The translations under genes were made by a program, and so were the position numbers. From the NCBI GenBank assembly GCA_963696385.1, contig CAVOKF010000005.1, forward strand, positions 1,056,001 through 1,120,000: a DNA stretch of 64,000 nt, given 5' to 3'. The notes below the pieces were generated by a model. That model worked only from the letters and a program-made list of their open reading frames with translations. It did not search any database and was not told the DNA's origin. This document shows positions 1 through 64,000 of the stretch, one piece after another. Position 1 is the first letter of the stretch. Each line of letters starts with the position of its first letter. The stretch is from an uncultured delta proteobacterium. GTDB taxonomy: Bacteria; Myxococcota_A; Polyangia; Polyangiales; Polyangiaceae.

Positions 1-159
1 TCGAACGCACCTGCGAACCTCTGGCCCGAAGCGGCGCCGGGGTTTCACGACAAGGATCGCGTGGAGAACGAGCTCCACGCCCGCGTCTGCGCGGGCGCCA
101 TGACCCTCGAAGCGGCCCAGCGGGCGATTGCCGCAGATTGGCGGCAGATCGCGCGCTGA
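1..159 (+). CDS. 3' end of a probable HNH-like endonuclease-domain protein (truncated by window start)
   Basis: Frame 1 reads SNAPANLWPEAAPGFHDKDRVENELHARVCAGAMTLEAAQRAIAADWRQIAR*. The NLWP..KD..E..LH..VC.G...L..AQ..IA.DW pattern is typical of a family of small HNH-like proteins. Not in the ORF track. Confidence 0.55.
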   Translation, partial: SNAPANLWPEAAPGFHDKDRVENELHARVCAGAMTLEAAQRAIAADWRQIAR

Positions 160-313
160 GCGACCGGGCACGAGCGACACGCATGGCCGTCAAGTGCGTG
201 ACGGTGCCATCGGCTCGACGGCGGATCCCCTTACCGAATCCAAGGAAATGGCGGCTCCCGTTGCCCGACGAGTCGAGCGGCGCGGGCGTGCTCTTTGCAC
301 CAAGCGGTGTCCC

Positions 314-1120
314 ATGACTCCGTCGAGGCCCAACGTCGTGATCGCCACCCCCTGTTACGGAGGCCTCATGACGCACGTCTACGTGAACTCGCTGCTGAGG
401 CTGATGGGCTCCCAAGAAAAGCAGGGGTTCGGCCTTGGGCTCTTCGCCGCCGCCCACGACTCGCTGATCACCCGAAGCCGTAACGCGTTGGTCAAAAGTT
501 TCCTCGACGCTACGGCCGCGACCCACCTACTGTTCATCGATGCGGACATCGGCTTCGAGCCTTCCGCCGTGCTTCGCCTACTCCAGTTCGACGTGGAGGT
601 GGCGGCCGGCATGTATCCGCTCAAAGTCGTCGACTGGGCGAGGATTCGAGCCACTGTGGGTCCGGATACGACGGAGGAGACGCTGCGCGAGTCGGGTCTG
701 CACTTCGTCGGGGTTCCGTGTACGGGCAGCGAGCGTGAAGAGCGCGGGGGCTTCGTGACAGGTCAATACGCCGGCACCGGTTTCATGATGATCCAACGCA
801 ATGCCATCGAGCGCATGGTGGCCGCTTACCCCGAGACGGCCTACCGCGCGATGCACACCTATCCCGCCCAGATTCCGCAGGGCGCACCGTATTACAACTT
901 GTTCGACTGCATGATCCATCCGGAAACCGGCGCCTACCTGAGCGAAGATTTTGCCTTTTGCCATCGCTTCCGGAAGCTCGGCGGCAAGGTGTGGCTCGAC
1001 ACGACGAGTCGGCTCACCCACGTGGGGTCGATGGAGTTTGTGGGGAATGCCGCCGCGGAGATGACGAAATGCGGCGTGGCGCTAAGCCTCGACGATCACG
1101 AAGTCGCCGCAGCCGAGTGA
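314..1120 (+). CDS. GT-A/GT2-like glycosyltransferase-family protein
   Basis: ATG at 314 (MTPSRPNVVIATPCYGG), SLITRSRN, LLFIDAD (DxD), AGTGFMMI, YLSEDFAFC, LTHVG motifs. Confidence 0.7.
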   Translation: MTPSRPNVVIATPCYGGLMTHVYVNSLLRLMGSQEKQGFGLGLFAAAHDSLITRSRNALVKSFLDATAATHLLFIDADIGFEPSAVLRLLQFDVEVAAGMYPLKVVDWARIRATVGPDTTEETLRESGLHFVGVPCTGSEREERGGFVTGQYAGTGFMMIQRNAIERMVAAYPETAYRAMHTYPAQIPQGAPYYNLFDCMIHPETGAYLSEDFAFCHRFRKLGGKVWLDTTSRLTHVGSMEFVGNAAAEMTKCGVALSLDDHEVAAAE

Positions 1121-1367
1121 GTCGGGACGTCGACCCGGGCGCCGTCCAGCTCACAGCTCATCCGGGACCGATACGGCAAAGCCGTTCGGGCGCCGCCGAC
1201 TCCGGCGAAACGTTGAGCGCGCGCGGGAGCCCTCCGTACCTCTCGAGTCGGGTTGCTGCCGCAGAGCTGGCTGACGTCCCCGCGTGCCTTGGACGACGAA
1301 CCCCAATTCGAAACAATCGGAGACGCTTAAGTCGCTGTTGCCGTCACTCCGTGCCATCCTGTTTGCG

Positions 1368-2075
1368 GTGCAAAGGGCAACGTCCACGCACAGCAGCCGA
1401 GAGTTCGAGACCGAGCTTCGCGAGCTGCAAGCCCGCCTGCTCGCGATGGGCACTCGGTGTGAACGGGTCGTCGAGTTGGCGTTCGGAGCGTTCTGCGGGG
1501 GGGCCTTGGAGGTCGCGCGGGAGCTCGAAGTGCTCGACGCGCGCATCGACCGCGACGAGCTCGAGATCCACGCGCTCATCGTCCGGATGCTGGCGCTGAG
1601 GCAGCCGGTCGCCGACGATCTTCGGTTCTTGACGACCGCGCTGCGCCTTATCACGGACCTCGAACGCATCGGCGACGAGGCAGTCAATATCGGCGAGCGG
1701 ACGGTCCAACAGGACAGTCCCGGGCAGCCGATGGCCAGCGGCGAACTCTCCTCGATGGCCGATGCGGCGCTGGACATGCTGCACCGTGCACTCGATGCCT
1801 TCCTGAGGTGGGACGACACCGGAGCCTACCAAATTCTGGGCTGCGATGACGCGGTGGATCGGCATTGTGCAGCCATCATCGGCGCGATGATCGCCCATAT
1901 GTCCGAGCACCCCGCGGAAATGCAGGCCGGTCTGCGGGTGATTCGGGTGGCCAAATACCTCGAGCGCATTGCCGACCATGCGACCAACGTGGCCGAAGAG
2001 GTGATTTTCATGGTTCGAGCGGACGACGTTCGCCACGGTCATTGGCAGGTCTCGGCCGGATCGCGGCCGGGATAA
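1368..2075 (+). CDS. phoU: Phosphate signalling complex protein PhoU (orphan, no pst genes adjacent)
   Basis: ALRQPVADDLR, TDLERIGDEAVNI and KYLERIADHATNVAEEV repeats. The GTG at 1368 is the likely start; the ORF track opens at 1284. Confidence 0.9.
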   Translation: MQRATSTHSSREFETELRELQARLLAMGTRCERVVELAFGAFCGGALEVARELEVLDARIDRDELEIHALIVRMLALRQPVADDLRFLTTALRLITDLERIGDEAVNIGERTVQQDSPGQPMASGELSSMADAALDMLHRALDAFLRWDDTGAYQILGCDDAVDRHCAAIIGAMIAHMSEHPAEMQAGLRVIRVAKYLERIADHATNVAEEVIFMVRADDVRHGHWQVSAGSRPG

Positions 2076-2169
2076 TCGCACCGAGCGCGACGCCGCCCTG
2101 TGTGAGAGGACGACGGGGCCTCTAGCGGGGGGACCCTCCATGCGTTGGCCCGGGCTGCTTGAGATCCGG

Positions 2170-5100
2170 TTACCGGAGCGCGGCGACCTCCGCTGACAGT
2201 CGGGCCACCGACACAGGCGTGGGTGTCTTCAGCTCGGGCGCGAAGACCGCGACGCGCAGCTCCTCGAGCGACCAACGAAGCAGCTGGACGGTCTCCTCGG
2301 CGCGGGCCGTCGCCTGCTTGGCGAAAAACGCGGCCCACACGGGTGCGACCAGGGCGAGCTTTTCGGAGTCCTTGCGAGGGTCGGCGATGGCGCGTCCGAG
2401 GCGCGCTCGCGCGGCGCGCAAATAGCGCGGGAAGTGATCGAGGCGGGCCAGCGGAACCCATGTCAAAAGATCGAGCGGGAAGAGCAACGCGACGTGGGCG
2501 CGGATCTCGGCAACGGCCGCACGGGCGCCGGCGTGCTTCGCAGCGCTCTGCAACGCCAGCAGCGTAGCGTCGAGCTCCGACGAGGTGCGCGCGATGGACT
2601 CGGTGAAGAGACGAGCCGTCGCATCGATGCGGGGCGTACCCGCCGCGAGCAGATCGTCGAAGGCCCGCTTCGTCCGTGGAAGGGGCGCTGGGTCGCCCAA
2701 CCGAAAGGCCTCTTCGACGATTCTCGCGACGACCCTCGACCGAAATGCGTCGTGATCGGCTCGCGTGCGCAAAGCGCCGCCGGGATCGGCGAAGCACGGT
2801 GGAACTCGGGAGGCGAGCGCAGCGATGCGCCCGCGGGCGCCAAGAGCGACCAGCCGCCGAACGCCGGCGCGAGTGGCCGTCTCGGCCGCGCCCGGCGACT
2901 CGAGCAACGACAGGTCGACACACGTCTGCCGATCGACGAGCGCAGGGTACGCGCGGACCTGCGTGCCGGACACCCATCGTACGACGAACGCCTCGAGCTC
3001 GCCGAAGTCCCAGGTCGTGACTCCCGTGCGCTCCCAGCGAGGAGCGGGAGCCGCTTTTTGCCAGGCCGCTCGCGCGTGCGCGCCATGCTCCTGGAACAGC
3101 CGGTCCATGTCTTTGCTCTGCGCGATGACTGTGCCGTTCTCGCCGACGACGCGGCACATGAGCCGCAGGTAATTGGGCACGGCATCGGGGCGAAACGATT
3201 CCTCGGCGACGTTCACCCCGCGACACTCGGCGATGGCCGCCGCGAGCGCCGGAAGCATCGGACCCTTGAAGGGCTCCAGGCGCATAGCGAGCTCTTCGGA
3301 CAGTTTCGCGATGGAGCCGAGTTCGCGCCGGATCGGGCGCGCGAGATCCTCCAGCAGCGCTGCGATCTTCTCTCGATGCCACCCCGGAATCGTCCAATCG
3401 AGTTCGCGCGGATCGAGCTGTGGCAGGAGTACGAGGGGGACGGTCAGCGCGATGCCGTCGTCGTCGGCCGAGGGATCGAAGCGGTAGGCCACCGGCAGCT
3501 CCACCCCGTGCAGGGTGATGGCGTCGGGGTAGTCGGACGGCACGAGGCTGGGGTCGGTCGCGAGGATGTCTTCGAGCGAAAGGACCAGGGCGTTCGGGTC
3601 TTCGCGCTCGGCGGTCTCGCGCCATGCTTCGAACGTCTTGCCGTTGACCACCGATGGGGGCACGCGCCGGTCGAAGAAGGCCATCACCGCGTCGTCGTTG
3701 GCCATCATGTCGCTTCGCCGCGCCTTGTCGCGTAGCCGTGCCGCCTGCTCGTAGAGGTCCTTGTTCTTGGCGGCAAATGCGCCTCGCGTCCGGTACTCGC
3801 CACGCACCAGCGCGTGGTCGATGAACATGCGCCTCGCTTCCGCAGGCGAGACGCTGGCGTAGTCCACGCTGCGGTCCCGAAAGACGGGAAGGCCGAAAAG
3901 CGTAGCCTGCTCTCGGATCGAAGCGCGCGCGGATTTCTCGGACCAGTGCGGATCCGAATAGCTTCGCTTGAGCAGATGCGGCGCGGTCTCGAGCAACCAC
4001 TCCGGCTCGATTTTCGCCGCCACGCGCGCAAATAGCCGTGTCGTCTCGACGAGCTCGAATGCCATGATCCACGCTGGGGGCTTGGACGCGAGAGACGACG
4101 ACGGGTGAAGGGCAAACCGTGTCTGCCTGGCTCCCGAGTAGGTGCGATGTTCGGCGCTGTACAGGCCGACCTTCGAGGGTAGCCCGGTGAGGATGGCGAG
4201 GTGCAACGCATCGGTGCGCTCGACCGCGAGGGGCGCTGCTTGGGCGTCGGCCGTTCTCGCGCGACGATGCGGCTCGGTTGCCGCGAGACCCAGCTCGCGC
4301 ACCACGTCGTCGATCTGCTGGTGTACGTCGCCCCACTCGCGAATGCGAGCGAACGAGAGAAAGTTGAGTTTGCAAACCCGCCGTAGGTGGGCGATCCCCT
4401 TGTTCTCGGCCTCGCGGACGAACGTCCACATCCGCAAAAGGCCGACGAAATCCGATCGCTCGTCGCGAAAGCGCTCGTGCTGCTGGTCGGCCCGTTGCTG
4501 CGCGTCGCGCGGACGCTCGCGTGGGTCCTGGATGTTGAGCGCTGCCGCGATGACGACCGATTCGGGCAGGCAGCCTCGGTCGGCTCCTGCGAGAATCATA
4601 CGGCCGATGCGTGGGTCTACCGGGAAGCGCGCCAGACGCTCACCGACGGCGGTGAGTTCGCGCCGTGCGCCCAGGGCGCCGAGCTCTTCGAGTACCCGGT
4701 ACCCTTCCGTGATCGATCGAGGCTCCGGCGGATCGAGAAATGGAAAGTCTTCGACGTCACCGAGTCCGAGAGACTTCATCCGCAAGATAACGCCCGCCAG
4801 ACCCGTGCGCTTGATCTCGGGGTCGGTGAACGCCGGCCGCGCCAAGAAGCTGGGTTCGTCGTACAGGCGCAGGCAAACGCCGTCGCGCACGCGGCCGCAG
4901 CGTCCTCTGCGCTGGTCGGCGCTCGCCTGGGAGACCGCTTCAATCTGCAAACGGGTCGTGCCCGAACGGGGATCGTAACGCGAAATCCGCGCGCAGCCGG
5001 TGTCGACCACGTACACAATCCCCGGGATGGTCAACGACGTTTCGGCGACGTTGGTGGCGAGGATGACTCGTCTTTCGGGGATACTTGCGAAGACCTTGGC

Positions 5101-5910
5101 CTGGTCGGCGCCCGAGAGGCGCGCGTAGAGGGGCTGTACGACCGTGTGGCGGAGGCCTCTTGCGGCAAGCTCCTTCTCGGTCTCCCGGATCTCGCGCTCG
5201 CCGGGCAAAAAAACGAGGATGTCGCCGTGCGGGTCGAGCGACGTCACGTTCACGACGGCATTCGCGACGGCCTCGGGCAGATCCGTATCCTCGGGCGGCG
5301 GTTCGTAGAGGACGTCGACCGGGTAACTACGCCCTTCGACCGTGACGATCGGAGCCCCGCCGAAAAAATCCGAAAACCGCTCGGTCTCGATCGTCGCGGA
5401 GCTGACGATCACTTTCAAGTCAGGCCGTTCGGGCAGGATGCGCTTCACCCACCCGAGGAGGAAATCGATGGTCAGGCTTCGCTCGTGCGCCTCGTCGATG
5501 ATGAGAGTGTCGTACCGACGAAGCAGCCGGTCGCCGTGGATCTCCGCGAGAAGAATCCCGTCGGTCATGAACTTGACGTACGTGCCTGGCGACGTTCGAT
5601 CGTCGAAGCGGACTTGGTAGCCGACCTCGGTCCCGAGGGGGGTTCCGATCTCGCTCGCCACGCGCGCGGCTACGCTCGTGGCTGCAATGCGGCGGGGCTG
5701 TGTGACGCCGATCCGTCCGACGACGCCCCGGCCCATGGCGAGCGCAATCTTGGGCAGCTGCGTCGTCTTGCCGGATCCCGTCGCGCCCGCGACGATGATG
5801 ACAGGGTGCTCGTCGATGGCCGACGCGATGTCCCGCACGCGCGACGAAATGGGAAGCTCGCATGGGAAACTCAGGGGCGAGCCGGTGTGGATGGGAGGCG
5901 CGCCGCTCAT
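2170..5910 (-). CDS. hrpA: ATP-dependent RNA helicase HrpA (DEAH box, C-terminal DUF3418-type region)
   Basis: GATGSGKTTQLP, TQPRRIAA, DEAHERS, SAT, TNVAETSLT, QRRGRCGR motifs and C-terminal EELRVAVFAPEL. 1246 aa. Confidence 0.95.
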   Translation of the reverse strand: MSGAPPIHTGSPLSFPCELPISSRVRDIASAIDEHPVIIVAGATGSGKTTQLPKIALAMGRGVVGRIGVTQPRRIAATSVAARVASEIGTPLGTEVGYQVRFDDRTSPGTYVKFMTDGILLAEIHGDRLLRRYDTLIIDEAHERSLTIDFLLGWVKRILPERPDLKVIVSSATIETERFSDFFGGAPIVTVEGRSYPVDVLYEPPPEDTDLPEAVANAVVNVTSLDPHGDILVFLPGEREIRETEKELAARGLRHTVVQPLYARLSGADQAKVFASIPERRVILATNVAETSLTIPGIVYVVDTGCARISRYDPRSGTTRLQIEAVSQASADQRRGRCGRVRDGVCLRLYDEPSFLARPAFTDPEIKRTGLAGVILRMKSLGLGDVEDFPFLDPPEPRSITEGYRVLEELGALGARRELTAVGERLARFPVDPRIGRMILAGADRGCLPESVVIAAALNIQDPRERPRDAQQRADQQHERFRDERSDFVGLLRMWTFVREAENKGIAHLRRVCKLNFLSFARIREWGDVHQQIDDVVRELGLAATEPHRRARTADAQAAPLAVERTDALHLAILTGLPSKVGLYSAEHRTYSGARQTRFALHPSSSLASKPPAWIMAFELVETTRLFARVAAKIEPEWLLETAPHLLKRSYSDPHWSEKSARASIREQATLFGLPVFRDRSVDYASVSPAEARRMFIDHALVRGEYRTRGAFAAKNKDLYEQAARLRDKARRSDMMANDDAVMAFFDRRVPPSVVNGKTFEAWRETAEREDPNALVLSLEDILATDPSLVPSDYPDAITLHGVELPVAYRFDPSADDDGIALTVPLVLLPQLDPRELDWTIPGWHREKIAALLEDLARPIRRELGSIAKLSEELAMRLEPFKGPMLPALAAAIAECRGVNVAEESFRPDAVPNYLRLMCRVVGENGTVIAQSKDMDRLFQEHGAHARAAWQKAAPAPRWERTGVTTWDFGELEAFVVRWVSGTQVRAYPALVDRQTCVDLSLLESPGAAETATRAGVRRLVALGARGRIAALASRVPPCFADPGGALRTRADHDAFRSRVVARIVEEAFRLGDPAPLPRTKRAFDDLLAAGTPRIDATARLFTESIARTSSELDATLLALQSAAKHAGARAAVAEIRAHVALLFPLDLLTWVPLARLDHFPRYLRAARARLGRAIADPRKDSEKLALVAPVWAAFFAKQATARAEETVQLLRWSLEELRVAVFAPELKTPTPVSVARLSAEVAALR

Positions 5911-6490
5911 GCGGCGCGTGGATTAGCACCTGCGTAGTCGGCGGTGTTGCGGACCTCGGCTTGTCGCCGTCGTGCGACTCCGTCGGCCTCCGGATGAGCC
6001 ATGCCGATCTCGTCGGTCCGCAACGCAGTGAAGACCGTGGCGGGCCTCTCGACGGGCCGTGACGACCTCGCTGGGTCGTTGGCGCACAAGAGGCCGTGAT
6101 GTGCGCGGCATCGCTTCGCGAATTCCGATGCGTGCCCTTGCGTCAACGGTCGAGGCGTGGCGGCTCGTGCGCCCGGTTCTGACCGGACTCGCCCTGGCTC
6201 ATTCTCTGGCAGTCGCCCTACAGGTTGTCGCCATCCATACTATGAAGATCGGAATCCATCTGTGGCGCAAGGCGTGCCCGAGGAGCGACATGCGGGCTCC
6301 TGAACCATCCCCTGAAATCCAAATTCTCGTTACGGCAAAAGAATGCGCTCACGTAGGAACAGTGCGCCGTTCAAATCGGAGATTGGCGCGACGGATTCCG
6401 AATCTCTGCCTTCTGTTGAACCATTATGAGCACTGTAAACCCTGAACCATTGGGGAGCGCGCAACACGTGACCCGGAGCAGCCACCCGCG

Positions 6491-7288
6491 ATGATGAGTC
6501 GTCGACGCCGAAGGATGATTCGGTCTTCGCTGGCGTTGCTCGCTGTGCTGTCGACGGGTGGAGCTTGCGTGAGCGGCAACGCCGTAATCGACGCGCCCGG
6601 AGGCGACAGCGGAGCGGCCGAAGGGACACGCAGCGGTGCCACGGTCGGAAGCGCAACGTCGACGGGTCCCTCGACGGAAGCCCTCGTGGGTGGTTCTTCG
6701 TCGGGGACCCCCCGGGCGGGCAGCTCGGGGGACTCGGTGGGAAGCACCGGCACGGCGAGCTCCGAAGGCACGAACGGCGTTGCCGCAAGCGGCATGAGCG
6801 GCGCTTCCGAGGGCAGCAACACGAGCGGCGGGGCGGACAGTGCCGACGGCGGCTCCGCGGATGGCGGCGCCTCGGGCAGCATGAGCGCAACCAGCGGCAC
6901 GACCGAGGTCTGCACGAGCGGTGTCTTCTATCAAGGGACGCCGGGGCCGACCATGGACCCGGGAGACACCTGTCCGACCTGCCACAGCAACTTCGAGATC
7001 GCCGGCACCGTGTATCCGACCGCTGACGAACCGACCGATTGCGATGGAGTGACCGGCAGCACTCTCTCGGTGGTGATCACAGACGCGAAGGGCAACGTGC
7101 AGACTCTGGCCGTTAACGCCACCGGCAACTTCTATTCGATGGAGGCGGTCGCCATGCCGTTTCATGCGAAGGTGATCTCGAAGACCACCGAGCGAGACAT
7201 GGTCGACGCCCAGTCGACCGGCGATTGCAATTATTGCCACACGCCAACGGGCTTCAACGGCGCACCCGGTCGCATCATGGCGCCGTAG
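6491..7288 (+). CDS. Secreted/lipoprotein with Gly/Ser linker and two CxxCH motifs (putative dihaem c protein)
   Basis: Basic-hydrophobic N-terminus ending GGAC, long G/S/T low-complexity linker, then MDPGDTCPTCH ... GDCNYCH. Confidence 0.7.
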   Translation: MMSRRRRRMIRSSLALLAVLSTGGACVSGNAVIDAPGGDSGAAEGTRSGATVGSATSTGPSTEALVGGSSSGTPRAGSSGDSVGSTGTASSEGTNGVAASGMSGASEGSNTSGGADSADGGSADGGASGSMSATSGTTEVCTSGVFYQGTPGPTMDPGDTCPTCHSNFEIAGTVYPTADEPTDCDGVTGSTLSVVITDAKGNVQTLAVNATGNFYSMEAVAMPFHAKVISKTTERDMVDAQSTGDCNYCHTPTGFNGAPGRIMAP

Positions 7289-7548
7289 GCCGCGAGCTCG
7301 GTCGCCGGGTCCCCCGGCTGTGGCGACGCACCCGGCTTGGCTCGCGTCGCCCCCCCACACGATTCGCGCCACCGTGGAAGCTCGATTCGCGCGCCGACAC
7401 GCGTACCGGTCGGCATCTTCGATTCGCGGGCGCATGGGAAATCCCAATCGGTCGAGCGTGAATCGCGAGTCCGCGGTTCTTTCCATGGCTCGTCGGCACA
7501 CAGAAAAAAAGGGCACGATCCGCAGGGTGGGCAGCGTAGACAAGTGCG

Positions 7549-8904
7549 ATGATTTCTGTCCGGACCGCTCTGGTTGCGGGCGAAACCATCGACGAAGCTC
7601 GCACCCAGATACGCCTGGCATGGCCGATCGCACTTGCGCAGTTCGGCATGGTGGCCCTGAGCCTCGTCGATACTGCGTTCGTCGGTCGCGTCTCGCGCGT
7701 CGAACTTGCGAGCGTCGCTCTCGGACGTTCGCTGTCGTTCGTGATCTCATCGATCGGGTTCGGCGTCGCCTCGGCGATCGACCCGCTGGCGGCCCAGGCG
7801 CTCGGTGCGGGCGAGCCGGACCGCGCCTGGTGTGCCCTCACGCGGACGGTTCGCGCCGTCACCCTGCTGAGCGTGCCGGCGGTGGCCGTCACGGTCGGTG
7901 CTACCTGGCTGCTGTCTTGGGCCGGTGTTTCTGCCGAGGTGGTCGTCCGCACGCGGACGTTTCTTGTGGCGCAGATCCCCAACCAGATCGCCCTGACCGT
8001 CTTCTTTGCAGCGAAGTCCTTTCTCCAGGCGCGCGGCGAGACGCGCCCCGCGCTGGTCGGCTCAGCCCTTGCCAACGTCTTGAACGTTCTGGTCTGCGCG
8101 GCGATTGTTCGGGGAGACGATTCTCTGCATGCGCTCGGTCTGCCGGGGTTGGGCCTTCCCCGGCTCGGCGCAGTCGGAGCGGCGATTGCGAGTGACGTTG
8201 CGGCGCTGGTGTTGATGGGCGTCGCTCTCTTCGCGGCGCGGCCGTTCCGTGTGCCCTTTGTCGGTGATGAGGTGAGCACCACCGAGGTCTTTCGGCTCGG
8301 CATCCCGATCGGGCTGCAGTTTGCCGCGGAAATCGGCGTCTTTTCGCTCGCCGCATTGCTTGCCGCCCGGTTTGGTGACGTCGCGCTCTCGGCGCATCAG
8401 ATCGCGCTCGGGCTGGCGAGCTTCACGTTCATGGGCGCACTCGGCGTCAGCGGCGCGACGGCGGTACGCGTCGGCCTCGCCATCGGAGCGCGCCAATCCC
8501 CCCGCCGTCCGGGCTTCGTGGGCATGGGGCTGGGCTCGGGGGCGATGATTGTGGGCGCGCTTGCGTTCGCGGCGATTCCGGGCACGGTGGTGCGCATCTT
8601 CACGGACGACAGCCTCGTCGTTCGGGTGGCGGTGCCCCTCGTCCGCGTGGCAGCGGCCTTTCAGATGTTCGATGGACTTCAAGTGGTGGCGGCCGGAGCG
8701 CTTCGTGGGGCAGGAGACGTGCGGCTGCCGTTCGTTGCGACCGTCGTCGCGCACTGGTGTGTGGGGCTGCCCGTTGCGATCGTCTTTGCGTTCGCCGGTC
8801 ATTTGGGCGTCGTCGGGTTGTGGTTGGGCCTCACTGTGGGGCTCGTGGCGGTGGCGATCGCGCTCGCGGTCCGCTTCGCGATCCTGTCGCGAGGTTACGG
8901 GTAA
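7549..8904 (+). CDS. MATE family efflux transporter (NorM-like)
   Basis: LAWPIALAQ, VDTAFVGR, AHQIAL, FQMFDGLQVVAAGALRGAGD; about 12 hydrophobic segments. Confidence 0.9.
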   Translation: MISVRTALVAGETIDEARTQIRLAWPIALAQFGMVALSLVDTAFVGRVSRVELASVALGRSLSFVISSIGFGVASAIDPLAAQALGAGEPDRAWCALTRTVRAVTLLSVPAVAVTVGATWLLSWAGVSAEVVVRTRTFLVAQIPNQIALTVFFAAKSFLQARGETRPALVGSALANVLNVLVCAAIVRGDDSLHALGLPGLGLPRLGAVGAAIASDVAALVLMGVALFAARPFRVPFVGDEVSTTEVFRLGIPIGLQFAAEIGVFSLAALLAARFGDVALSAHQIALGLASFTFMGALGVSGATAVRVGLAIGARQSPRRPGFVGMGLGSGAMIVGALAFAAIPGTVVRIFTDDSLVVRVAVPLVRVAAAFQMFDGLQVVAAGALRGAGDVRLPFVATVVAHWCVGLPVAIVFAFAGHLGVVGLWLGLTVGLVAVAIALAVRFAILSRGYG

Positions 8905-9068
8905 TCGGGCAGAAGCAGCGCTTTACCGCCCTGATCGGCTCGACATGGCCCCGCTGTCGCTTCCAGCGCCCTCAAGCGTTCGCGGTTGACGAGACGCCGA
9001 GGTCGGGCTGCAATCGCCTGGAAGTGTCGCCACGACGCGCGACGTAAGCGAAGCGGAGTAATGAGAGC

Positions 9069-10013
9069 GTGCTTCGAGAGGGCGACATTCTGGCCGGCAG
9101 GTTTCGCATCGAGAGGATATTTGTGGGGCGTGGCTGTGCGCCTCTGGTCCGCGCCTGGGACACGCTGCTCGAACAGACGGTGGCGGTTTTCTTCCCGCCC
9201 CATCGCGAGGGTGAGGACACACTGACCCGACTGTCTCGAACGGCGAGAGCGGCCGCCGAGATCAACAGCGATCACATGCTCCGGCTTTTTCACGTGGGCA
9301 CCCTGGATACGGGCGAGCCGTACAGCGTATTGGAATGGCTCGTGGGCAGCGATCTCGGTGTGTGGCTGCGCCGGAAAGGAGCCCTGCCCATCAAGCAGGC
9401 CGTCGACTTCGTCATCCAGGCTTGCGACGCGTTGGCGGAGGCTCATTCGCGCGGAATCGTCCATCGAAACATCAAGCCGGGTTATCTATTCGCCGCCGAG
9501 CGGCCCGACGTGGAGGCGTCCGTCAAGGTTCTCGGCTGGGATCTCTCGACGACGCTGCGCTCTGCGTCCGCCAAGCAGGCGATCTCCGATGCCGAATCGC
9601 GATCCGACCCGCCCGAAGCGACGTTGAGCGGAACGCCGCTGTACATGTCCCCCGAGCAGCTGAGGGGAACTCGGGATGCCGATGAGCGCACCGACATTTG
9701 GGCGGTCGGCATCACGCTGTGCAGGCTCGTTACGGGTCATGCACCCTTCATGGCCAACTCGGCTGCGGGCATTGTTTCGGCGATTGTGTCGGGCAAGCGG
9801 CTGCGGGAGCGATTCCCGCGCCTGCCGGCGGGTCTCGAAGCCGTGATCCTCCAGTGTCTCGAGACGGACCGTGCAAAGCGTTATCCGAACGTACCGGAGC
9901 TCGCAGGGGCGCTTCTGGATTTCGGATCAGACCGCGCAAAGCCGCTGGTCGAGCGCATTCGCACGTTGCCCCAGCGCGGTTCGTCGCGTCGGCCGGAGGA
10001 TGGAGCGCAATGA
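9069..10013 (+). CDS. Hanks-type Ser/Thr protein kinase fold, catalytically degenerate (pseudokinase)
   Basis: Kinase scaffold is clear (LAEAHSRGIVHRNIKP, GTPLYMSPEQ, DIWAVG) but the catalytic motifs are altered. Confidence 0.8.
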   Translation: MLREGDILAGRFRIERIFVGRGCAPLVRAWDTLLEQTVAVFFPPHREGEDTLTRLSRTARAAAEINSDHMLRLFHVGTLDTGEPYSVLEWLVGSDLGVWLRRKGALPIKQAVDFVIQACDALAEAHSRGIVHRNIKPGYLFAAERPDVEASVKVLGWDLSTTLRSASAKQAISDAESRSDPPEATLSGTPLYMSPEQLRGTRDADERTDIWAVGITLCRLVTGHAPFMANSAAGIVSAIVSGKRLRERFPRLPAGLEAVILQCLETDRAKRYPNVPELAGALLDFGSDRAKPLVERIRTLPQRGSSRRPEDGAQ

Positions 10014-10015
10014 CG

Positions 10016-11722
10016 TCATGGGAGCGCTGACCCGGCGCCCGTGTGCACACCGGCGCCTTCATCGCCATCCGATGCGACCCGCCAGATCGTGCCGTTGCCG
10101 TCCTCGCTGACGAAGAGCGCTCCGTCGTGGGCCACGGCGACCCCAACGGGGCGGGCCCAGACCGCAGCGTCATCCACGACGAAGCCCGTCATGAAGTCCT
10201 CATAGTCACCCGTTGGGACGCCGCCCTGCAGCGGGACCGTGATCACCTTGGGCCCCGTGCGCTTGCCGCGGTTCCACGACCCGTGGAGCGCTGCGAACGC
10301 GGCACCCCGGTACCGCGGCGGAAAGGCCTTCGCGTCGTAGAAGGTCATTTGCAGCGAAGCCGAGTGAGCTTGAAGTAGGACGTCGGGCACGATCACGGTG
10401 CTGGCGAGCTCGGACCTCTCGCCGGCATGCCGTGGGTCTTCCTGATCACCGAGGTAGAACCATGGCCAGCCGTAGAACCCGCCGCGACGCACGCGCGTGA
10501 TGTAGTCGGGGACGAGATCGTCGCCGAGCCCGTCCCGCTCGTTCGTGGAGCACCAGAGGTCACCCGTGCCTGCGTGCACGGCGAGACCCACGCAGTTGCG
10601 GATGCCGCTCGCGTAGACATGCCTGTCCCGGCCATCGGCATCGAACACCAGCACGTCCGCGCGGTCGCGCTCGTCGGAGTCGCCCTCGGCCACGTTGGAT
10701 CCGGAGCCGACGGAGACGAACATCTGCTTGCCATCGCGGGAGAACGCCACGTCGCGTGTCCAGTGCCCCCCTTGCACGTCGGTGAGCGACGCGACGACGG
10801 TTTGCGCTTCTCCGCGAGCCGTCATGTCGCCGTTGGCATACGGGAAGCGAACCACCGCGTTCGTCTCGGCGACGTAGACCCACTTCGGGTCGGGCCCGGG
10901 CGGATAGAACGTGATTCCGAACGGCCGGTCGAGTCCCGATGCGAAGATCGAATTCCTCTCGACTGCGCGAGCGCCATCCGCAGCGCGCAGTGCGCGTACC
11001 CTGCCAGCCTGGCTCTCGGCCACGAACAGGTCACCCCGGGGGGAAACGCGAAGCAGACGCGGTCCGAGCAAATCGTGCGCGAAGACGTCCACGCGGAAGC
11101 CGGCAGGCACGTACGGGTCTGCGCCTGGAGGCGGCGCAACGACGTTCGGACCGTTCTGGGCCGAAAGGGTCGCGTACGGCGGTGGTAGGTCGGCGGTCGT
11201 GATGTGGCGACGCACGCCGGGTCCGTCGCCTCGGTAGTCGCCGAAGGCGGCGGGTCCGGTGCGCAGGCCAGGGGACGCGGGGGGGGCGGTTGCGTGCGCC
11301 GCGGCTGCGGGCGACGAGGTGTCGCCGGGCGCGAGTGTGGCTAGGTAGTCGACGACGGCGCGCCGTTCGAACTCGTCCGGGATCGCCGTCGGCATCGTCG
11401 TGCCCGGAACCCGCTGCGCCGGGGCGGCCAGGAAGCGATCGAGCGTTGTGCGGTCCCATGTGAGCTGCGCCTCGCGCAGGGCTGGCGAATACCCGAAAGG
11501 CATCGAGGCCGCCTTCCGCCCGAGGACGCCGCCGAGTCCGGGACCCTGTGCGGAACGCTCTCCGGTCGAGTGGCAGAGGGCGCAGCGCTGCTCGAAGATT
11601 AGGCGACCGGATTCGGCCGCATCCTGGTGCGGCGCCGGCGGTCGATGTTGGAGGCGCGCGGAGGCGACCACGCTGGCACCGAGCAGCGCAAAGCATGCAA
11701 CGGGCGCGAGGCGACGCATCAC
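10016..11722 (-). CDS. Cytochrome c domain fused to a PQQ-dependent sugar (L-sorbosone-type) dehydrogenase beta-propeller
   Basis: Signal peptide, CALCH ... GPGLGGV ... PGTTM (class I cytochrome c), then GHWTRD, GIRNCVGL, NERDGLGDDLVPDY, HGSWNR, RPVGV. Confidence 0.85.
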   Translation of the reverse strand: MMRRLAPVACFALLGASVVASARLQHRPPAPHQDAAESGRLIFEQRCALCHSTGERSAQGPGLGGVLGRKAASMPFGYSPALREAQLTWDRTTLDRFLAAPAQRVPGTTMPTAIPDEFERRAVVDYLATLAPGDTSSPAAAAHATAPPASPGLRTGPAAFGDYRGDGPGVRRHITTADLPPPYATLSAQNGPNVVAPPPGADPYVPAGFRVDVFAHDLLGPRLLRVSPRGDLFVAESQAGRVRALRAADGARAVERNSIFASGLDRPFGITFYPPGPDPKWVYVAETNAVVRFPYANGDMTARGEAQTVVASLTDVQGGHWTRDVAFSRDGKQMFVSVGSGSNVAEGDSDERDRADVLVFDADGRDRHVYASGIRNCVGLAVHAGTGDLWCSTNERDGLGDDLVPDYITRVRRGGFYGWPWFYLGDQEDPRHAGERSELASTVIVPDVLLQAHSASLQMTFYDAKAFPPRYRGAAFAALHGSWNRGKRTGPKVITVPLQGGVPTGDYEDFMTGFVVDDAAVWARPVGVAVAHDGALFVSEDGNGTIWRVASDGDEGAGVHTGAGSALP

Positions 11723-12168
11723 GGCGAGCCCATCAGCCCCGTGCCGAAAACCGCAACGTGTGCGTTCATGCGGCTCCCTTCCACCAGCGATCGACGGGGC
11801 CCGATCCGGCAGCGTTCAGCTGGATCGCTGCGGCGATATCCCCTATCCCGAGAGGCCGTACGACGAGCCCGCGCAGCAGACCGTCGTGACCTCGGCACGC
11901 TCGGTCCAGGAAGTGGCTGCCGGTCCATGCGGGATGATCAGGCACGTAGGTGTCGTGCGGTCACGGAGGTAACGCTCGATGGCTCGGGAACGCTCTCGGG
12001 CTCGTTCACACGGTCACTTTACCGACGAACGAGGGGGACACCAAGGACGTCGGACGATGGCGCCGACGCCAAGATGCGCTGATCCGCGGCATCGCCCTGA
12101 CCGATTTTGCTCGGTTTGGGTATTCGCAAACGGGCGAGACTGAGGACAACAACGACTATGGAAGGAAG

Positions 12169-12525
<357 letters not shown>

Positions 12526-12635
12526 TTCTTTTAGACATCCTCAACGTCACCCAAGCATACACAGCACGCGGCTGGCCGCCACCGCGTCAACCCGGTCGCT
12601 CGCCGGGCGGTTCGAGTCTCGGCCGAAGGGGTGCC

Positions 12636-13280
12636 TCAGCTGGGGGCCAGTGCCATCACTCGTCCGGCTTCGAACCAGATGGGGTCGAAATCCACGGCTT
12701 CGGCGGCGAATCGGGCGCAGGAGAGGCGCTCGGCTTCCGCATGCGCTTGGTGCCACCGCTCCTCGGTCAGCGGAACCGCGTCGCGATTGACCCAGAGCCA
12801 GGCAAGGGCCGTCGCGTCGCACTGAAGCTCGGTCCACGCGCGTTCTTCGAAGGGACCGTGGTTATGGAAGTGCGCCCAATCGTGAAGGCCCCAGAAGAGG
12901 CCACGTAGGCTGTCGGCGGCGAGCCACATTAAGTCGGCCGGCCGCTGCCGGTGCGAGAACAATTGATTGGTCGCCTCGTCGATAGCCCAGGGCGCGAGTG
13001 CTCGCGCTTCGTCGTCGAGCCCGAGCCCGAACACATGCACGCGCGCCATCTCGGAGGGCAGGAACTCACAAGGCTGCCGAAGGACGAAGGCCATCCCGGC
13101 AGGGTTGGTCCCGTCGATCGGCGAATCACCCCAGCCGATCGCCGGTCGTCGCCATTCGAGCTCGTCGCTGGGGCACCAACCAAAAGCGTCGAAGACGTGG
13201 GACGGCGCCATTCGATACGCGGGCGGAGTGCGCAAACGTACGATTCGGACATCCGATACCTCGAACGCGGCGCGGTTCAC
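12636..13280 (-). CDS. Hypothetical protein with His-rich HDxxH...E motif
   Basis: Protein-like ORF with LHDWAHFHNHGPFEERAWTELQCD. Start is uncertain (GTG near 13280). Confidence 0.6.
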   Translation of the reverse strand: MNRAAFEVSDVRIVRLRTPPAYRMAPSHVFDAFGWCPSDELEWRRPAIGWGDSPIDGTNPAGMAFVLRQPCEFLPSEMARVHVFGLGLDDEARALAPWAIDEATNQLFSHRQRPADLMWLAADSLRGLFWGLHDWAHFHNHGPFEERAWTELQCDATALAWLWVNRDAVPLTEERWHQAHAEAERLSCARFAAEAVDFDPIWFEAGRVMALAPS

Positions 13281-13375
13281 GCGGTCGGTGTAACATGAGT
13301 CGAGGGAAGGCGAACTCGCTCGCACTTTGCGCAGTCGGGTGTGCCGAGCTAAGGCTCCCGACTCAAGGACCCGCG

Positions 13376-14020
13376 ATGTCTCCGACGCAACCGTTGCCGC
13401 CGAAGAAAGAGGTCGCGTTGGCCTTGCTCGAACGATCGAGCGTGTACGTTCATCTGGATCCTCGGCAGCAGGCGGCCGTCGTCCCGCCCTGGTTCAAGAA
13501 GCAGCCGCAGCTCGTTCTTCAGGTCGGCCTCAACATGCCGGTTCCCATTCCGGATCTACGCCTGGACGACGAGGGCATTCAATGCACACTCAGCTTCAAT
13601 CGTGCGCCGTTCTTCTGCGTCGTGCCCTGGTCGAGCATCTTCGCGATGGTCGGTGAGGATGGCCGAGGGATGGTGTGGCCCGACGATGTGCCCGTCGAGG
13701 TGGCACGCCAAGCGCAGGAGCGGGCCGACGGCCCCGTTCGTCGAGAGCCGTCGAAGCCGACGCCTCCGCCGCGGGAGCCCAAGGTCGAAGCCGTGGCGAA
13801 GCCAAAGCGTTCGCGCAAGCGTCCTCCGCTGGCTGCCGTTCCGGGCGGAGGCGAGGACGCCACCGGCAGCCGTGCGCACGCCAAGCCCGAACGCATCGCT
13901 CCGCCCGCGGCGCGGCCTGCCGTCGCGCAGCCGGACGTCGCGCGGCCCTCGGCGTCCGGGGCCGCCGGATCGGCACGCAAAAAGCGAGAGTTGCCGCCGT
14001 ATCTTCGCATTGTGAAGTGA
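13376..14020 (+). CDS. sspB: ClpXP adaptor / stringent starvation protein B
   Basis: SspB-like core (LVLQVGLNMPVPIPDLRLDDEGIQCTLSFN...VPWSSIFA), disordered Pro/Ala tail and C-terminal ClpX-binding motif PYLRIVK. Confidence 0.85.
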   Translation: MSPTQPLPPKKEVALALLERSSVYVHLDPRQQAAVVPPWFKKQPQLVLQVGLNMPVPIPDLRLDDEGIQCTLSFNRAPFFCVVPWSSIFAMVGEDGRGMVWPDDVPVEVARQAQERADGPVRREPSKPTPPPREPKVEAVAKPKRSRKRPPLAAVPGGGEDATGSRAHAKPERIAPPAARPAVAQPDVARPSASGAAGSARKKRELPPYLRIVK

Positions 14021-14087
14021 CAGAGCCCTCACCCTTCGAAGGCTGTCTTCAGGGGGCCTTCGCCAAGCCATCGACGAACGGGTTGCC

Positions 14088-16208
14088 CTAGGCAGTACGC
14101 TCTTCCGTCAAGCTCGGCGCCGTCAAACGCGGCCCTTCGTTGAGATTGAGACGAACAGGCAGCACGACCATCGGCATGCCGGCGTGCTGAAGCCGCCGCT
14201 GAATCATGAATGCACTTTCGTTGTGCAAGATGCGCGTCACGAACGTGTCCTCATCGAAGATCAGCTGGCCCGCAACGAAGAGCGCGCGCGGAAATCGATG
14301 GATGACGTCCGCCGCGATGCGCTCGGCCTCGACGGCAACCTCGATACCGGTCGAGAATTGGCTCTCGGCGGGCAGCCCCAGCCATTTTGCGTACTGGACG
14401 TATTGGTCGAGTGCTTTCTGCACTCGCGCCTCCAGCTCGTGAACCTCGGATATGCCTTTGAAGTTGCCCGAGTCGATCACGGCCACCGAGCAAAACACGA
14501 TCCCCTTGAAGTGACCGGGAAACATGCGAAGAAGGGTGAGAAGCGCGTGTCGCCCAAGTCCGCCGTACCCACCGACGAAGAGTACGGCCACTGGTTTCGT
14601 GCGGTCGATTTCGTTCGCGGTGTCGATCCCATCGGTGACGGCCGGGCTCTGCAGGCGCGAGCCTTCGCCGAGCGGGTCCGCAAGCTCGACGTCGAGCCGG
14701 CGAATGGCGATGACCACTCGCGCGTAATGGCGCTTGATTCCCAAACAGAGGGTTACGAGCAGGCCGGTCACGACGAGCGTGAGCCAGCCGCCGGCCGTGA
14801 ACTTCTCGAACACGGTCACGATCAAGATAGTCAAACAAAGGCCCAGGCCGACGATGTGAATCGGCAAGTGCTTGTACCAGTCTGGCTGTTCCTTCCGGTG
14901 CTGCACCCAGAAGCGGGCCATGCCCAAGTTGGACAACGAAAAAGTCAGAAACACGTTGATCGAATACATGACCACGAGCTTCTCGACGTTGCCGTGGGTA
15001 TAGAGGAGCGCCGCGATCGAGGTGCCGCCCATCAGCATGACCCCGTTCTGCATGCTGAGCGTCTCGGAAAGTGCCGCGAAGCGGTGCGGCAGCCATGAGT
15101 CGACGGCCATGTTGGCCATGACCCGCGGGCCATCGACGAAACCGGCCTGGGCCGCGATCAACAGCAGACCGGCTTCCGACGCGAGGGCGACGGTCACGAA
15201 CCACTGGCCGACCTGCCACCCGCCCAGGTGCCACCCGCCGGTGACGCGCTCGAGCAACACGGCATTCATCGTCTTGTCCTCGTCCGGCATCGCGTGGACG
15301 AGCAGATAAGCGAGGATGATGCCGCCTGCCGTGACGGCCAAAGACGTGGCCATGAGTCCCATGGTTCGTTTGGCCGTGCGCACCTTGGGCTCGCGCATGA
15401 TCTGCACGCCGTTCGAGACGGCTTCGATCCCGGTGTACGTACCTCCTCCGAGCGAATAGGCGCGAACAAAGAGCAAGAGCGCTCCCAACGTACCGAGGGA
15501 GCTCACCGTATGCCCGTAGTTGACGCTCGTCTGGTGTGCCACCGACGTGATCTGGCTCAGATTGCCGAAGATCGCGATGACGAGCAGGATTGCGTGCGTG
15601 ACGATAAACGCGATAAAGACCGGCAGGATAGCCTGTACGGATTCCTTCACTCCGCGAATATTCAGTACAGTCAATGCACCGATGGCGACAATCTCGACGA
15701 CGAGCTTCGTGCGCTGCACAGGGTCGAGCCAAGAGCCGACGTCGTCGGCGTTCAAATGCAACGCTGCTTGACCGAACCACGAGCGCGGAACCATGCTGAA
15801 GATGGCGTCGCCGCCCGACGCGATGGACGTCGTGATGGTGAGCACATAGTCGACCAACAGCGCGCCCCCGCTGACGACTCCGAAGCGCGGCCCCAACAGC
15901 TTGGTGGCCACGACGTACCCGCCGCCACCCGATGGAAAGTGTTCGATGATTCGCGAATAAGCGTACGAGATGATGAACACCGTAACGGCGGTGCCGAGCG
16001 CCAAGCCTACGGCGAGCGACGAATAATCGTGTCCATTCGCCACCAATTCCCGAAACGCGGCTTCCGGTCCGTACGCCGACGACGAGAGTCCATCCGCCCC
16101 AAGTCCGACCCATGCCAGCATGGCAATGAGCGAAATGCTGTGGAAGGTATGCGCAGAATGAACGTCCTTCGGGGCACCGAACAAAAGAGTCCGTAACTTC
16201 TTCTGCAT
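14088..16208 (-). CDS. APC-family permease, KimA/YdaO-like (possible K+ importer)
   Basis: GADGLSSSAYGPE, GGGGYVVA, LLVDYVLT, TGIEAVSNGV motifs; about 12 TM segments and a soluble C-terminal domain. Confidence 0.85.
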   Translation of the reverse strand: MQKKLRTLLFGAPKDVHSAHTFHSISLIAMLAWVGLGADGLSSSAYGPEAAFRELVANGHDYSSLAVGLALGTAVTVFIISYAYSRIIEHFPSGGGGYVVATKLLGPRFGVVSGGALLVDYVLTITTSIASGGDAIFSMVPRSWFGQAALHLNADDVGSWLDPVQRTKLVVEIVAIGALTVLNIRGVKESVQAILPVFIAFIVTHAILLVIAIFGNLSQITSVAHQTSVNYGHTVSSLGTLGALLLFVRAYSLGGGTYTGIEAVSNGVQIMREPKVRTAKRTMGLMATSLAVTAGGIILAYLLVHAMPDEDKTMNAVLLERVTGGWHLGGWQVGQWFVTVALASEAGLLLIAAQAGFVDGPRVMANMAVDSWLPHRFAALSETLSMQNGVMLMGGTSIAALLYTHGNVEKLVVMYSINVFLTFSLSNLGMARFWVQHRKEQPDWYKHLPIHIVGLGLCLTILIVTVFEKFTAGGWLTLVVTGLLVTLCLGIKRHYARVVIAIRRLDVELADPLGEGSRLQSPAVTDGIDTANEIDRTKPVAVLFVGGYGGLGRHALLTLLRMFPGHFKGIVFCSVAVIDSGNFKGISEVHELEARVQKALDQYVQYAKWLGLPAESQFSTGIEVAVEAERIAADVIHRFPRALFVAGQLIFDEDTFVTRILHNESAFMIQRRLQHAGMPMVVLPVRLNLNEGPRLTAPSLTEERTA

Positions 16209-16313
16209 CTTGCCCTCACGTTCTTTCCTTCCACTACTTCCAATTCCCCCCCAGCGATCCTTCGTGGTCTAAGGGGGCATCGGTAGTGAGGCGAGTGCGG
16301 GCACAGCGCAGCC

Positions 16314-16341
16314 ACTCTAATGCAGTCGCAGCGGCCGTCAA
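16314..16341 (-). promoter_or_regulatory. Candidate sigma-70-type promoter of the APC permease
   Basis: Minus strand reads TTGACG-N16-TAGAGT, about 105 nt upstream of the ATG. Confidence 0.5.
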
Positions 16342-16366
16342 ACACGGAACGCCGCCGACAAGTCGA

Positions 16367-18208
16367 TCAGGGGACCGGACCGTCGGTCGGTCGGTCGCCG
16401 CCGGGCAGGAGCTCCCGCAAGGTGGCGCGAAGTTCGGGCGGCCCCCGATCCATGGCTTCGCGCGCGAGATCGACGATCTTGCGAGACGGCGCGCGTCGGA
16501 CGGCAGCCACGGCAGCCGCCCTGTCGACCGACGTGCCATGCTCCAATATGCCCAACACGAATTCGGTAGACTCGCTCGTATCGCATCGAACGAGGGCCGT
16601 GAGCGCCGCCGATCGAACGCTCGGCACCGAGGACTCATCGAAGATTCGCCGCAGTGGGTCGAACGCGTGCGCGAAGTCCAAGGAGGCTAGGGTATTCGCC
16701 GCGTCGTCGACGAGCGCGGGATCGCCTTCCCGCAACGCGGCCCGCACCGTCGCGAAGCTCCGTTTGAAGGGCAGTCTCGCAAGCGCGTCGAGCACCGTCC
16801 GTTTGACCCCGAGGCCGCCTTGCGCGAACAGGGCCTCGAGGGGCGAAAGGACGGCGTAGTGAGCGACCCGCCCGAGTCGCGTGGCGAGATGCATCTGGGG
16901 AGCCTCGACGGAGGCTTCCCGTGCGGCGCCTTCGACGTGCAGCGCAGCCAACCGTGCCACCATGGCCGCGCGGCGTGTGGCATCGACGCAATGCGAATCG
17001 ACCATGATGCCCGCGCACGCCTCGGAAGCGCTTCCACGCTGCTCCCACTCGAGGACATCGGCGTGCCAGACGTGACTGACCGTCAGGCTGTTGCTTCGCG
17101 CGCCGCGCTGCAGCGTCGCCCCGGTGGGCTGCGCCGGGTCGGTGGTGGCGGCGTAACGCAGCGCCGCGCGCGCGTAGTGTTCGCGCCGTACGGGATCGAG
17201 GTCCAAGCCCGCCAATTCAGTGTAAATCTGGCCGACACGTCCGAGTTGCTCGACTTCACCGAACGCGAGGATGGCTGACAACAGAGCGTTCGCAATCGTC
17301 GCCGGGGGCGATCCCCGCTGCATTTGCTGCTTGGCGGCCGCGCGCCACAGCTCGCCCTGCCGCGTCGTGTAGCCCTGCGCTTGGTCGGTCATCCGCAGTG
17401 AGCGCGCGTAATCCGCCGCGTCGCGGGCAAACGTCGCGGCCGCACTGAATTCCGACTGCTCGACCGAATCTTCGATCGCCGAGTCGAAAAACTCGAAAGC
17501 GAAGTTGCGAAGGCGGTCCTCGCGCAGGATTCGAGTGGCGTTGGCGTATCCTTCGAGGACATTCTCGAAGGCTCCGTTCTCGCGTCCGACCTGAATGAGC
17601 ACTTGGAAACAGTCGAACGCGCGTTCGCGCCGACCGATGGCTTCGAAATGGTCAGCCGCATGCTCAAGCCGCCGGACGCACGACGCGAAGCTCTCTCGTG
17701 CTTGTACGCCGTCGTTGCAGCGGCGTGCGCAACGAGCAAGGTTGAAGAACACGAGCGCCACGACGTACGTGTCGCTGCCCTCCGAATCGCGTGCGAGCCG
17801 CGCCCAGAGCGTCCGCGCCCGATCCCAGTCAAACGCCCTTTCTCGGTAGATCGCGGCGGCTGCGATCCGTCCGGCGCACTCCATTTCGCCCGCCGCGTCG
17901 GTGAGTCGCCCTTGGGCCTCCGCGGCCACGGCGCGGTCGAGGGGGGGCACGCGAGACAGGATTGGGCGCACCCTGCACCACGCCGACTCATCGCTCGACG
18001 CCGCGTGCGCAAGCACCGTGAGCGCCGAGCGCGTATCGCCCACTTGGACGAAGGCCCGTTCCAACGGCAAGAGCAAGGTGCGATATTCGCGTTCGGAGAT
18101 CTGAGTCCTGCCCGCCGCCGAGACGAGCAGGGCGATCGCTTGCTCCACGTCGCCTTTTACCGTCGCGGCTCGAGCCTGTTCCCGCAGAGCCGCTAGGTGT
18201 TCGGGCAT
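16367..18208 (-). CDS. Alpha-helical repeat protein (TPR/SNAP-like N-terminal part, C-terminal HEAT repeats)
   Basis: Long Ala-rich helical ORF; HEAT-like units at the C-terminus (VRSAALTALVR, RAAAVAAVRR). Confidence 0.7.
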   Translation of the reverse strand: MPEHLAALREQARAATVKGDVEQAIALLVSAAGRTQISEREYRTLLLPLERAFVQVGDTRSALTVLAHAASSDESAWCRVRPILSRVPPLDRAVAAEAQGRLTDAAGEMECAGRIAAAAIYRERAFDWDRARTLWARLARDSEGSDTYVVALVFFNLARCARRCNDGVQARESFASCVRRLEHAADHFEAIGRRERAFDCFQVLIQVGRENGAFENVLEGYANATRILREDRLRNFAFEFFDSAIEDSVEQSEFSAAATFARDAADYARSLRMTDQAQGYTTRQGELWRAAAKQQMQRGSPPATIANALLSAILAFGEVEQLGRVGQIYTELAGLDLDPVRREHYARAALRYAATTDPAQPTGATLQRGARSNSLTVSHVWHADVLEWEQRGSASEACAGIMVDSHCVDATRRAAMVARLAALHVEGAAREASVEAPQMHLATRLGRVAHYAVLSPLEALFAQGGLGVKRTVLDALARLPFKRSFATVRAALREGDPALVDDAANTLASLDFAHAFDPLRRIFDESSVPSVRSAALTALVRCDTSESTEFVLGILEHGTSVDRAAAVAAVRRAPSRKIVDLAREAMDRGPPELRATLRELLPGGDRPTDGPVP

Positions 18209-18222
18209 GCCACGTCGGACGG

Positions 18223-19035
18223 TCAATGAGCCGGAGGAAAGCTTTGGCGTGCTTGGTGACGCCTAGCGCGCCTGGACAAGGCGAGCACACTCTCGACCAG
18301 GCCGATGAGCACGTAGCACGACAGCAGCCAGACCAGGACGAAGGCGGGGCGCGTTTGCAGGCTCACGATGGCGCTGGAGCCGACGGTGAAGGCCACGAGC
18401 CCGAACGTTCGCAAGTTGAGCCGAACGTCCTTGAAGCTACGAAACTTGATCGTCGAGACCATGAGGAAGCTCATGAAAATCGTGAGGGCGATCATGGCCC
18501 AGACGTACTTTGGACCGAAAAGGCGAAGCTCGTCGCCCATGGCATGGTTGGCCAGCACCAAGGAAATGAGGATCCCCGCGGCACCCGGGACGGGCAGCCC
18601 GACGATGTACTGCCCCGGCTTGGTCGGTGCGCCCTTGTCGCCCATCGACAGGACGTTGAACCGCGCGAGCCGCACGGCCGCGGCGGCGGCGAAGATGTAG
18701 GATGCCACGAGTCCGGGGAAAGGCCGCTGCCACAGTGACCACTTGTAAACAAGGATGGCGGGTGCGACCCCGAAGCAGACGACGTCGGCCAGCGAATCGA
18801 TCTGGAGCCCGAAAGCGCTCTGAGTCTTGGTGAGCCGAGCCACCCGTCCGTCAAGCGTATCGAAGAACAGCGCAAAGACGAGCAGCAGCGAGGCCCGGTA
18901 GTAGTCGTCGTCGCCCTGGGCCGTCGCGGTGATGCGAACCGAGTCGAATCCGCAAAATACGCTCGAGAGCGTGATGATGTTTGGCAAGAGAAACAGCGTC
19001 TTGCGCAGGTCGAGTTTGCGGCGAGGGGGCGGCAA
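18223..19035 (-). CDS. pssA: CDP-diacylglycerol--serine O-phosphatidyltransferase
   Basis: LLPNIITL, DTLDGRVAR...FGLQIDSLADVVCFGVAP, RLARFN, GLPVP. Start is uncertain (TTG at 19035). Confidence 0.92.
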   Translation of the reverse strand: MPPPRRKLDLRKTLFLLPNIITLSSVFCGFDSVRITATAQGDDDYYRASLLLVFALFFDTLDGRVARLTKTQSAFGLQIDSLADVVCFGVAPAILVYKWSLWQRPFPGLVASYIFAAAAAVRLARFNVLSMGDKGAPTKPGQYIVGLPVPGAAGILISLVLANHAMGDELRLFGPKYVWAMIALTIFMSFLMVSTIKFRSFKDVRLNLRTFGLVAFTVGSSAIVSLQTRPAFVLVWLLSCYVLIGLVESVLALSRRARRHQARQSFPPAH

Positions 19036-19133
19036 GCGATTGGCTCTACGGGATCCTCCCGCAGAACCGGCGGGGGGTAAAGGCGCGTGATTAATTGGCC
19101 CGGGTGGAACGCGCGCTCTACGCTGCCGGTTGG

Positions 19134-19916
19134 ATGAGACCGCACGTGCCTGTCCGTGCTCTGGCGACGCTCGTTCTGGTCTTGGTTGCCGGCTGCGCGC
19201 GCAGCGCCGAGGAACGGCAGCTCGACGCGATGCGAGCCGACATCGATCGGATCCAGCAAGAACGCGATCAAGAGGATCGGTCGAGTCTGCCGTCTGAGAC
19301 CGCCGAGGCTCCCTTGGCCGGAAGTGTGGACAAATCGAGCGCTCCGGCACCGTTGCCCGCAGCGGACGTCGTTCAGTTGGGTGTCTCCGCCGACGATCCG
19401 CCCGCCGACTACGCCGACCCCGACGACACGACACCGCGCCCGCGCATTCGCGTGTTGGGCTCGCCGCGCGTGAACGGGCGCGACATCGAGCAAGTCGACG
19501 ACGTGAGTCCGAACGGCGTCCGATCCCCTTCGCTCGATCCCGAGGCGAAACGGGCGTACGACGCGGCTTTGACGCTCGTGGCGGCCAAGAAATACGAGCC
19601 TGCGCTCGACCTACTGGCCGCATTTCTCGTCAAGTGGCCCGATCATCCGTACGCCGACCACGCGATGTATTGGCGAGGCGAATGTTACTTTGCGGGCGGC
19701 GATTACGCGCGCGCTTCCGAGCAGTTCGAGGGAGTTCTCGCGCGGTTTCCCGCCGGCAGCAAGGTGCCCGACAGTCTGCTCAAGCTCGGAATGTCTCAGG
19801 AGAAGCTCGGAAACTCGGCCAAAGCGCGCGATTGCTTCCAACAGCTGGCCAAAGAGTTTCCGCAATCGGACGCCGCGCGGCGTATTCCGGTCGGATCCGC
19901 AGGAAGCAGCCGATGA
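19134..19916 (+). CDS. cpoB: Tol-Pal-associated TPR lipoprotein CpoB/YbgF
   Basis: Lipobox LVAGC, coiled coil, then TPRs (AMYWRGECYF, KVPDSLLKLG, FPQSDAA). Confidence 0.8.
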   Translation: MRPHVPVRALATLVLVLVAGCARSAEERQLDAMRADIDRIQQERDQEDRSSLPSETAEAPLAGSVDKSSAPAPLPAADVVQLGVSADDPPADYADPDDTTPRPRIRVLGSPRVNGRDIEQVDDVSPNGVRSPSLDPEAKRAYDAALTLVAAKKYEPALDLLAAFLVKWPDHPYADHAMYWRGECYFAGGDYARASEQFEGVLARFPAGSKVPDSLLKLGMSQEKLGNSAKARDCFQQLAKEFPQSDAARRIPVGSAGSSR

Positions 19917-21302
19917 TATCCCGGTGCTTCGGGCCGTGCGTCGCCGGTGCCCTCATCTTGATTCCCGGAGTGGCCCGGGCTCAAGCTGCACCTTCGGCAC
20001 CAGGGGCCCCAGCGGGCGGTGGCGGCGCGATCGTTCCGAGTCCCGTTCCGCCCGCCAATCCTTCGCTGCCGGGGTCCACGTACGTCCCGATGCCGGGTCA
20101 AGGCGCGTACGGCAACCCCCAGTCGCCGAACGGGACTATCGGCGGCGGAAACGCGACCGAATCCAGCGCACACCCCGTGACCGGCGACGAGGAAGACTCG
20201 TTCGACCTCGGGTCGCGCGGCGGCGACGGAAGCGCGTTGCATGGGTCCACCGACGGCCCCATCTTCCTGCAGGGCTATCGACCCCACGGCATCGCCAGCG
20301 CCACCGGCGAGGTGCCGCCTTCGCACGTCGTGCGCCGCGGAGACACGCTTTGGGGCCTATGCGACGAATACCTCGGAAATCCGTACCAGTGGCCGCGCGT
20401 CTGGTCGTACAACCCGCAGGTCAAGAACCCGAACTGGATTTATCCCGGCGATGAAATTCGGCTGAAGCCCCCGAGCGAGTCGGCTGCGGCACAGCCGGCC
20501 ACGTCGTCGAACCAGGCGAACGGATTGAGGCTCGTCGAACGGCATCGGAACGTGCCGAACGGCACGGTATTTCTACGGGATCAGGGCTGGATTCACGACG
20601 AATCGGACGACGTATGGGGTGAGATCACGGGGGCTCCGACCGACAAGATGTTCCTGTCGGATTCGGATGAGGTGTACTTGACGATTCGGCGAGGCCACGA
20701 CCTCCGACTCGGCCAGCAACTGACGATTTTTCGGACACGGACGACCCAAGCCGCCGGAGCGATCGTTCAAGTCCTGGGCACCGTACGAGTCGATGATTGG
20801 AATGACAGGGAGCGAACCGCGCGGGCGAAGGTCATCGAGTCGCTGGACGTCATCGAGCGCGGCGCACGGATCGGCCCTGTGGTGCGCATGTTCGCGATCG
20901 TCGAGCCGAAACGCAACGACATCGACCTGCAAGGTCACGTGCTCGCGAGCCTGCACCCTAATGAGTTTTTCGGGCAGAATCAGGTCGTATTCATCGACAA
21001 GGGGCAGGCCGCGGGCCTAAAAGCGGGCAACCGTCTCTTCGTGATGCGTCGCGGCGACGCATGGCGTCAGACACTGCTCACGGCCGACATGAGCTTCCGG
21101 GTGTCGGCCGACGACGAGCGTCCGATGCCTCCGATGGAAAAGAACTCCGGGGTCGGATCACGACGACCGAAAGTATCCCGAGGAATTCATCGCCGAGCTT
21201 CGGGTCGTCGACCTGAAGAAGGACAGCTCAGCGTGTCTTGTGACCCAGGCGAAGAGCGAGATCGAGCTCGGGGATGTCGTGGTCGCGCGAAAGGGATACT
21301 GA
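19913..21302 (+). CDS. LysM-domain secreted protein (frameshift near 21143)
   Basis: HVVRRGDTLWGL...YLGNPYQWPRVWSYNPQVKNPNWIYPGD. Removing one A near 21143 continues the frame as TPGSDHDDRKYPEEFIAELRVVD...EIELGDVVVARKGY* to 21302. Confidence 0.8.
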
Positions 21303-21417
21303 ACTTCACGCCGGCAAGCGACAACGAGCCGTGCACCCCGGCGATCGAGCCGCGCCGAGAGCGAGGGACACCGGGTGGACGGCGCGGTGCGCTCCACGGG
21401 CGCTATAAAGGAGACCC

Positions 21418-22206
21418 GTGCGTTTCGCGATCGATCGGTTGTGCGCCGCGGCCATGCTCCTGTCGCTCGTCGCGTTTGGCGGCCAACGATCACCGGTCGG
21501 GCTCAGCGAAAACGATGAGCCCACCGTCGTCGATTCGTTCGACGACAACGGCGACGAAGTGGACGAGTCGTCGAACTCCGACGAGCGGCCCCTCCTATCG
21601 CAGGCCGATGCAGGACGCGTTCGTCCTCGTGGCCATTGCCCGTCGAGTATGGTGAAGGTCGGGGTCACGTGCATCGATCGCTACGAGGCTCCCAACCGTC
21701 GTGGCGCCAAGCCGCTCGTGATGCAGTCCGCAAACGATGCCGTCGCATGGTGCTCCGCCCATCAGAAGCGCTTGTGCACGGAGGACGAATGGATCAGCGC
21801 CTGCGAAGGCGACGAGCACCGCACCTATCCTTATGGCCGTGACCACGTCGACGGGCGGTGCAACGACGACAAGCCGTGGCGACAAGTTCACGAGGCGACA
21901 CTGGCGAAGTGGCCCGCGACGGAGGCGCGCGTGCACGCTCAGGAGCTGTACCAAGCGGTTCCGAGCGGCTCGAAGCGCGAGTGCGCGTCGGGCTCCGGCG
22001 TGCACGACCTCACGGGGAACGTCGAAGAGTGGGTCGTGCGCACGCGCGAGCACGCCAACCCGTGGCCATACTTGCTCGCTGGTTGCTACTGGTCGGGCTG
22101 CTACGGCGGCTCCAAACCGACGTGCCATTCCACCAATGATGCACACGGACCGGATTTTCGGTTTTACGAAACCGGGTTTCGCTGTTGCCGGGACGTCGAC
22201 CGTTAG
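21418..22206 (+). CDS. FGE-sulfatase (SUMF1/EgtB/PvdO-like) domain protein
   Basis: CIDRYE, KRLCTEDEW, YPYG, HDLTGNVEEW, GFRCC. Confidence 0.85.
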   Translation: MRFAIDRLCAAAMLLSLVAFGGQRSPVGLSENDEPTVVDSFDDNGDEVDESSNSDERPLLSQADAGRVRPRGHCPSSMVKVGVTCIDRYEAPNRRGAKPLVMQSANDAVAWCSAHQKRLCTEDEWISACEGDEHRTYPYGRDHVDGRCNDDKPWRQVHEATLAKWPATEARVHAQELYQAVPSGSKRECASGSGVHDLTGNVEEWVVRTREHANPWPYLLAGCYWSGCYGGSKPTCHSTNDAHGPDFRFYETGFRCCRDVDR

Positions 22207-22354
22207 GCGGGTTACCGCAAATCGTGGATTGGATCAGGCGCACCCATGGCTTGATGCATGAGCTTCGATGGGTGGGAGCGAGATCTTCTGGTTCGTTCAT
22301 TTTCTGACGATGCCTTCGTCGGAAGCCGGCGTGGGCCGTGTCGCCCGTTCGCGC

Positions 22355-23089
22355 TCAATCGTACCGTTCGCTGTGAACCTGCTCTCGCGCGACGTCGAGA
22401 TCCCTCCTCAAGATGTCCCGAACCGAGCCCACCATGCGCTGCAATCCGCAGACGAACACGTGCGGCGTGCCTTCGCCCCGCGACGCCAAGTCGCGCCAGA
22501 GTTCTCGGACGTGGGCCTGGACGTAACCGCGTCGTCCCGCCCATGTGGCTGCGGGCCGGGACAGCGTGGGTTCGAAGCGAAACGCCGGGTACCCCGCGGC
22601 CAGGTCCCTCCACTCGGATCCGTAGAGTAGGTCCGAATCGTCTCGCACCCCGAAAAGGAGCCACAGGGGGGCGACCGACTCGGCGGCGACGGCGGCGCGA
22701 ATCATCGATCGGAGAGGGGTGATACCCGTTCCGGTCGCAATCATGAGCGAGGGCGGGGCGCCTACTGGAGCGCGGGTGAAGAAGCCTTGAGGTCCGTCGA
22801 ATCGAAGCTGCGCTCCGGGCTCGAGAGCGTGCAGCCATGTCGAGCCCAGACCTACCCGGGTGACCGCGATCTCGAACCGCGGGGACCGCTCGGGCGCCGA
22901 GGCGATCGAGTACGATCGCTTCAGAATCGGCGCATTCTCGTTGGCGACGGGAAGCATCACGCTCACCCACTGACCGGCCTCGAACTGCAATGCTCGCCCA
23001 TCCAACCGGTCGAAGACGAGCTCGCGAACCGTCGGCGACAGAGTTCGCGATCCCACGAGCCGTGCTTCGAATGGGGGAGGAATCGGCAT
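22355..23089 (-). CDS. FAD/NAD(P)-binding oxidoreductase (ferredoxin-NADP reductase family)
   Basis: FEAGQW, RSYSIAS, GPQGFF, ATGTGITPLRSM, VCGLQRMV. Confidence 0.88.
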   Translation of the reverse strand: MPIPPPFEARLVGSRTLSPTVRELVFDRLDGRALQFEAGQWVSVMLPVANENAPILKRSYSIASAPERSPRFEIAVTRVGLGSTWLHALEPGAQLRFDGPQGFFTRAPVGAPPSLMIATGTGITPLRSMIRAAVAAESVAPLWLLFGVRDDSDLLYGSEWRDLAAGYPAFRFEPTLSRPAATWAGRRGYVQAHVRELWRDLASRGEGTPHVFVCGLQRMVGSVRDILRRDLDVAREQVHSERYD

Positions 23090-23094
23090 GTGGA

Positions 23095-23748
23095 TTATGG
23101 GTGCACCTTGGGCGACCCGCGCGCGGGGCCCGTCATGGCCGGTAGAGAGAGCGCCTCCGGCCGGTACGCGTACGCTGGCTTTACCCGCGACAAGGAGCGC
23201 AGCGTCCGCTCCATCCGGAGCAGGGCGTTCAGGGTTTCGGACGTGGAGAGAGAGGTCGCGCGCGCCGCTGCGAGCACACGATCGATCGCCGTGTTGGCCG
23301 CGAGCGAATGGAACACAGCCCCCGGCAGCAACGCTACAACCAGAGGGCGGTCCGTCCCGACCACGCGTCCATCGAACAGCTGGTCGTGTCCCGCGTCGAG
23401 CTCGGCGCACGACTCGTCGTCGAGCAGAGACAAAGCGAGCTGGGCGCCGCTCCAGACGTCGATGAGGATGCGACCGTCAGCCCGGAAAAGTCCACGGTGT
23501 GCTCGCTCAAGGGCCGGCAACCAAATGCGCTCCTGCGCCGTTAGGTCGGCTTCGACCGCACGCCCGAAGCGACCGTCGGTCACCGCGTCGCACCAAAACG
23601 CGCGGCTGCGCTCCTCGAACCAGGCGTCTTCGGGTGCGAACGCGCCGGTGCGCACCTCGAAGGCGGCGCGCATCGCGGCGACTCGAGGAATGTGCGCCGC
23701 TGCGCCTCCCAGTTGAACGATTCGACTCACGGCCTCGAGCAATCCCAT
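23095..23748 (-). CDS. Hypothetical protein
   Basis: Protein-like 217-aa ORF ending 5 nt before the reductase start. Confidence 0.6.
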   Translation of the reverse strand: MGLLEAVSRIVQLGGAAAHIPRVAAMRAAFEVRTGAFAPEDAWFEERSRAFWCDAVTDGRFGRAVEADLTAQERIWLPALERAHRGLFRADGRILIDVWSGAQLALSLLDDESCAELDAGHDQLFDGRVVGTDRPLVVALLPGAVFHSLAANTAIDRVLAAARATSLSTSETLNALLRMERTLRSLSRVKPAYAYRPEALSLPAMTGPARGSPKVHP

Positions 23749-23789
23749 GGCGCGCTCGGGCTGGTGTACGCTGAGTGAGTCTGGTTCGC

Positions 23790-24185
23790 ATGGAAAACCG
23801 CGTCTTCATTCCCCAGGCCGCGCTCGATCGGTGGATGAGCGACGGATCGGCCGATCTGCGCGAGGGGGAGCTCATCGTTACGGCCGGCGTGGCCGGTGTC
23901 GCGCCGGAACTCGCCTCAGCCTTGGCGCCGGGACGGCGTTTTCGCTTGGCCGAAGCCATTTACATCGTGCGCGAGTTGGCCGCCACGGGTGATCACGACC
24001 TCGTCGGTCGAGTCAAGGGCCGCACCGAGCTCGATGAACTAGGCGCTGAGATCGTGCAAACGTCGATGCTCGTCGGAGACTCCGCCTACGACATCGAGCC
24101 AGGTTGGCTTGGCGTTCCGGCCGTGACGCCCGAGGCCGAGGCCGAAGTGGGCGTCGTCGAAGTGGCGAACGCGGTCGTTACGTAG
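23790..24185 (+). CDS. Hypothetical protein
   Basis: MENRVFIPQAALDRW...DLVGRVK...SMLVGDSAYDIEPGWLG; co-oriented just upstream of ccsA. Confidence 0.65.
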   Translation: MENRVFIPQAALDRWMSDGSADLREGELIVTAGVAGVAPELASALAPGRRFRLAEAIYIVRELAATGDHDLVGRVKGRTELDELGAEIVQTSMLVGDSAYDIEPGWLGVPAVTPEAEAEVGVVEVANAVVT

Positions 24186-24199
24186 CACGATCCGTTGGC

Positions 24200-25021
24200 G
24201 TGACCCTCCAGCTCGCAAACGCACTGTTCGCTGTGACGGTGGTCGCGTACCTGGCTGCGTCGCTGCTATTTGTAGCGGATTTGTTCGGCTGGGCCGGCCA
24301 AGCCAGAACGTGGGCGCCTCGGTTGGTGGCCTTCGGCGTTCCGTTTCACGCCGCGCACATCGTCGTTTGGTCCGTCGTCTTGCACGTCTGTCCGGTCGAA
24401 GGCATTCATTTTTCGCTCAACGTCGCATCGCTGTTGGTATGCGCGGCGTACCTGGTCGTGCGGCGGCGCTATCGCGTGGACGCGGTCGGCGCGTTCGTCG
24501 CCCCGCAAGCGCTCGTGTTCCTGCTCGCATCGCGTTTCGTGGGGCCGGTCGATGCCGAACCGCGGTTGAGGAGCGCCCTCTTGCCGTTCCACGTGATCAG
24601 CAACCTTCTCGGGATCGCTCTCTTTACGCTGGCGTTCGCCGCGGCGGTCGCCTACTTGCTGCAGGAGCGCCGCCTCAAGCAAAAGTGGCTTGAGGCGGTC
24701 GAGCGCCTTCCCGCCGTCGACGCGCTGGATCGCGCCGAACACCGCTTCCTCGCAGCGGGTTTTCCACTGCTCACGATTGGCGCGCTGACCGGGACGATTT
24801 GGGCGCGCGAGGTCGAGGCGGGCGGTGCCGCCGACATCGCCCGGGCCGTGCTCTCGTACGTCTCCTGGGCGCTCATCGGAGTCGTGCTGCTGCTGCGCGC
24901 TTCGGCCGGGTGGCGCGGTCGGCGCGCAGCCGTGGGAACCATATTGTGCTTCGGATTGACGGTGCTCGTGATCGTCGCATACTTGGTCAGGAGCATCACC
25001 GGCGCGGGCGGACACGCATGA
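24200..25021 (+). CDS. ccsA: Cytochrome c assembly protein CcsA/HemX family
   Basis: About 8 TM segments, LPFHV, YLLQERRLK, GFPLLTIGALTGTIWA, GWRGRRAA; ATGA overlap with hemA. Confidence 0.8.
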   Translation: MTLQLANALFAVTVVAYLAASLLFVADLFGWAGQARTWAPRLVAFGVPFHAAHIVVWSVVLHVCPVEGIHFSLNVASLLVCAAYLVVRRRYRVDAVGAFVAPQALVFLLASRFVGPVDAEPRLRSALLPFHVISNLLGIALFTLAFAAAVAYLLQERRLKQKWLEAVERLPAVDALDRAEHRFLAAGFPLLTIGALTGTIWAREVEAGGAADIARAVLSYVSWALIGVVLLLRASAGWRGRRAAVGTILCFGLTVLVIVAYLVRSITGAGGHA

Positions 25022-26382
25022 TCCTGGTGGTGGGTCTCTCGCATCGTACGGCGCCTCTCGACGTTCGCGAGCGTCTGGCCGGGGGTCCGGCGGCACTTCC
25101 TGCGGTGCTGGCCCGGTTGGCTGCGCGCTCGGAGCTCGAGGAGTCGATGTTCTTGTCGACCTGCAACCGCGTCGAGGTCGTCGCGCGCGTCCGACGAGGC
25201 TTGGCGGGGCTGGATGGCGCGCGTCGCGCGATTCGCGAGGAGCTTGCCCAGCAAGGGGGAGCCGTCAGCGGGGACCATCTCGCGCCGTATTTGTACGAAA
25301 AGCGCGACGACGATGCCGTGCAGCACATCTTTCGCGTGGCGGCGAGCCTCGACTCGATGGTCCTCGGCGAGCCGCAAATCCTCGGTCAAGTGAAGGACGC
25401 GTACGACGCTGCAATCGCCGCAGGCACTCTCAAGGGGACGCTCGCGCGTTGCGTCAGCCGTGCCTTCTCGGTGGCCAAACGCGTTCGCACCGAAACGAGC
25501 ATCGGCGTGGGGACGGTGAGCATTTCGAGCGTCGCCATCGATCTGGCCCGGCGCATTTTCGGCGATCTATCCGACCGAACGGTACTGCTCATCGGCGCCG
25601 GGGAGATGGCGGAGGCAGCCGCGAGCAGTCTGGTCAAGGGGGCGCGAACGCTGCGCATCTGCAACCGGAGCTTTGACCGAGCCGCGTCACTCGCGAGTAC
25701 GATGCAAGCGTCGGCCGTGCCATGGGGCGAACTCGCGGCGGAGCTCGTCAGCGCCGACGTGGTCGTCGCGAGCACGGCCAGCCCGACCTACGTCGTGACG
25801 GTCGAAATGGTCAAACGAGCGATGAAGGCGCGCAAGGGTCGAACGCTGCTTTTTGTCGATATTGCGGTGCCTCGCAACGTCGAGCCGGCCGTTCATGGGA
25901 TAAATAACGTGTACGTGTTCAACGTTGACGACCTCGAGCAAGAGGTTGCACGTGGCCTCAAGGCGCGACATGCGCAGGTCGAAGTCGGCGAGCAGATTGT
26001 CGCCGAAGAAGTCTCCCGATTCTTTGCCTGGCGGCGAGGACTCGAAGTGCAGCCGACGGTCGTGGCCATGCGGTCGAAGGCGCGTGCGGTGTTTTTTTCG
26101 GAGTTCGAGCGATCGCTCGGTGGCCGCCTCAAGCACCTCGCCGAGGGCGACCGGGCGGCACTGACTCAAATGCTGGAGAGCGCGCTAAACAAGCTGCTTC
26201 ACACCCCGACCACCCGGCTGAAAGCGCGTGCCGCCGAAGGGGAGGACGGGATGGAGCTCGCGGCAGCCATGCGCTTTCTCTTCGACCTGCAGGAGATTGC
26301 GGTGGCCAAGGAACACGAGGAGGGTGAGGTGGCCGCGACTTCTTTTGCCTCAGCCGAGGGCGACGAACGGCTCCCTCACTGA
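25018..26382 (+). CDS. hemA: Glutamyl-tRNA reductase
   Basis: VGLSHRTAP, LSTCNRVE, SLDSMVLGEPQILGQVK, IGAGEM, DIAVPRNVE. Confidence 0.97.
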   Translation: MILVVGLSHRTAPLDVRERLAGGPAALPAVLARLAARSELEESMFLSTCNRVEVVARVRRGLAGLDGARRAIREELAQQGGAVSGDHLAPYLYEKRDDDAVQHIFRVAASLDSMVLGEPQILGQVKDAYDAAIAAGTLKGTLARCVSRAFSVAKRVRTETSIGVGTVSISSVAIDLARRIFGDLSDRTVLLIGAGEMAEAAASSLVKGARTLRICNRSFDRAASLASTMQASAVPWGELAAELVSADVVVASTASPTYVVTVEMVKRAMKARKGRTLLFVDIAVPRNVEPAVHGINNVYVFNVDDLEQEVARGLKARHAQVEVGEQIVAEEVSRFFAWRRGLEVQPTVVAMRSKARAVFFSEFERSLGGRLKHLAEGDRAALTQMLESALNKLLHTPTTRLKARAAEGEDGMELAAAMRFLFDLQEIAVAKEHEEGEVAATSFASAEGDERLPH

Positions 26383-26589
26383 CGGCTGTGGCGAGGGCGC
26401 CAGCTAACGCGGTTGGCTCTTGGCACGGGCCGTGGCATCGGTGGTCTCGCTGGATCGCGGCCCGCGTGCGGGGTCCGGCCGCATTTCGTGATCCATGGAT
26501 CTCCGGGCGAGGGGAGCCGGCGTGACGATCGGAGCGCGCGCCGGAGGGGGTCGTCCTCTTCTCTCGACGGCTATGACGCACTTGTGGGC

Positions 26590-27495
26590 TCAGGCGAGTC
26601 GTCGACCCAAGGCGAGCCCGAGCGCCTCGGCATGCGTCTCCGATGCGGGCCACGGGACGGTTCGTTCGGCCTCGCGGTAGCGGCCGCCGTCCAAATCGGC
26701 CACGAATGCACGCAGGCGAATGTCGTCTCCCACGCGATCGGCGTGGGCTCCCAGGGGCATCTGGCAGTCGCCGCCCAGGGAAACGAGAACACCGCGTTCC
26801 GCGGCTACGCACGTCGCCGTCACGGGGTCGTGGAATCGACGAAGGAGAGTTCGCACACTCACGCCGTCGTCACGACATTCGATAGCCAACGCGCCCTGCC
26901 CGGGAGCCGGCAAGGATAGCGGCAGGGCCAGTACCTCGGTCTTGCGGTGTCCAAGGCCCAGCCGGACCAACCCGGCGCCCGCCACCACGATCGCGTCGTA
27001 CTCTCCCGAATCGACCTTGCGCAGACGCGTGTCGACGTTGCCACGCAGCGACACGATCGTGATGTCGGGGCGCAGGCGCTTCAGTGCCACCGCGCGGCGC
27101 AAGCTCGACGTTCCAATGCGAGCTCCAGCCGGCAGGGCGTCGAGCCGCCCGTGGCGCGGGGCGATGAGAACGTCGTGTGCGTCTTCGCGCGCAGGAACGC
27201 ACGTCACGACCAATCCTGGGGGAAGCTCGGCGGGGACGTCTTTCATCGAGTGCACGGCGAAGTCCGCGCGGCCGTCGAGGAGGGCTTCCTCGATTTCCTT
27301 GACGAACAGCCCTTTGCCCCCAACCTCCGAGAGCGGCCGGTCCTGGATCCGGTCCCCGCTCGTGACGACTTGCAGCTCGGTGGTCTCGACGGATGGTTCG
27401 ACGGCTCGGAGGCCCGCCACGAAAGCGCGGCACTGCGCTAGCGCCAACGCAGACCGCCGGGTCGCGACGGTGAGGCTTCGCTCGGAGACTCTCAT
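26590..27495 (-). CDS. hemC: Hydroxymethylbilane synthase (porphobilinogen deaminase)
   Basis: ATRRSALALAQ, GGKGLFVKEIE, VHSMKDVP, GTSSLRR, RGNVDTRL, GGDCQMP. Confidence 0.97.
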   Translation of the reverse strand: MRVSERSLTVATRRSALALAQCRAFVAGLRAVEPSVETTELQVVTSGDRIQDRPLSEVGGKGLFVKEIEEALLDGRADFAVHSMKDVPAELPPGLVVTCVPAREDAHDVLIAPRHGRLDALPAGARIGTSSLRRAVALKRLRPDITIVSLRGNVDTRLRKVDSGEYDAIVVAGAGLVRLGLGHRKTEVLALPLSLPAPGQGALAIECRDDGVSVRTLLRRFHDPVTATCVAAERGVLVSLGGDCQMPLGAHADRVGDDIRLRAFVADLDGGRYREAERTVPWPASETHAEALGLALGRRLA

Positions 27496-27555
27496 AGCCG
27501 AGTAGGTGTAGCCGACTTGCCACGGGGTCGCCGATGGCCTAGCTGTGGCACGGCT

Positions 27556-28302
27556 GTGCTAGTTCGTGCCCGCTGGTCGCCGATCGCCTTCGCAGCCACA
27601 GCTACCGTGCTGCTTTTCTCGACTGTCGCGCGAGCGCGAGCGCGAGCGAACACGCCCGACCCCATGACCATCGACGTCCCCGGGTACGGCGAAGCTTACT
27701 ATTACAAGCCCCGTACGCGCGCGCGGCGGCCCATCTTGCTTTACCTGCATGGACGAGGAGGCAGCGCTTTCGAGGACTGTCGCAAATGGGCTCGAGTGGC
27801 TCGTCAATTTGGCTGGATCGTGTGTCCGGAGGCTCCGGCGGTGGGCGAAAACGGGGGTCGCACCTGGAACAACGATGCCGGTACGGCGAAGAAGGTCGTC
27901 GATGCGACAGTCGCGGCGTTGATGGAACAATACAAAGGGCGGATTCGAACGCGCGGGGACGTGCTCATCGGATTTAGCGAGGGAGCCTTCGTCGCCCAGC
28001 AAATCGGCCTGCGCGATCCCGCTCATTGGAGCCGCTGGCTCATTCTCGCTGCGAACGATGAGTATTGGTACGGCGACGCACCGCAGCTTTTGGAGCAAAA
28101 CCGTTCGAAGATTCGGCGCGTGTACCTCTTTACGGGCGAGAACGACGACGTTGCCGAGAATACGAAGCGGGCCGGCGAGATGCTCAAGAGCGCGCGAATC
28201 CCGGTGCGCGTCCGCATCGCGCCGGGCCTCGGACATGAAATTCCCGCCGACCGCATGATCACGAACTACCGGCGTCCGCTGCGCTGGCTCATTCGAGGTT
28301 GA
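27556..28302 (+). CDS. Secreted alpha/beta hydrolase (esterase-like)
   Basis: Signal-like N-terminus, LYLHGRGG, nucleophile elbow GFSEG, GEND, GLGH catalytic triad pattern. Start is uncertain. Confidence 0.75.
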   Translation: MLVRARWSPIAFAATATVLLFSTVARARARANTPDPMTIDVPGYGEAYYYKPRTRARRPILLYLHGRGGSAFEDCRKWARVARQFGWIVCPEAPAVGENGGRTWNNDAGTAKKVVDATVAALMEQYKGRIRTRGDVLIGFSEGAFVAQQIGLRDPAHWSRWLILAANDEYWYGDAPQLLEQNRSKIRRVYLFTGENDDVAENTKRAGEMLKSARIPVRVRIAPGLGHEIPADRMITNYRRPLRWLIRG

Positions 28303-28373
28303 CGAACGGTCGACCGGTGGCACGTCCGATTCGGGCATAAACCACCGCGCCCAGGTGGACCGTATGAAGGGGC

Positions 28374-29492
28374 ATGCGCTGCGTGCCCACTCCGGCCGAG
28401 AAGGGATCGACCCATCCGGAGCGAGCCAACTTCGACGCGGTTCGACATCTCGGGCGTCGTTTCGCCAGTGCGCGCGTGCGCGAAGTGCCGCTGCTTCGTG
28501 CCGCGGAGCTCGACCAGCGCGCCGACCCGACCGGCAGCACGCGAGTCTGGCTCGCCCTGGAAGCGCTCCAGGTCACCGGAAGCTTTCACGTGCGAGGGGC
28601 GCTCGTGGCCCTGGAGCGAATCGCGGCGACGGCCAAAGACTGGCACATCGTCGCTCCCAGCGCTGGCAACCACGGAGTTGCCGTCGCGTACGCGGCCTGT
28701 GTCCTTGGCATGTCGGCTACTGTGGTGGTTCCGCGCACAACCGCACGAACGAAGCGCGAGAAGATCGAGCGGTACGGCGCGGAGCTCGTGGTTGCGGCGA
28801 CCAATCTCTACCGAGACGCCGAAGCGCTTGCGAGCGAAATGGCCTTCTCGCGAGGCGCCGCGTTCGTCGCACCCGGTGCCGACGTCGACCTAGTGACGGC
28901 GAACGGCGGGTCGCTCGGAATCGAAATCGTCCGAGCTCTTGGCCGCGTTCCCGAAAGGGTTCTCGCACCCATGGGCGACGGCGGGCTCGCCACGGGCCTC
29001 GCCTGGGCGTTTTCGGCCGACGCGCACGCCCACCCGGATCGCGCTGTGTGGGGGGTTCATCCCGAGGCCCGATGGACGACAGGCGTTTGGCTCGACAGCG
29101 AGGACCCCGCAAACCATATTGACGCCGACGCTCCGACCCTCGCCGAGGAGCTGGGCCCCGGGATGTCGGCCGAAGGGATGGCCCAGGCGCGCGCCTCGCT
29201 CGCGGGCATCGTCGTGGCGCAAGAGGCCGAGATCGCGGCGGCCATGGCGCACGCGTATCACGACATGGGCATCGTTCTCGAAGGCAGTGCGGCCGTGGCT
29301 CTTGCGCCCGTGCTCTTCGGGCTGCCTGCGCATGTGCGCGGCGGTAATCTGGTCGTCGTGCTCACCGCGAGGAACGTCGATCCGGAACGTCTGGACGCCG
29401 TGCTTGTTCGGGCGAGCTTGGCGACGACCCCCAAAGTGGACGATGGCAGCCGCCATTCAGTGGGTCGATCGAGTGGCCATCGCGAGACCTGA
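28374..29492 (+). CDS. Threonine/serine dehydratase-like (PLP fold type II) protein lacking the PLP lysine
   Basis: LQVTGSFHVRGA, SAGNHG, GDGGL, LEGSAAVALA, RNVD. Confidence 0.8.
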   Translation: MRCVPTPAEKGSTHPERANFDAVRHLGRRFASARVREVPLLRAAELDQRADPTGSTRVWLALEALQVTGSFHVRGALVALERIAATAKDWHIVAPSAGNHGVAVAYAACVLGMSATVVVPRTTARTKREKIERYGAELVVAATNLYRDAEALASEMAFSRGAAFVAPGADVDLVTANGGSLGIEIVRALGRVPERVLAPMGDGGLATGLAWAFSADAHAHPDRAVWGVHPEARWTTGVWLDSEDPANHIDADAPTLAEELGPGMSAEGMAQARASLAGIVVAQEAEIAAAMAHAYHDMGIVLEGSAAVALAPVLFGLPAHVRGGNLVVVLTARNVDPERLDAVLVRASLATTPKVDDGSRHSVGRSSGHRET

Positions 29493-29510
29493 TAGGCTGT
29501 TCGAGCGATC

Positions 29511-31527
29511 GTGACCTACTCGGCCTCCGCTCCGTCGTTGCCCAAAGCGAAGGTCGTCGTCGATCAGCTCTTGCACGACAACCTCCTCAAGCCCGATCAG
29601 CTCGACGGGATCGCCGCTCGTCTGCAATGGTCCGGTGAGCGCGTCGAGGAGGCCATTCTCGAGCTTGGACTGATGACCGAGACCGAGATGCTCAAGTCGC
29701 TGGCCGCACATTACAAGGCGCATTTCATCTCGGCGGAGAAGCTCGCGAAGGCCGATGTACCGCGCTCCCTCGTCGCGATGATTCCTCAGCGCTTCGCGGA
29801 GAAGGTCGGTGTGTGTCCGGTGGCCTTCGACCCCAAAGCCCACGCACTGAGCGTCGTAACGGCCGACCCAGCGGACCTCGAGTCGCTCTACGAGGTACAG
29901 CTGGCGTCGGGAGCGCGCGAGGTGAGAGCGGTGCTGGCTCGCCCCGCTGCGGTCAAGGCGCTCATTGCCAAGGTGTACGGGGGCGATGCACGCGCCTTTG
30001 CCGTGTTCGAGCGGCAGGCCAACGTGCAGCTCGGGGCGTTGTATGAGCGTGGGAATCTCATCGTCGACAGCGGAGACGTGGGCCCCGTGGCGCGGTCTAC
30101 GCCGTCGCCGCACCCGCCCGTGCTCGAGCTGCCGTCGAAGGCGGCTCCCTCGAGAGCCAACGTTGCCAAAGCGTCCGACGCTCGGAGCTCGAAGCCGCCG
30201 GTCCAAGCGCCGCCGGTTTCGAGCGACAAGGGCGTGTCGGAGGCCTCGTTCGTCGAACTGCTTCACGTGCTCGTCAGTTTGCTCGAGAGCTCACGCGCCG
30301 ATCTGCAGGGACACTCGGCTCAAGTCGCCCGACTCGTTCGACGAATGGCCGAGAAGATGGGGCTCGACACCGCGACGACCGCCATCCTGGTCGCGGCGGC
30401 GTTCATCCACGATCTGGGCAAGGTCGGGCCCTACCATCTGACGGCGTTCAACTGCAGCGAGTACGACGGGCACAAAGTCGCGGCTCAGAAGGCGCATGGC
30501 GTCCCCGCGCGGCTTCTCGAGCCCGTGCGCCTTCCGGTCGAGACGATGGACTCCGTGAATCACATGTACGAGCGCTTCGACGGCAAGGGATTTCCCGACC
30601 GGGATGAGCGGAAAAGACATCCCATTGGGATCGCGCCTTTTGGCGATCTGCGACACCTTCGCCGATCTGACAAGCAACCCTCGCAATCCGTTTCGCGCCA
30701 CTCTGTCGCCGCAGGACGCGTGCGCCGTCCTCGCCAAGTACAAGGACCGAGTCTTCGACCCGAACCTCGTGGATTTGTTCAAGGCGACCATCCTCGGGGA
30801 GGAGCTCACGTCGCGTTTGCTGGCCACTCGTTCCCAGTCGCTCGTGGTCGACACCGATCCGGAGGAGACCATCGTTCTCGAGCTTCGCATGAGCGAGCAG
30901 GGGTTTGTCGTCAAGACGGCACGCACGGCGGAGCAGGCGCTCAAGGTGCTCGCGGAAGGTGAAACCGACCTCGTCGTGAGCGAGATTGACTTGGGGGCGA
31001 GCGACGGGCTCGCCCTCATCGCCGAGGCTCGCAACCATCCGTGGGGCAAAGACGTTCCGTGGGTCGTCTATACCCGACGCCAGGAGCGAGCCATTGCGCA
31101 GAAGGCGTTCGAGCTCGGGGTGCTCGACTACGTGACGAAACCTGCGTCGGCCGACGTGCTGGTCGCCAAGCTCAAGGCCTTGCTCGATCAGCGCACGACG
31201 CCGCGCAATCATCAGGGCGTCAGCGGATCTCTTCGCGAGATGGGGCTTGCGGACATGGTGCAGGTGCTCTTTCACGGGCGAAAAAGCGGAAGTCTGAAGA
31301 TTCGGGCTCGCGACGGGGCAGGGGAGATTCACTTCGCGGAGGGCAACGTCGTGGATGCCCTGTGGCGCGAGCTGCGCGGAGAAGAGGCATTTTACGCGAT
31401 GCTCAAGGTCGCGGAGGGGGAGTTCTCGCTGGACCCTTCGTTTCGCGCGAGCGGTCGAGTCATTCACCATTCGAGCGAAGCGCTTCTTCTCGAAGGAATG
31501 CGGCGTCTCGACGAGGGCCTGAGCTGA
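29511..31527 (+). CDS. Multidomain signalling protein: GspE/MshEN-like N-domain, HD-GYP, receiver, DUF4388/PATAN (frameshift near 30599)
   Basis: ORFs 29511..30962 and 30604..31527 join after removing one C: ERFDGKGFPD-GMSGKDIPLGSRLLAICD. REC motifs (VVDTD, YVTKP) and GSLREMGLADMVQVL...GEIHFAEG follow. Confidence 0.8.
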
Positions 31528-31529
31528 GA

Positions 31530-32075
31530 TCACTTCTTCGGCTTCACGAACTCCACATCCCACTCGACCGTGACGTCGCTCGGGGCGGCGTACGGAGGAA
31601 ACCAAATTTTCTTGAATGCATCGGCCGCGCACGCGCCCACAGGTTGCCCGGCGTAAGGCGCCGGAACACTCACCTGCTTGACGTGACCGTTGCGGCCCAG
31701 CGTGACGCTGGCCTTGGTCGCGCCCCAGGGACCGTTGGCTTGCCCATCGTCGTCGGTCGCGGCACCGCAACTGGCCTTGATCGACCGGGCCGCGCGCTTG
31801 AGCTCCGCTTCGACGGCCTCGCGATCGTACGACGTCGTATCGCCGGACGGATGCTCCGTCGCGTCGCCGCTCGACGCGGCATTCGGACTCGAACTCGACG
31901 GGGCCGCCGCTTCCCCCGCGTCTCTTTCGCCGGCCGGCGGAAGGCAATCGCTGCCCTGGAGCACCGTGCCCGCCGGGCACGTGGGGGGCGAGTTCGCTCC
32001 AGTCGGCTGAGCTCCGCAGGCGGCGAGCGCGGTCATGCACAGTGAACCAGCCAAGGATCGTGTCCTCTTGGTCAT
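31530..32075 (-). CDS. Lipoprotein with TonB-C/AgmX-like C-terminal domain
   Basis: Lipobox LAAC, CPAGTVL..C module, C-terminal VTLGRNGHV...VGACAADAF..I.FPP. Confidence 0.65.
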   Translation of the reverse strand: MTKRTRSLAGSLCMTALAACGAQPTGANSPPTCPAGTVLQGSDCLPPAGERDAGEAAAPSSSSPNAASSGDATEHPSGDTTSYDREAVEAELKRAARSIKASCGAATDDDGQANGPWGATKASVTLGRNGHVKQVSVPAPYAGQPVGACAADAFKKIWFPPYAAPSDVTVEWDVEFVKPKK

Positions 32076-32115
32076 ACGGCCATCATACCCCTTGATCGTA
32101 TGGCCACCATACCCA

Positions 32116-33480
32116 TCAGCGATCGGTGATCTTGTAATCCTTGATCTTGTAGAGAAGCGCGCGGTGGCTGATCTCGAGCAGCTCCGCGGCGCGGGTGCGG
32201 TTTCCCTTGGTTTTCTGCAGCGCGCGGCGGATGAGAATCTGCTCGATCGCCGAAACCGTTTTTTTGACGGACAGCTCGCCGCTGGCCAGGTGCACCTGGA
32301 CCGGATCGAGCGCGTCGCGGATGCGTTCCGGAAGATCGCTCGGCTGGAGCACGTCGCTCTCGGCCAGCACCATGGCCCTCTCAATCGTGTTTTCCAGCTC
32401 GCGAACGTTACCGGGCCAAGCGTACTCGAGAAGTTGCTTGCGAGCTTCCGTTGACACGCCTCGAATCGAGGTTCCCAAGCGCACGTTGTTTCGCGCGATG
32501 AAGTGATCGATCAACAGATTGACGTCCTCGCGGCGGCTCCGGAGCGGCGGGATGTGGATGGGAAGCACGTTGATGCGGTAGAAGAGGTCCTCGCGAAAGC
32601 GACCCGCCTTTACCTCCGCGGCAAGATCTCGGTGGGTTGCGGCGATGATGCGCGTGTCGACCTTGACATCCTTGGTATCGCCCAGGCGTCGGATGGTCTC
32701 CTCCTGCAATACCCGCAAGAGCTTCACTTGGAGGTTGAGCGGCAACTCGCCGAGCTCGTCGAGCAACAGCGTTCCGCCGCTCGCCTCTTCGAACAGTCCT
32801 CGGCGATCCGAAGTTGCATCGGTGAACGCCCCGCGCCTGTGGCCGAAGAGTTCAGACTCGAGCAAATTTTCTGGGATTGCCCCGCAGTTGATCGCCACGA
32901 ACGGCGCACCGCGGCGACTGGACCGCGCGTGGATGGCTCTGGCGACGAGCTCCTTGCCCGTTCCACTCTCCCCGGTTACGAGCACCGTCGTCTTGAAGTC
33001 GGCAATTTTCGTTACCGTCCTGAAGATCTCGAGCATCTCCCGGCTCTTGGCGAGGATCGATTCGAACTGGTTGTCCTTCTGGATTTGCTCCTTGAGTGCC
33101 CGGTTCTCCCGGCGGAGCGTTTCCCGCTCCTCGGCTTTGCGAAGCGCGAGCACGATTTCGTCGGGTTTGAAAGGCTTGCCGACGTAGTCGTAGGCGCCCG
33201 CTTTCATGGCGTCGATCGCCAGATCCACGTTGCCGTATGCGCTCATCACGATGACCGTGGCCGGATGCTGCTTCGCTTTGAGGGCAGCAAGGAGGTCGAG
33301 ACCTCCCATCCGCGGCATGCGCACGTCTGTGAGGATCACGTCCGGATCGAACGAGTCGAGCGCGGCAAGCGCCGCCTCTCCCCCTTCAGCGACCTCGACC
33401 TCGTACCCATGCTTCTTCAGTAGGGTGCGAAGGACGAGGCGAATGTTCTCCTCGTCGTCGACCACCAGGATACGGCGCAT
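32116..33480 (-). CDS. Sigma-54-dependent response regulator (NtrC/AtoC family enhancer-binding protein)
   Basis: REC (ILVVDDE, TDVRMP, GKPF), GESGTGKE, ESELFGH..GAFTDA, WPGNVRELEN, Fis-type HTH. Confidence 0.95.
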   Translation of the reverse strand: MRRILVVDDEENIRLVLRTLLKKHGYEVEVAEGGEAALAALDSFDPDVILTDVRMPRMGGLDLLAALKAKQHPATVIVMSAYGNVDLAIDAMKAGAYDYVGKPFKPDEIVLALRKAEERETLRRENRALKEQIQKDNQFESILAKSREMLEIFRTVTKIADFKTTVLVTGESGTGKELVARAIHARSSRRGAPFVAINCGAIPENLLESELFGHRRGAFTDATSDRRGLFEEASGGTLLLDELGELPLNLQVKLLRVLQEETIRRLGDTKDVKVDTRIIAATHRDLAAEVKAGRFREDLFYRINVLPIHIPPLRSRREDVNLLIDHFIARNNVRLGTSIRGVSTEARKQLLEYAWPGNVRELENTIERAMVLAESDVLQPSDLPERIRDALDPVQVHLASGELSVKKTVSAIEQILIRRALQKTKGNRTRAAELLEISHRALLYKIKDYKITDR

Positions 33481-33640
33481 TGTACGAAAACTCTTGCGAG
33501 CAAGAGTACTTGTAAAGGGCTGCCTTCGCGAGACCGATCTCCGAAGCCCGCAACGTTTGCAACGGCCGCGAGGCGGTTTCAGTCGCGTCGGGGTCGCTCG
33601 CGGTCGCCATGGCCATCGAGGTCGGTTTAGGTTGCGCGTC

Positions 33641-34837
33641 ATGGACACCGGCCTCGACAGGTTCGCCGCGCATCGTGAGTTGCGCGCGTCGCTTCGTGCG
33701 ATGCGCGTCGGGTTGCTTGCGCATCCCGCATCGGTCGATCGACGGTTGGTCCATGCGAGGCGCATCCTCGAGGACGTCGGCGTTCGGGTGACCCTCGTGC
33801 TCGGTCCGGAGCACGGCTACGGAGGCGAGGCGCAGGACATGGTGGGTGTTCGGGACGCGCAGGATGCCTTCGGCACGCCGGTGCGAAGCCTCTACGGGAG
33901 CCGATTCGACCAGCTATCCCCCAGGCCCGAGGACCTGGCCCGAATCGACGTCCTCGTCATCGATCTGCAAGACGTCGGTGCACGGTACTACACGTTCGTC
34001 TGGACGGCGGTGCTGGCGATGCGCGCGTGCGCGAAAGCGGGCGTGCGGGTTCTCGTGCTCGACAGGCCCAATCCGATTGGCGGCGACATTTCACGCATCG
34101 AGGGCCGACGGCAGAAGCCCGCGTACTGTTCATTCGTCGGTCTGATCCCGATTCCCGTGCGTCACGGGCTAACGCTCGGCGAAATGGTCGCCTGGCGCGC
34201 AGAGGCCGAGGGCCTCTCTCGGGACCTCGTCCAGGTACTGGGCGTTCGGGGGCTCGACCGCGAGGCCGACGCGAGGAAGTGGGATCGGCCGTTTGTGATG
34301 CCATCGCCGAATATGCCGAGTTACGAGACGGCGCTGGTTTACCCCGGCGCGTGTCTCGTGGAGGGGACCAACCTGTCGGAGGGGCGCGGGACGACTCGCC
34401 CGTTCGAGCTGGTGGGGGCGCCGTGGATTGATGGGGTGCGCCTGGCGGATGCGCTTCATGAGCTGCAGATGCCCGGCTTTCGCGCTCGTCCGGTCACCTT
34501 TTGCCCCACGTTTCAAAAGCACGCTGGACGTGCATGTGGGGGCGTGCAGGTTCATGTGACGGACCCAAGGTCATTCCGACCGTTTGAGACCTACCTGTGC
34601 CTTGTGGCTCTCGCTCACGCCCAGGCCCCCGGCCAATTTGCATTTCGTACGGACCCCTACGAATTTCGGGACGATGTGCCGGCCTTCGACCTCATCTGCG
34701 GGGACTCGGACGCTCGCACAAGGATTCTCCGCGGGGACGATCCGCGTGGTCTCGCGGGCGCGGTCGCCGCCGTGGACGACGGGGACCGTGCGATTGTGGA
34801 TGAGGCTTTGCGAGCGGCCCATGCGCGCAGCGTGTGA
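33641..34837 (+). CDS. namZ: DUF1343 / exo-beta-N-acetylmuramidase NamZ family protein
   Basis: GPEHG, SLYG, DLQDVGARYYTF, LDRPNP, RHGLTLGE, PSPNMP, SEGRGTTRPFE. Confidence 0.9.
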   Translation: MDTGLDRFAAHRELRASLRAMRVGLLAHPASVDRRLVHARRILEDVGVRVTLVLGPEHGYGGEAQDMVGVRDAQDAFGTPVRSLYGSRFDQLSPRPEDLARIDVLVIDLQDVGARYYTFVWTAVLAMRACAKAGVRVLVLDRPNPIGGDISRIEGRRQKPAYCSFVGLIPIPVRHGLTLGEMVAWRAEAEGLSRDLVQVLGVRGLDREADARKWDRPFVMPSPNMPSYETALVYPGACLVEGTNLSEGRGTTRPFELVGAPWIDGVRLADALHELQMPGFRARPVTFCPTFQKHAGRACGGVQVHVTDPRSFRPFETYLCLVALAHAQAPGQFAFRTDPYEFRDDVPAFDLICGDSDARTRILRGDDPRGLAGAVAAVDDGDRAIVDEALRAAHARSV

Positions 34838-35044
34838 TCCGCAGTCGGGTGGGAACGAGCTCGCCGCCCGATCGACCGCCGCCGTCCATCGGAATAAACA
34901 AGGCCGCTCGGGCGTCGTGATTTTGAGCGCGCGGCCGATCGTCGATGCTCGGCCCGTGGCTGGCTGACCATGCCCGTTTTCCAAGAAATGAGCGAAACCC
35001 GCTTGCTCGCCCCCCGTAACGTGTTGAGGTAAGAAGTGCTGTGG

Positions 35045-35173
35045 CTTCTGGCCGTCGCGGCTGTTTTCGCGAGGGCTTGAACCGTGAACCTTGAGGGCTT
35101 GCGCGTGCCCCCTCCCCCACCGCGCAAGTCCGCGCGTCCGGGCGGCCTCACGGTCGTCCGGACGCGTTTTTTT
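35045..35173 (+). ncRNA. Candidate small RNA (three stem-loops, C-rich loop)
   Basis: Three consecutive hairpins in the namZ-purL intergenic region; the last is an intrinsic terminator. Confidence 0.5.
35132..35173 (+). terminator. Intrinsic terminator
   Basis: GCGCGTCCGGGCGGCC-TCAC-GGTCGTCCGGACGCGT stem running into a T7 tract. Confidence 0.85.
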
Positions 35174-35187
35174 GTCTTGCCGACCGG

Positions 35188-37581
35188 TTAGGCGACCGAC
35201 TCGGCGAGCGGCCCGACGATGGGCGATAGGCAAGCATCACGCGCACGGCGGATGTCCTGCAATTCGAGCGAGAGCACGCCCAAGGGCTGGACTTCGATGA
35301 CCAGTGCCGTCCCGTAGGTGTCTCCGATGCGAGCCGTCGGCACGCCCGCGGCATGGGCCATCGCCGTCACCGGGTCGACCTCCGTGGGGGCGAGGCTCAC
35401 GACGACGCCTGACGCAGTTTCGCCGAACAACATCGCCAAAGCGTCGATGGGTGATGGGGCCGGAGCGAGCTTGATGCGCGCGCCGATCGATTCGGCCCCG
35501 GTGACGCAGCACTCGGCCAGTGCGACAGCAAGACCGCCGTCGCTCACGTCGTGGGCGCTGTCGAGCCGGTGAGATCGAGCCAGTTCGAGAAGAAGTCTCT
35601 GCAGCCGCACCTCCGCCTCGAGGTCAATGAGCGGACCGTCACCCTCCAGCCGGCCCATTCTGCGGACCAGCCACTCGCTTCCGGACAGGGCTCGCGCCCC
35701 GGTGGCCGCTGGGATGCCCAGGAGCAAAACGGCTCTTCCGGTGCCTTTGAAGCCCGCCGTGACGATGTCGGCTGAATGCTCGATGAGACCGACGGCGGCG
35801 ACGGTGGGCGTCGGCAGTATGGATCGCGAGGTCACACCGCGCTCGCCGGGCACGCGCAGAGCGGTCTCGTTGTACAGGCTGACGTTGCCGCTGACGATAG
35901 GCACGTCGAGCGCCCGACACGCAGCCGCGATGCCGTCTATGCTGCGCGCGAACGAGTCCATGACTTCGGGCCGCTCGGGGTTGCCGAAGTTGAGGCAGTC
36001 CGTGATGCCGATGGGTTGCGCACCGCTGCACACGAGATTTCTGCACACCTCGGCAACGGCCATGGCCGCCCCGACGAACGGATCGAGTTCGCACATGCGG
36101 CCGTTGCAGTCGACCGCGAAGGCGAGATTTTTTTCGACCGTTCGTCGATCTGGAGTCTCACATCTCACTCGCACGACAGCGGCGTCCGAGCCGCAGCGGA
36201 CCCGCGTGCCGCCGCGCACGATTTGATCGTACTGGCGCCAAACCCAAGCTCGCGATCCGATGTTTGGCGACGACAGCAGGTCAAAGAGCTCCCCCGAAAG
36301 ATCGGACGGGATCGGGATCGTCGCGGGACCGACGCCGGTCGGCTGCCGCCCTGGTGTCGAGCGCGTCCGGTCGTAGCAGGGTGCGTCGTCCGTGAGCACG
36401 CCGATCGGAATGTCGCAGACGATTGCGGGATGCCCGTGGGGGGCCGCGTGCGACGCCAGCGGGTCGTACCCCGGAGTGGCTCGTACCACCCAACGCTTCG
36501 TATCGGTCACGCGACCGATGATCGCCGCGTCGAGTTCCCAGCGAGCGCACACATCGAGGACGCGCGACTCTTGGCCGGGCTTTGCGACGAGAAGCATGCG
36601 TTCCTGCGACTCGCTGAGCAGAATCTCGTACGGCGTCATCGCCTTGGCCCGCCGCGGGACGCGATCGAGATCGAGCTCCACGCCGTTGCCCGCCCGGCCC
36701 GCCATCTCGACGCTGGACGACGTCAGCCCCGCGGCCCCCATGTCTTGAATCCCCTCGAGGACGTCCTGCGAGAAGAGCTCGAGGCACGCTTCCAGCAGGA
36801 GTTTTCCCATGAACGGATCGCCGACCTGCATGGTCGATCGCATCGCAGGCCGTTTGCCGTCTTGACCGGATGAGGCGGTCGCCGCGAACTCGTCGCTCGC
36901 CATCGTGGCGCCATGAATGCCGTCGCGGCCTGTTTTCGCGCCGATGTAAAGGATGCTGTTTCCGATGCCGGTTGCCCGCCCGTAGAACAATCGATCCGCC
37001 GGGGCGATCCCGCAGGTGAAGGCGTTGACGAGAATATTGCCGTCGTAGCGTTCGTCGAACTGAAGCTCGCCCCCGACGGTCGGTACTCCAATGCAGTTTC
37101 CATAGCCGCCGATTCCCGCGACCACCCCCCGCAGCAACTCGGGCGTTCTGGGGTGCTCGGCTCGGCCGAAGCGAAGGGAATTGAGACTCGCGATGGGGCG
37201 TGCACCCATGGTGAAGACATCCCGCAAGATGCCTCCGACGCCCGTCGCGGCCCCTTGATGGGGCTCGATGAAGCTCGGGTGATTGTGCGACTCCATCTTG
37301 AAGACGGCGGCAACGCCGTCTCCGATATCGACGACCCCGGCATTCTCGCCGGGCCCCTGAATGACGCGCGGTCCACTCGTCGGAAGCCGTCGCAGGTGCA
37401 GGCGGCTCGACTTGTACGAACAGTGTTCGCTCCACATAACGCTGAAAACGCCGAGCTCCGCGTACGTCGGCGTTCGGCCGAGCGCGGCGAGCACTCGGCG
37501 GTATTCCTCGTCACTCAGCTTGTGACGCTCGACGATTTCCGGGCTGATCGGAGGGTCGTTCGGAAAGCTCGCGACGGACAT
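35188..37581 (-). CDS. purL: Phosphoribosylformylglycinamidine synthase subunit PurL
   Basis: [52 protein letters not shown]. Confidence 0.97.
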
Positions 37582-37690
37582 CGATTGCGCGATCTGAAAC
37601 GAGAGGGGCGAGATGGAGCAAGCCTAGCGCCAACGGGCAGTCGCGCGAAGGCGGATCGCCGCGATTTCGAACGCGTGCTACCGATGCCGC

Positions 37691-38371
37691 ATGCGGGCGT
37701 GTGTCGTCGTGTTCCCGGGTTCCAATGCCGACGCAGAGATGATCCACACGCTGCGCGAGGTATGTGGGGCGCCGACCGCCGTCGCGTGGCACACCGATTC
37801 GGCGCTGCCAGACGCGGTCGACCTGGTTGCGATTCCCGGTGGGTTCAGCTACGGCGACTATCTGCGCACCGGGGCGATTGCCAAGGTGAGCCCGATTGTG
37901 CGCGCTGTGCGCGCGCACGCCCTTCGCGGCGGCTTCGTGCTGGGCGTGTGCAACGGCTTTCAGATTCTCACGGAGGCGGGAATGTTGGCCGGCGCGCTTA
38001 CGCGGAACGCGCATCAGCGGTTCGAATGCGGGGATTGGTTCGTCAAAGTGACGGCCGAAGGGCCGTTCACCCCGCGTGTCGGTGAGGTCTGGCGGCTACC
38101 GATCGCCCACGGGGAAGGCCGGTTCCAAGCCGACGCCGAGACGCTTCGCCGCTTGGAGGGCGAGGGGCTCATTGGGCTCCGCTATTGCGGTCGGGGCGGC
38201 GAGATCGAAAGTCGCGCGAACCCGAACGGCAGTCTGCACGCGATCGCAGGGATCTACGGGGGCCCCCGCAAGAACGTGTTCGGGCTGATGCCCCATCCCG
38301 AGCGGATGAGCGAGTCCTGTCAGGGCGGCGTCGACGGACGAAAGCTGTTCGAGAGCGTGCTGGCCGCCTGA
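37691..38371 (+). CDS. purQ: Phosphoribosylformylglycinamidine synthase glutaminase subunit PurQ
   Basis: FPGSN, PGGFSYGDYLR, GVCNGFQIL, PIAHGEG, NPNGS, MPHPER. Confidence 0.97.
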   Translation: MRACVVVFPGSNADAEMIHTLREVCGAPTAVAWHTDSALPDAVDLVAIPGGFSYGDYLRTGAIAKVSPIVRAVRAHALRGGFVLGVCNGFQILTEAGMLAGALTRNAHQRFECGDWFVKVTAEGPFTPRVGEVWRLPIAHGEGRFQADAETLRRLEGEGLIGLRYCGRGGEIESRANPNGSLHAIAGIYGGPRKNVFGLMPHPERMSESCQGGVDGRKLFESVLAA

Positions 38372-38417
38372 TCGCAATTCGGACGGGGGTCGCGTGGGGG
38401 CCATCCCGTCAACGCCG

Positions 38418-39830
38418 TCACACCTCGAATTCGGCTTTCTCGAGGATCTCCGTAACGCGCCACAAGAACGAGTTGGCGGCGACGCCGTCGACGACGCGAT
38501 GATCGTACGAAAGAGCCATGTACATGAGCGGGTGGATCGCGATCTGGTCTTCGCCTTCCGCTTCGACCACGACCACGCGCTTCTGAATTTCGCCCATTCG
38601 CAGGATTCCGACGTTCGGCTGATTGATGATTGCGCCGCCGAAGAGGTTGCCCTTGAGTCCGGGATTGGACACGCTGAACGTCGCCCCGCTCAGATCGTCG
38701 ATCGTGATCTTGCCGGCCTTGGCGCGCTTCGCAAGATCGTCGATGGCGCGCACGACGCCGCGCACCCCGAGCTCGTCGGCCCGCCGGACCACGGGAACGA
38801 CCAGGCCGTCTGGCGAATCGACGGCCACGCCCAAGTTGATGTCGTGAAGGATCACGTAGGCGTCGTCGATGACCCGAGCGTTCACCTGCGAATTCTCGCG
38901 CACCGCGCGCGCCGTCGCCACGACGACGAAGGCGAGCATGGTCAAGCTCATTCCCTCGGCCTTGTATCTCTCTTTGTTCGCGTCGCGCAGCTTGCTCGCT
39001 CGGTGCAGATCCACTTCTGCGACCGTCACGACGTGGGGCGAAGCGAACTTCGAGTACGTCATGTGATCGGCGGTGATCCGTCGCCGCCGCGTGAACGGAA
39101 CGACTTTGTCGCCGTCGCTTGGCTTGTACGCGGGCACCTTGAATGCGCCGAACCCGACACCCGGTATCGGCGGAACGAAACCACCGCCGAGGTTGATGAC
39201 CTGCGCCAGCTGTGTCGTCTTTGCCGCCGCTCGGGGTGGCGGGGGCGGCTCGATGGCCGGCGGCGGCAGCGCGGAGGAACGGGCCGATCCAAGCGGGTTC
39301 GGCCCCGCAGGGGCAGACGCGCCCGCGGCGCGCATCACGTCGTCCTTCGTCACGCGGCCGCGTTCGCCCGTTCCAAGAACGTGTTCCAGATCGACGTCGT
39401 TCTCGAGAGCCGTCTTGCGCGCGACCGGCGTCGCCAGTGGACCGCCCATGACGCTCCGACCCGGCGCGATCGCGCCGTCTGGCGCCGGCGCGTTCGCCGC
39501 CGCCGGCATCGACACCGGTGCCGGCGCGTTCGCGGCCGCCGGTATAGAGGCCGGAGCACCCGGGGCCTCCGACAGGCTCGCGTTGCTTCTCGCGCGGTCG
39601 TCGATCTGCGCGATGAGGGTCTTGACCGGCACGACCTGCCCCTCGGCCACCAGCAACCTGGCGATTCGCCCCGCCGCCGTCGCGGTCAATTCGGTGTCGG
39701 CCTTGTCGGTCGCGATGGATACGATCGGCTGATCTTTGGCGACGACGTCTCCTTCGCGCACGAGCCACTTGGCAATGGTCCCCTCACTGACGCTCTCGCC
39801 GAGCTGGGGAAGGGTCACGTCGATGAGCAT
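38418..39830 (-). CDS. 2-oxoacid dehydrogenase E2 dihydrolipoamide acyltransferase (SucB-like)
   Basis: Lipoyl domain (LGESVSEG, TDKAD), E3-binding domain (TPVARK, GTGERGRVTKDD), catalytic SYDHRVVDG. Confidence 0.93.
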   Translation of the reverse strand: MLIDVTLPQLGESVSEGTIAKWLVREGDVVAKDQPIVSIATDKADTELTATAAGRIARLLVAEGQVVPVKTLIAQIDDRARSNASLSEAPGAPASIPAAANAPAPVSMPAAANAPAPDGAIAPGRSVMGGPLATPVARKTALENDVDLEHVLGTGERGRVTKDDVMRAAGASAPAGPNPLGSARSSALPPPAIEPPPPPRAAAKTTQLAQVINLGGGFVPPIPGVGFGAFKVPAYKPSDGDKVVPFTRRRRITADHMTYSKFASPHVVTVAEVDLHRASKLRDANKERYKAEGMSLTMLAFVVVATARAVRENSQVNARVIDDAYVILHDINLGVAVDSPDGLVVPVVRRADELGVRGVVRAIDDLAKRAKAGKITIDDLSGATFSVSNPGLKGNLFGGAIINQPNVGILRMGEIQKRVVVVEAEGEDQIAIHPLMYMALSYDHRVVDGVAANSFLWRVTEILEKAEFEV

Positions 39831-39867
39831 GGGCCGATCGCTCTCCAACCGCGAATGGGACGCTAGC

Positions 39868-41202
39868 CTATAGCGTCGCTGCTTGGGACCGCAATTGCGC
39901 GACGAAGTATCCGTCTGTCCCGTGCACGTACGGCAAGAGGCGGAAGCAAAACCGGTCGCGCCCTGCGGCCGCTACGGCCACGGGCGCTTCGAACGGAGAC
40001 GGAGAAAGCTCGGGTCGCGCACGCAGCAGGGCCTCGATGACGTCTTCGCTCTCCTCACGCAAGACGCTGCAGACGACGTACACGAGGGTGCCTCCGGGAC
40101 GCACGTGCCCGGCCGCGCGTGTGACCAGAGCAATTTGCGTGCTCGCCATGGACCCCAGGTCGGTCGGGTCGCGCCGGAGGGCGATCTCGGGGCGTCTTCG
40201 CAAGGTTCCCACACCCGAGCACGGCGCGTCGACGAGCACTCGATCGTAAAGGCCATTAACCTCGCCCGAGCCCGCACGCCAATCGACAGCGAGGGTGCGC
40301 CGGGCGCTCAGTCCGACTCGAGCGAGCTCTTCGCGCAGACGGGTCAGCTTGGCTGGGATCGCGTCGCAGGCGTCGACCGCGCCGCATTGTCCCACGGCGC
40401 GCGCCAGCAGCGCCGTCTTGTTGCCACGGCCCGCGCATGCGTCGAGGACGACTTCGCCGGCCCGCGCCCCGACGGCGAGCGCGGCAACCTGGGAACCTTC
40501 CTCCTGAACCGACCAGGCGCCATCCTGCCACCCCGGTAGTTGCTGAGGTTTGCCGGCCCCACGTGCCACGATGGCCATGGGCGAGATGCGCCCCTTCTCG
40601 AACCTCCCATGCGGCGCGGCGGTACCGAGCCGGTCAATCCACGCGTCGCGTTCGGAAGCACGCTCGACGCGGAGGCCGACCGCGGGCGGCTCGAGGCCGT
40701 AGCGGAGAAACGCGAGCGCCCCCTCCGTCGATAGCGTCCGCTCGAGCGCTTCCCGAAGCCAGATCGGGGTCGAGCCGATCAGCGCCTGCTCGCGGGCGTC
40801 GTCGCCAAGTGCCGGCACGCGCGCCGACAGTCTCCTCAGAACGGCATTCGTGAACGATGCGACGCGTTCTCCGCGCGCTGCGCGAGCAGCGGCAACGGCT
40901 TCGCTCACCGCAGCGAACGGCGGGATGCGCGTGAAGACCAACTGGTACGCCGCGACGAGGATGACCGCGCGGATACGCGCGTCGAGCTTGTGAAGGCCAC
41001 GGGGTGCGAAGGTCGCGATCTGCTCAAGGAGCCACGGCGCGACCCGCAGCGTCCCATAGACGAGTTCGGTAGCCAATGCGCGGTCGCGGGTCGCGAGCTG
41101 CACGTTGCGGGTGAGCTCGGATTCCAGCACGGCCGACGCGAACGCGGCTTCCCTTTCGACGCGCTCAATCACCCGCGTCGCGACGTCCCGGGCATCGCTC
41201 AC
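39868..41202 (-). CDS. rsmB: 16S rRNA m5C methyltransferase RsmB/Sun (NusB-like N-domain)
   Basis: ATELVYGTLR, VQEEGSQ, DACAGRGNKT, VLVDAPCSGVG, YVVCS, TDGYF. Confidence 0.9.
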   Translation of the reverse strand: MSDARDVATRVIERVEREAAFASAVLESELTRNVQLATRDRALATELVYGTLRVAPWLLEQIATFAPRGLHKLDARIRAVILVAAYQLVFTRIPPFAAVSEAVAAARAARGERVASFTNAVLRRLSARVPALGDDAREQALIGSTPIWLREALERTLSTEGALAFLRYGLEPPAVGLRVERASERDAWIDRLGTAAPHGRFEKGRISPMAIVARGAGKPQQLPGWQDGAWSVQEEGSQVAALAVGARAGEVVLDACAGRGNKTALLARAVGQCGAVDACDAIPAKLTRLREELARVGLSARRTLAVDWRAGSGEVNGLYDRVLVDAPCSGVGTLRRRPEIALRRDPTDLGSMASTQIALVTRAAGHVRPGGTLVYVVCSVLREESEDVIEALLRARPELSPSPFEAPVAVAAAGRDRFCFRLLPYVHGTDGYFVAQLRSQAATL

Positions 41203-42912
41203 GTCAAGAGTTCTCGAACTTGCGTCACGATGACGTCCCAGCGCCGTTCGACGTCGTTCTTGAATGCAACGAGCATCAAGAGAACGAGCATGATCATCCC
41301 GGCAAGGCTCGCCACCTCGCGCGCCCGCATCGGGAGCGGGCGTCGACGAGCCGCCTCGAAAACGAAGAACAACAGGTGCCCGCCGTCGAGGACCGGGATC
41401 GGCAGTAAGTTGATCATGCCGAGGTTGACCGAGATCAGAGCCATCGCCCAAACGAAGTAAGCGGCACCCTTGGCACCGGCTTGGCCGGCGATGTCGTACA
41501 TGGTGATGGGTCCACCTACGCTCGAGAGGGACACGCGCCCCTGGGCCAATCGAAGCATGCCGATGCCGATGAACTTGATGACGCTCGCCGTTTCTTCAAC
41601 GCCGTGCGCGAGGGCGTAGAGCACTCGGTGGGGGTTTGGCACGAGGCGGTCGGGCGCGATGGGCACCCAGTGGTCGGTCCGGAAGACGTAGCGCTCGTAG
41701 TGTTGGCCGAACTCGTCGTTCCATTGTTCTTTGCGCAGCTGAAAGAAGCCTCTCGTCAGCATTCCGTCGCGAATCCATCGAAGTTCGTGCATTCGGTCGG
41801 CGCCCGCGACAAGTTCGTCCTCCATCGGATCGCCAGAGTCTTTGGGGCGTGCCGTCCAGCGTCGTGATGCGGTCGCCCGGTCGCAATCCGGCCCGCCATT
41901 CGCTGGACGCCTGCGGCACGAACGCCACGTACATGTCCGCGTTCTCGATGCCGGTCCGATCGGCCACGTCGACGGCCCGCGCTTCGGCGTCGGGGGGCGG
42001 GGTGCTGCCCGGCAGCCGTGGCACCGGTGTCAGCTGGGCGACGCCCGGCTCGAGGACGGCGAGCTTGCAGAGGCCGCCGAGCGCGCTCGGGGCGTCGACC
42101 GGGCGCAAATAGCTGAGGACGACCTGATCGCCCCGGTTTTGAGCCAGCAGATCGACGAGATCGACGAACCGATCGACGCGACGCCCGTTGAGCGCTGTGA
42201 TGCGATCGAATGTTTGAAGCTTCGCATGCCCCGCGGGGGAGTCCGGCTGCGTTACGCCGATCACCGCCTCCGGGAACCTGGGGTCGATCCCAATTCGTCC
42301 CGTGTGCTCGACGATGTCGAGCTCCTTAACCTCCTTCTCGTCATCGGGCGTGACGATGACGTCGATTTCTCGGCCGTCTCGCTTCACCGTCAGGGTTACA
42401 GGAGTTCCGGCGCGCTGTGCGATCACGCGCTGCACCTCGGGGAAGCTTGTCACCTCGCTGCCGTCGACCCGCTCGATGCGGTCTCCGGGCTTGAGCTTTC
42501 CGTCGGCGGGTTTGCCCGGGATGACGACTCCCACGGTCGGCGGCAAGAACTGCTCATCCTCGAGGAACACCGAAGTGTACAGAGCGATGGGAAAAAGCAG
42601 ATTCATGGCCGGCCCGGCCAGAACGATGACGACGCGCTTCCAAAGCGCTTGAGCTTCGAATGTGCGGCTCCGCTCCTCCGGCAAGATCGGTTCGCTCGTC
42701 TTGCTCTCCTCGAGCATCTTTACGAACCCCCCAAACGGGAGCAGAGCGACGCAGTATTCCGTTTCCTTGCCGCGGAGTCGCAGGACTTTTGGACCGAAGC
42801 CGATCGAGAACGTGAGAACCTTAACGCCGAAGATCTTGGCGAAGGCGAAGTGGCCCGACTCGTGAATGAAGATCAGCGAGCTGACGAGCAGAACGAAATA
42901 CAGAAGGTCCAC
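41199..42912 (-). CDS. rseP: RIP metalloprotease RseP with PDZ domains (frameshift near 41827)
   Basis: HESGH, PFGGFVKM, AGPAMN in the 5' ORF; NLLPIPVLDGGH in the 3' ORF. The two join after removing one C. Confidence 0.9.
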
Positions 42913-43068
42913 GGCGATCCGACTGGGCAGCGGAGTAGCACACGGCCGCGGTGGTGCGCGTCGTGCGCCGCTCGGGAGGTTCGAGAGCGAATGACGCGGC
43001 CAAGCCATCGGGCCTTGCCCATTCGACCATGGGCGCTCGGACAGCGATCCGGCTCGGCGCCGGTCGCG

Positions 43069-43737
43069 TCAAAGACGCTCCGCGACGATGAGCCATTCGA
43101 TCGGACTCATAGCCTCCAGTCGAGCTTCCCAGAGCGGAGAGAACGTTTCGCGCCACTCGCTCGCTTCGAGAAGTCGAGTCTCGATCGACGTGCGCGCCAC
43201 CGCGTCTTCGAACACGCACGTCTGCGTTCCGGTACGCGTGACTCGCCGCTCGTCCGAGGGCGGGAAGGAGGATGCCGCGTCGAGCCATGCGGTCGCGGGA
43301 ACCTCCGCCAGGAACCGCCCGCCGCGCACGAGGACGCGACCGAGTTCGCGGACGAACCCGCTGACGGTGGCCTCGCCCGGCGGGTGCGCGAGCGTTCCGT
43401 GCAGGGCAATGGCGGCGCCGAACGTCGCATCGGCGAACGGCAGAGGCGTTTGCCAGAAGTTGGCCAGGACGAGGGGGATGGGGCGTGCTCTGCGGGCGCA
43501 GATCGCGAGCATCCGGGGCGAAACATCGAGCCCCGTCGGCTCGTATCCGCGATCGAGGAGCGCCGTGAGTTCGCGTCCAGGTCCTACACCCAGGTCGAGC
43601 ACCCGAGCTGGAGCCGGCGGCAATTCGCGCAGGATGCGGGTCATCCGACGCCGCGACTCGGCGGCCGGAAGCGCGTACACCCGGTCGTAGCGTTCAGCGA
43701 TCGCGTCGAAGAAGCGAGCGGGGTCGTCGACGCTCAT
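43069..43737 (-). CDS. Class I SAM-dependent methyltransferase
   Basis: FDAIAERYD, VLDLGVGPG, GLDVSPRML, LPFADATF, RVLVRGGRF. Confidence 0.85.
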   Translation of the reverse strand: MSVDDPARFFDAIAERYDRVYALPAAESRRRMTRILRELPPAPARVLDLGVGPGRELTALLDRGYEPTGLDVSPRMLAICARRARPIPLVLANFWQTPLPFADATFGAAIALHGTLAHPPGEATVSGFVRELGRVLVRGGRFLAEVPATAWLDAASSFPPSDERRVTRTGTQTCVFEDAVARTSIETRLLEASEWRETFSPLWEARLEAMSPIEWLIVAERL

Positions 43738-44951
43738 CGGGCAAGATCGCAATAGGCGAGGTAAAGCGCCTCGTGGATGCCTGCGAGCGCGATGGCCCGG
43801 CGGACCAGCCCCGCTCGCTCGCCATCGCTCCACCGGGTTTCCGGTCGTCGAGAGGCCCCGCGGCTGTGGGCGCGCCCGAGGAGCGCACCGAGATGAGCGA
43901 TCAGCGATTCGAGATCGCTCGTGTCGAGCCGCGCGAGATCGAGCTTGTCTTCTTGCGGCGCCAAGCGCCGAACCAAAATGGATCGACGGCCGATGCGCGT
44001 ACTTCCCATCATGCGCGGCGGGTGGGCAAGGCACTCGACCGTCGCGGTGCGCACGCGTTCGGCGGGTTCGAGGTTCGCGGGGGCTGCGAGATTCGCGCCC
44101 GATGGCTCGCCTTGCGACTTCATGTCGAAGATCCAGCCGCCATCGACGTCGCCCCTTCCCCGTACGAGAACGGCGACTCGCAGGCAGCCGAGGCTGCCCG
44201 TGCCGGCCACTCGAAACGCAGCGTCGATGACTTCAAGCGACTCGGGCGCCATGCGCGCGGCTTTGGCAAGACCTTTGGCGTACTGCCCGAACGCGCGCTC
44301 GCATTTCGCGCGCAACTTCCGCGTGAGCTCCTCGAAGCGATCGCTGCGGATGAATCGGCGTTGGCCTCGCACGACCTCCGTTCTCGCGTCGAGAAACGAC
44401 TTGCGCGAGCGCGTTCGAACTTTGTCGATGAGAGCCGTGACCACGTGCGGAGCCGACCCAGCCCGTCGACGATCGAACGCCGCGTCGACGTACGCATCGA
44501 CCAGGGCGTGGCAAAGCTCCAACGTGCGAATTCCGTTGAAACCGAATCCACGGGCACCGAGAACGGCGCTCGTCGCCAGCCGGAGGACGTCGAGCCGCCA
44601 CGGCGCCATCATGGCGTCGTCGAAGTCGTTCAGGTCGAAAACGATCGGCTCGTTCGCATGCGACCCTGGCGTCTCGCGCTTCGAGAGCGCCCCGGCGCGA
44701 TAAGCGCCGAAGTTTTCGACGTGCGCGTCACCGACCAGCCACCCCTTGCCGCGAGGGCCTTCGCGCAGCCAAGGGTCGCGCCCGAGCAGCTCGTAAAAGA
44801 GGGGGGCGGATCCTCTCAACAGACCCAGGGGCGAAGCCGTCATGCGTGCCGATTTGTGCGTCAGCAAATGTGGAAAGCGCGCGACGCGTGCTCGATCGAT
44901 TTCCAGCTGGCGATGAGCGAGGCGGATGGGGTCGACGGTCAACATTCGCAC
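43734..44951 (-). CDS. DUF2252 family protein (kinase-like)
   Basis: RMTASP...RGSA, GDAHVENFG, FDLNDFDD, RVAGTGSLG, LGRAHSR. Confidence 0.85.
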   Translation of the reverse strand: MRMLTVDPIRLAHRQLEIDRARVARFPHLLTHKSARMTASPLGLLRGSAPLFYELLGRDPWLREGPRGKGWLVGDAHVENFGAYRAGALSKRETPGSHANEPIVFDLNDFDDAMMAPWRLDVLRLATSAVLGARGFGFNGIRTLELCHALVDAYVDAAFDRRRAGSAPHVVTALIDKVRTRSRKSFLDARTEVVRGQRRFIRSDRFEELTRKLRAKCERAFGQYAKGLAKAARMAPESLEVIDAAFRVAGTGSLGCLRVAVLVRGRGDVDGGWIFDMKSQGEPSGANLAAPANLEPAERVRTATVECLAHPPRMMGSTRIGRRSILVRRLAPQEDKLDLARLDTSDLESLIAHLGALLGRAHSRGASRRPETRWSDGERAGLVRRAIALAGIHEALYLAYCDLAR

Positions 44952-45075
44952 GGGGCAGAAGGCCGGACGTTACCGGATCGGTCGGCCCGCCGTCGAATCG
45001 AGACGACTCGCCGACAGTGCCGCGTCCGCTGCATTTATGCAGCGGACTTCAGAGACGGGACACTAAAGTGATCCG

Positions 45076-46131
45076 GTGCCCCGGATCGCCCAAATACTCG
45101 AGCGCGGCGTTGCGGGCCCCCGGCCGTGGCACCGCGGCGTCTCCCGTCCGTGGCTGTGGACCTTCGGACGCAGCGTCGCGCGGAGACTGGAGTGGCCCCC
45201 GCACGTGCGCGTCGTTGCCGTCGGAGGTGCGACTCTCGGCGGATCGGGCAAGACGCCGCTCGCCATCGCCTGTGCGATGGAGCTTTCGGCCGTGGCTCGA
45301 ACGATCTTGGTGGGGCATGGCTACCGAGGTGCGGTTCGCCGCACTCGGTTCGTCTTGCCGAGCGACGCGCTCGGCGCGGTGGGCGACGAGGCGATCGTGG
45401 CTGCGCGCGACCTCGAGGCCTCGGGTCTGGGGGCGCGGGTCGTTGTGGGACCTACACGATCGGCGGCGATGGCGTGGGCCGCCGGCAAAGCGGACATCCT
45501 CGTGCTCGATGGCGTGTGCCAGACGGCGCCCACTCGAGCGTCGCTGGCGCTACTCGCCGTCGATGCCGCCAAACCATGGGGGAACGCGGCAGCCTTGCCG
45601 CCGTTCGGAGACTTGCGTGCGCCCGTCTCGATGTTGCTGGAGGCGTGTGACGCGATCGTGCCGATCGGGGATCGCGCCGGGCCGTCGCTCGGCTTCGCGC
45701 AACCGGGTCGCACGATGCCGATTTGGCCCGCCAGCGTGGAGTCGCGGGGTGCCTGGCTGCACGCTGGGCGCTCTAGCACCGCTCCTCGCTCGGAGCAGCT
45801 CCTCCTGTCCTGGGAGACCCTTCGGCCGTTGCGCGTGGGCCTCGTGACGGCGATGGCCAGGCCGGACCGCGTCGTCCGTGACTTGGCACTTCGCGGTGTG
45901 CGCCCGTGCGCGGTCGTGTGCGCGGCGGACCACGGGCCTGTGGGCGCCGGCGCCGTTCGCGCCTGCTTCAAAAGAGCGCAGGCGGAGCGCGTGGAGGTCT
46001 GGCTATCGACCCCGAAGTGCGCTTTGCACGTGGATGGCGCGAGGTTGGGGGCCCCGGTGGCGGTTCTGGAGTACGGTCTCGGACTGCCTCCCACGCTTGC
46101 GGCACTCCTTCGGGCGATCGCCCTGCCTTGA
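45076..46131 (+). CDS. lpxK: Tetraacyldisaccharide 4'-kinase (divergent)
   Basis: VGGATLGGSGKTP, GHGYRG, VGDEA, VLDG, LPPFGDLR, DH, TPKC. Confidence 0.75.
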   Translation: MPRIAQILERGVAGPRPWHRGVSRPWLWTFGRSVARRLEWPPHVRVVAVGGATLGGSGKTPLAIACAMELSAVARTILVGHGYRGAVRRTRFVLPSDALGAVGDEAIVAARDLEASGLGARVVVGPTRSAAMAWAAGKADILVLDGVCQTAPTRASLALLAVDAAKPWGNAAALPPFGDLRAPVSMLLEACDAIVPIGDRAGPSLGFAQPGRTMPIWPASVESRGAWLHAGRSSTAPRSEQLLLSWETLRPLRVGLVTAMARPDRVVRDLALRGVRPCAVVCAADHGPVGAGAVRACFKRAQAERVEVWLSTPKCALHVDGARLGAPVAVLEYGLGLPPTLAALLRAIALP

Positions 46132-46239
46132 CCGGCGGGGGTGCGAGCAATAGCCTCAATGCCTACGAGGCATTGCCCAGAATGCCCGCGGGCGGCTCTG
46201 CACGTCGCGCCGCAGCAACCGGATCGTGAGGCGACGCGC

Positions 46240-47145
<906 letters not shown>

Positions 47146-47169
47146 GTCCGCCTCTGCCGTCGCGGGCCA

Positions 47170-48483
47170 ATGACCGAACGACTCCCTGAAATCCGAATCA
47201 TGCCCCCAGGACCGGGGTCTCGTGCGATGGTCGCTCGCCTCGCTGCCGTCGAGTCACCGTCGGTCGACGCCAGGCGGGAAGCGCGCGCGCAAGCGAGCGG
47301 CTCGGATCAGACGGCGATTGTCTACGCGTCCGCGTCGGGGACCAACGTCCTGGACGTCGACGGCAATTGCTACGTCGACCTGGCCGCAGGCTTCGGTGCG
47401 TTGCTCCTGGGTCATGTGCCGGCCTCCGTAGCGCGCGCCGTCGAGGCGCAGGCAACCAGTCTTTGGCTCGCGCTCGGCGACGTCTTTGGGTCTGACGCGA
47501 AGGTCGCACTTTGCGAAAGGCTTGCGAAGATCCATCCGGCGCCGGGTGCCCGCGTCATGCTCGGATCGAGTGGGGCAGACGCCGTGACGGCCGCGCTGAA
47601 GACCGCGGTCATCGGATCCGGGCGCGGCGGCCTGATCGCGTTCGATGGCGCGTATCACGGGCTGTCGCACGGCCCTCTGGCCGCGTGCGGGCTGCGCCCC
47701 GAATTTCGCGAGCCGTTCTCGACGCAGCTCAACCCGCACGTGTGGTTCGCGCCCTATCCGGTCGACGAGTCCTCGCTCGATCGCTCGCTGCAGGTGGTCG
47801 AGGAGGTTCTTCGGCGGGGCGACGTCGGGGCCGTTCTCGTCGAGCCGATCCTTGGACGAGGGGGGTGTGTCGTGCCACCCTCCGGCTTTCTGCCTGCCCT
47901 TCGCGCGGCATGCGACCGGGCCGACGCGTATCTGGTCTGCGACGAGGTCTGGACCGGGCTTGGCCGTAGCGGGGCCTGGCTTGCGAGTGCCGATGCGGGG
48001 GTCGTCGCCGACATCGTATGTCTGGGCAAAGGCCTCGGCTCGGGACTGCCCGTGAGCGCTTGCATCGGCAGCGCGCGCGCCATGCAGGCGTGGGGCAAGC
48101 ACGGGGGCTCGACGATCCACACGGCGACCCACTTCGGCGCCCCTCTCGCGTGCGCCGCGGCAATCGCCACGCTCGACACGCTGCAAGCTCAGCAGCTGCC
48201 GGAGCGCGCGCGTGTCGTCGGAGAACGCTGGCAAGCGCTGTTGCGCGACCGGGTCGGAGGGCGAGGGGTGCGCGTCGTTCGTGGCCGCGGTCTGATGATC
48301 GGGGTCGAGATCGAGGGGGGCTCCGTCCGTGCTCTTCGCGTGGTCCGCCGCTTGTTGCAGCGCGGGTGGATCGTCTTGACAGGAGGAGCGGAGGGCGACG
48401 TGCTCACCCTCACCCCGCCGCTTACGGTCGATGAAGCTTTGCTCGAAGCCTTTGCCGATGCGCTGCGCACGTGCCTGGCATGA
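47170..48483 (+). CDS. Class III (omega/GABA-type) PLP aminotransferase
   Basis: DVDGNCYVD, SGADAV, AYHG, VEPILGRGG, DEVWTGLGRSG, GKGLGSG, RGRGLMIG. Confidence 0.92.
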   Translation: MTERLPEIRIMPPGPGSRAMVARLAAVESPSVDARREARAQASGSDQTAIVYASASGTNVLDVDGNCYVDLAAGFGALLLGHVPASVARAVEAQATSLWLALGDVFGSDAKVALCERLAKIHPAPGARVMLGSSGADAVTAALKTAVIGSGRGGLIAFDGAYHGLSHGPLAACGLRPEFREPFSTQLNPHVWFAPYPVDESSLDRSLQVVEEVLRRGDVGAVLVEPILGRGGCVVPPSGFLPALRAACDRADAYLVCDEVWTGLGRSGAWLASADAGVVADIVCLGKGLGSGLPVSACIGSARAMQAWGKHGGSTIHTATHFGAPLACAAAIATLDTLQAQQLPERARVVGERWQALLRDRVGGRGVRVVRGRGLMIGVEIEGGSVRALRVVRRLLQRGWIVLTGGAEGDVLTLTPPLTVDEALLEAFADALRTCLA

Positions 48484-49586
48484 CCCCGATCCAAGCCCGG
48501 AGCGAGTCGCTTCACCTCAGGGTGCGAGCGATCGTGCAGGCGTTCGAGCAGAGTCGGGCGGCACCCGAGCCATTCGATGCGCTCGCCGCCGACCTTGTCC
48601 GGTTTCAAGCCGCGACCGTCCCGGGCTACCGGCGCCTGTGTTTGTCTCGTGGCATCGATCCCCAGGCGGTCGTGCGAGCCGAGCAGGGACCCGCTGTGCC
48701 TACCGATGCGTTCAGGTTGGCGCGAGTCTTCGCCTTCGCCGACACGGACGCCGCGTTCGTGTTCCGGACGAGCGGCACGACGATCGGTGCGCGCGGCGCC
48801 CATGCCATGCGACACACCCGAACCTATGACGCGGCGGCACTCGCGTTCGGCGGGGCGATGCTCGCGCGCGACCTGACCCTCCCCGTGCCCGTCGTGACGA
48901 TCGCTCCTAGCGCGTCGGAGGCGCCCGATTCCTCGCTGACGCACATGTATGCCCTCTTCGCTCGTGAGTTCGGGCCGTCGAGGGCTGGCGAAATGACGTT
49001 CATCCATTCCGGGTCGTTGCAGGTCGAGGCGCTCAGGCAATGCGTTGCCGCGCTGCGCCCGGATGTTCCGGTCATTGTCCTTTCGACGAGCTTTGCCCTT
49101 GTACACTTGCTTGATGCCCTGGGTGAGGAGACTCTGGCCCTGCCCGCGCGAAGCCGCGTGGTGCAGACGGGTGGCTTCAAGGGAAAGTCGCGGGAGGTGG
49201 CGGCTTCCGAGCTCCGCCGGGGCCTGGCTCGGTGCTTCGCCGTGCACGAGCGGTCGGTCGTCTGCGAATACGGAATGACCGAGCTTTCGAGTCAGTTCTG
49301 GGAGGCCACCCTCGTCGACGAAGGGGCCGCGCCCGGGGTTTACTTCGAGCCGCCTTGGGCCCGCGTCGTCCCCGTCGATCCCGAGACGTTGGTGCCGGTT
49401 TCTCATGGGAAAATCGGGATTGCCCGGATCGAAGACTTGGCGAACGTGGATAGCGCCTGGGCCGTTCTGACCCAGGACCTCGTACGCCGTGTTGCCGGCG
49501 GATTCGAGCTCATCGGTCGCGCGGCAGGGGCGCCGATGCGGGGCTGCTCGATCGCTCTCGACGAGATGCTATCGGCGTCGCCATGA
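48480..49586 (+). CDS. LuxE-type acyl-protein synthetase
   Basis: FRTSGTT, QTGGFKG, EYGMTELSSQ, DLANV, TQDL, C-terminal GRA....RGCS; ATGA overlap with the aminotransferase. Confidence 0.88.
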   Translation: MTPIQARSESLHLRVRAIVQAFEQSRAAPEPFDALAADLVRFQAATVPGYRRLCLSRGIDPQAVVRAEQGPAVPTDAFRLARVFAFADTDAAFVFRTSGTTIGARGAHAMRHTRTYDAAALAFGGAMLARDLTLPVPVVTIAPSASEAPDSSLTHMYALFAREFGPSRAGEMTFIHSGSLQVEALRQCVAALRPDVPVIVLSTSFALVHLLDALGEETLALPARSRVVQTGGFKGKSREVAASELRRGLARCFAVHERSVVCEYGMTELSSQFWEATLVDEGAAPGVYFEPPWARVVPVDPETLVPVSHGKIGIARIEDLANVDSAWAVLTQDLVRRVAGGFELIGRAAGAPMRGCSIALDEMLSASP

Positions 49587-49605
49587 TTTGCGGCGGGTCC
49601 GCGTG

Positions 49606-50644
49606 ATGCGAACGCTCGACCAGCGGGTGGACGACGTGCGGCGGCTGCTGCGCGCCGCGCAGCGCGTGTACGACGCACGTGCGGCGATCGTTCCGCAAAT
49701 TGCGCGCTCGACAGGGCTGACGCAGGAAGGGGTCGAGCTTGGATTCGAATCGCTCGAGCGACAGGCATCCGATGCGGATCTGCGCACCCTGGTAGGGGGA
49801 GCCGGTGACGCAGAGCGGGTGCACGTCGTGCTCTCGGCGAACGCATTTGTCGCGCCACTCCGGGCTCTCGCCCTCGCTCGTGCCACGTCGACTCGGGTCA
49901 GTGTGCGCCCATCTCCAAGGGAACCGAACCTGACGCGTGCGCTCGTCGAGATGTCGGGCGACGACGCGATTGCGATAGTGGACGACCGCGACCTGTCTCG
50001 CGTCGATCGAGGCGAGATCCACGTGTACGGTCGCGACGAGACCATCGCCGCTGCGCGCGCATGCGCTCGCCCCGGTATCGTCGTCCGCGAGCACGGAGCG
50101 GGCCTCGGAGTCGCCATCGTCACACGCTCCGCGGCCGTCGAAGCCGCGGCCGAAGCTTTGGCGGTGGACATTGTTCTTTTCGATCAGAGAGGCTGCCTCA
50201 GCCCGCGCCTCGTTCTCGTCGAGGGCAATGCCGACCGCGGCGAGCGGTTCGCCTCGGCGCTCGACGAGCATCTCTCGGCATGGGGCCGTCGTGTACCCCG
50301 CGGCGCGCTCTTCGAAGCCGAGAATCGCCGATGCCGTCGTTTGGCGCGAGGCGCTGGCGTTTGCCGGCCGACTGTGGCGCGGTGCGTGTCACGACGTCGC
50401 GCTGGCGCCGCCTTCAGGTCCGCTGGCGATCCCGCCGCCGGGACGTTGCGTTCACGTGCTGACGGCGCGCTCGCTCCCGGATGTCGCGGCTCAAATCGCG
50501 CCCGTCGCTCGCTTCGTCGTCGCCGTTGGCACGGACGATCCGAGAGCGGTCGAGGGCGTGGCGGCGCCCGGCGCGCGAGTTTCTCTCTTGGGACGCATGC
50601 AGCGTCCTCCCCTGGACGGTCCGGTCAATCGCCGCCCATTTTGA
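49606..50644 (+). CDS. LuxC-type acyl-CoA/acyl-protein reductase (frameshift near 50323)
   Basis: VLSAN, VYGRDETI, HGAGLG, DIVLFDQRGCLSP, then after removing one A ...RVSLLGRMQRPPLDGPVNRR. Confidence 0.8.
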
Positions 50645-50745
50645 CGCCGACTGGGGCCCGGCTCATCCGTCCGTAGCGCGATTCAGCGCACCGGTCGGTC
50701 TCGCTTCGCTTCACACGCCCTATGTGCGCCCATCGGGCTTATCTC

Positions 50746-51399
50746 TTACGTGGCTTCGCGAGCCGTCTTGTTCGGGATGATCTGCACACGCCGTTGGGGC
50801 TCTTCGCCCATGCTCTCGGTGCGGACGCCTTGGATTTCGCGCAAGGCCATGTGAACGATCCGCCTCTCGCGCGCGCTCATCGGGTCGAACGTGATCACTT
50901 TGCCCTCGGTGGCCACCCGCTGGGCCAAGCGCCGCGCCATTTGCGCCAATTGGTCCTCGTGTCGCGCTCGGTAACCCTCTGCATCCACGATGATGTGCCG
51001 GCGCGATTCGCCGGGTCTCACGACGACGCGAGCCGTCAAATACTGGATCGCGTCGAGCACGTTTCCCTTTTTGCCGATGATGCGCCCCGCGTCGGGCCCT
51101 TCGAGCTCGATTCGGATCTCGTCGGGTGAGCCCTCGCCATCGTCTGGCGCGAGGTTCACCTCGACGCTCATCTGCATCGCTTTCACGAGTGTTCGGACGA
51201 AGGCGAGCGCCTTCTGGGTCTGCGCGTCGAGCGTCGACTCGTCGATCGCGGGAGTCGACTGCGGATCACGACCCGATCCGGCATCGGCACTTGGCCCCGG
51301 CCCGCTCGAGGGGCGTGGCGACGCCGAGGGTCTCTTCGATGACGCCAAATGAATGTCGGTCTTGGGCGGCTGCCCCGATCCTTGGTGCTCCTCAGACAC
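50746..51399 (-). CDS. jag: RNA-binding protein Jag/EloR (KH + R3H)
   Basis: IIGKKGNVLDAIQYL, DAEGYR, PMSARERRIVHMAL, TESMGEEPQR; downstream of yidC. Confidence 0.9.
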   Translation of the reverse strand: MSEEHQGSGQPPKTDIHLASSKRPSASPRPSSGPGPSADAGSGRDPQSTPAIDESTLDAQTQKALAFVRTLVKAMQMSVEVNLAPDDGEGSPDEIRIELEGPDAGRIIGKKGNVLDAIQYLTARVVVRPGESRRHIIVDAEGYRARHEDQLAQMARRLAQRVATEGKVITFDPMSARERRIVHMALREIQGVRTESMGEEPQRRVQIIPNKTAREAT

Positions 51400-53215
51400 G
51401 AGCCTTTCCCTTCCGCAGCGACGCGGTCGTTGCCGCTCCTTGATCGCGCTTCTTTGAACCGTTGTCTTTTTTCTGCCCGTCGGTCAAGGCGATGACGCCA
51501 CCCTGGGTCGACGATGGCCCCTCCCCACGCGGGAACACTTTCTCTATCACGAGCTGCTGGGTGATTCCGAGCACGCTGTTGGTCAGCATGTAGACGCCCA
51601 GAGCGGCTGGCAAAAACAGCATCATCACTGTAAAAATGCCCGGCATCAGCCAGGTCATCATCTTCTGCTGCATCGGATCCATCCCCTGTTGCGGGACGAT
51701 CCTCTGCTGCACGATCATGGCCACCCCCAGGACGAACGGCAAAACGAAGTACCGGTCGGGCGCGGACAGATCCGAGAACCACAAGAACCGGGTGTGGAAG
51801 AACTCCACGGCCGTTTGAAGCGTGGCATAAAGCGCAAACCAGATGGGCATCTGCACGACGGCTGGGAGACACCCACCGAGCGGGTTGACCTTGTTCTTCC
51901 GCCAAAGCTCCATCATCGCGAGGTTTTTCGCCTGCGCATCGTCCTTGAATTTCAGGTTCAGAGCGTCGATTTCGGGCTTGAGCCGACGCATCGCAATCGT
52001 GCTCTGAATCTGCTTCCAGGTGAGCGGGAACAGTGCGAGCCGCAGGCCGATTGTGAGCACGATGATCGCGAGTCCCCAGTTGCCGAACGTCACGTGGGCA
52101 TGAATCCAGGCGATGATCGCGACGAGCACCTTGGCCACCGGCGAGAAGGTGCCGAGGTTGATGAGGTCTCCCAAACGAGGCCAACCGCCGGCGGCCTTCG
52201 CGAGCACGTCGCGTTCCTTCGGGCCAAAGAAGGCGATTTGGCGATAGGTTGCTGACTCGTGGGGCGCGAGCGTCCGGGGCAAATACGCGAGTCGTGCGTG
52301 GTAGATGTGCCCCGCTTGGTCGTCGTCCGGCCGTTGGCTCGCGCCGTACCACTGCTCCGCCAGGATGCCGCACGCTGGCTTCTCCGTGCCGCTCCCGGGG
52401 TTCGCCTCCAGCGGGGTGAGCGCCTGGGCGAAGTAATAATTGGCGATCGCCGCGTACCGATCGTCGAGAGGTTCCTCGAACCAGAACGGAGGACTTTTGA
52501 AAGCGTCGTCGTCCTTGGCCTTGCGCTTGACGTCGCCGTCGCGGGCGCACTCGAGGGTCGTCAGAAATGGCGATACGCGTCCGAGGCGGCCCTTCACCTC
52601 CGCGTTGGTGCGCCAGGCGAATGCCTCGATCGTCGTCGCGTGCCTTTTCGGAACGTCCGCCAAGTTCGTTACCGTCGTGTCGACGTTGAGCTCGAAGGGC
52701 CGCTCGCTCGCCGAAAGGCTCTTCACGATGAGAACGGTGTCGTCTTCATAAGTGAAGCGGCAGCGCGTCTCCCCCTGCTGCTCGACCTTCCAATCGAACC
52801 GATCGTATTTCACCTGCTCGTCGGGCAGAGCCGGCTCGCCCGGGTTCGTTCGAAAGGTCGTCCTCAAGTTGCGCCAGCGCTCGATGTCCGGCGTCGTCGA
52901 CATGTCGCCGGCCTGTGTGCCGGCGTAGCGAGCATCGGTCAAAAAGAAATGGGTCAGCCCGGCGCCGCGCGACGAGGCCTCCGCGCTAAAGCGCTTGCCT
53001 GCGATAGTGCAGCGGGTGCCTGACGGCGGCGGAGCAGGCAGCGGATGGCCTGGCACGGCGTCGATCACGTCAGGCGCAAAGCCCGGCGCGTCGACGAAGC
53101 GCTGCGTGGGAAAGTCCTGGGTCTGCGGGCCCGACTTTCGACCCACCAAGAAGTAATATCCACCCAACGCGATAGCGGCGTAGACGATCCAACGCAGGAG
53201 CGAATTGCGATCCAT
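51392..53215 (-). CDS. yidC: Membrane protein insertase YidC
   Basis: GNWGLAIIVLT, NPLGGCLP..VQMPIWFALY, DLSAPD, LPAALGVY. Confidence 0.97.
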   Translation of the reverse strand: MDRNSLLRWIVYAAIALGGYYFLVGRKSGPQTQDFPTQRFVDAPGFAPDVIDAVPGHPLPAPPPSGTRCTIAGKRFSAEASSRGAGLTHFFLTDARYAGTQAGDMSTTPDIERWRNLRTTFRTNPGEPALPDEQVKYDRFDWKVEQQGETRCRFTYEDDTVLIVKSLSASERPFELNVDTTVTNLADVPKRHATTIEAFAWRTNAEVKGRLGRVSPFLTTLECARDGDVKRKAKDDDAFKSPPFWFEEPLDDRYAAIANYYFAQALTPLEANPGSGTEKPACGILAEQWYGASQRPDDDQAGHIYHARLAYLPRTLAPHESATYRQIAFFGPKERDVLAKAAGGWPRLGDLINLGTFSPVAKVLVAIIAWIHAHVTFGNWGLAIIVLTIGLRLALFPLTWKQIQSTIAMRRLKPEIDALNLKFKDDAQAKNLAMMELWRKNKVNPLGGCLPAVVQMPIWFALYATLQTAVEFFHTRFLWFSDLSAPDRYFVLPFVLGVAMIVQQRIVPQQGMDPMQQKMMTWLMPGIFTVMMLFLPAALGVYMLTNSVLGITQQLVIEKVFPRGEGPSSTQGGVIALTDGQKKDNGSKKRDQGAATTASLRKGKARV

Positions 53216-53221
53216 GAGATC

Positions 53222-53506
53222 TCAGTCCGCCGCGTGCGCGCGTAAGGCGGCCTCGGATGGCGGTGAAGGGTGTGAGCTCGAAGTGAGCCGGGGCGAGGGG
53301 GCAGGGTCGTAGCCGCCGGAGTGAAACGGGTGGCACTTACACAGCCGGCGGATCGAAAGCAAGCCGCCCCGGACGATGCCGTATGAGCCAATGCACGCGG
53401 CGGCGTAATGCGAACACGACGGTTCGAAGCGGCACGCCGGCCCGAGCAGTCGGGAGAGCGTCTGCTGATACACGCGGATGAGCGCGATCACCATGCGAGC
53501 GATCAT
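53222..53506 (-). CDS. yidD: Membrane protein insertion efficiency factor YidD
   Basis: LIRVYQ, CRFEPSCSHY, RLCKCHPF.SGGYDP. Confidence 0.93.
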   Translation of the reverse strand: MIARMVIALIRVYQQTLSRLLGPACRFEPSCSHYAAACIGSYGIVRGGLLSIRRLCKCHPFHSGGYDPAPSPRLTSSSHPSPPSEAALRAHAAD

Positions 53507-53937
53507 GGTTTTTGGGTCCGAATCATGTCGTCGAGCCCAGGATGGTCCGGTCCCTGCGCGCGCGCCAGCGCTTCCGTAGCGCGCTTTTGCAAGAGCCGCT
53601 CTACGGAGCGCCACTCCGCCCGAACGGCTGCCAGGCCAAGCTTCTGCGCGCCCGGACGGGCGATCACGACCACATCGACGCCCGTCGGGATCAAATCGGA
53701 CCACGTTCGAAAGCACTCGCGGCACAGGCGTTTGACGCGGTTGCGCTCGACCGCGTTTCCGACCTTTCTCGAAACCACGAGCCCGATGCGCGACGCTGCG
53801 AGCAAGGGCCCCGACCTCGACTGGGCGGCCAGAAGGAGAATGAAGTGCCCGGTCGTGACCCGGCGCCCCATACGCTGGGCGCGGACGAACTCGGCGTGCC
53901 TCCGCAGTCTCCGATGGCGGTCGAACGCGAGCGCCAT
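53503..53937 (-). CDS. rnpA: Ribonuclease P protein component
   Basis: RLRRHAEF, RIGLVVSRKVGNAVERNRVKRLCRE, DVVVIAR. Confidence 0.95.
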   Translation of the reverse strand: MALAFDRHRRLRRHAEFVRAQRMGRRVTTGHFILLLAAQSRSGPLLAASRIGLVVSRKVGNAVERNRVKRLCRECFRTWSDLIPTGVDVVVIARPGAQKLGLAAVRAEWRSVERLLQKRATEALARAQGPDHPGLDDMIRTQKP

Positions 53938-53956
53938 CAAAGTGCCGGCGCGGCGA

Positions 53957-54106
53957 TCACTTCTTATAGATCGTCGGAACGAGGCGCTGCCGTCCCTTGC
54001 GGCGGCGATTGGCGAGAACCTTGCGGCCGCCACGGGTCGACATGCGGGCGCGAAAGCCGTGCGTGCGTGCCCGGCGAACGTTGTGGGGCTGGTAGGTGCG
54101 CTTCAT
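53957..54106 (-). CDS. rpmH: 50S ribosomal protein L34 (49 aa, below the ORF-track cutoff)
   Basis: Own translation: [49 protein letters not shown]. Confidence 0.97.
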
Positions 54107-54337
54107 GACGGTCGATCTGGAAAGGTTTCGAAGCAGAGCACCTCGGGCCCCTTCCGGTCAAGCACCGTGGCCAACAAAAGTGAGACGGGTTGTCGTCGCA
54201 GGTGACCGGTTTCGCCCTCAACGCGCCCCCGCCGGCAAATCCGCCCCGCTTGGGGCCACCGGTCGTGCGGCGTTTCGACGTCCGCGTTCCGCCCGCGCCC
54301 TGTTCGACTGGGGTGCGATTGTTCTACTGTTCCTGAG

Positions 54338-56159
54338 GTGCCAGCGAAATTGACGCCGCCCTCTCCATCGACCGCCAGGACGGCGTACGGCCATTGCATC
54401 GGCGGGGCATTCCTCGCGTTCGCCGCCGTGGCTCTTCCGGCTCGCGCGCAGCAGCAAACGTTTCACCTCGATCGGCTTGAAGTTCCAGGAGCCCCCGACG
54501 ACGGCGTCGTGATCTTCCGCCCGGTCACGGAAGAGCGTCCGACGTTCTACGCCCAGTTGGCGCTCGGTTTTTCGCTGGATCCCCTTCGCACGAGCGACAT
54601 CACCAAGAACGAAGCCGCCCAGCACGCGTCTGCACCCGACGTCGTCACGACCCAGCTGTCGACCTATCTGTCGGCGGGGTTCGAGCTCTTCGATCGGATG
54701 ACGGTCGGCGCCACATTTCCTGCCGCTTGGATTGAAACGGGCAACCAGCCCAACTACCCGGTCGGCGTCTTCGGCGGCAATACCGCCCCGACCGCGTTCT
54801 CGACGACCGGCCCTGCTCTGGGCGACACCCGATTCGACCTGCGCTTCGTGGTCTGGCGAAGTGACGTCGCGGCCCTCGGCGCCCAAGTCAGCGTGTTCGT
54901 TCCGACCGGGGCCGGATCGTCGACGAATTTCGGCGGCGACGGCTCTCAACTCGAATGGATGCCGATGGTGTCCGGTGAATGGACGCCTCGGAGATTCCCG
55001 CTGCCGTTGACGTTCGTAGCGAATACCGGGTTCGACTTCCGCCACGACAATTCCATCAATGATCCGGTCGGGTACGGCGGTCTGCCAAGCGGACTCGGCA
55101 TCGGCGATGAATGGCGTTGGGCGGTCGGAGCCTTGATGCCCGCCCTGTCGCGACGCGTCCGGCTCGGGCTCACGATATTCGGGCAGACAGGAATCAAGAG
55201 CGACTCGATCATCGGCGACACTGCCTTCACGGCTCAAAACACTCCCATCGAGTGGAACGCGGAGGGTCGGTTCAAGCTCCCGTCCTTCTTCGAGATCGGT
55301 CACTGGTTCGCTGGGGCCAGTGTCGGGACGCGCATCACCGGAGGTTATGGCGCCCCGGATCTGCGCGTGGTCGCCCTCATCGGCATGAGCTTGCCCATCG
55401 AGGAGTCAAAGGCGTCGTCGCCGGAGGCGCGGCTGCGCGAAAACATTCGCGGCTCGCTGAAGGACACCGACGGCGATGGCATTCCGGATGAGCTCGACGC
55501 TTGTCCGACCCAGCCGGAGGACCACAAGGACCCCGATCCGATGGACGGTTGTCCGAGTTTGCCCGATCGCGACGGCGACGGCATCCCGGATGAGTACGAC
55601 AAGTGCCCGGACGAGGCTGAGGACAAGGAAGGCGTCGAGGATGCCGATGGTTGTCCGGAACGCGACTCCGACGGCGACGGCATTCCGGACGCGAAGGATG
55701 CGTGCCCACGGGAGCCCGGCGAGCCGGACCCCGATCCCAAGAAGAACGGCTGCCCCGAAATTCATCCGCTTGGAGGGCTCGGCGGTTCGCGTTCTGCAGC
55801 AAGTGCACTTCCAGACGGCGTCGGCCACAATCCTGCCCGACAGTTTTCCGATGCTTCACGAAATCGCTCAGCTGCTAAAGGCCAATCCGGACATCAAGAA
55901 GGTGCGGATCGAGGGGCACACGGACAATCACGGCGCAGCCGCCTACAACCTGGACTTGTCCAAGCGCCGCGCTGCCAGCGTGCGCGAGTGGCTCGTCGAA
56001 CACGGGGTCGAGCCGGATCGTTTGGAGAGCGAAGGGTACGGCCTCACGCGGCCGATCGCGTCGAACGATACGGACGACGGTCGCGCTCAGAACCGACGTG
56101 TCGAGTTCAACATCCTGCAGCAAGGCGCGGAGGGGGGTCACGGCGGCTCGTCCCCCTAG
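54338..56159 (+). CDS. Outer-membrane protein: beta-barrel-like N-domain, TSP3 repeats, OmpA C-domain (frameshift near 55755)
   Basis: Removing one C joins KNGCP to KFIRLEG...IEGHTDN...NLDLSKRRA..V...GYG..RP...NRRVEF, stop at 56159. Confidence 0.85.
55463..55756 (+). repeat. Three thrombospondin type-3-like Ca-binding repeats
   Basis: D.DGDGIPD..D.CP...E.......DGCP-type unit repeated three times. Confidence 0.85.
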
Positions 56160-57340
56160 AGCCCCTTGGGCGGCACTCGTTCTTGCCGTGGCGTCATCGG
56201 CTGGCGACGTCCTGGCTCAGGGCGATTCGGTCGACGGCGCTCCGCCCCCCCCTTGGGCGAGCGCCTCGTCGTCGCCCGTGCCCGTTGATGATGCGTCGCT
56301 CGCCGATCTCGAACGCCAAGCGTTGCATCGATGCGGGCCCGGCGACGCTGGGCTCGTGGCCGCCGCGCGATGGATCGTGGCGCAGAAGCTGCGCGGCGCA
56401 CCGATGCCGGAGCTCGATGCGATCGCGTTCGCGCAACGCGCATCGGGCGAGCCTCACCCCTGGTCTCGGGCGTGGGCCGAAACGGCGCGCGTCTTGTCGC
56501 CGCCCGGCGCCCTCCGGGGGCTGGATGAGTGGCTCGGCCAACGGAGTCGAAATGCCTTGCGCCGGTGTGGGGCCGCGACGGGCGCTGGACCGGGCGGCAC
56601 GCGGACGCTCGCCGTCATCGTCGTCGACGCCTTGGCGGATTCTGACTCCGCTGCCGACCCGGGTTCGCGTGGGACAGTGGATTACGGTGGACGGCCGGCT
56701 CCGCACCCACGCGGATGGAGCCAAAGTCATCGTGCTCGGGCCGAGCGGAGCGCCGCAGCCGCTACCGACGTCGTTCGACGGGGCGGTGCTCCGCGCTAGC
56801 TTCGCGCCCGACCGGGCCGGCGAGTTTGCTATCCAGGTGATGGCTGACCTACCGACGGGCCCGCGCCCGGTGCTCGAGGCAAGCGTTTTCGCCGACGTCG
56901 ATCCGCCGCGACGCCAATCGGACGCGGCTGCCCCCGGAGAGGATCGCGCCGCGTCTCTGTCGGACGATGCCGCGATCGCCGAGATGGTCGGGGCGGCCCG
57001 CTCGTCCGCCGCGCTTCCGAGCATCGTCCGCGACTTCCGTCTGGACGCCCTCGCGCGCGACCACGCTCGCCGGATGGCAGACGGGCAAGAGCTCGCGCAC
57101 GATGTCGGCGACGGCGACCCGATCGATCGCATGCGCGGGGCCGGACTCGACGCGCGCGATGCCGGCGAAAATGTCGCTCATGCCCGCAACGTGCTCCTCG
57201 CTCACCGCGCGATGTGGGCCAGTCCTTCACACCGCGCGAACACCCTACGCAGGGAATTCGACCGCGCCGGGTTTGCCGTGGCGCGCGACGAGCACGGTGA
57301 CGCGTGGGTCGTCGAATTGTTCGCAGGCGGGCTGCGGTGA
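56098..57340 (+). CDS. Secreted CAP/SCP-domain protein (frameshift near 56641; start uncertain)
   Basis: ORF 56098..56799 joins the 3' frame after removing one T (DALAD-LTPLPTR). C-terminal LDALARDHARRM, AHD, GENVA, WASPSHRAN, WVVELFA. Confidence 0.75.
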
Positions 57341-57487
57341 CTCCCCCACGGCTCTCGGAGACGGCCGATGTTCACCGCCCCGTTCGGGAGCGCCTGCGTT
57401 CTGCCCGATAGCCGATGGCAATGCCTGCGCGCAGTCCTAGAACGAACGCAGCGATCACCACCAAGGCGACGTCCAGGGCCGGCAGCA

Positions 57488-59059
57488 TCAGTTGATCGTG
57501 AAGCTCTTGCGGACCTTGAACGGACTTCCGCCGAAGGCCGGGACGCGCACACCGCGGAAGCGGGACGCGACGCAGGCGCCCGTCGGCGTACCCTCGAACG
57601 GCGGCCCGTCGATCACCGCCGATTGAACGGTTCCCCCCGGCAGGAAAGTGACCAGGACGTGGCCCGTGCCCGTCACGTCGCCCCTCTTGCACGACTGGGC
57701 ACTCCCGGCAACGGCGCCCAGGCGGCCTTTGGCTTCACCCATGTTGAACGGCTGATCGGATTCGGGCGCGGCCGTGGCCTTTATCGGCGGAGCCGCCTCT
57801 CTCGCACTCGGAGCTCTCGCTTCCTTGGTCCCCTCGAGGGCACGAGGCGCAGGCTCTTCCTTCTTCGACGCGGGGGTGGCCTCCCCGGGACCGACGGGTT
57901 CGGCACTGGCGACGGAAGTCGGTGCGGCTGCCGGCGGGGTGGGCAACGCCGCTGGCGGGGCGGCAGCTTGTGGCGCCGACGCGCTGGCGCTTGTCTTTTC
58001 GGGATCGGCGGCCTGGGCGCTCTTGTGCATCAGCTGCATGGCGCCGCCGACCGCGACGACGACCACCAGCGCACCCACGCCGAGCGCGATGGAGATGAGG
58101 CCAAGGCGGCCCTTGGCCCCCGGCGCCAGGCTGCCCCGGCTCGCGTTCCCCGGAACGTCGAGGGCGGGGGCCGACAGAATCGGCGCCGTGAGAGCCGGCG
58201 TAAAGCCGGCCGAAAGATTCATGATGTCGTCGAGGCCGCTGCTCCTCTTCGGTGCGTCGCCGCTCGAAAATTTCGCACTCAGCTGACGGATGTCGATGAG
58301 GCCGGACGCCTCGGAGTCGACCCGAGCGGCGCTCGGTGGTCGGTCGCTCTTGCCCGTCAGCGTCGAAAGCGAGAAGAGAACGCTGTTCTCGTTGCGCGCC
58401 CCTGTCAGCTTCTGCGCGTCGTCGTGCTCGTGCGGCTGCGGCAGTCTCGCGGGGGCGCTGGTCATCACTTCGTCTTCGCCACCGGCCCGGGCAACCGCTC
58501 CAAACAGATCGGCGACCGGCGCGCGCCCGCCGGCACGCCGCGCCGCGAGAGCCGTGGGGGCGGGGCCGTCCGTGGCCATCGAAGTCCCGTGATCGGCCCA
58601 CTGGCCGTGCTCGGCCGTTCGAGGCGCACCGGCGTCCGGAGACATCGCGACGTCCAACACGTCGAGAGCGGGCCTCGAAGCCGCTCGCGCCGCGGTTCGG
58701 CAAGCCGCTTGCAACCCGGGAATTTCGCGGAGCGGCGCCCAGTCCGCCATTCCGTCTCTCCAGCAGTACGTTTCGTCATCGACAACGCCCGCGACAAAGG
58801 CGGCGACGATCTCGTCTTCCTTCATGGTTCGCTGATCGCCTTCCGCTACGTTGACGGTCCAATCGTCTTGCGACGGGTCGACCGGAGCGCCCGCGCCGTC
58901 GGCCAGATGGCTCGGCGATCCTGCGCCCGCGGACGGGTCCGCCCCATTGACGACAATCGTGGATCCGCACTTCTTGCAGCGTATCTTGACGATCTTTCCG
59001 AGGACTTTTTCGTCCGCGATTGTGTATTTGGCCTGGCACGCCTGGCACGTGATCTTCAT
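57488..59059 (-). CDS. Zinc-ribbon (MJ0042-type) + GYF_2 + TM + TonB-C-like protein (GltJ/AgmX-like)
   Basis: MKITCQACQAKYTIADEKV.GK.VKIRCKKC, TYCWRDGMADW.PL, RNENSVLFSL, one TM helix, C-terminal GACVASRF..VRVPAF. Confidence 0.8.
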   Translation of the reverse strand: MKITCQACQAKYTIADEKVLGKIVKIRCKKCGSTIVVNGADPSAGAGSPSHLADGAGAPVDPSQDDWTVNVAEGDQRTMKEDEIVAAFVAGVVDDETYCWRDGMADWAPLREIPGLQAACRTAARAASRPALDVLDVAMSPDAGAPRTAEHGQWADHGTSMATDGPAPTALAARRAGGRAPVADLFGAVARAGGEDEVMTSAPARLPQPHEHDDAQKLTGARNENSVLFSLSTLTGKSDRPPSAARVDSEASGLIDIRQLSAKFSSGDAPKRSSGLDDIMNLSAGFTPALTAPILSAPALDVPGNASRGSLAPGAKGRLGLISIALGVGALVVVVAVGGAMQLMHKSAQAADPEKTSASASAPQAAAPPAALPTPPAAAPTSVASAEPVGPGEATPASKKEEPAPRALEGTKEARAPSAREAAPPIKATAAPESDQPFNMGEAKGRLGAVAGSAQSCKRGDVTGTGHVLVTFLPGGTVQSAVIDGPPFEGTPTGACVASRFRGVRVPAFGGSPFKVRKSFTIN

Positions 59060-59115
59060 CGGGACGTCGGAGTTTACGTTAACACGACGGCGAGAACACG
59101 ACGACCAAGCCGTTG

Positions 59116-60795
59116 TCAGTTGAGCAGGACGAGCTGCGTGCCGTCTTTGCCGCAGAACGCCGCAGTCCCATCGAATCGCCCCCCGCACGTGGGACAGATC
59201 TTGCCGCGCGCCGACGCTGGGGGCGTACTGAGCATGGCGGCTGGTACGAGATCGTCTCCGTCATGTGGGCAGGTTCGCACTCCTGGGTTGTATCCCCGAT
59301 GGCAGGTCGGGCAGATCCCGCCGACGGGCCCGGCCGCAATGTCTTCGTGGCCGGCTACCGACACCAGTCGATTGGCGTCGAAGGGACAATACGTAGAACC
59401 GGCCACGAACTCGCGGTGGCAGGACGGACAGAAGAGGGGTCCGGTGGGCCCGAGCCCCGCCGCAGCCGCATCCGCCGTCGCCTGTTGAGCGAGAGCCACG
59501 CTTTCGACGTGCGCCCGGGCTTGGACGGCTTGACGCTCGTCGCGCTCTCTTTTCAGACGGTGGTACTCGCGCATTCGATCCGCGTGACGTGCCTGGGCTG
59601 CCCGCTCGAGGCGACGCGCTTTGCGCCCGCGAAGCGCCCCGAACGCTGCGACGATGGCCAAGATCAGTGCCAGACCCGTGACAATCAAGATGAACAGGAT
59701 GCGTCGCTCGCGCGCTCCGTCTTGGGTTCTGGCCCCGGACGCGCCGAGTGATGTCGTCGCCAACGCGACGACCGATGGTTCGTCGCGTTCGCCGTTGGGG
59801 TCAAGGCCGGACTGGGCGAGCAGCGCCTCGAATTGGGCCGCTGAGGTGACTTCCACGGAGGCTCGCGCACTTCGGCCGGCCGCCGTGGCGATGACGTCGA
59901 ACTTCGCGTCCGTGACCGAGCCCAACGGGACATTCAGGATTCCGGCCGAATCAATCGACGGTCTCGACTCCGCAGTCTTGGCGTTTTCCGCCCGGGGTGC
60001 GCCGACCGACCACTGGATGACCGTGTCCGTCGGACAGCCGTTGGCGTCGAGCACCCGAGCGCGGAAGCGGTAGTTTTCGCCGAGGCGCAGAAGCTTGCGG
60101 GAGGGTCTCACCTCGAGTCGAGCGGGCTCGCCTGGCACGGCGCACGGGTCCTCCGGCGATGCGGGTGGGGGACTGGGGCCCGCGGTGCGCTCGATGTGGG
60201 TAGCAGGCGCGGCACTCGCCAGGGCCGCTACAGGCGGAGTCGAACTGCGCGTAGCAGGGAGGCCTTGGGAGGGGGCGACGTGCGAGAGCGAGGCGGAACG
60301 GGTCACGTCTGCGACGCAGTGAGCGCCCTTGATGGTAAACTCGTAGCGTCCCGTCTCGGCCATGGCGACGGAGCCTGCGCCCGTAAAAAAGTAAGCCGTG
60401 TTGACCACCGCGTGTCGAGCATCGCCAGGCGGCGTGGTGCAGCGCGTTCGCCATGTGCGTCCGTCACTCGAGTGCGTTTCGGGCGCCAGCGTCGGCATCG
60501 GGTCGACGCATCGATCCGTACGCAGAGATTGGCTTCCGACGGCAATCGTGATCTCGCCGCGATCGGTTCGGAGCGTCGCCTCGCCGCCCGGCAGCAGGGT
60601 GCGCGACACGGGCGGAGGTCCGCATGCCCCGCTCCATTGTTGTACGGTAAACGTTTCCGTAACGGGCGTCATCGACCACGCTCCGTCGAACGGCGATCCG
60701 TCCGCGCTCTCGGCGCCCGACCGATCCGCGCAAAGCATGAACGCCAGAGCGAAACAAGTCGCCAGCGCAAGAGCACCGAACTGCCGAAAGTTCAC
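59116..60795 (-). CDS. Single-pass membrane protein with Ig-like ectodomain and three cytoplasmic zinc-ribbon units
   Basis: Signal peptide, LEVRP...FRARVLDANG....IQWS Ig-like domain, TM helix, then CPSC..CPFD, CPTC..CPHD, CPTC..CGKD. Confidence 0.7.
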   Translation of the reverse strand: MNFRQFGALALATCFALAFMLCADRSGAESADGSPFDGAWSMTPVTETFTVQQWSGACGPPPVSRTLLPGGEATLRTDRGEITIAVGSQSLRTDRCVDPMPTLAPETHSSDGRTWRTRCTTPPGDARHAVVNTAYFFTGAGSVAMAETGRYEFTIKGAHCVADVTRSASLSHVAPSQGLPATRSSTPPVAALASAAPATHIERTAGPSPPPASPEDPCAVPGEPARLEVRPSRKLLRLGENYRFRARVLDANGCPTDTVIQWSVGAPRAENAKTAESRPSIDSAGILNVPLGSVTDAKFDVIATAAGRSARASVEVTSAAQFEALLAQSGLDPNGERDEPSVVALATTSLGASGARTQDGARERRILFILIVTGLALILAIVAAFGALRGRKARRLERAAQARHADRMREYHRLKRERDERQAVQARAHVESVALAQQATADAAAAGLGPTGPLFCPSCHREFVAGSTYCPFDANRLVSVAGHEDIAAGPVGGICPTCHRGYNPGVRTCPHDGDDLVPAAMLSTPPASARGKICPTCGGRFDGTAAFCGKDGTQLVLLN

Positions 60796-60874
60796 GTGAG
60801 CGGGGGCCGAGCCTAGCAGAGTCGCGTCGTCGATTGGCCAATCGAGGGGGCCATTATGGTACGCTCGGCTGCGC

Positions 60875-62842
60875 TTGGAGAAGAGGCACATTCCGGAGGT
60901 TGGGCACCCTGCGCGACGGTATCCTCCGAAGGTGGGCGGTCCCGCGCGGCTCATTCGCGGCACAGTCGCGGTCGGCGTCTCGGCCGCCGCAATGTCGCTC
61001 TGTCCGTCCCGCGCGCTCGCGCAATCGACCCCCAATGCCGTCACGAACGGCGATGGGTTCGACACGCACCTCTTTCGCCCGGCGATGGACTCGAAGGGGC
61101 TCTTCACCGTCAACGGCACGGACGTGCTCGGAGCAAAGGAGTTCAGCGTCGGTCTCGTCATGGACTACGGGCATGCCCTGCTTCGGACACCCGGAGGCGG
61201 GCAGCTCATCGACCACTCATTTCAAGGAACGCTCCAGGGCAACTACGGCATCCTGAATCAGCTGGTGGTCGGTCTCGATGTGCCCGTCGACCTAGAGTCC
61301 GGCGGCGCGACGACCGATCCCGAATACACGGGCCTGTGGAGCTCCCAGAAGCTCGCATTCCAAGGCATCGGGTACCTCGGCGCGCATGCCAAATGGCGCA
61401 TCACCCGGGTGGAGCGAGGTTTCGGCGTCGCGGTGGGGTTGCAGCTCGGCGTCGGTCTGGGAGACGCCGCGGCAAACGCCGCTGCCGACGCCGGGTTCTT
61501 CTATTGGCCCATGCTGATGCTGGAGAAACGGTTTGGGCGGACGGGCCAGTTTCGGATCGCGCTCAACGGAGGCTATAGGGGGCATTCCGCGAGCACGACG
61601 ACGTTGCCGCTGCGCCACGGCACTTTCTCGGACGGCAGTCTGTTTACCTACGGCGGCGGCCTGAGTTTTCGGGTTCTGGAGTCGGTCGATCTTGTCGCGG
61701 AGACGTACGCCACGGTTCTGCTGGGGGACGCGGATCCAGGCGTCAGGATGAGCAACGAAGTCGTCGGCGGGCTCAAGCTCTTCGTCGAACGCAACTCGTA
61801 CATGATGATCGGTGCCGGCCCACGATACACGAATGGCTTCGAGACGGCCGACCAGCGGGTGTTTCTGGGTTTCGTCTTCGAGCCGTCGATCGGCGATCGC
61901 GACGGTGACGGGATCAAGGACGACGTCGACAAGTGCCCCGACGATCCCGAAGACTTCGACGGTTTCAACGACGAAGACGGCTGCCCGGATCCCGACAACG
62001 ACAATGACGGCATTCCCGACGTGGACGACCGGTGCCCGAACATCCCGGAAGACCGCGACGGCTTTCAGGACGCGGACGGCTGTCCGGAGGGCAAGGACGG
62101 CGATCGCGACGGCGACGGCATCCCGGACTCGAAGGACAAGTGCCCGGACGAACCCGAAGATCGCGACGGCTTCCAGGATGCCGACGGGTGCCCCGATCCG
62201 GACAACGACAACGACGGAATTCCGGACAAGATGGACCAGTGTCCGAATGACCCCGAAGACAAAGACGGATGGCAGGACGCCGATGGCTGCCCGGATCCGG
62301 ACAACGACCACGACGGCATTCCCGACGTGAAGGACAAGTGCCCCAACGAACCCGAGACATACAACGGTTTCGAGGACGAGGACGGATGTCCAGACACGGG
62401 AAGTGTCATTATTCAGGACAACAACATCGTCATCCTCGACAAGATCCAGTTCGCGTACAACTCGGCAGAGATCCTTCCGGCGTCGGACAAGATCCTCGAC
62501 GCCGTCGCGACGACGCTGTCGCACCACCCGGAGTTTGCTCTGATCGAAGTGGCGGGGCACGCCGATGAACGCGGGAGTGACGACTACAACCTGCGGCTCA
62601 CACAAGATCGAGTGAACTCGGTCGTGCGCGCACTCATCGCTCGGGGGCTTGACCACGTACGATTGCGCAGCAAAGGGTACGGCAAGTTCTGCCCTCTGGA
62701 CATGGGGCATAGCGAAGCCGCGTGGGAGCAAAACCGGCGCGTCGAGTTCAAGATCGTCAAGACCCAGGACGGGCCGACGGGTGTCGAACTCGGCTGCCCG
62801 AATGCCACCCAGCACGGCGTCGCTCCCGAACCGGTTCCCTAG
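60875..62842 (+). CDS. Outer-membrane protein: beta-barrel-like N-domain, TSP3 repeats, OmpA C-domain (TraB-like architecture)
   Basis: FRPAMDSKG N-domain, five TSP3 repeats, IQFAYNSAEI, VAGHADERG, NRRVEF. The true start may be somewhat downstream. Confidence 0.88.
   Translation: MEKRHIPEVGHPARRYPPKVGGPARLIRGTVAVGVSAAAMSLCPSRALAQSTPNAVTNGDGFDTHLFRPAMDSKGLFTVNGTDVLGAKEFSVGLVMDYGHALLRTPGGGQLIDHSFQGTLQGNYGILNQLVVGLDVPVDLESGGATTDPEYTGLWSSQKLAFQGIGYLGAHAKWRITRVERGFGVAVGLQLGVGLGDAAANAAADAGFFYWPMLMLEKRFGRTGQFRIALNGGYRGHSASTTTLPLRHGTFSDGSLFTYGGGLSFRVLESVDLVAETYATVLLGDADPGVRMSNEVVGGLKLFVERNSYMMIGAGPRYTNGFETADQRVFLGFVFEPSIGDRDGDGIKDDVDKCPDDPEDFDGFNDEDGCPDPDNDNDGIPDVDDRCPNIPEDRDGFQDADGCPEGKDGDRDGDGIPDSKDKCPDEPEDRDGFQDADGCPDPDNDNDGIPDKMDQCPNDPEDKDGWQDADGCPDPDNDHDGIPDVKDKCPNEPETYNGFEDEDGCPDTGSVIIQDNNIVILDKIQFAYNSAEILPASDKILDAVATTLSHHPEFALIEVAGHADERGSDDYNLRLTQDRVNSVVRALIARGLDHVRLRSKGYGKFCPLDMGHSEAAWEQNRRVEFKIVKTQDGPTGVELGCPNATQHGVAPEPVP
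61895..62394 (+). repeat. Five tandem ~33-aa TSP3-like repeats
   Basis: D.D.DGI.D..D.CP..PE...G..D.DGCP repeated five times; also visible as ~99-bp DNA repeats. Confidence 0.9.
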
Positions 62843-62901
62843 AGCCATTCGAGGGGCCGGCGCCGGCCCGCCTTGCCCCCCGGGCGCCACCGCGACGCGG
62901 C

Positions 62902-64000
62902 TTACTGCCTCCTCTGGGCGAGAACGGCGCGTGCTTGCTGGACACACGCCTTGTCGCCGAGGTCCTTGCACGTGCTGATGAGGAGCCGGACTTCTGCGTC
63001 GGAGGCCTTGCCGCCGTAGACGCGGGCCTCGAGCTCCTGTTTCAAGGCGAGCTTCGAGTCCGGCGTTCCTAGAAGCGCCAGCTGGCGTTCGCGCTCTTCG
63101 ACGCCCCCGGCCCCGGGGCCTGCCGTGGCGGTACTGGCTGCCACTGCCGGAGAGCTGGGCAATGGCGCGGCGACCAGTCCACTCCGCCGGGTTGCGTCGC
63201 TCCGTGTCGCGGCCGCGCTCGCGTCCTGCCGATCGCGGCTCTTCGACGGTGCCGACGAAGCGCGTGACAGATCCAGAGCGTTGGTCGGCTCGGCGCCCGA
63301 ATTCGCGTCGAGTTGCTGCAAGCGGTCTGCGGCCAAACCGCGGTGTGCGGGATCGACCCCGATGCTCTGCGCGACGCGATTGTACAAGTCACGTTTGGCC
63401 GAGATGTTGGCGATCCCGTCCGCTCGGGCGATGATCGACTCGGCCCACCGGCTCTCGACCTCTCTGAATTCCTCCGTATCGCGCCACCGCGACGACTTTG
63501 GAAAAGCGGCGTCGAGCTTCGCGTGCGCGGTTTCGCAGTCTCCCCTGTCGCACTGCTTTCTCGCTTCCGCAAGGACCGCCTGCTCCGGTGACGACGTCGC
63601 GGCGGGCCCCGATGCTCGCATCCGCGGCCGTGTGTAGGCCCAGGCACCCATCGCGCCAGCCGCAACGATCACGGCGAATACGGCGACGGGCAGGCTACGG
63701 TACGGATACCCGGCTCGAGCCGCACTCACCTTGCGGGCGCTGAGCATCGTGAACTCTTGGCCTCCGGCGGGCCTGAATATTTGCCCGGCGCCGACGAACT
63801 TGAATCGAACGTCGCCGAGCTCGATGATGTCGCCCGGCTCCACGATACCGCGGCGAAGATCGGCACCGTTGACGCGCACGCCGTTGCTCGACCCCTTGTC
63901 GACGATCTCGAACCTGCCGTCGCCGAGCGCGTGGACTTCGCAGTGGAGCCGCGACACCGAGTTGTGATTGACCGAGACGGTGGCATCCTCCGCGCGGCCA
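62902..64000 (-). CDS. FHA-domain membrane protein (5' part outside the window)
   Basis: GRAEDATVSVNHNSVSRLHC...DKGSSNGVRVNG...GDIIELG, then a TM helix and helical C-terminus. Confidence 0.85.
   Translation of the reverse strand, partial: GRAEDATVSVNHNSVSRLHCEVHALGDGRFEIVDKGSSNGVRVNGADLRRGIVEPGDIIELGDVRFKFVGAGQIFRPAGGQEFTMLSARKVSAARAGYPYRSLPVAVFAVIVAAGAMGAWAYTRPRMRASGPAATSSPEQAVLAEARKQCDRGDCETAHAKLDAAFPKSSRWRDTEEFREVESRWAESIIARADGIANISAKRDLYNRVAQSIGVDPAHRGLAADRLQQLDANSGAEPTNALDLSRASSAPSKSRDRQDASAAATRSDATRRSGLVAAPLPSSPAVAASTATAGPGAGGVEERERQLALLGTPDSKLALKQELEARVYGGKASDAEVRLLISTCKDLGDKACVQQARAVLAQRRQ

Follow-up and report, generated by a model that had tools for sequence, protein, structure and literature searches.

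The operon at the centre of this analysis joins a class III aminotransferase to relatives of LuxE and LuxC, and the question that it raises is which carboxylic acid its three products act upon. It lies within a 64,000-nucleotide stretch of DNA (hereafter the window) from an uncultured delta proteobacterium of the Myxococcota. An earlier note on this DNA had read the operon as an ATP-dependent route from an acid through an aldehyde to a primary amine, which fits the three protein families and their conserved catalytic residues, and had named a long-chain (or other) amine as the product. Against a long-chain fatty acid as the starting compound stand the housekeeping distribution of the trio, its mirror-image relationship to queC and queF across 301 genomes, and operons that include queE or queD. 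As judged from gene content and context, the trio quite probably leads from the QueE product, 7-carboxy-7-deazaguanine (CDG), to 7-aminomethyl-7-deazaguanine (preQ1) without QueC or QueF. The two compounds differ in that an aminomethyl group in preQ1 replaces the carboxylic acid of CDG; in the canonical pathway they are connected by QueC, which converts CDG to preQ0 with ATP and ammonia, and QueF, which converts preQ0 to preQ1 with NADPH.

Organization of the operon and its catalytic residues

The genes are arranged in the order aminotransferase, LuxE-like synthetase and LuxC-like reductase, and catalytic residues are present in all three products (Table 1). The luxE start codon (ATG, 48480-48482) overlaps the aminotransferase stop codon (TGA, 48481-48483) in an ATGA, as had been noted before, and luxC begins with a GTG 16 nt past the luxE stop, close to the earlier estimate of about 20 nt. 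The absence of luciferase genes was likewise confirmed: a Pfam scan of 102 of the 107 open reading frames of at least 215 aa in the window detected no luxA, luxB or luxD, the five frames left out being ones that overlap operon-region genes in other frames.

Table 1. Features of the operon region, with positions in the window and the roles predicted for the three enzymes.
Feature	Position	Strand	Evidence	Remarks and predicted role
lpxK	45076..46131	+	Pfam LpxK, 1.7e-29	Opens the same-strand run lpxK-ggdef-aminotransferase-luxE-luxC
FHA-GGDEF (diguanylate cyclase-type) gene	46141..47145	+	Pfam GGDEF, 5.5e-48; FHA, 8.4e-18	24 nt upstream of the aminotransferase
Class III (PLP) aminotransferase, 437 aa	47170..48483	+	Pfam Aminotran_3 (PF00202), E 1.9e-84, 284 bits	Would convert 7-formyl-7-deazaguanine to preQ1
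LuxE-like adenylating acyl-protein synthetase, 368 aa	48480..49586	+	PF04443, 32 bits (cut-off 24.9)	Would activate CDG at its 7-carboxylate
LuxC-like thioester reductase, 346 aa without the probably spurious base	49603..50644	+	PF05893, E 2.4e-18, 66.6 bits (cut-off 21)	Would reduce the CDG thioester to the aldehyde
Extra base (A)	50323..50323	+	Missing from relative G003	Breaks the luxC frame in the assembly

The aminotransferase belongs to the PF00202 family and retains the PLP lysine that the earlier note had recognised, K287 in CLGKGLG, together with the cofactor-binding aspartate D258, both invariant in 77 of 77 distinct orthologues. The same orthologues share an unusual active-site signature, YHGL165, FR180xPF and EPxxGR230GG, never have an arginine at residue 413, and possess four family-specific invariant arginines, R35, R36, R180 and R230. 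In an alignment with the solved GabT structures 4atp and 4ffc, Leu165, Thr413 and Arg230 occupy the arginine and glutamate-switch positions, which in Escherichia coli GabT are R141 and R398 for the substrate carboxylate and E211 for the switch. The protein therefore lacks the two carboxylate arginines and the glutamate switch of GabT, ArgD and OAT-type enzymes, with Leu165 and Arg230 invariant in their place. Among NCBIfam models, 69 matched the protein, all below their cut-offs, the best at 259 bits against 552.

The LuxE-like protein is the sole LuxE match of the genome (31 bits in the genome-wide PF04443 scan), and a profile built from nine orthologues matched the solved LuxE 7xc6_E with an E-value of 2.5e-25. 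The TSGTT motif and the C-terminal RGC cysteine, both singled out earlier, are invariant across the nine-sequence alignment, as are K234, R347 and C356, which align with K238, R355 and C364 of LuxE. The first two of these LuxE residues are described as the adenylation pair and the third as the acyl-carrying cysteine of a short C-terminal motif in the available text of PMC9157457. Membership of the LuxE family does not extend to the long-chain-fatty-acid--protein ligase equivalog (NF052244), where the score is 29.4 bits against a cut-off of 550, and a search of the ESM Atlas for look-alikes returned generic LuxE clusters only. LuxE-LuxC fusion proteins predominate among 54 longer relatives, one of them in a Myxococcota genome (G162), suggesting that the two proteins function together as one unit; the only other fusions were to a Zn-alcohol-dehydrogenase, and none of the 54 joined LuxE to a Que protein.

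The LuxC-like protein is the genome's only LuxC match and lies above the PF05893 cut-off, as does an intact orthologue, P0125 (1e-20, 74.5 bits, profile positions 94-380 of 401). The cysteine of its DQRGC motif, also reported earlier, aligns with the catalytic cysteine (DQQAC) of the solved LuxC 7xc6_A in a weak pairwise match (E 0.034). It is shorter than that chain, at 346 aa versus 477, and scores 25.2 bits against a cut-off of 750 for the LuxC equivalog NF052251.

The frameshift that the earlier note had flagged at 50323 is real in the window, where one extra A relative to G003, a relative with 93% identity, shifts the luxC frame by +1. The base is omitted, however, in the contigs of all three public runs that cover the position, which come from three studies and one of which may be the window's own source sample; a fourth run had no coverage there. 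When the base is removed, luxC forms a single frame of 346 codons, with 314 of 346 residues identical to G003 LuxC, and its two halves, 89-91% identical to the intact G003 gene, have no further defect. The extra base is most likely an assembly error, and luxC is most likely intact because the contigs of all three covering runs lack it.

Conservation of the trio and its neighbourhood

The linkage on which the earlier reading depended is conserved across Myxococcota. The aminotransferase adjoins luxE in 20/20 loci of the order, in 66 of the 75 informative Polyangiales loci and, among the phylum's other families, in 13 of 17 loci.

The surrounding genes are less constant. Of 69 informative Polyangiales loci, 54 have an FHA-GGDEF gene with 60-99% identity upstream of the trio; among other families of the phylum, 16 of 17 loci have no such gene adjoining the trio, and at locus L162 an unrelated response-regulator GGDEF gene lies downstream; the FHA-GGDEF gene is probably a conserved Polyangiales neighbour and not a pathway member. 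Linkage to lpxK is confined to the genus and its close relatives, and lpxK is a neighbour only. Six Labilithrix-like loci have a lipase/thioesterase-like alpha/beta hydrolase directly upstream of luxE, in five cases between the aminotransferase and luxE. No gene for an acyl carrier protein, a thioesterase or a fatty-acid synthase recurs next to the trio, whose flanks differ across families, although neighbour lists in relatives are incomplete because the crude GC3 filter by which genes were chosen sometimes picks the wrong strand. A search of the window and 26 loci for a preQ1 riboswitch or other Rfam element near the trio yielded nothing but genes for tmRNA and tRNA. Five loci have a tRNA gene close to the trio, that for tRNA-Phe, which carries no queuosine.

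Queuosine genes and the distribution of the trio

The genome, which is 96.4% complete, possesses the queuosine genes on either side of the QueC/QueF steps. QueD is present (TIGR03367, 103 bits against a cut-off of 89.25), as are QueE (TIGR04349, 261.8 bits, E 4.4e-78, below the cut-off of 300), Tgt (425 bits), QueA, whose gene adjoins tgt, and QueG. No match to QueF (PF14489) was found in the genome, and the only match to QueC (PF06508) was a spurious 23-bit PP-loop stretch within asparagine synthase. An aminotransferase with the YHGL, FRxPF and EPxxGRGG signature and without Arg413, together with its LuxE/LuxC-like partners, is thus encoded in a genome that holds queD, queE and tgt and lacks queC and queF. 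None of the three proteins matched PF06508 or PF14489, and the proposal is that the trio takes over the function of QueC and QueF without belonging to either family.

One draw of 301 Myxococcota genomes was cross-tabulated genome by genome. A LuxE-like gene is present in 244 genomes, QueC in 54 and Tgt in 298; LuxE-like alone occurs in 239, QueC alone in 49, both in 5 and neither in 8, so that 288 of 301 genomes have one or the other but not both, a tally that overstates the number of independent events because related genomes are not independent. Strong QueF matches (E <=1.3e-19) follow the same pattern, all 43 being in genomes without a LuxE-like gene. At the family level, LuxE-like is present and QueC absent in f1 (22/23 vs 0/23), f9 (18/18 vs 0/18), f26 (24/26 vs 0/26) and f40 (18/18 vs 0/18), whereas the reverse is seen in f19 (0/5 vs 5/5), f21 (0/3 vs 3/3) and f38 (0/5 vs 5/5), and f17 and f41 switch between the two within the family.

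The aminotransferase follows the same division even where it is unlinked. In f26, an orthologue with the signature (497-516 bits) is present away from luxE in 9 of 11 genomes, and one of the two genomes without it also lacks both LuxE-like and QueC; all 13 genomes of f47, a QueC/QueF family, possess aminotransferase paralogues only (<=311 bits). Some families depart from the simple scheme. In f43, f48 and f55, 13 LuxE-like genomes also have, away from the trio, a divergent QueF-II-like gene that falls slightly short of the cut-off of 86.9 bits (79-84 bits for the three that were scanned), and matches to the QueE model are few or absent in f27 (0/6), f39 (0/2), f40 (3/18) and f33 (2/9), with a divergent QueE-like radical-SAM gene below all cut-offs in 13 of 15 f40 genomes. 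In Myxococcota the trio is a housekeeping unit, present in single copy and nearly universal.

Physical linkage to que genes was observed in contigs from elsewhere. Among 80 metagenome LuxE-LuxC loci, queE lies directly upstream of aminotransferase-luxE-luxC in seven (303-313 bits against a cut-off of 300 for the four scanned), and queD directly follows luxC in two, one of them with a 4-nt overlap. The queE-linked aminotransferases carry the same active-site signature as that of the window. An adjoining aminotransferase is absent from 70/80 loci, and so the LuxE-LuxC family surely has additional substrates; 69/80 have neither an aminotransferase nor a que gene beside them. Within Myxococcota, que genes occur in the fetched flanks of only 9 of 117 loci and none directly adjoins the trio: queD lies one gene (~2 kb) downstream of luxC in Minicystis and in seven Sorangium loci, that of So ce56 among them, and queE is 4.4 kb from the trio in one genome.

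A proposed route from CDG to preQ1

In the proposed route, the LuxE-like enzyme would adenylate the 7-carboxylate of CDG with ATP and then hold it as a thioester on its own C-terminal Cys356. A flexible tail would deliver the acyl group to the DQRGC cysteine in the active site of the LuxC-like enzyme, and reduction with NAD(P)H would yield 7-formyl-7-deazaguanine, which the aminotransferase would aminate through Lys287 and PLP, with an amino acid as donor, to give preQ1. Tgt would then insert preQ1 into tRNA, and QueA and QueG would complete queuosine. The genes and their catalytic residues, the conserved unit, the missing queC and queF, the complementary distribution and the queE/queD operon linkage elsewhere are observed; CDG as the substrate, the chemistry of each step, the donor of the amino group and the choice of nucleotide cofactor are predicted from them.

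The canonical and proposed routes would begin and end with the same compounds, would both lie between QueE and Tgt, and would cost the same overall in ATP and reducing equivalents. They differ in that the trio comes from unrelated families, that the nitrile intermediate, preQ0, would be absent, and that nitrogen would come from an amino acid via PLP, not from ammonia as in QueC. The aldehyde, 7-formyl-7-deazaguanine, is a known compound, which would be a true intermediate here but is a hydrolysis by-product released by QueF mutants in the available account (PMC13740343). Operation in reverse for amine catabolism, which the earlier note had also entertained, is unlikely because the forward LuxE reaction uses up ATP, as is known for the family (PMC9157457, in its available text). 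A literature search found no description of this route to preQ1, in agreement with the earlier remark that this combination of genes is not known from any characterised pathway.

Alternative substrates and comparison with known systems

Conversion of another small carboxylic acid to an amine, such as a polyamine or a cofactor or amino-acid precursor, is unlikely, and would require the queC/queF anticorrelation to reflect shared ancestry and not function. Such a substrate would be compatible with the lack of direct contact between trio and que genes in Myxococcota, with the clear heterogeneity of the LuxE-LuxC family and with the four invariant arginines of the aminotransferase, which could bind a carboxylated substrate. 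Shared ancestry, however, does not readily account for complementarity that holds within f17 and f41 and for the unlinked aminotransferase, or for the joining of queE and queD to the operon in independent contigs. The alternatives that were tried also have their canonical genes in the genome: hemA (window positions 24799-26382) and hemL for a 5-aminolevulinate route, in which glutamate or 2-oxoglutarate would be reduced and transaminated, and two argC-like genes and proA for a replacement of ArgB/ArgC or ProB/ProA.

Conversion of a fatty acid through a fatty aldehyde (LuxE/LuxC) to a fatty primary amine (aminotransferase), for a lipid or secondary metabolite, is improbable, although the closest known systems are of this kind. 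The LuxC-LuxE fatty acid reductase of Photobacterium phosphoreum (PDB 7XC6), presented in the available text of PMC9157457 as the sole characterised pair, reduces myristic acid with the same two families and apparently the same mechanism. Its LuxE Lys/Arg pair, acyl-carrying cysteine and LuxC acyl-accepting cysteine are all conserved in the trio, and luxE and luxC are adjacent in both and fused in relatives of the trio. Unlike lux, the trio is coupled to an aminotransferase, lacks luxA/B/D, scores far under the equivalog cut-offs (29 bits vs 550 and 25 vs 750) and probably acts on CDG. Aeromonas flagellin-glycosylation islands, where luxE and luxC lie beside fatty-acid genes, represent a different context. 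In the Streptomyces albus pathway for the tail of tambjamine BE-18591 (TabQ, TabJ, TabE, TabA; bioRxiv 10.1101/2025.08.11.669332), compared here by its available description, the LuxC-superfamily thioester reductase TabE and the class III omega-transaminase TabA likewise convert an activated acid to a primary amine, dodecylamine. As described there, the acyl group is C12 and sits on a carrier protein with no ATP-dependent LuxE, and the genes form a secondary-metabolite cluster, as opposed to a phylum-wide housekeeping unit.

A fatty substrate would also suit the invariant Leu165 in place of the GabT-type distal-carboxylate arginine, the hydrolase upstream of luxE in the Labilithrix-like loci and the lpxK gene upstream of the trio in the genus. 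It does not, however, predict the mirror distribution of queC and queF or the queE/queD linkage, it finds neither a conserved gene for an acyl carrier protein, a thioesterase or a fatty-acid synthase beside the trio nor a luciferase in the window, and a single copy in ~4/5 of the phylum suits a housekeeping function better than a specialised lipid.

The acid-aldehyde-amine logic proposed for the trio is also that of cascades of carboxylic acid reductases (CARs) with omega-transaminases and of NRPS reductase and aminotransferase pairs, such as MxcG/MxcL in myxochelin B. CARs and NRPS reductases are multidomain and phosphopantetheine-dependent, whereas the carrier in the trio would be the C-terminal cysteine of the LuxE-like enzyme itself.

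That luxC is a true pseudogene in a decaying operon, with queuosine precursors salvaged from the environment, is most improbable: the frameshift stands in the window and preQ0/preQ1 salvage by transporters is well known (PMC11130926, in its available text), but the read-derived contigs lack the extra base, luxC is intact in G003, and queD and queE are retained, for which pure salvage has no need.

Implications for queuosine synthesis

Queuosine is a near-universal tRNA modification. The set QueD, QueE, QueC and QueF is given as the sole de novo route to preQ1 in the available text of PMC11130926. The broader reading, that ~4/5 of the sampled Myxococcota (239/301) and lineages in other phyla make preQ1 by a carrier-free carboxylate reductase of LuxE/LuxC type and a dedicated PLP aminotransferase in place of QueC/QueF, without nitrile chemistry, seems rather likely. 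If true, it would explain genomes that possess queD and queE without queC and queF; genomes now classed, for want of queC/queF, as salvaging queuosine or as defective in the pathway would be de novo producers, and the prediction of queuosine capacity from genomes and microbiomes would change accordingly. Processes that depend on preQ0 would be missing from genomes with the trio. LuxE/LuxC-type reductases would gain their first non-lipid substrate, and the trio would offer nitrile-free enzymatic access to 7-aminomethyl-7-deazapurines.

Gene context and integrity of the trio

The genes for a class III aminotransferase, a LuxE-like synthetase and a LuxC-like reductase (the trio) complete a run of five head-to-tail genes, which is followed by convergent jag/khpB and yidC (see table). 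The end of the aminotransferase gene overlaps the start of luxE in an ATGA, as the earlier note had read, and luxC adjoins luxE in the order described there, but the measured gap between the luxE stop and the luxC start is 16 nt and not about 20 nt. The whole genome holds a single LuxE match and a single LuxC match. None of the three proteins falls in a named NCBIfam equivalog: the LuxE-like protein scores 29 bits versus 550 with the true-LuxE model, the LuxC-like protein 25 bits versus 750 with the true-LuxC model, and the aminotransferase 259 bits versus 552 with its top model. Of the 69 Polyangiales loci that are informative, 54 keep the FHA-GGDEF gene upstream of the trio; at 60-99% identity (loci L033-L112) it is far more conserved than the adjoining enzymes.

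Positions of the five-gene run and of other features in the window
Feature	Position	Strand	Remarks
tmRNA gene	12169-12525	-	164 bits
Haem cluster	24104-27495		cytochrome c assembly protein, hemA, porphobilinogen deaminase
hemA	24799-26382		within the haem cluster
lpxK	45076-46131	+	first of five head-to-tail genes
FHA-GGDEF gene	46141-47145	+	second in the run
Class III aminotransferase	47170-48483	+	Pfam Aminotran_3, E 1.9e-84
LuxE-like gene	48480-49586	+	Pfam LuxE, 32 bits, cut-off 24.9
LuxC-like gene	49603-50644	+	Pfam LuxC, E 2.4e-18
Large proteins with thrombospondin type 3 repeats	54338-57340 and 60875-62842		one with a CAP domain, one with an OmpA domain

The predicted catalytic residues of all three proteins are in place. 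A profile from nine LuxE orthologues matches the solved LuxE (7xc6_E) at E 2.5e-25, and K234, R347 and C356 of the LuxE-like protein align with the LuxE Lys238/Arg355 pair and Cys364, to which a cryo-EM study assigns adenylation and thioester formation (PMC9157457). The cysteine of the LuxC-like DQRGC motif aligns with the cysteine that accepts the acyl group in the solved LuxC, and the PLP lysine of the aminotransferase, previously noted as intact, is K287, which is invariant in 77 orthologues.

The nearest solved relatives of the aminotransferase are GABA aminotransferases (187 bits). On alignment to these, with the carboxylate arginines and the glutamate 'switch' assigned by GabT residue numbering, both substrate-carboxylate arginines of the group are replaced, by Leu165 and Thr413, and the switch position is Arg230. 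All 77 orthologues share these replacements, together with one further invariant arginine, Arg180 (signature YHGL, FRxPF and EPxxGRGG, never with Arg at 413). Relocated arginines have precedent among class III enzymes (PMC9418295). The fingerprint marks a specificity group that is distinct and uncharacterised, and does not itself name the substrate.

The window carries one extra A at 50323 relative to a 93%-identical relative (G003), in which luxC is a single 346-codon frame. Logan contigs from four public runs of four studies were placed on luxC; the fourth run stops short of 50323, and the extra base is absent from all three runs that span it, one of which may be the window's own sample. Removal of the base gives a 346-codon frame with 314 of 346 residues identical to those of the relative. 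Given its absence from the spanning contigs and the restored frame, the most probable explanation is a single-base error in the assembly (8 contigs), and luxC is most reasonably regarded as intact, which argues against the possibility raised earlier that it is a true pseudogene.

Conservation of the trio in Myxococcota

The LuxE-like gene is present in 39 of 41 relatives, a tally that takes in the unpublished genome G010. The earlier note asked whether the trio is syntenic across Myxococcota, and the loci compared show this: the aminotransferase directly adjoins luxE in all 20 loci of the order, in 66 of the 75 Polyangiales loci that are informative (a set including Sorangium cellulosum So ce56, Polyangium, Minicystis and Labilithrix) and in 13 of 17 loci of further Myxococcota families, and luxC follows luxE in 72 of 73 informative Polyangiales loci. 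What is conserved as a unit is the trio, with flanks that differ between families.

Several loci carry additional genes. Six Labilithrix-like loci (L053, L054, L056, L057, L062 and L069) have an extra gene immediately before luxE, which in five of them separates luxE from the aminotransferase. It encodes an alpha/beta hydrolase (about 350-450 aa) with weak matches to DUF676 and palmitoyl-thioesterase. One family has two further genes close to the trio on its upstream side (L147:1548-4007), for a second class III aminotransferase and for a luciferase-like monooxygenase (Bac_luciferase, 1.8e-56). In L023, L024, L025, L027 and L030, from five families of the order, a gene for tRNA-Phe(GAA) is no more than a few kb from the trio, and in L030 it precedes the aminotransferase by 35 nt; the arrangement appears to be conserved synteny and not a queuosine tRNA.

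A queuosine pathway gap and its distribution

The queuosine precursor preQ1 is canonically made from 7-carboxy-7-deazaguanine (CDG), the product of QueE, via QueC and QueF. The genome encodes QueD, QueE (261.8 bits, E 4.4e-78, below the model cut-off of 300), Tgt, QueA (adjoining tgt) and QueG. QueF has no match in this 96.4%-complete genome, and the sole match to QueC is a 23-bit PP-loop stretch within asparagine synthase. By its QueD/QueE and Tgt/QueA/QueG genes, the organism therefore makes CDG and uses preQ1, while the two known enzymes between them, QueC and QueF, are missing.

One draw of 301 Myxococcota genomes, in which related genomes are not independent, was used for every gene search. 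Matches were found in 244 genomes for the LuxE-like gene, 54 for QueC, 58 for QueF, 215 for QueE (one subtype model, which misses some families) and 298 for Tgt. In a cross-tabulation made by hand from the genome lists, LuxE-like and QueC are both present in 5 genomes; 239 have LuxE-like with QueC not found, 49 have QueC with LuxE-like not found, and neither was found in 8. None of the 43 strong QueF matches is in a genome with a LuxE-like gene, and QueF has no match in any of the five genomes with both LuxE-like and QueC. The pattern of LuxE-like against QueC/QueF is a mirror image by family; a switch also occurs within each of the families f17 and f41, and from one order to another in the class to which the window belongs. 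Aminotransferase scores are at paralogue level only in all 13 genomes of f47, a QueC/QueF family. Family f26 has luxE and luxC without an adjoining aminotransferase, and a clear orthologue with the full signature is found elsewhere in 9 of its 11 genomes (497-516 bits versus at most 284 for paralogues); one of the other two is also among the eight genomes without LuxE-like and QueC.

A divergent QueF-II-like gene occurs in 13 LuxE-like genomes without QueC (G107, G166, G186, G196, G216, G236, G260, G265, G285, G290, G305, G310 and G315). Its product is 193-219 aa long with an N-terminal extension (for example L167:6516-7175) and, for three that were compared with NCBIfam, reaches 79-84 bits, just below cut-off; the gene was not found near the trio in four loci checked. 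In family f40, 13 of 15 genomes carry a divergent QueE-like gene below all cut-offs.

Physical linkage to queE and queD

Metagenome contigs were searched with a LuxE-LuxC fusion-protein profile, and the 80 best loci were retained. The aminotransferase adjoins luxE in 10 of the 80, and in seven of these queE lies directly upstream, often with a gap of 6-9 nt; the upstream gene is QueE above cut-off (303-313 bits) in the four loci scanned. Two further metagenome loci have queD directly after luxC, one with a 4-nt overlap. The queE-linked aminotransferases share the signature and are 43-46% identical to that of the window, about as close as three orthologues from other Myxococcota families included in that alignment (45%). 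Neither aminotransferase nor que gene was found in the available DNA of 69 of the 70 remaining loci, and the last has a weak QueD-like match only, so the LuxE-LuxC family overall is not devoted to converting CDG to preQ1.

Within Myxococcota the que genes are loosely linked to the trio: a single gene separates luxC from a downstream queD in seven Sorangium loci, queD is also near luxC in Minicystis, queE is 4.4 kb from the trio in one genome, and no que gene was found near the trio in the remaining Myxococcota loci. In So ce56 (L093:6401-8014), the sole gene between luxC and queD encodes a 537-aa protein that combines a GAF domain with the N-terminal portion of a PtsP/enzyme I-like protein.

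Other LuxE arrangements were also observed. A LuxE-LuxC fusion occurs inside Myxococcota as an 883-aa ORF (L159:4603-7254, genome G162), and this fusion was also recovered as the 773-aa protein P0158. In nine proteins (P0130, P0133, P0134, P0138-P0140, P0153, P0155 and P0156), one labelled Chloroflexota, the fusion partner of the LuxE-like domain is a zinc alcohol dehydrogenase in place of LuxC; these may represent an acid-to-alcohol variant.

Proposed route and alternatives

The trio is proposed, from sequence comparison, as a route from CDG to preQ1, with putative chemical steps, amino donor and nucleotide cofactor. The LuxE-like and LuxC-like steps would proceed as in the solved LuxC-LuxE system, with CDG taking the place of myristate and 7-formyl-7-deazaguanine as the aldehyde intermediate, and the aminotransferase would add a final transamination. 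7-Formyl-7-deazaguanine is a known and stable compound, released by QueF mutants (PMC13740343). A literature search with most subscription journals outside its scope found no account of a LuxE/LuxC/aminotransferase route from CDG to preQ1, though one may have been missed, and within that scope the statement that no pathway with this gene combination has been characterised stands.

The role first suggested for the trio, conversion of a fatty acid to a fatty amine, keeps some support, given that the sole characterised member of the LuxE-LuxC family reduces a fatty acid, that Streptomyces TabE/TabA, a LuxC-superfamily reductase and an omega-transaminase, are reported to yield dodecylamine (bioRxiv 10.1101/2025.08.11.669332), and that Labilithrix-like loci contain a lipase-like insert. 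It accounts, however, for neither the complementarity with queC/queF nor the que linkage. The possibility that the trio supplies a missing step of haem, arginine or proline synthesis was tested and rejected. The genome also carries two argC-like genes, both above cut-off (C8:356364-357401 and C4:176486-177481), one of which may belong to a LysW-type pathway.

In the control genome of Thermus thermophilus, a weak LuxE match is accompanied by Tgt, QueA and QueG, searches for QueC (E 1e-20) and QueF (E 1e-6) gave no match, and this species may be a cultured carrier of the proposed route from CDG to preQ1.
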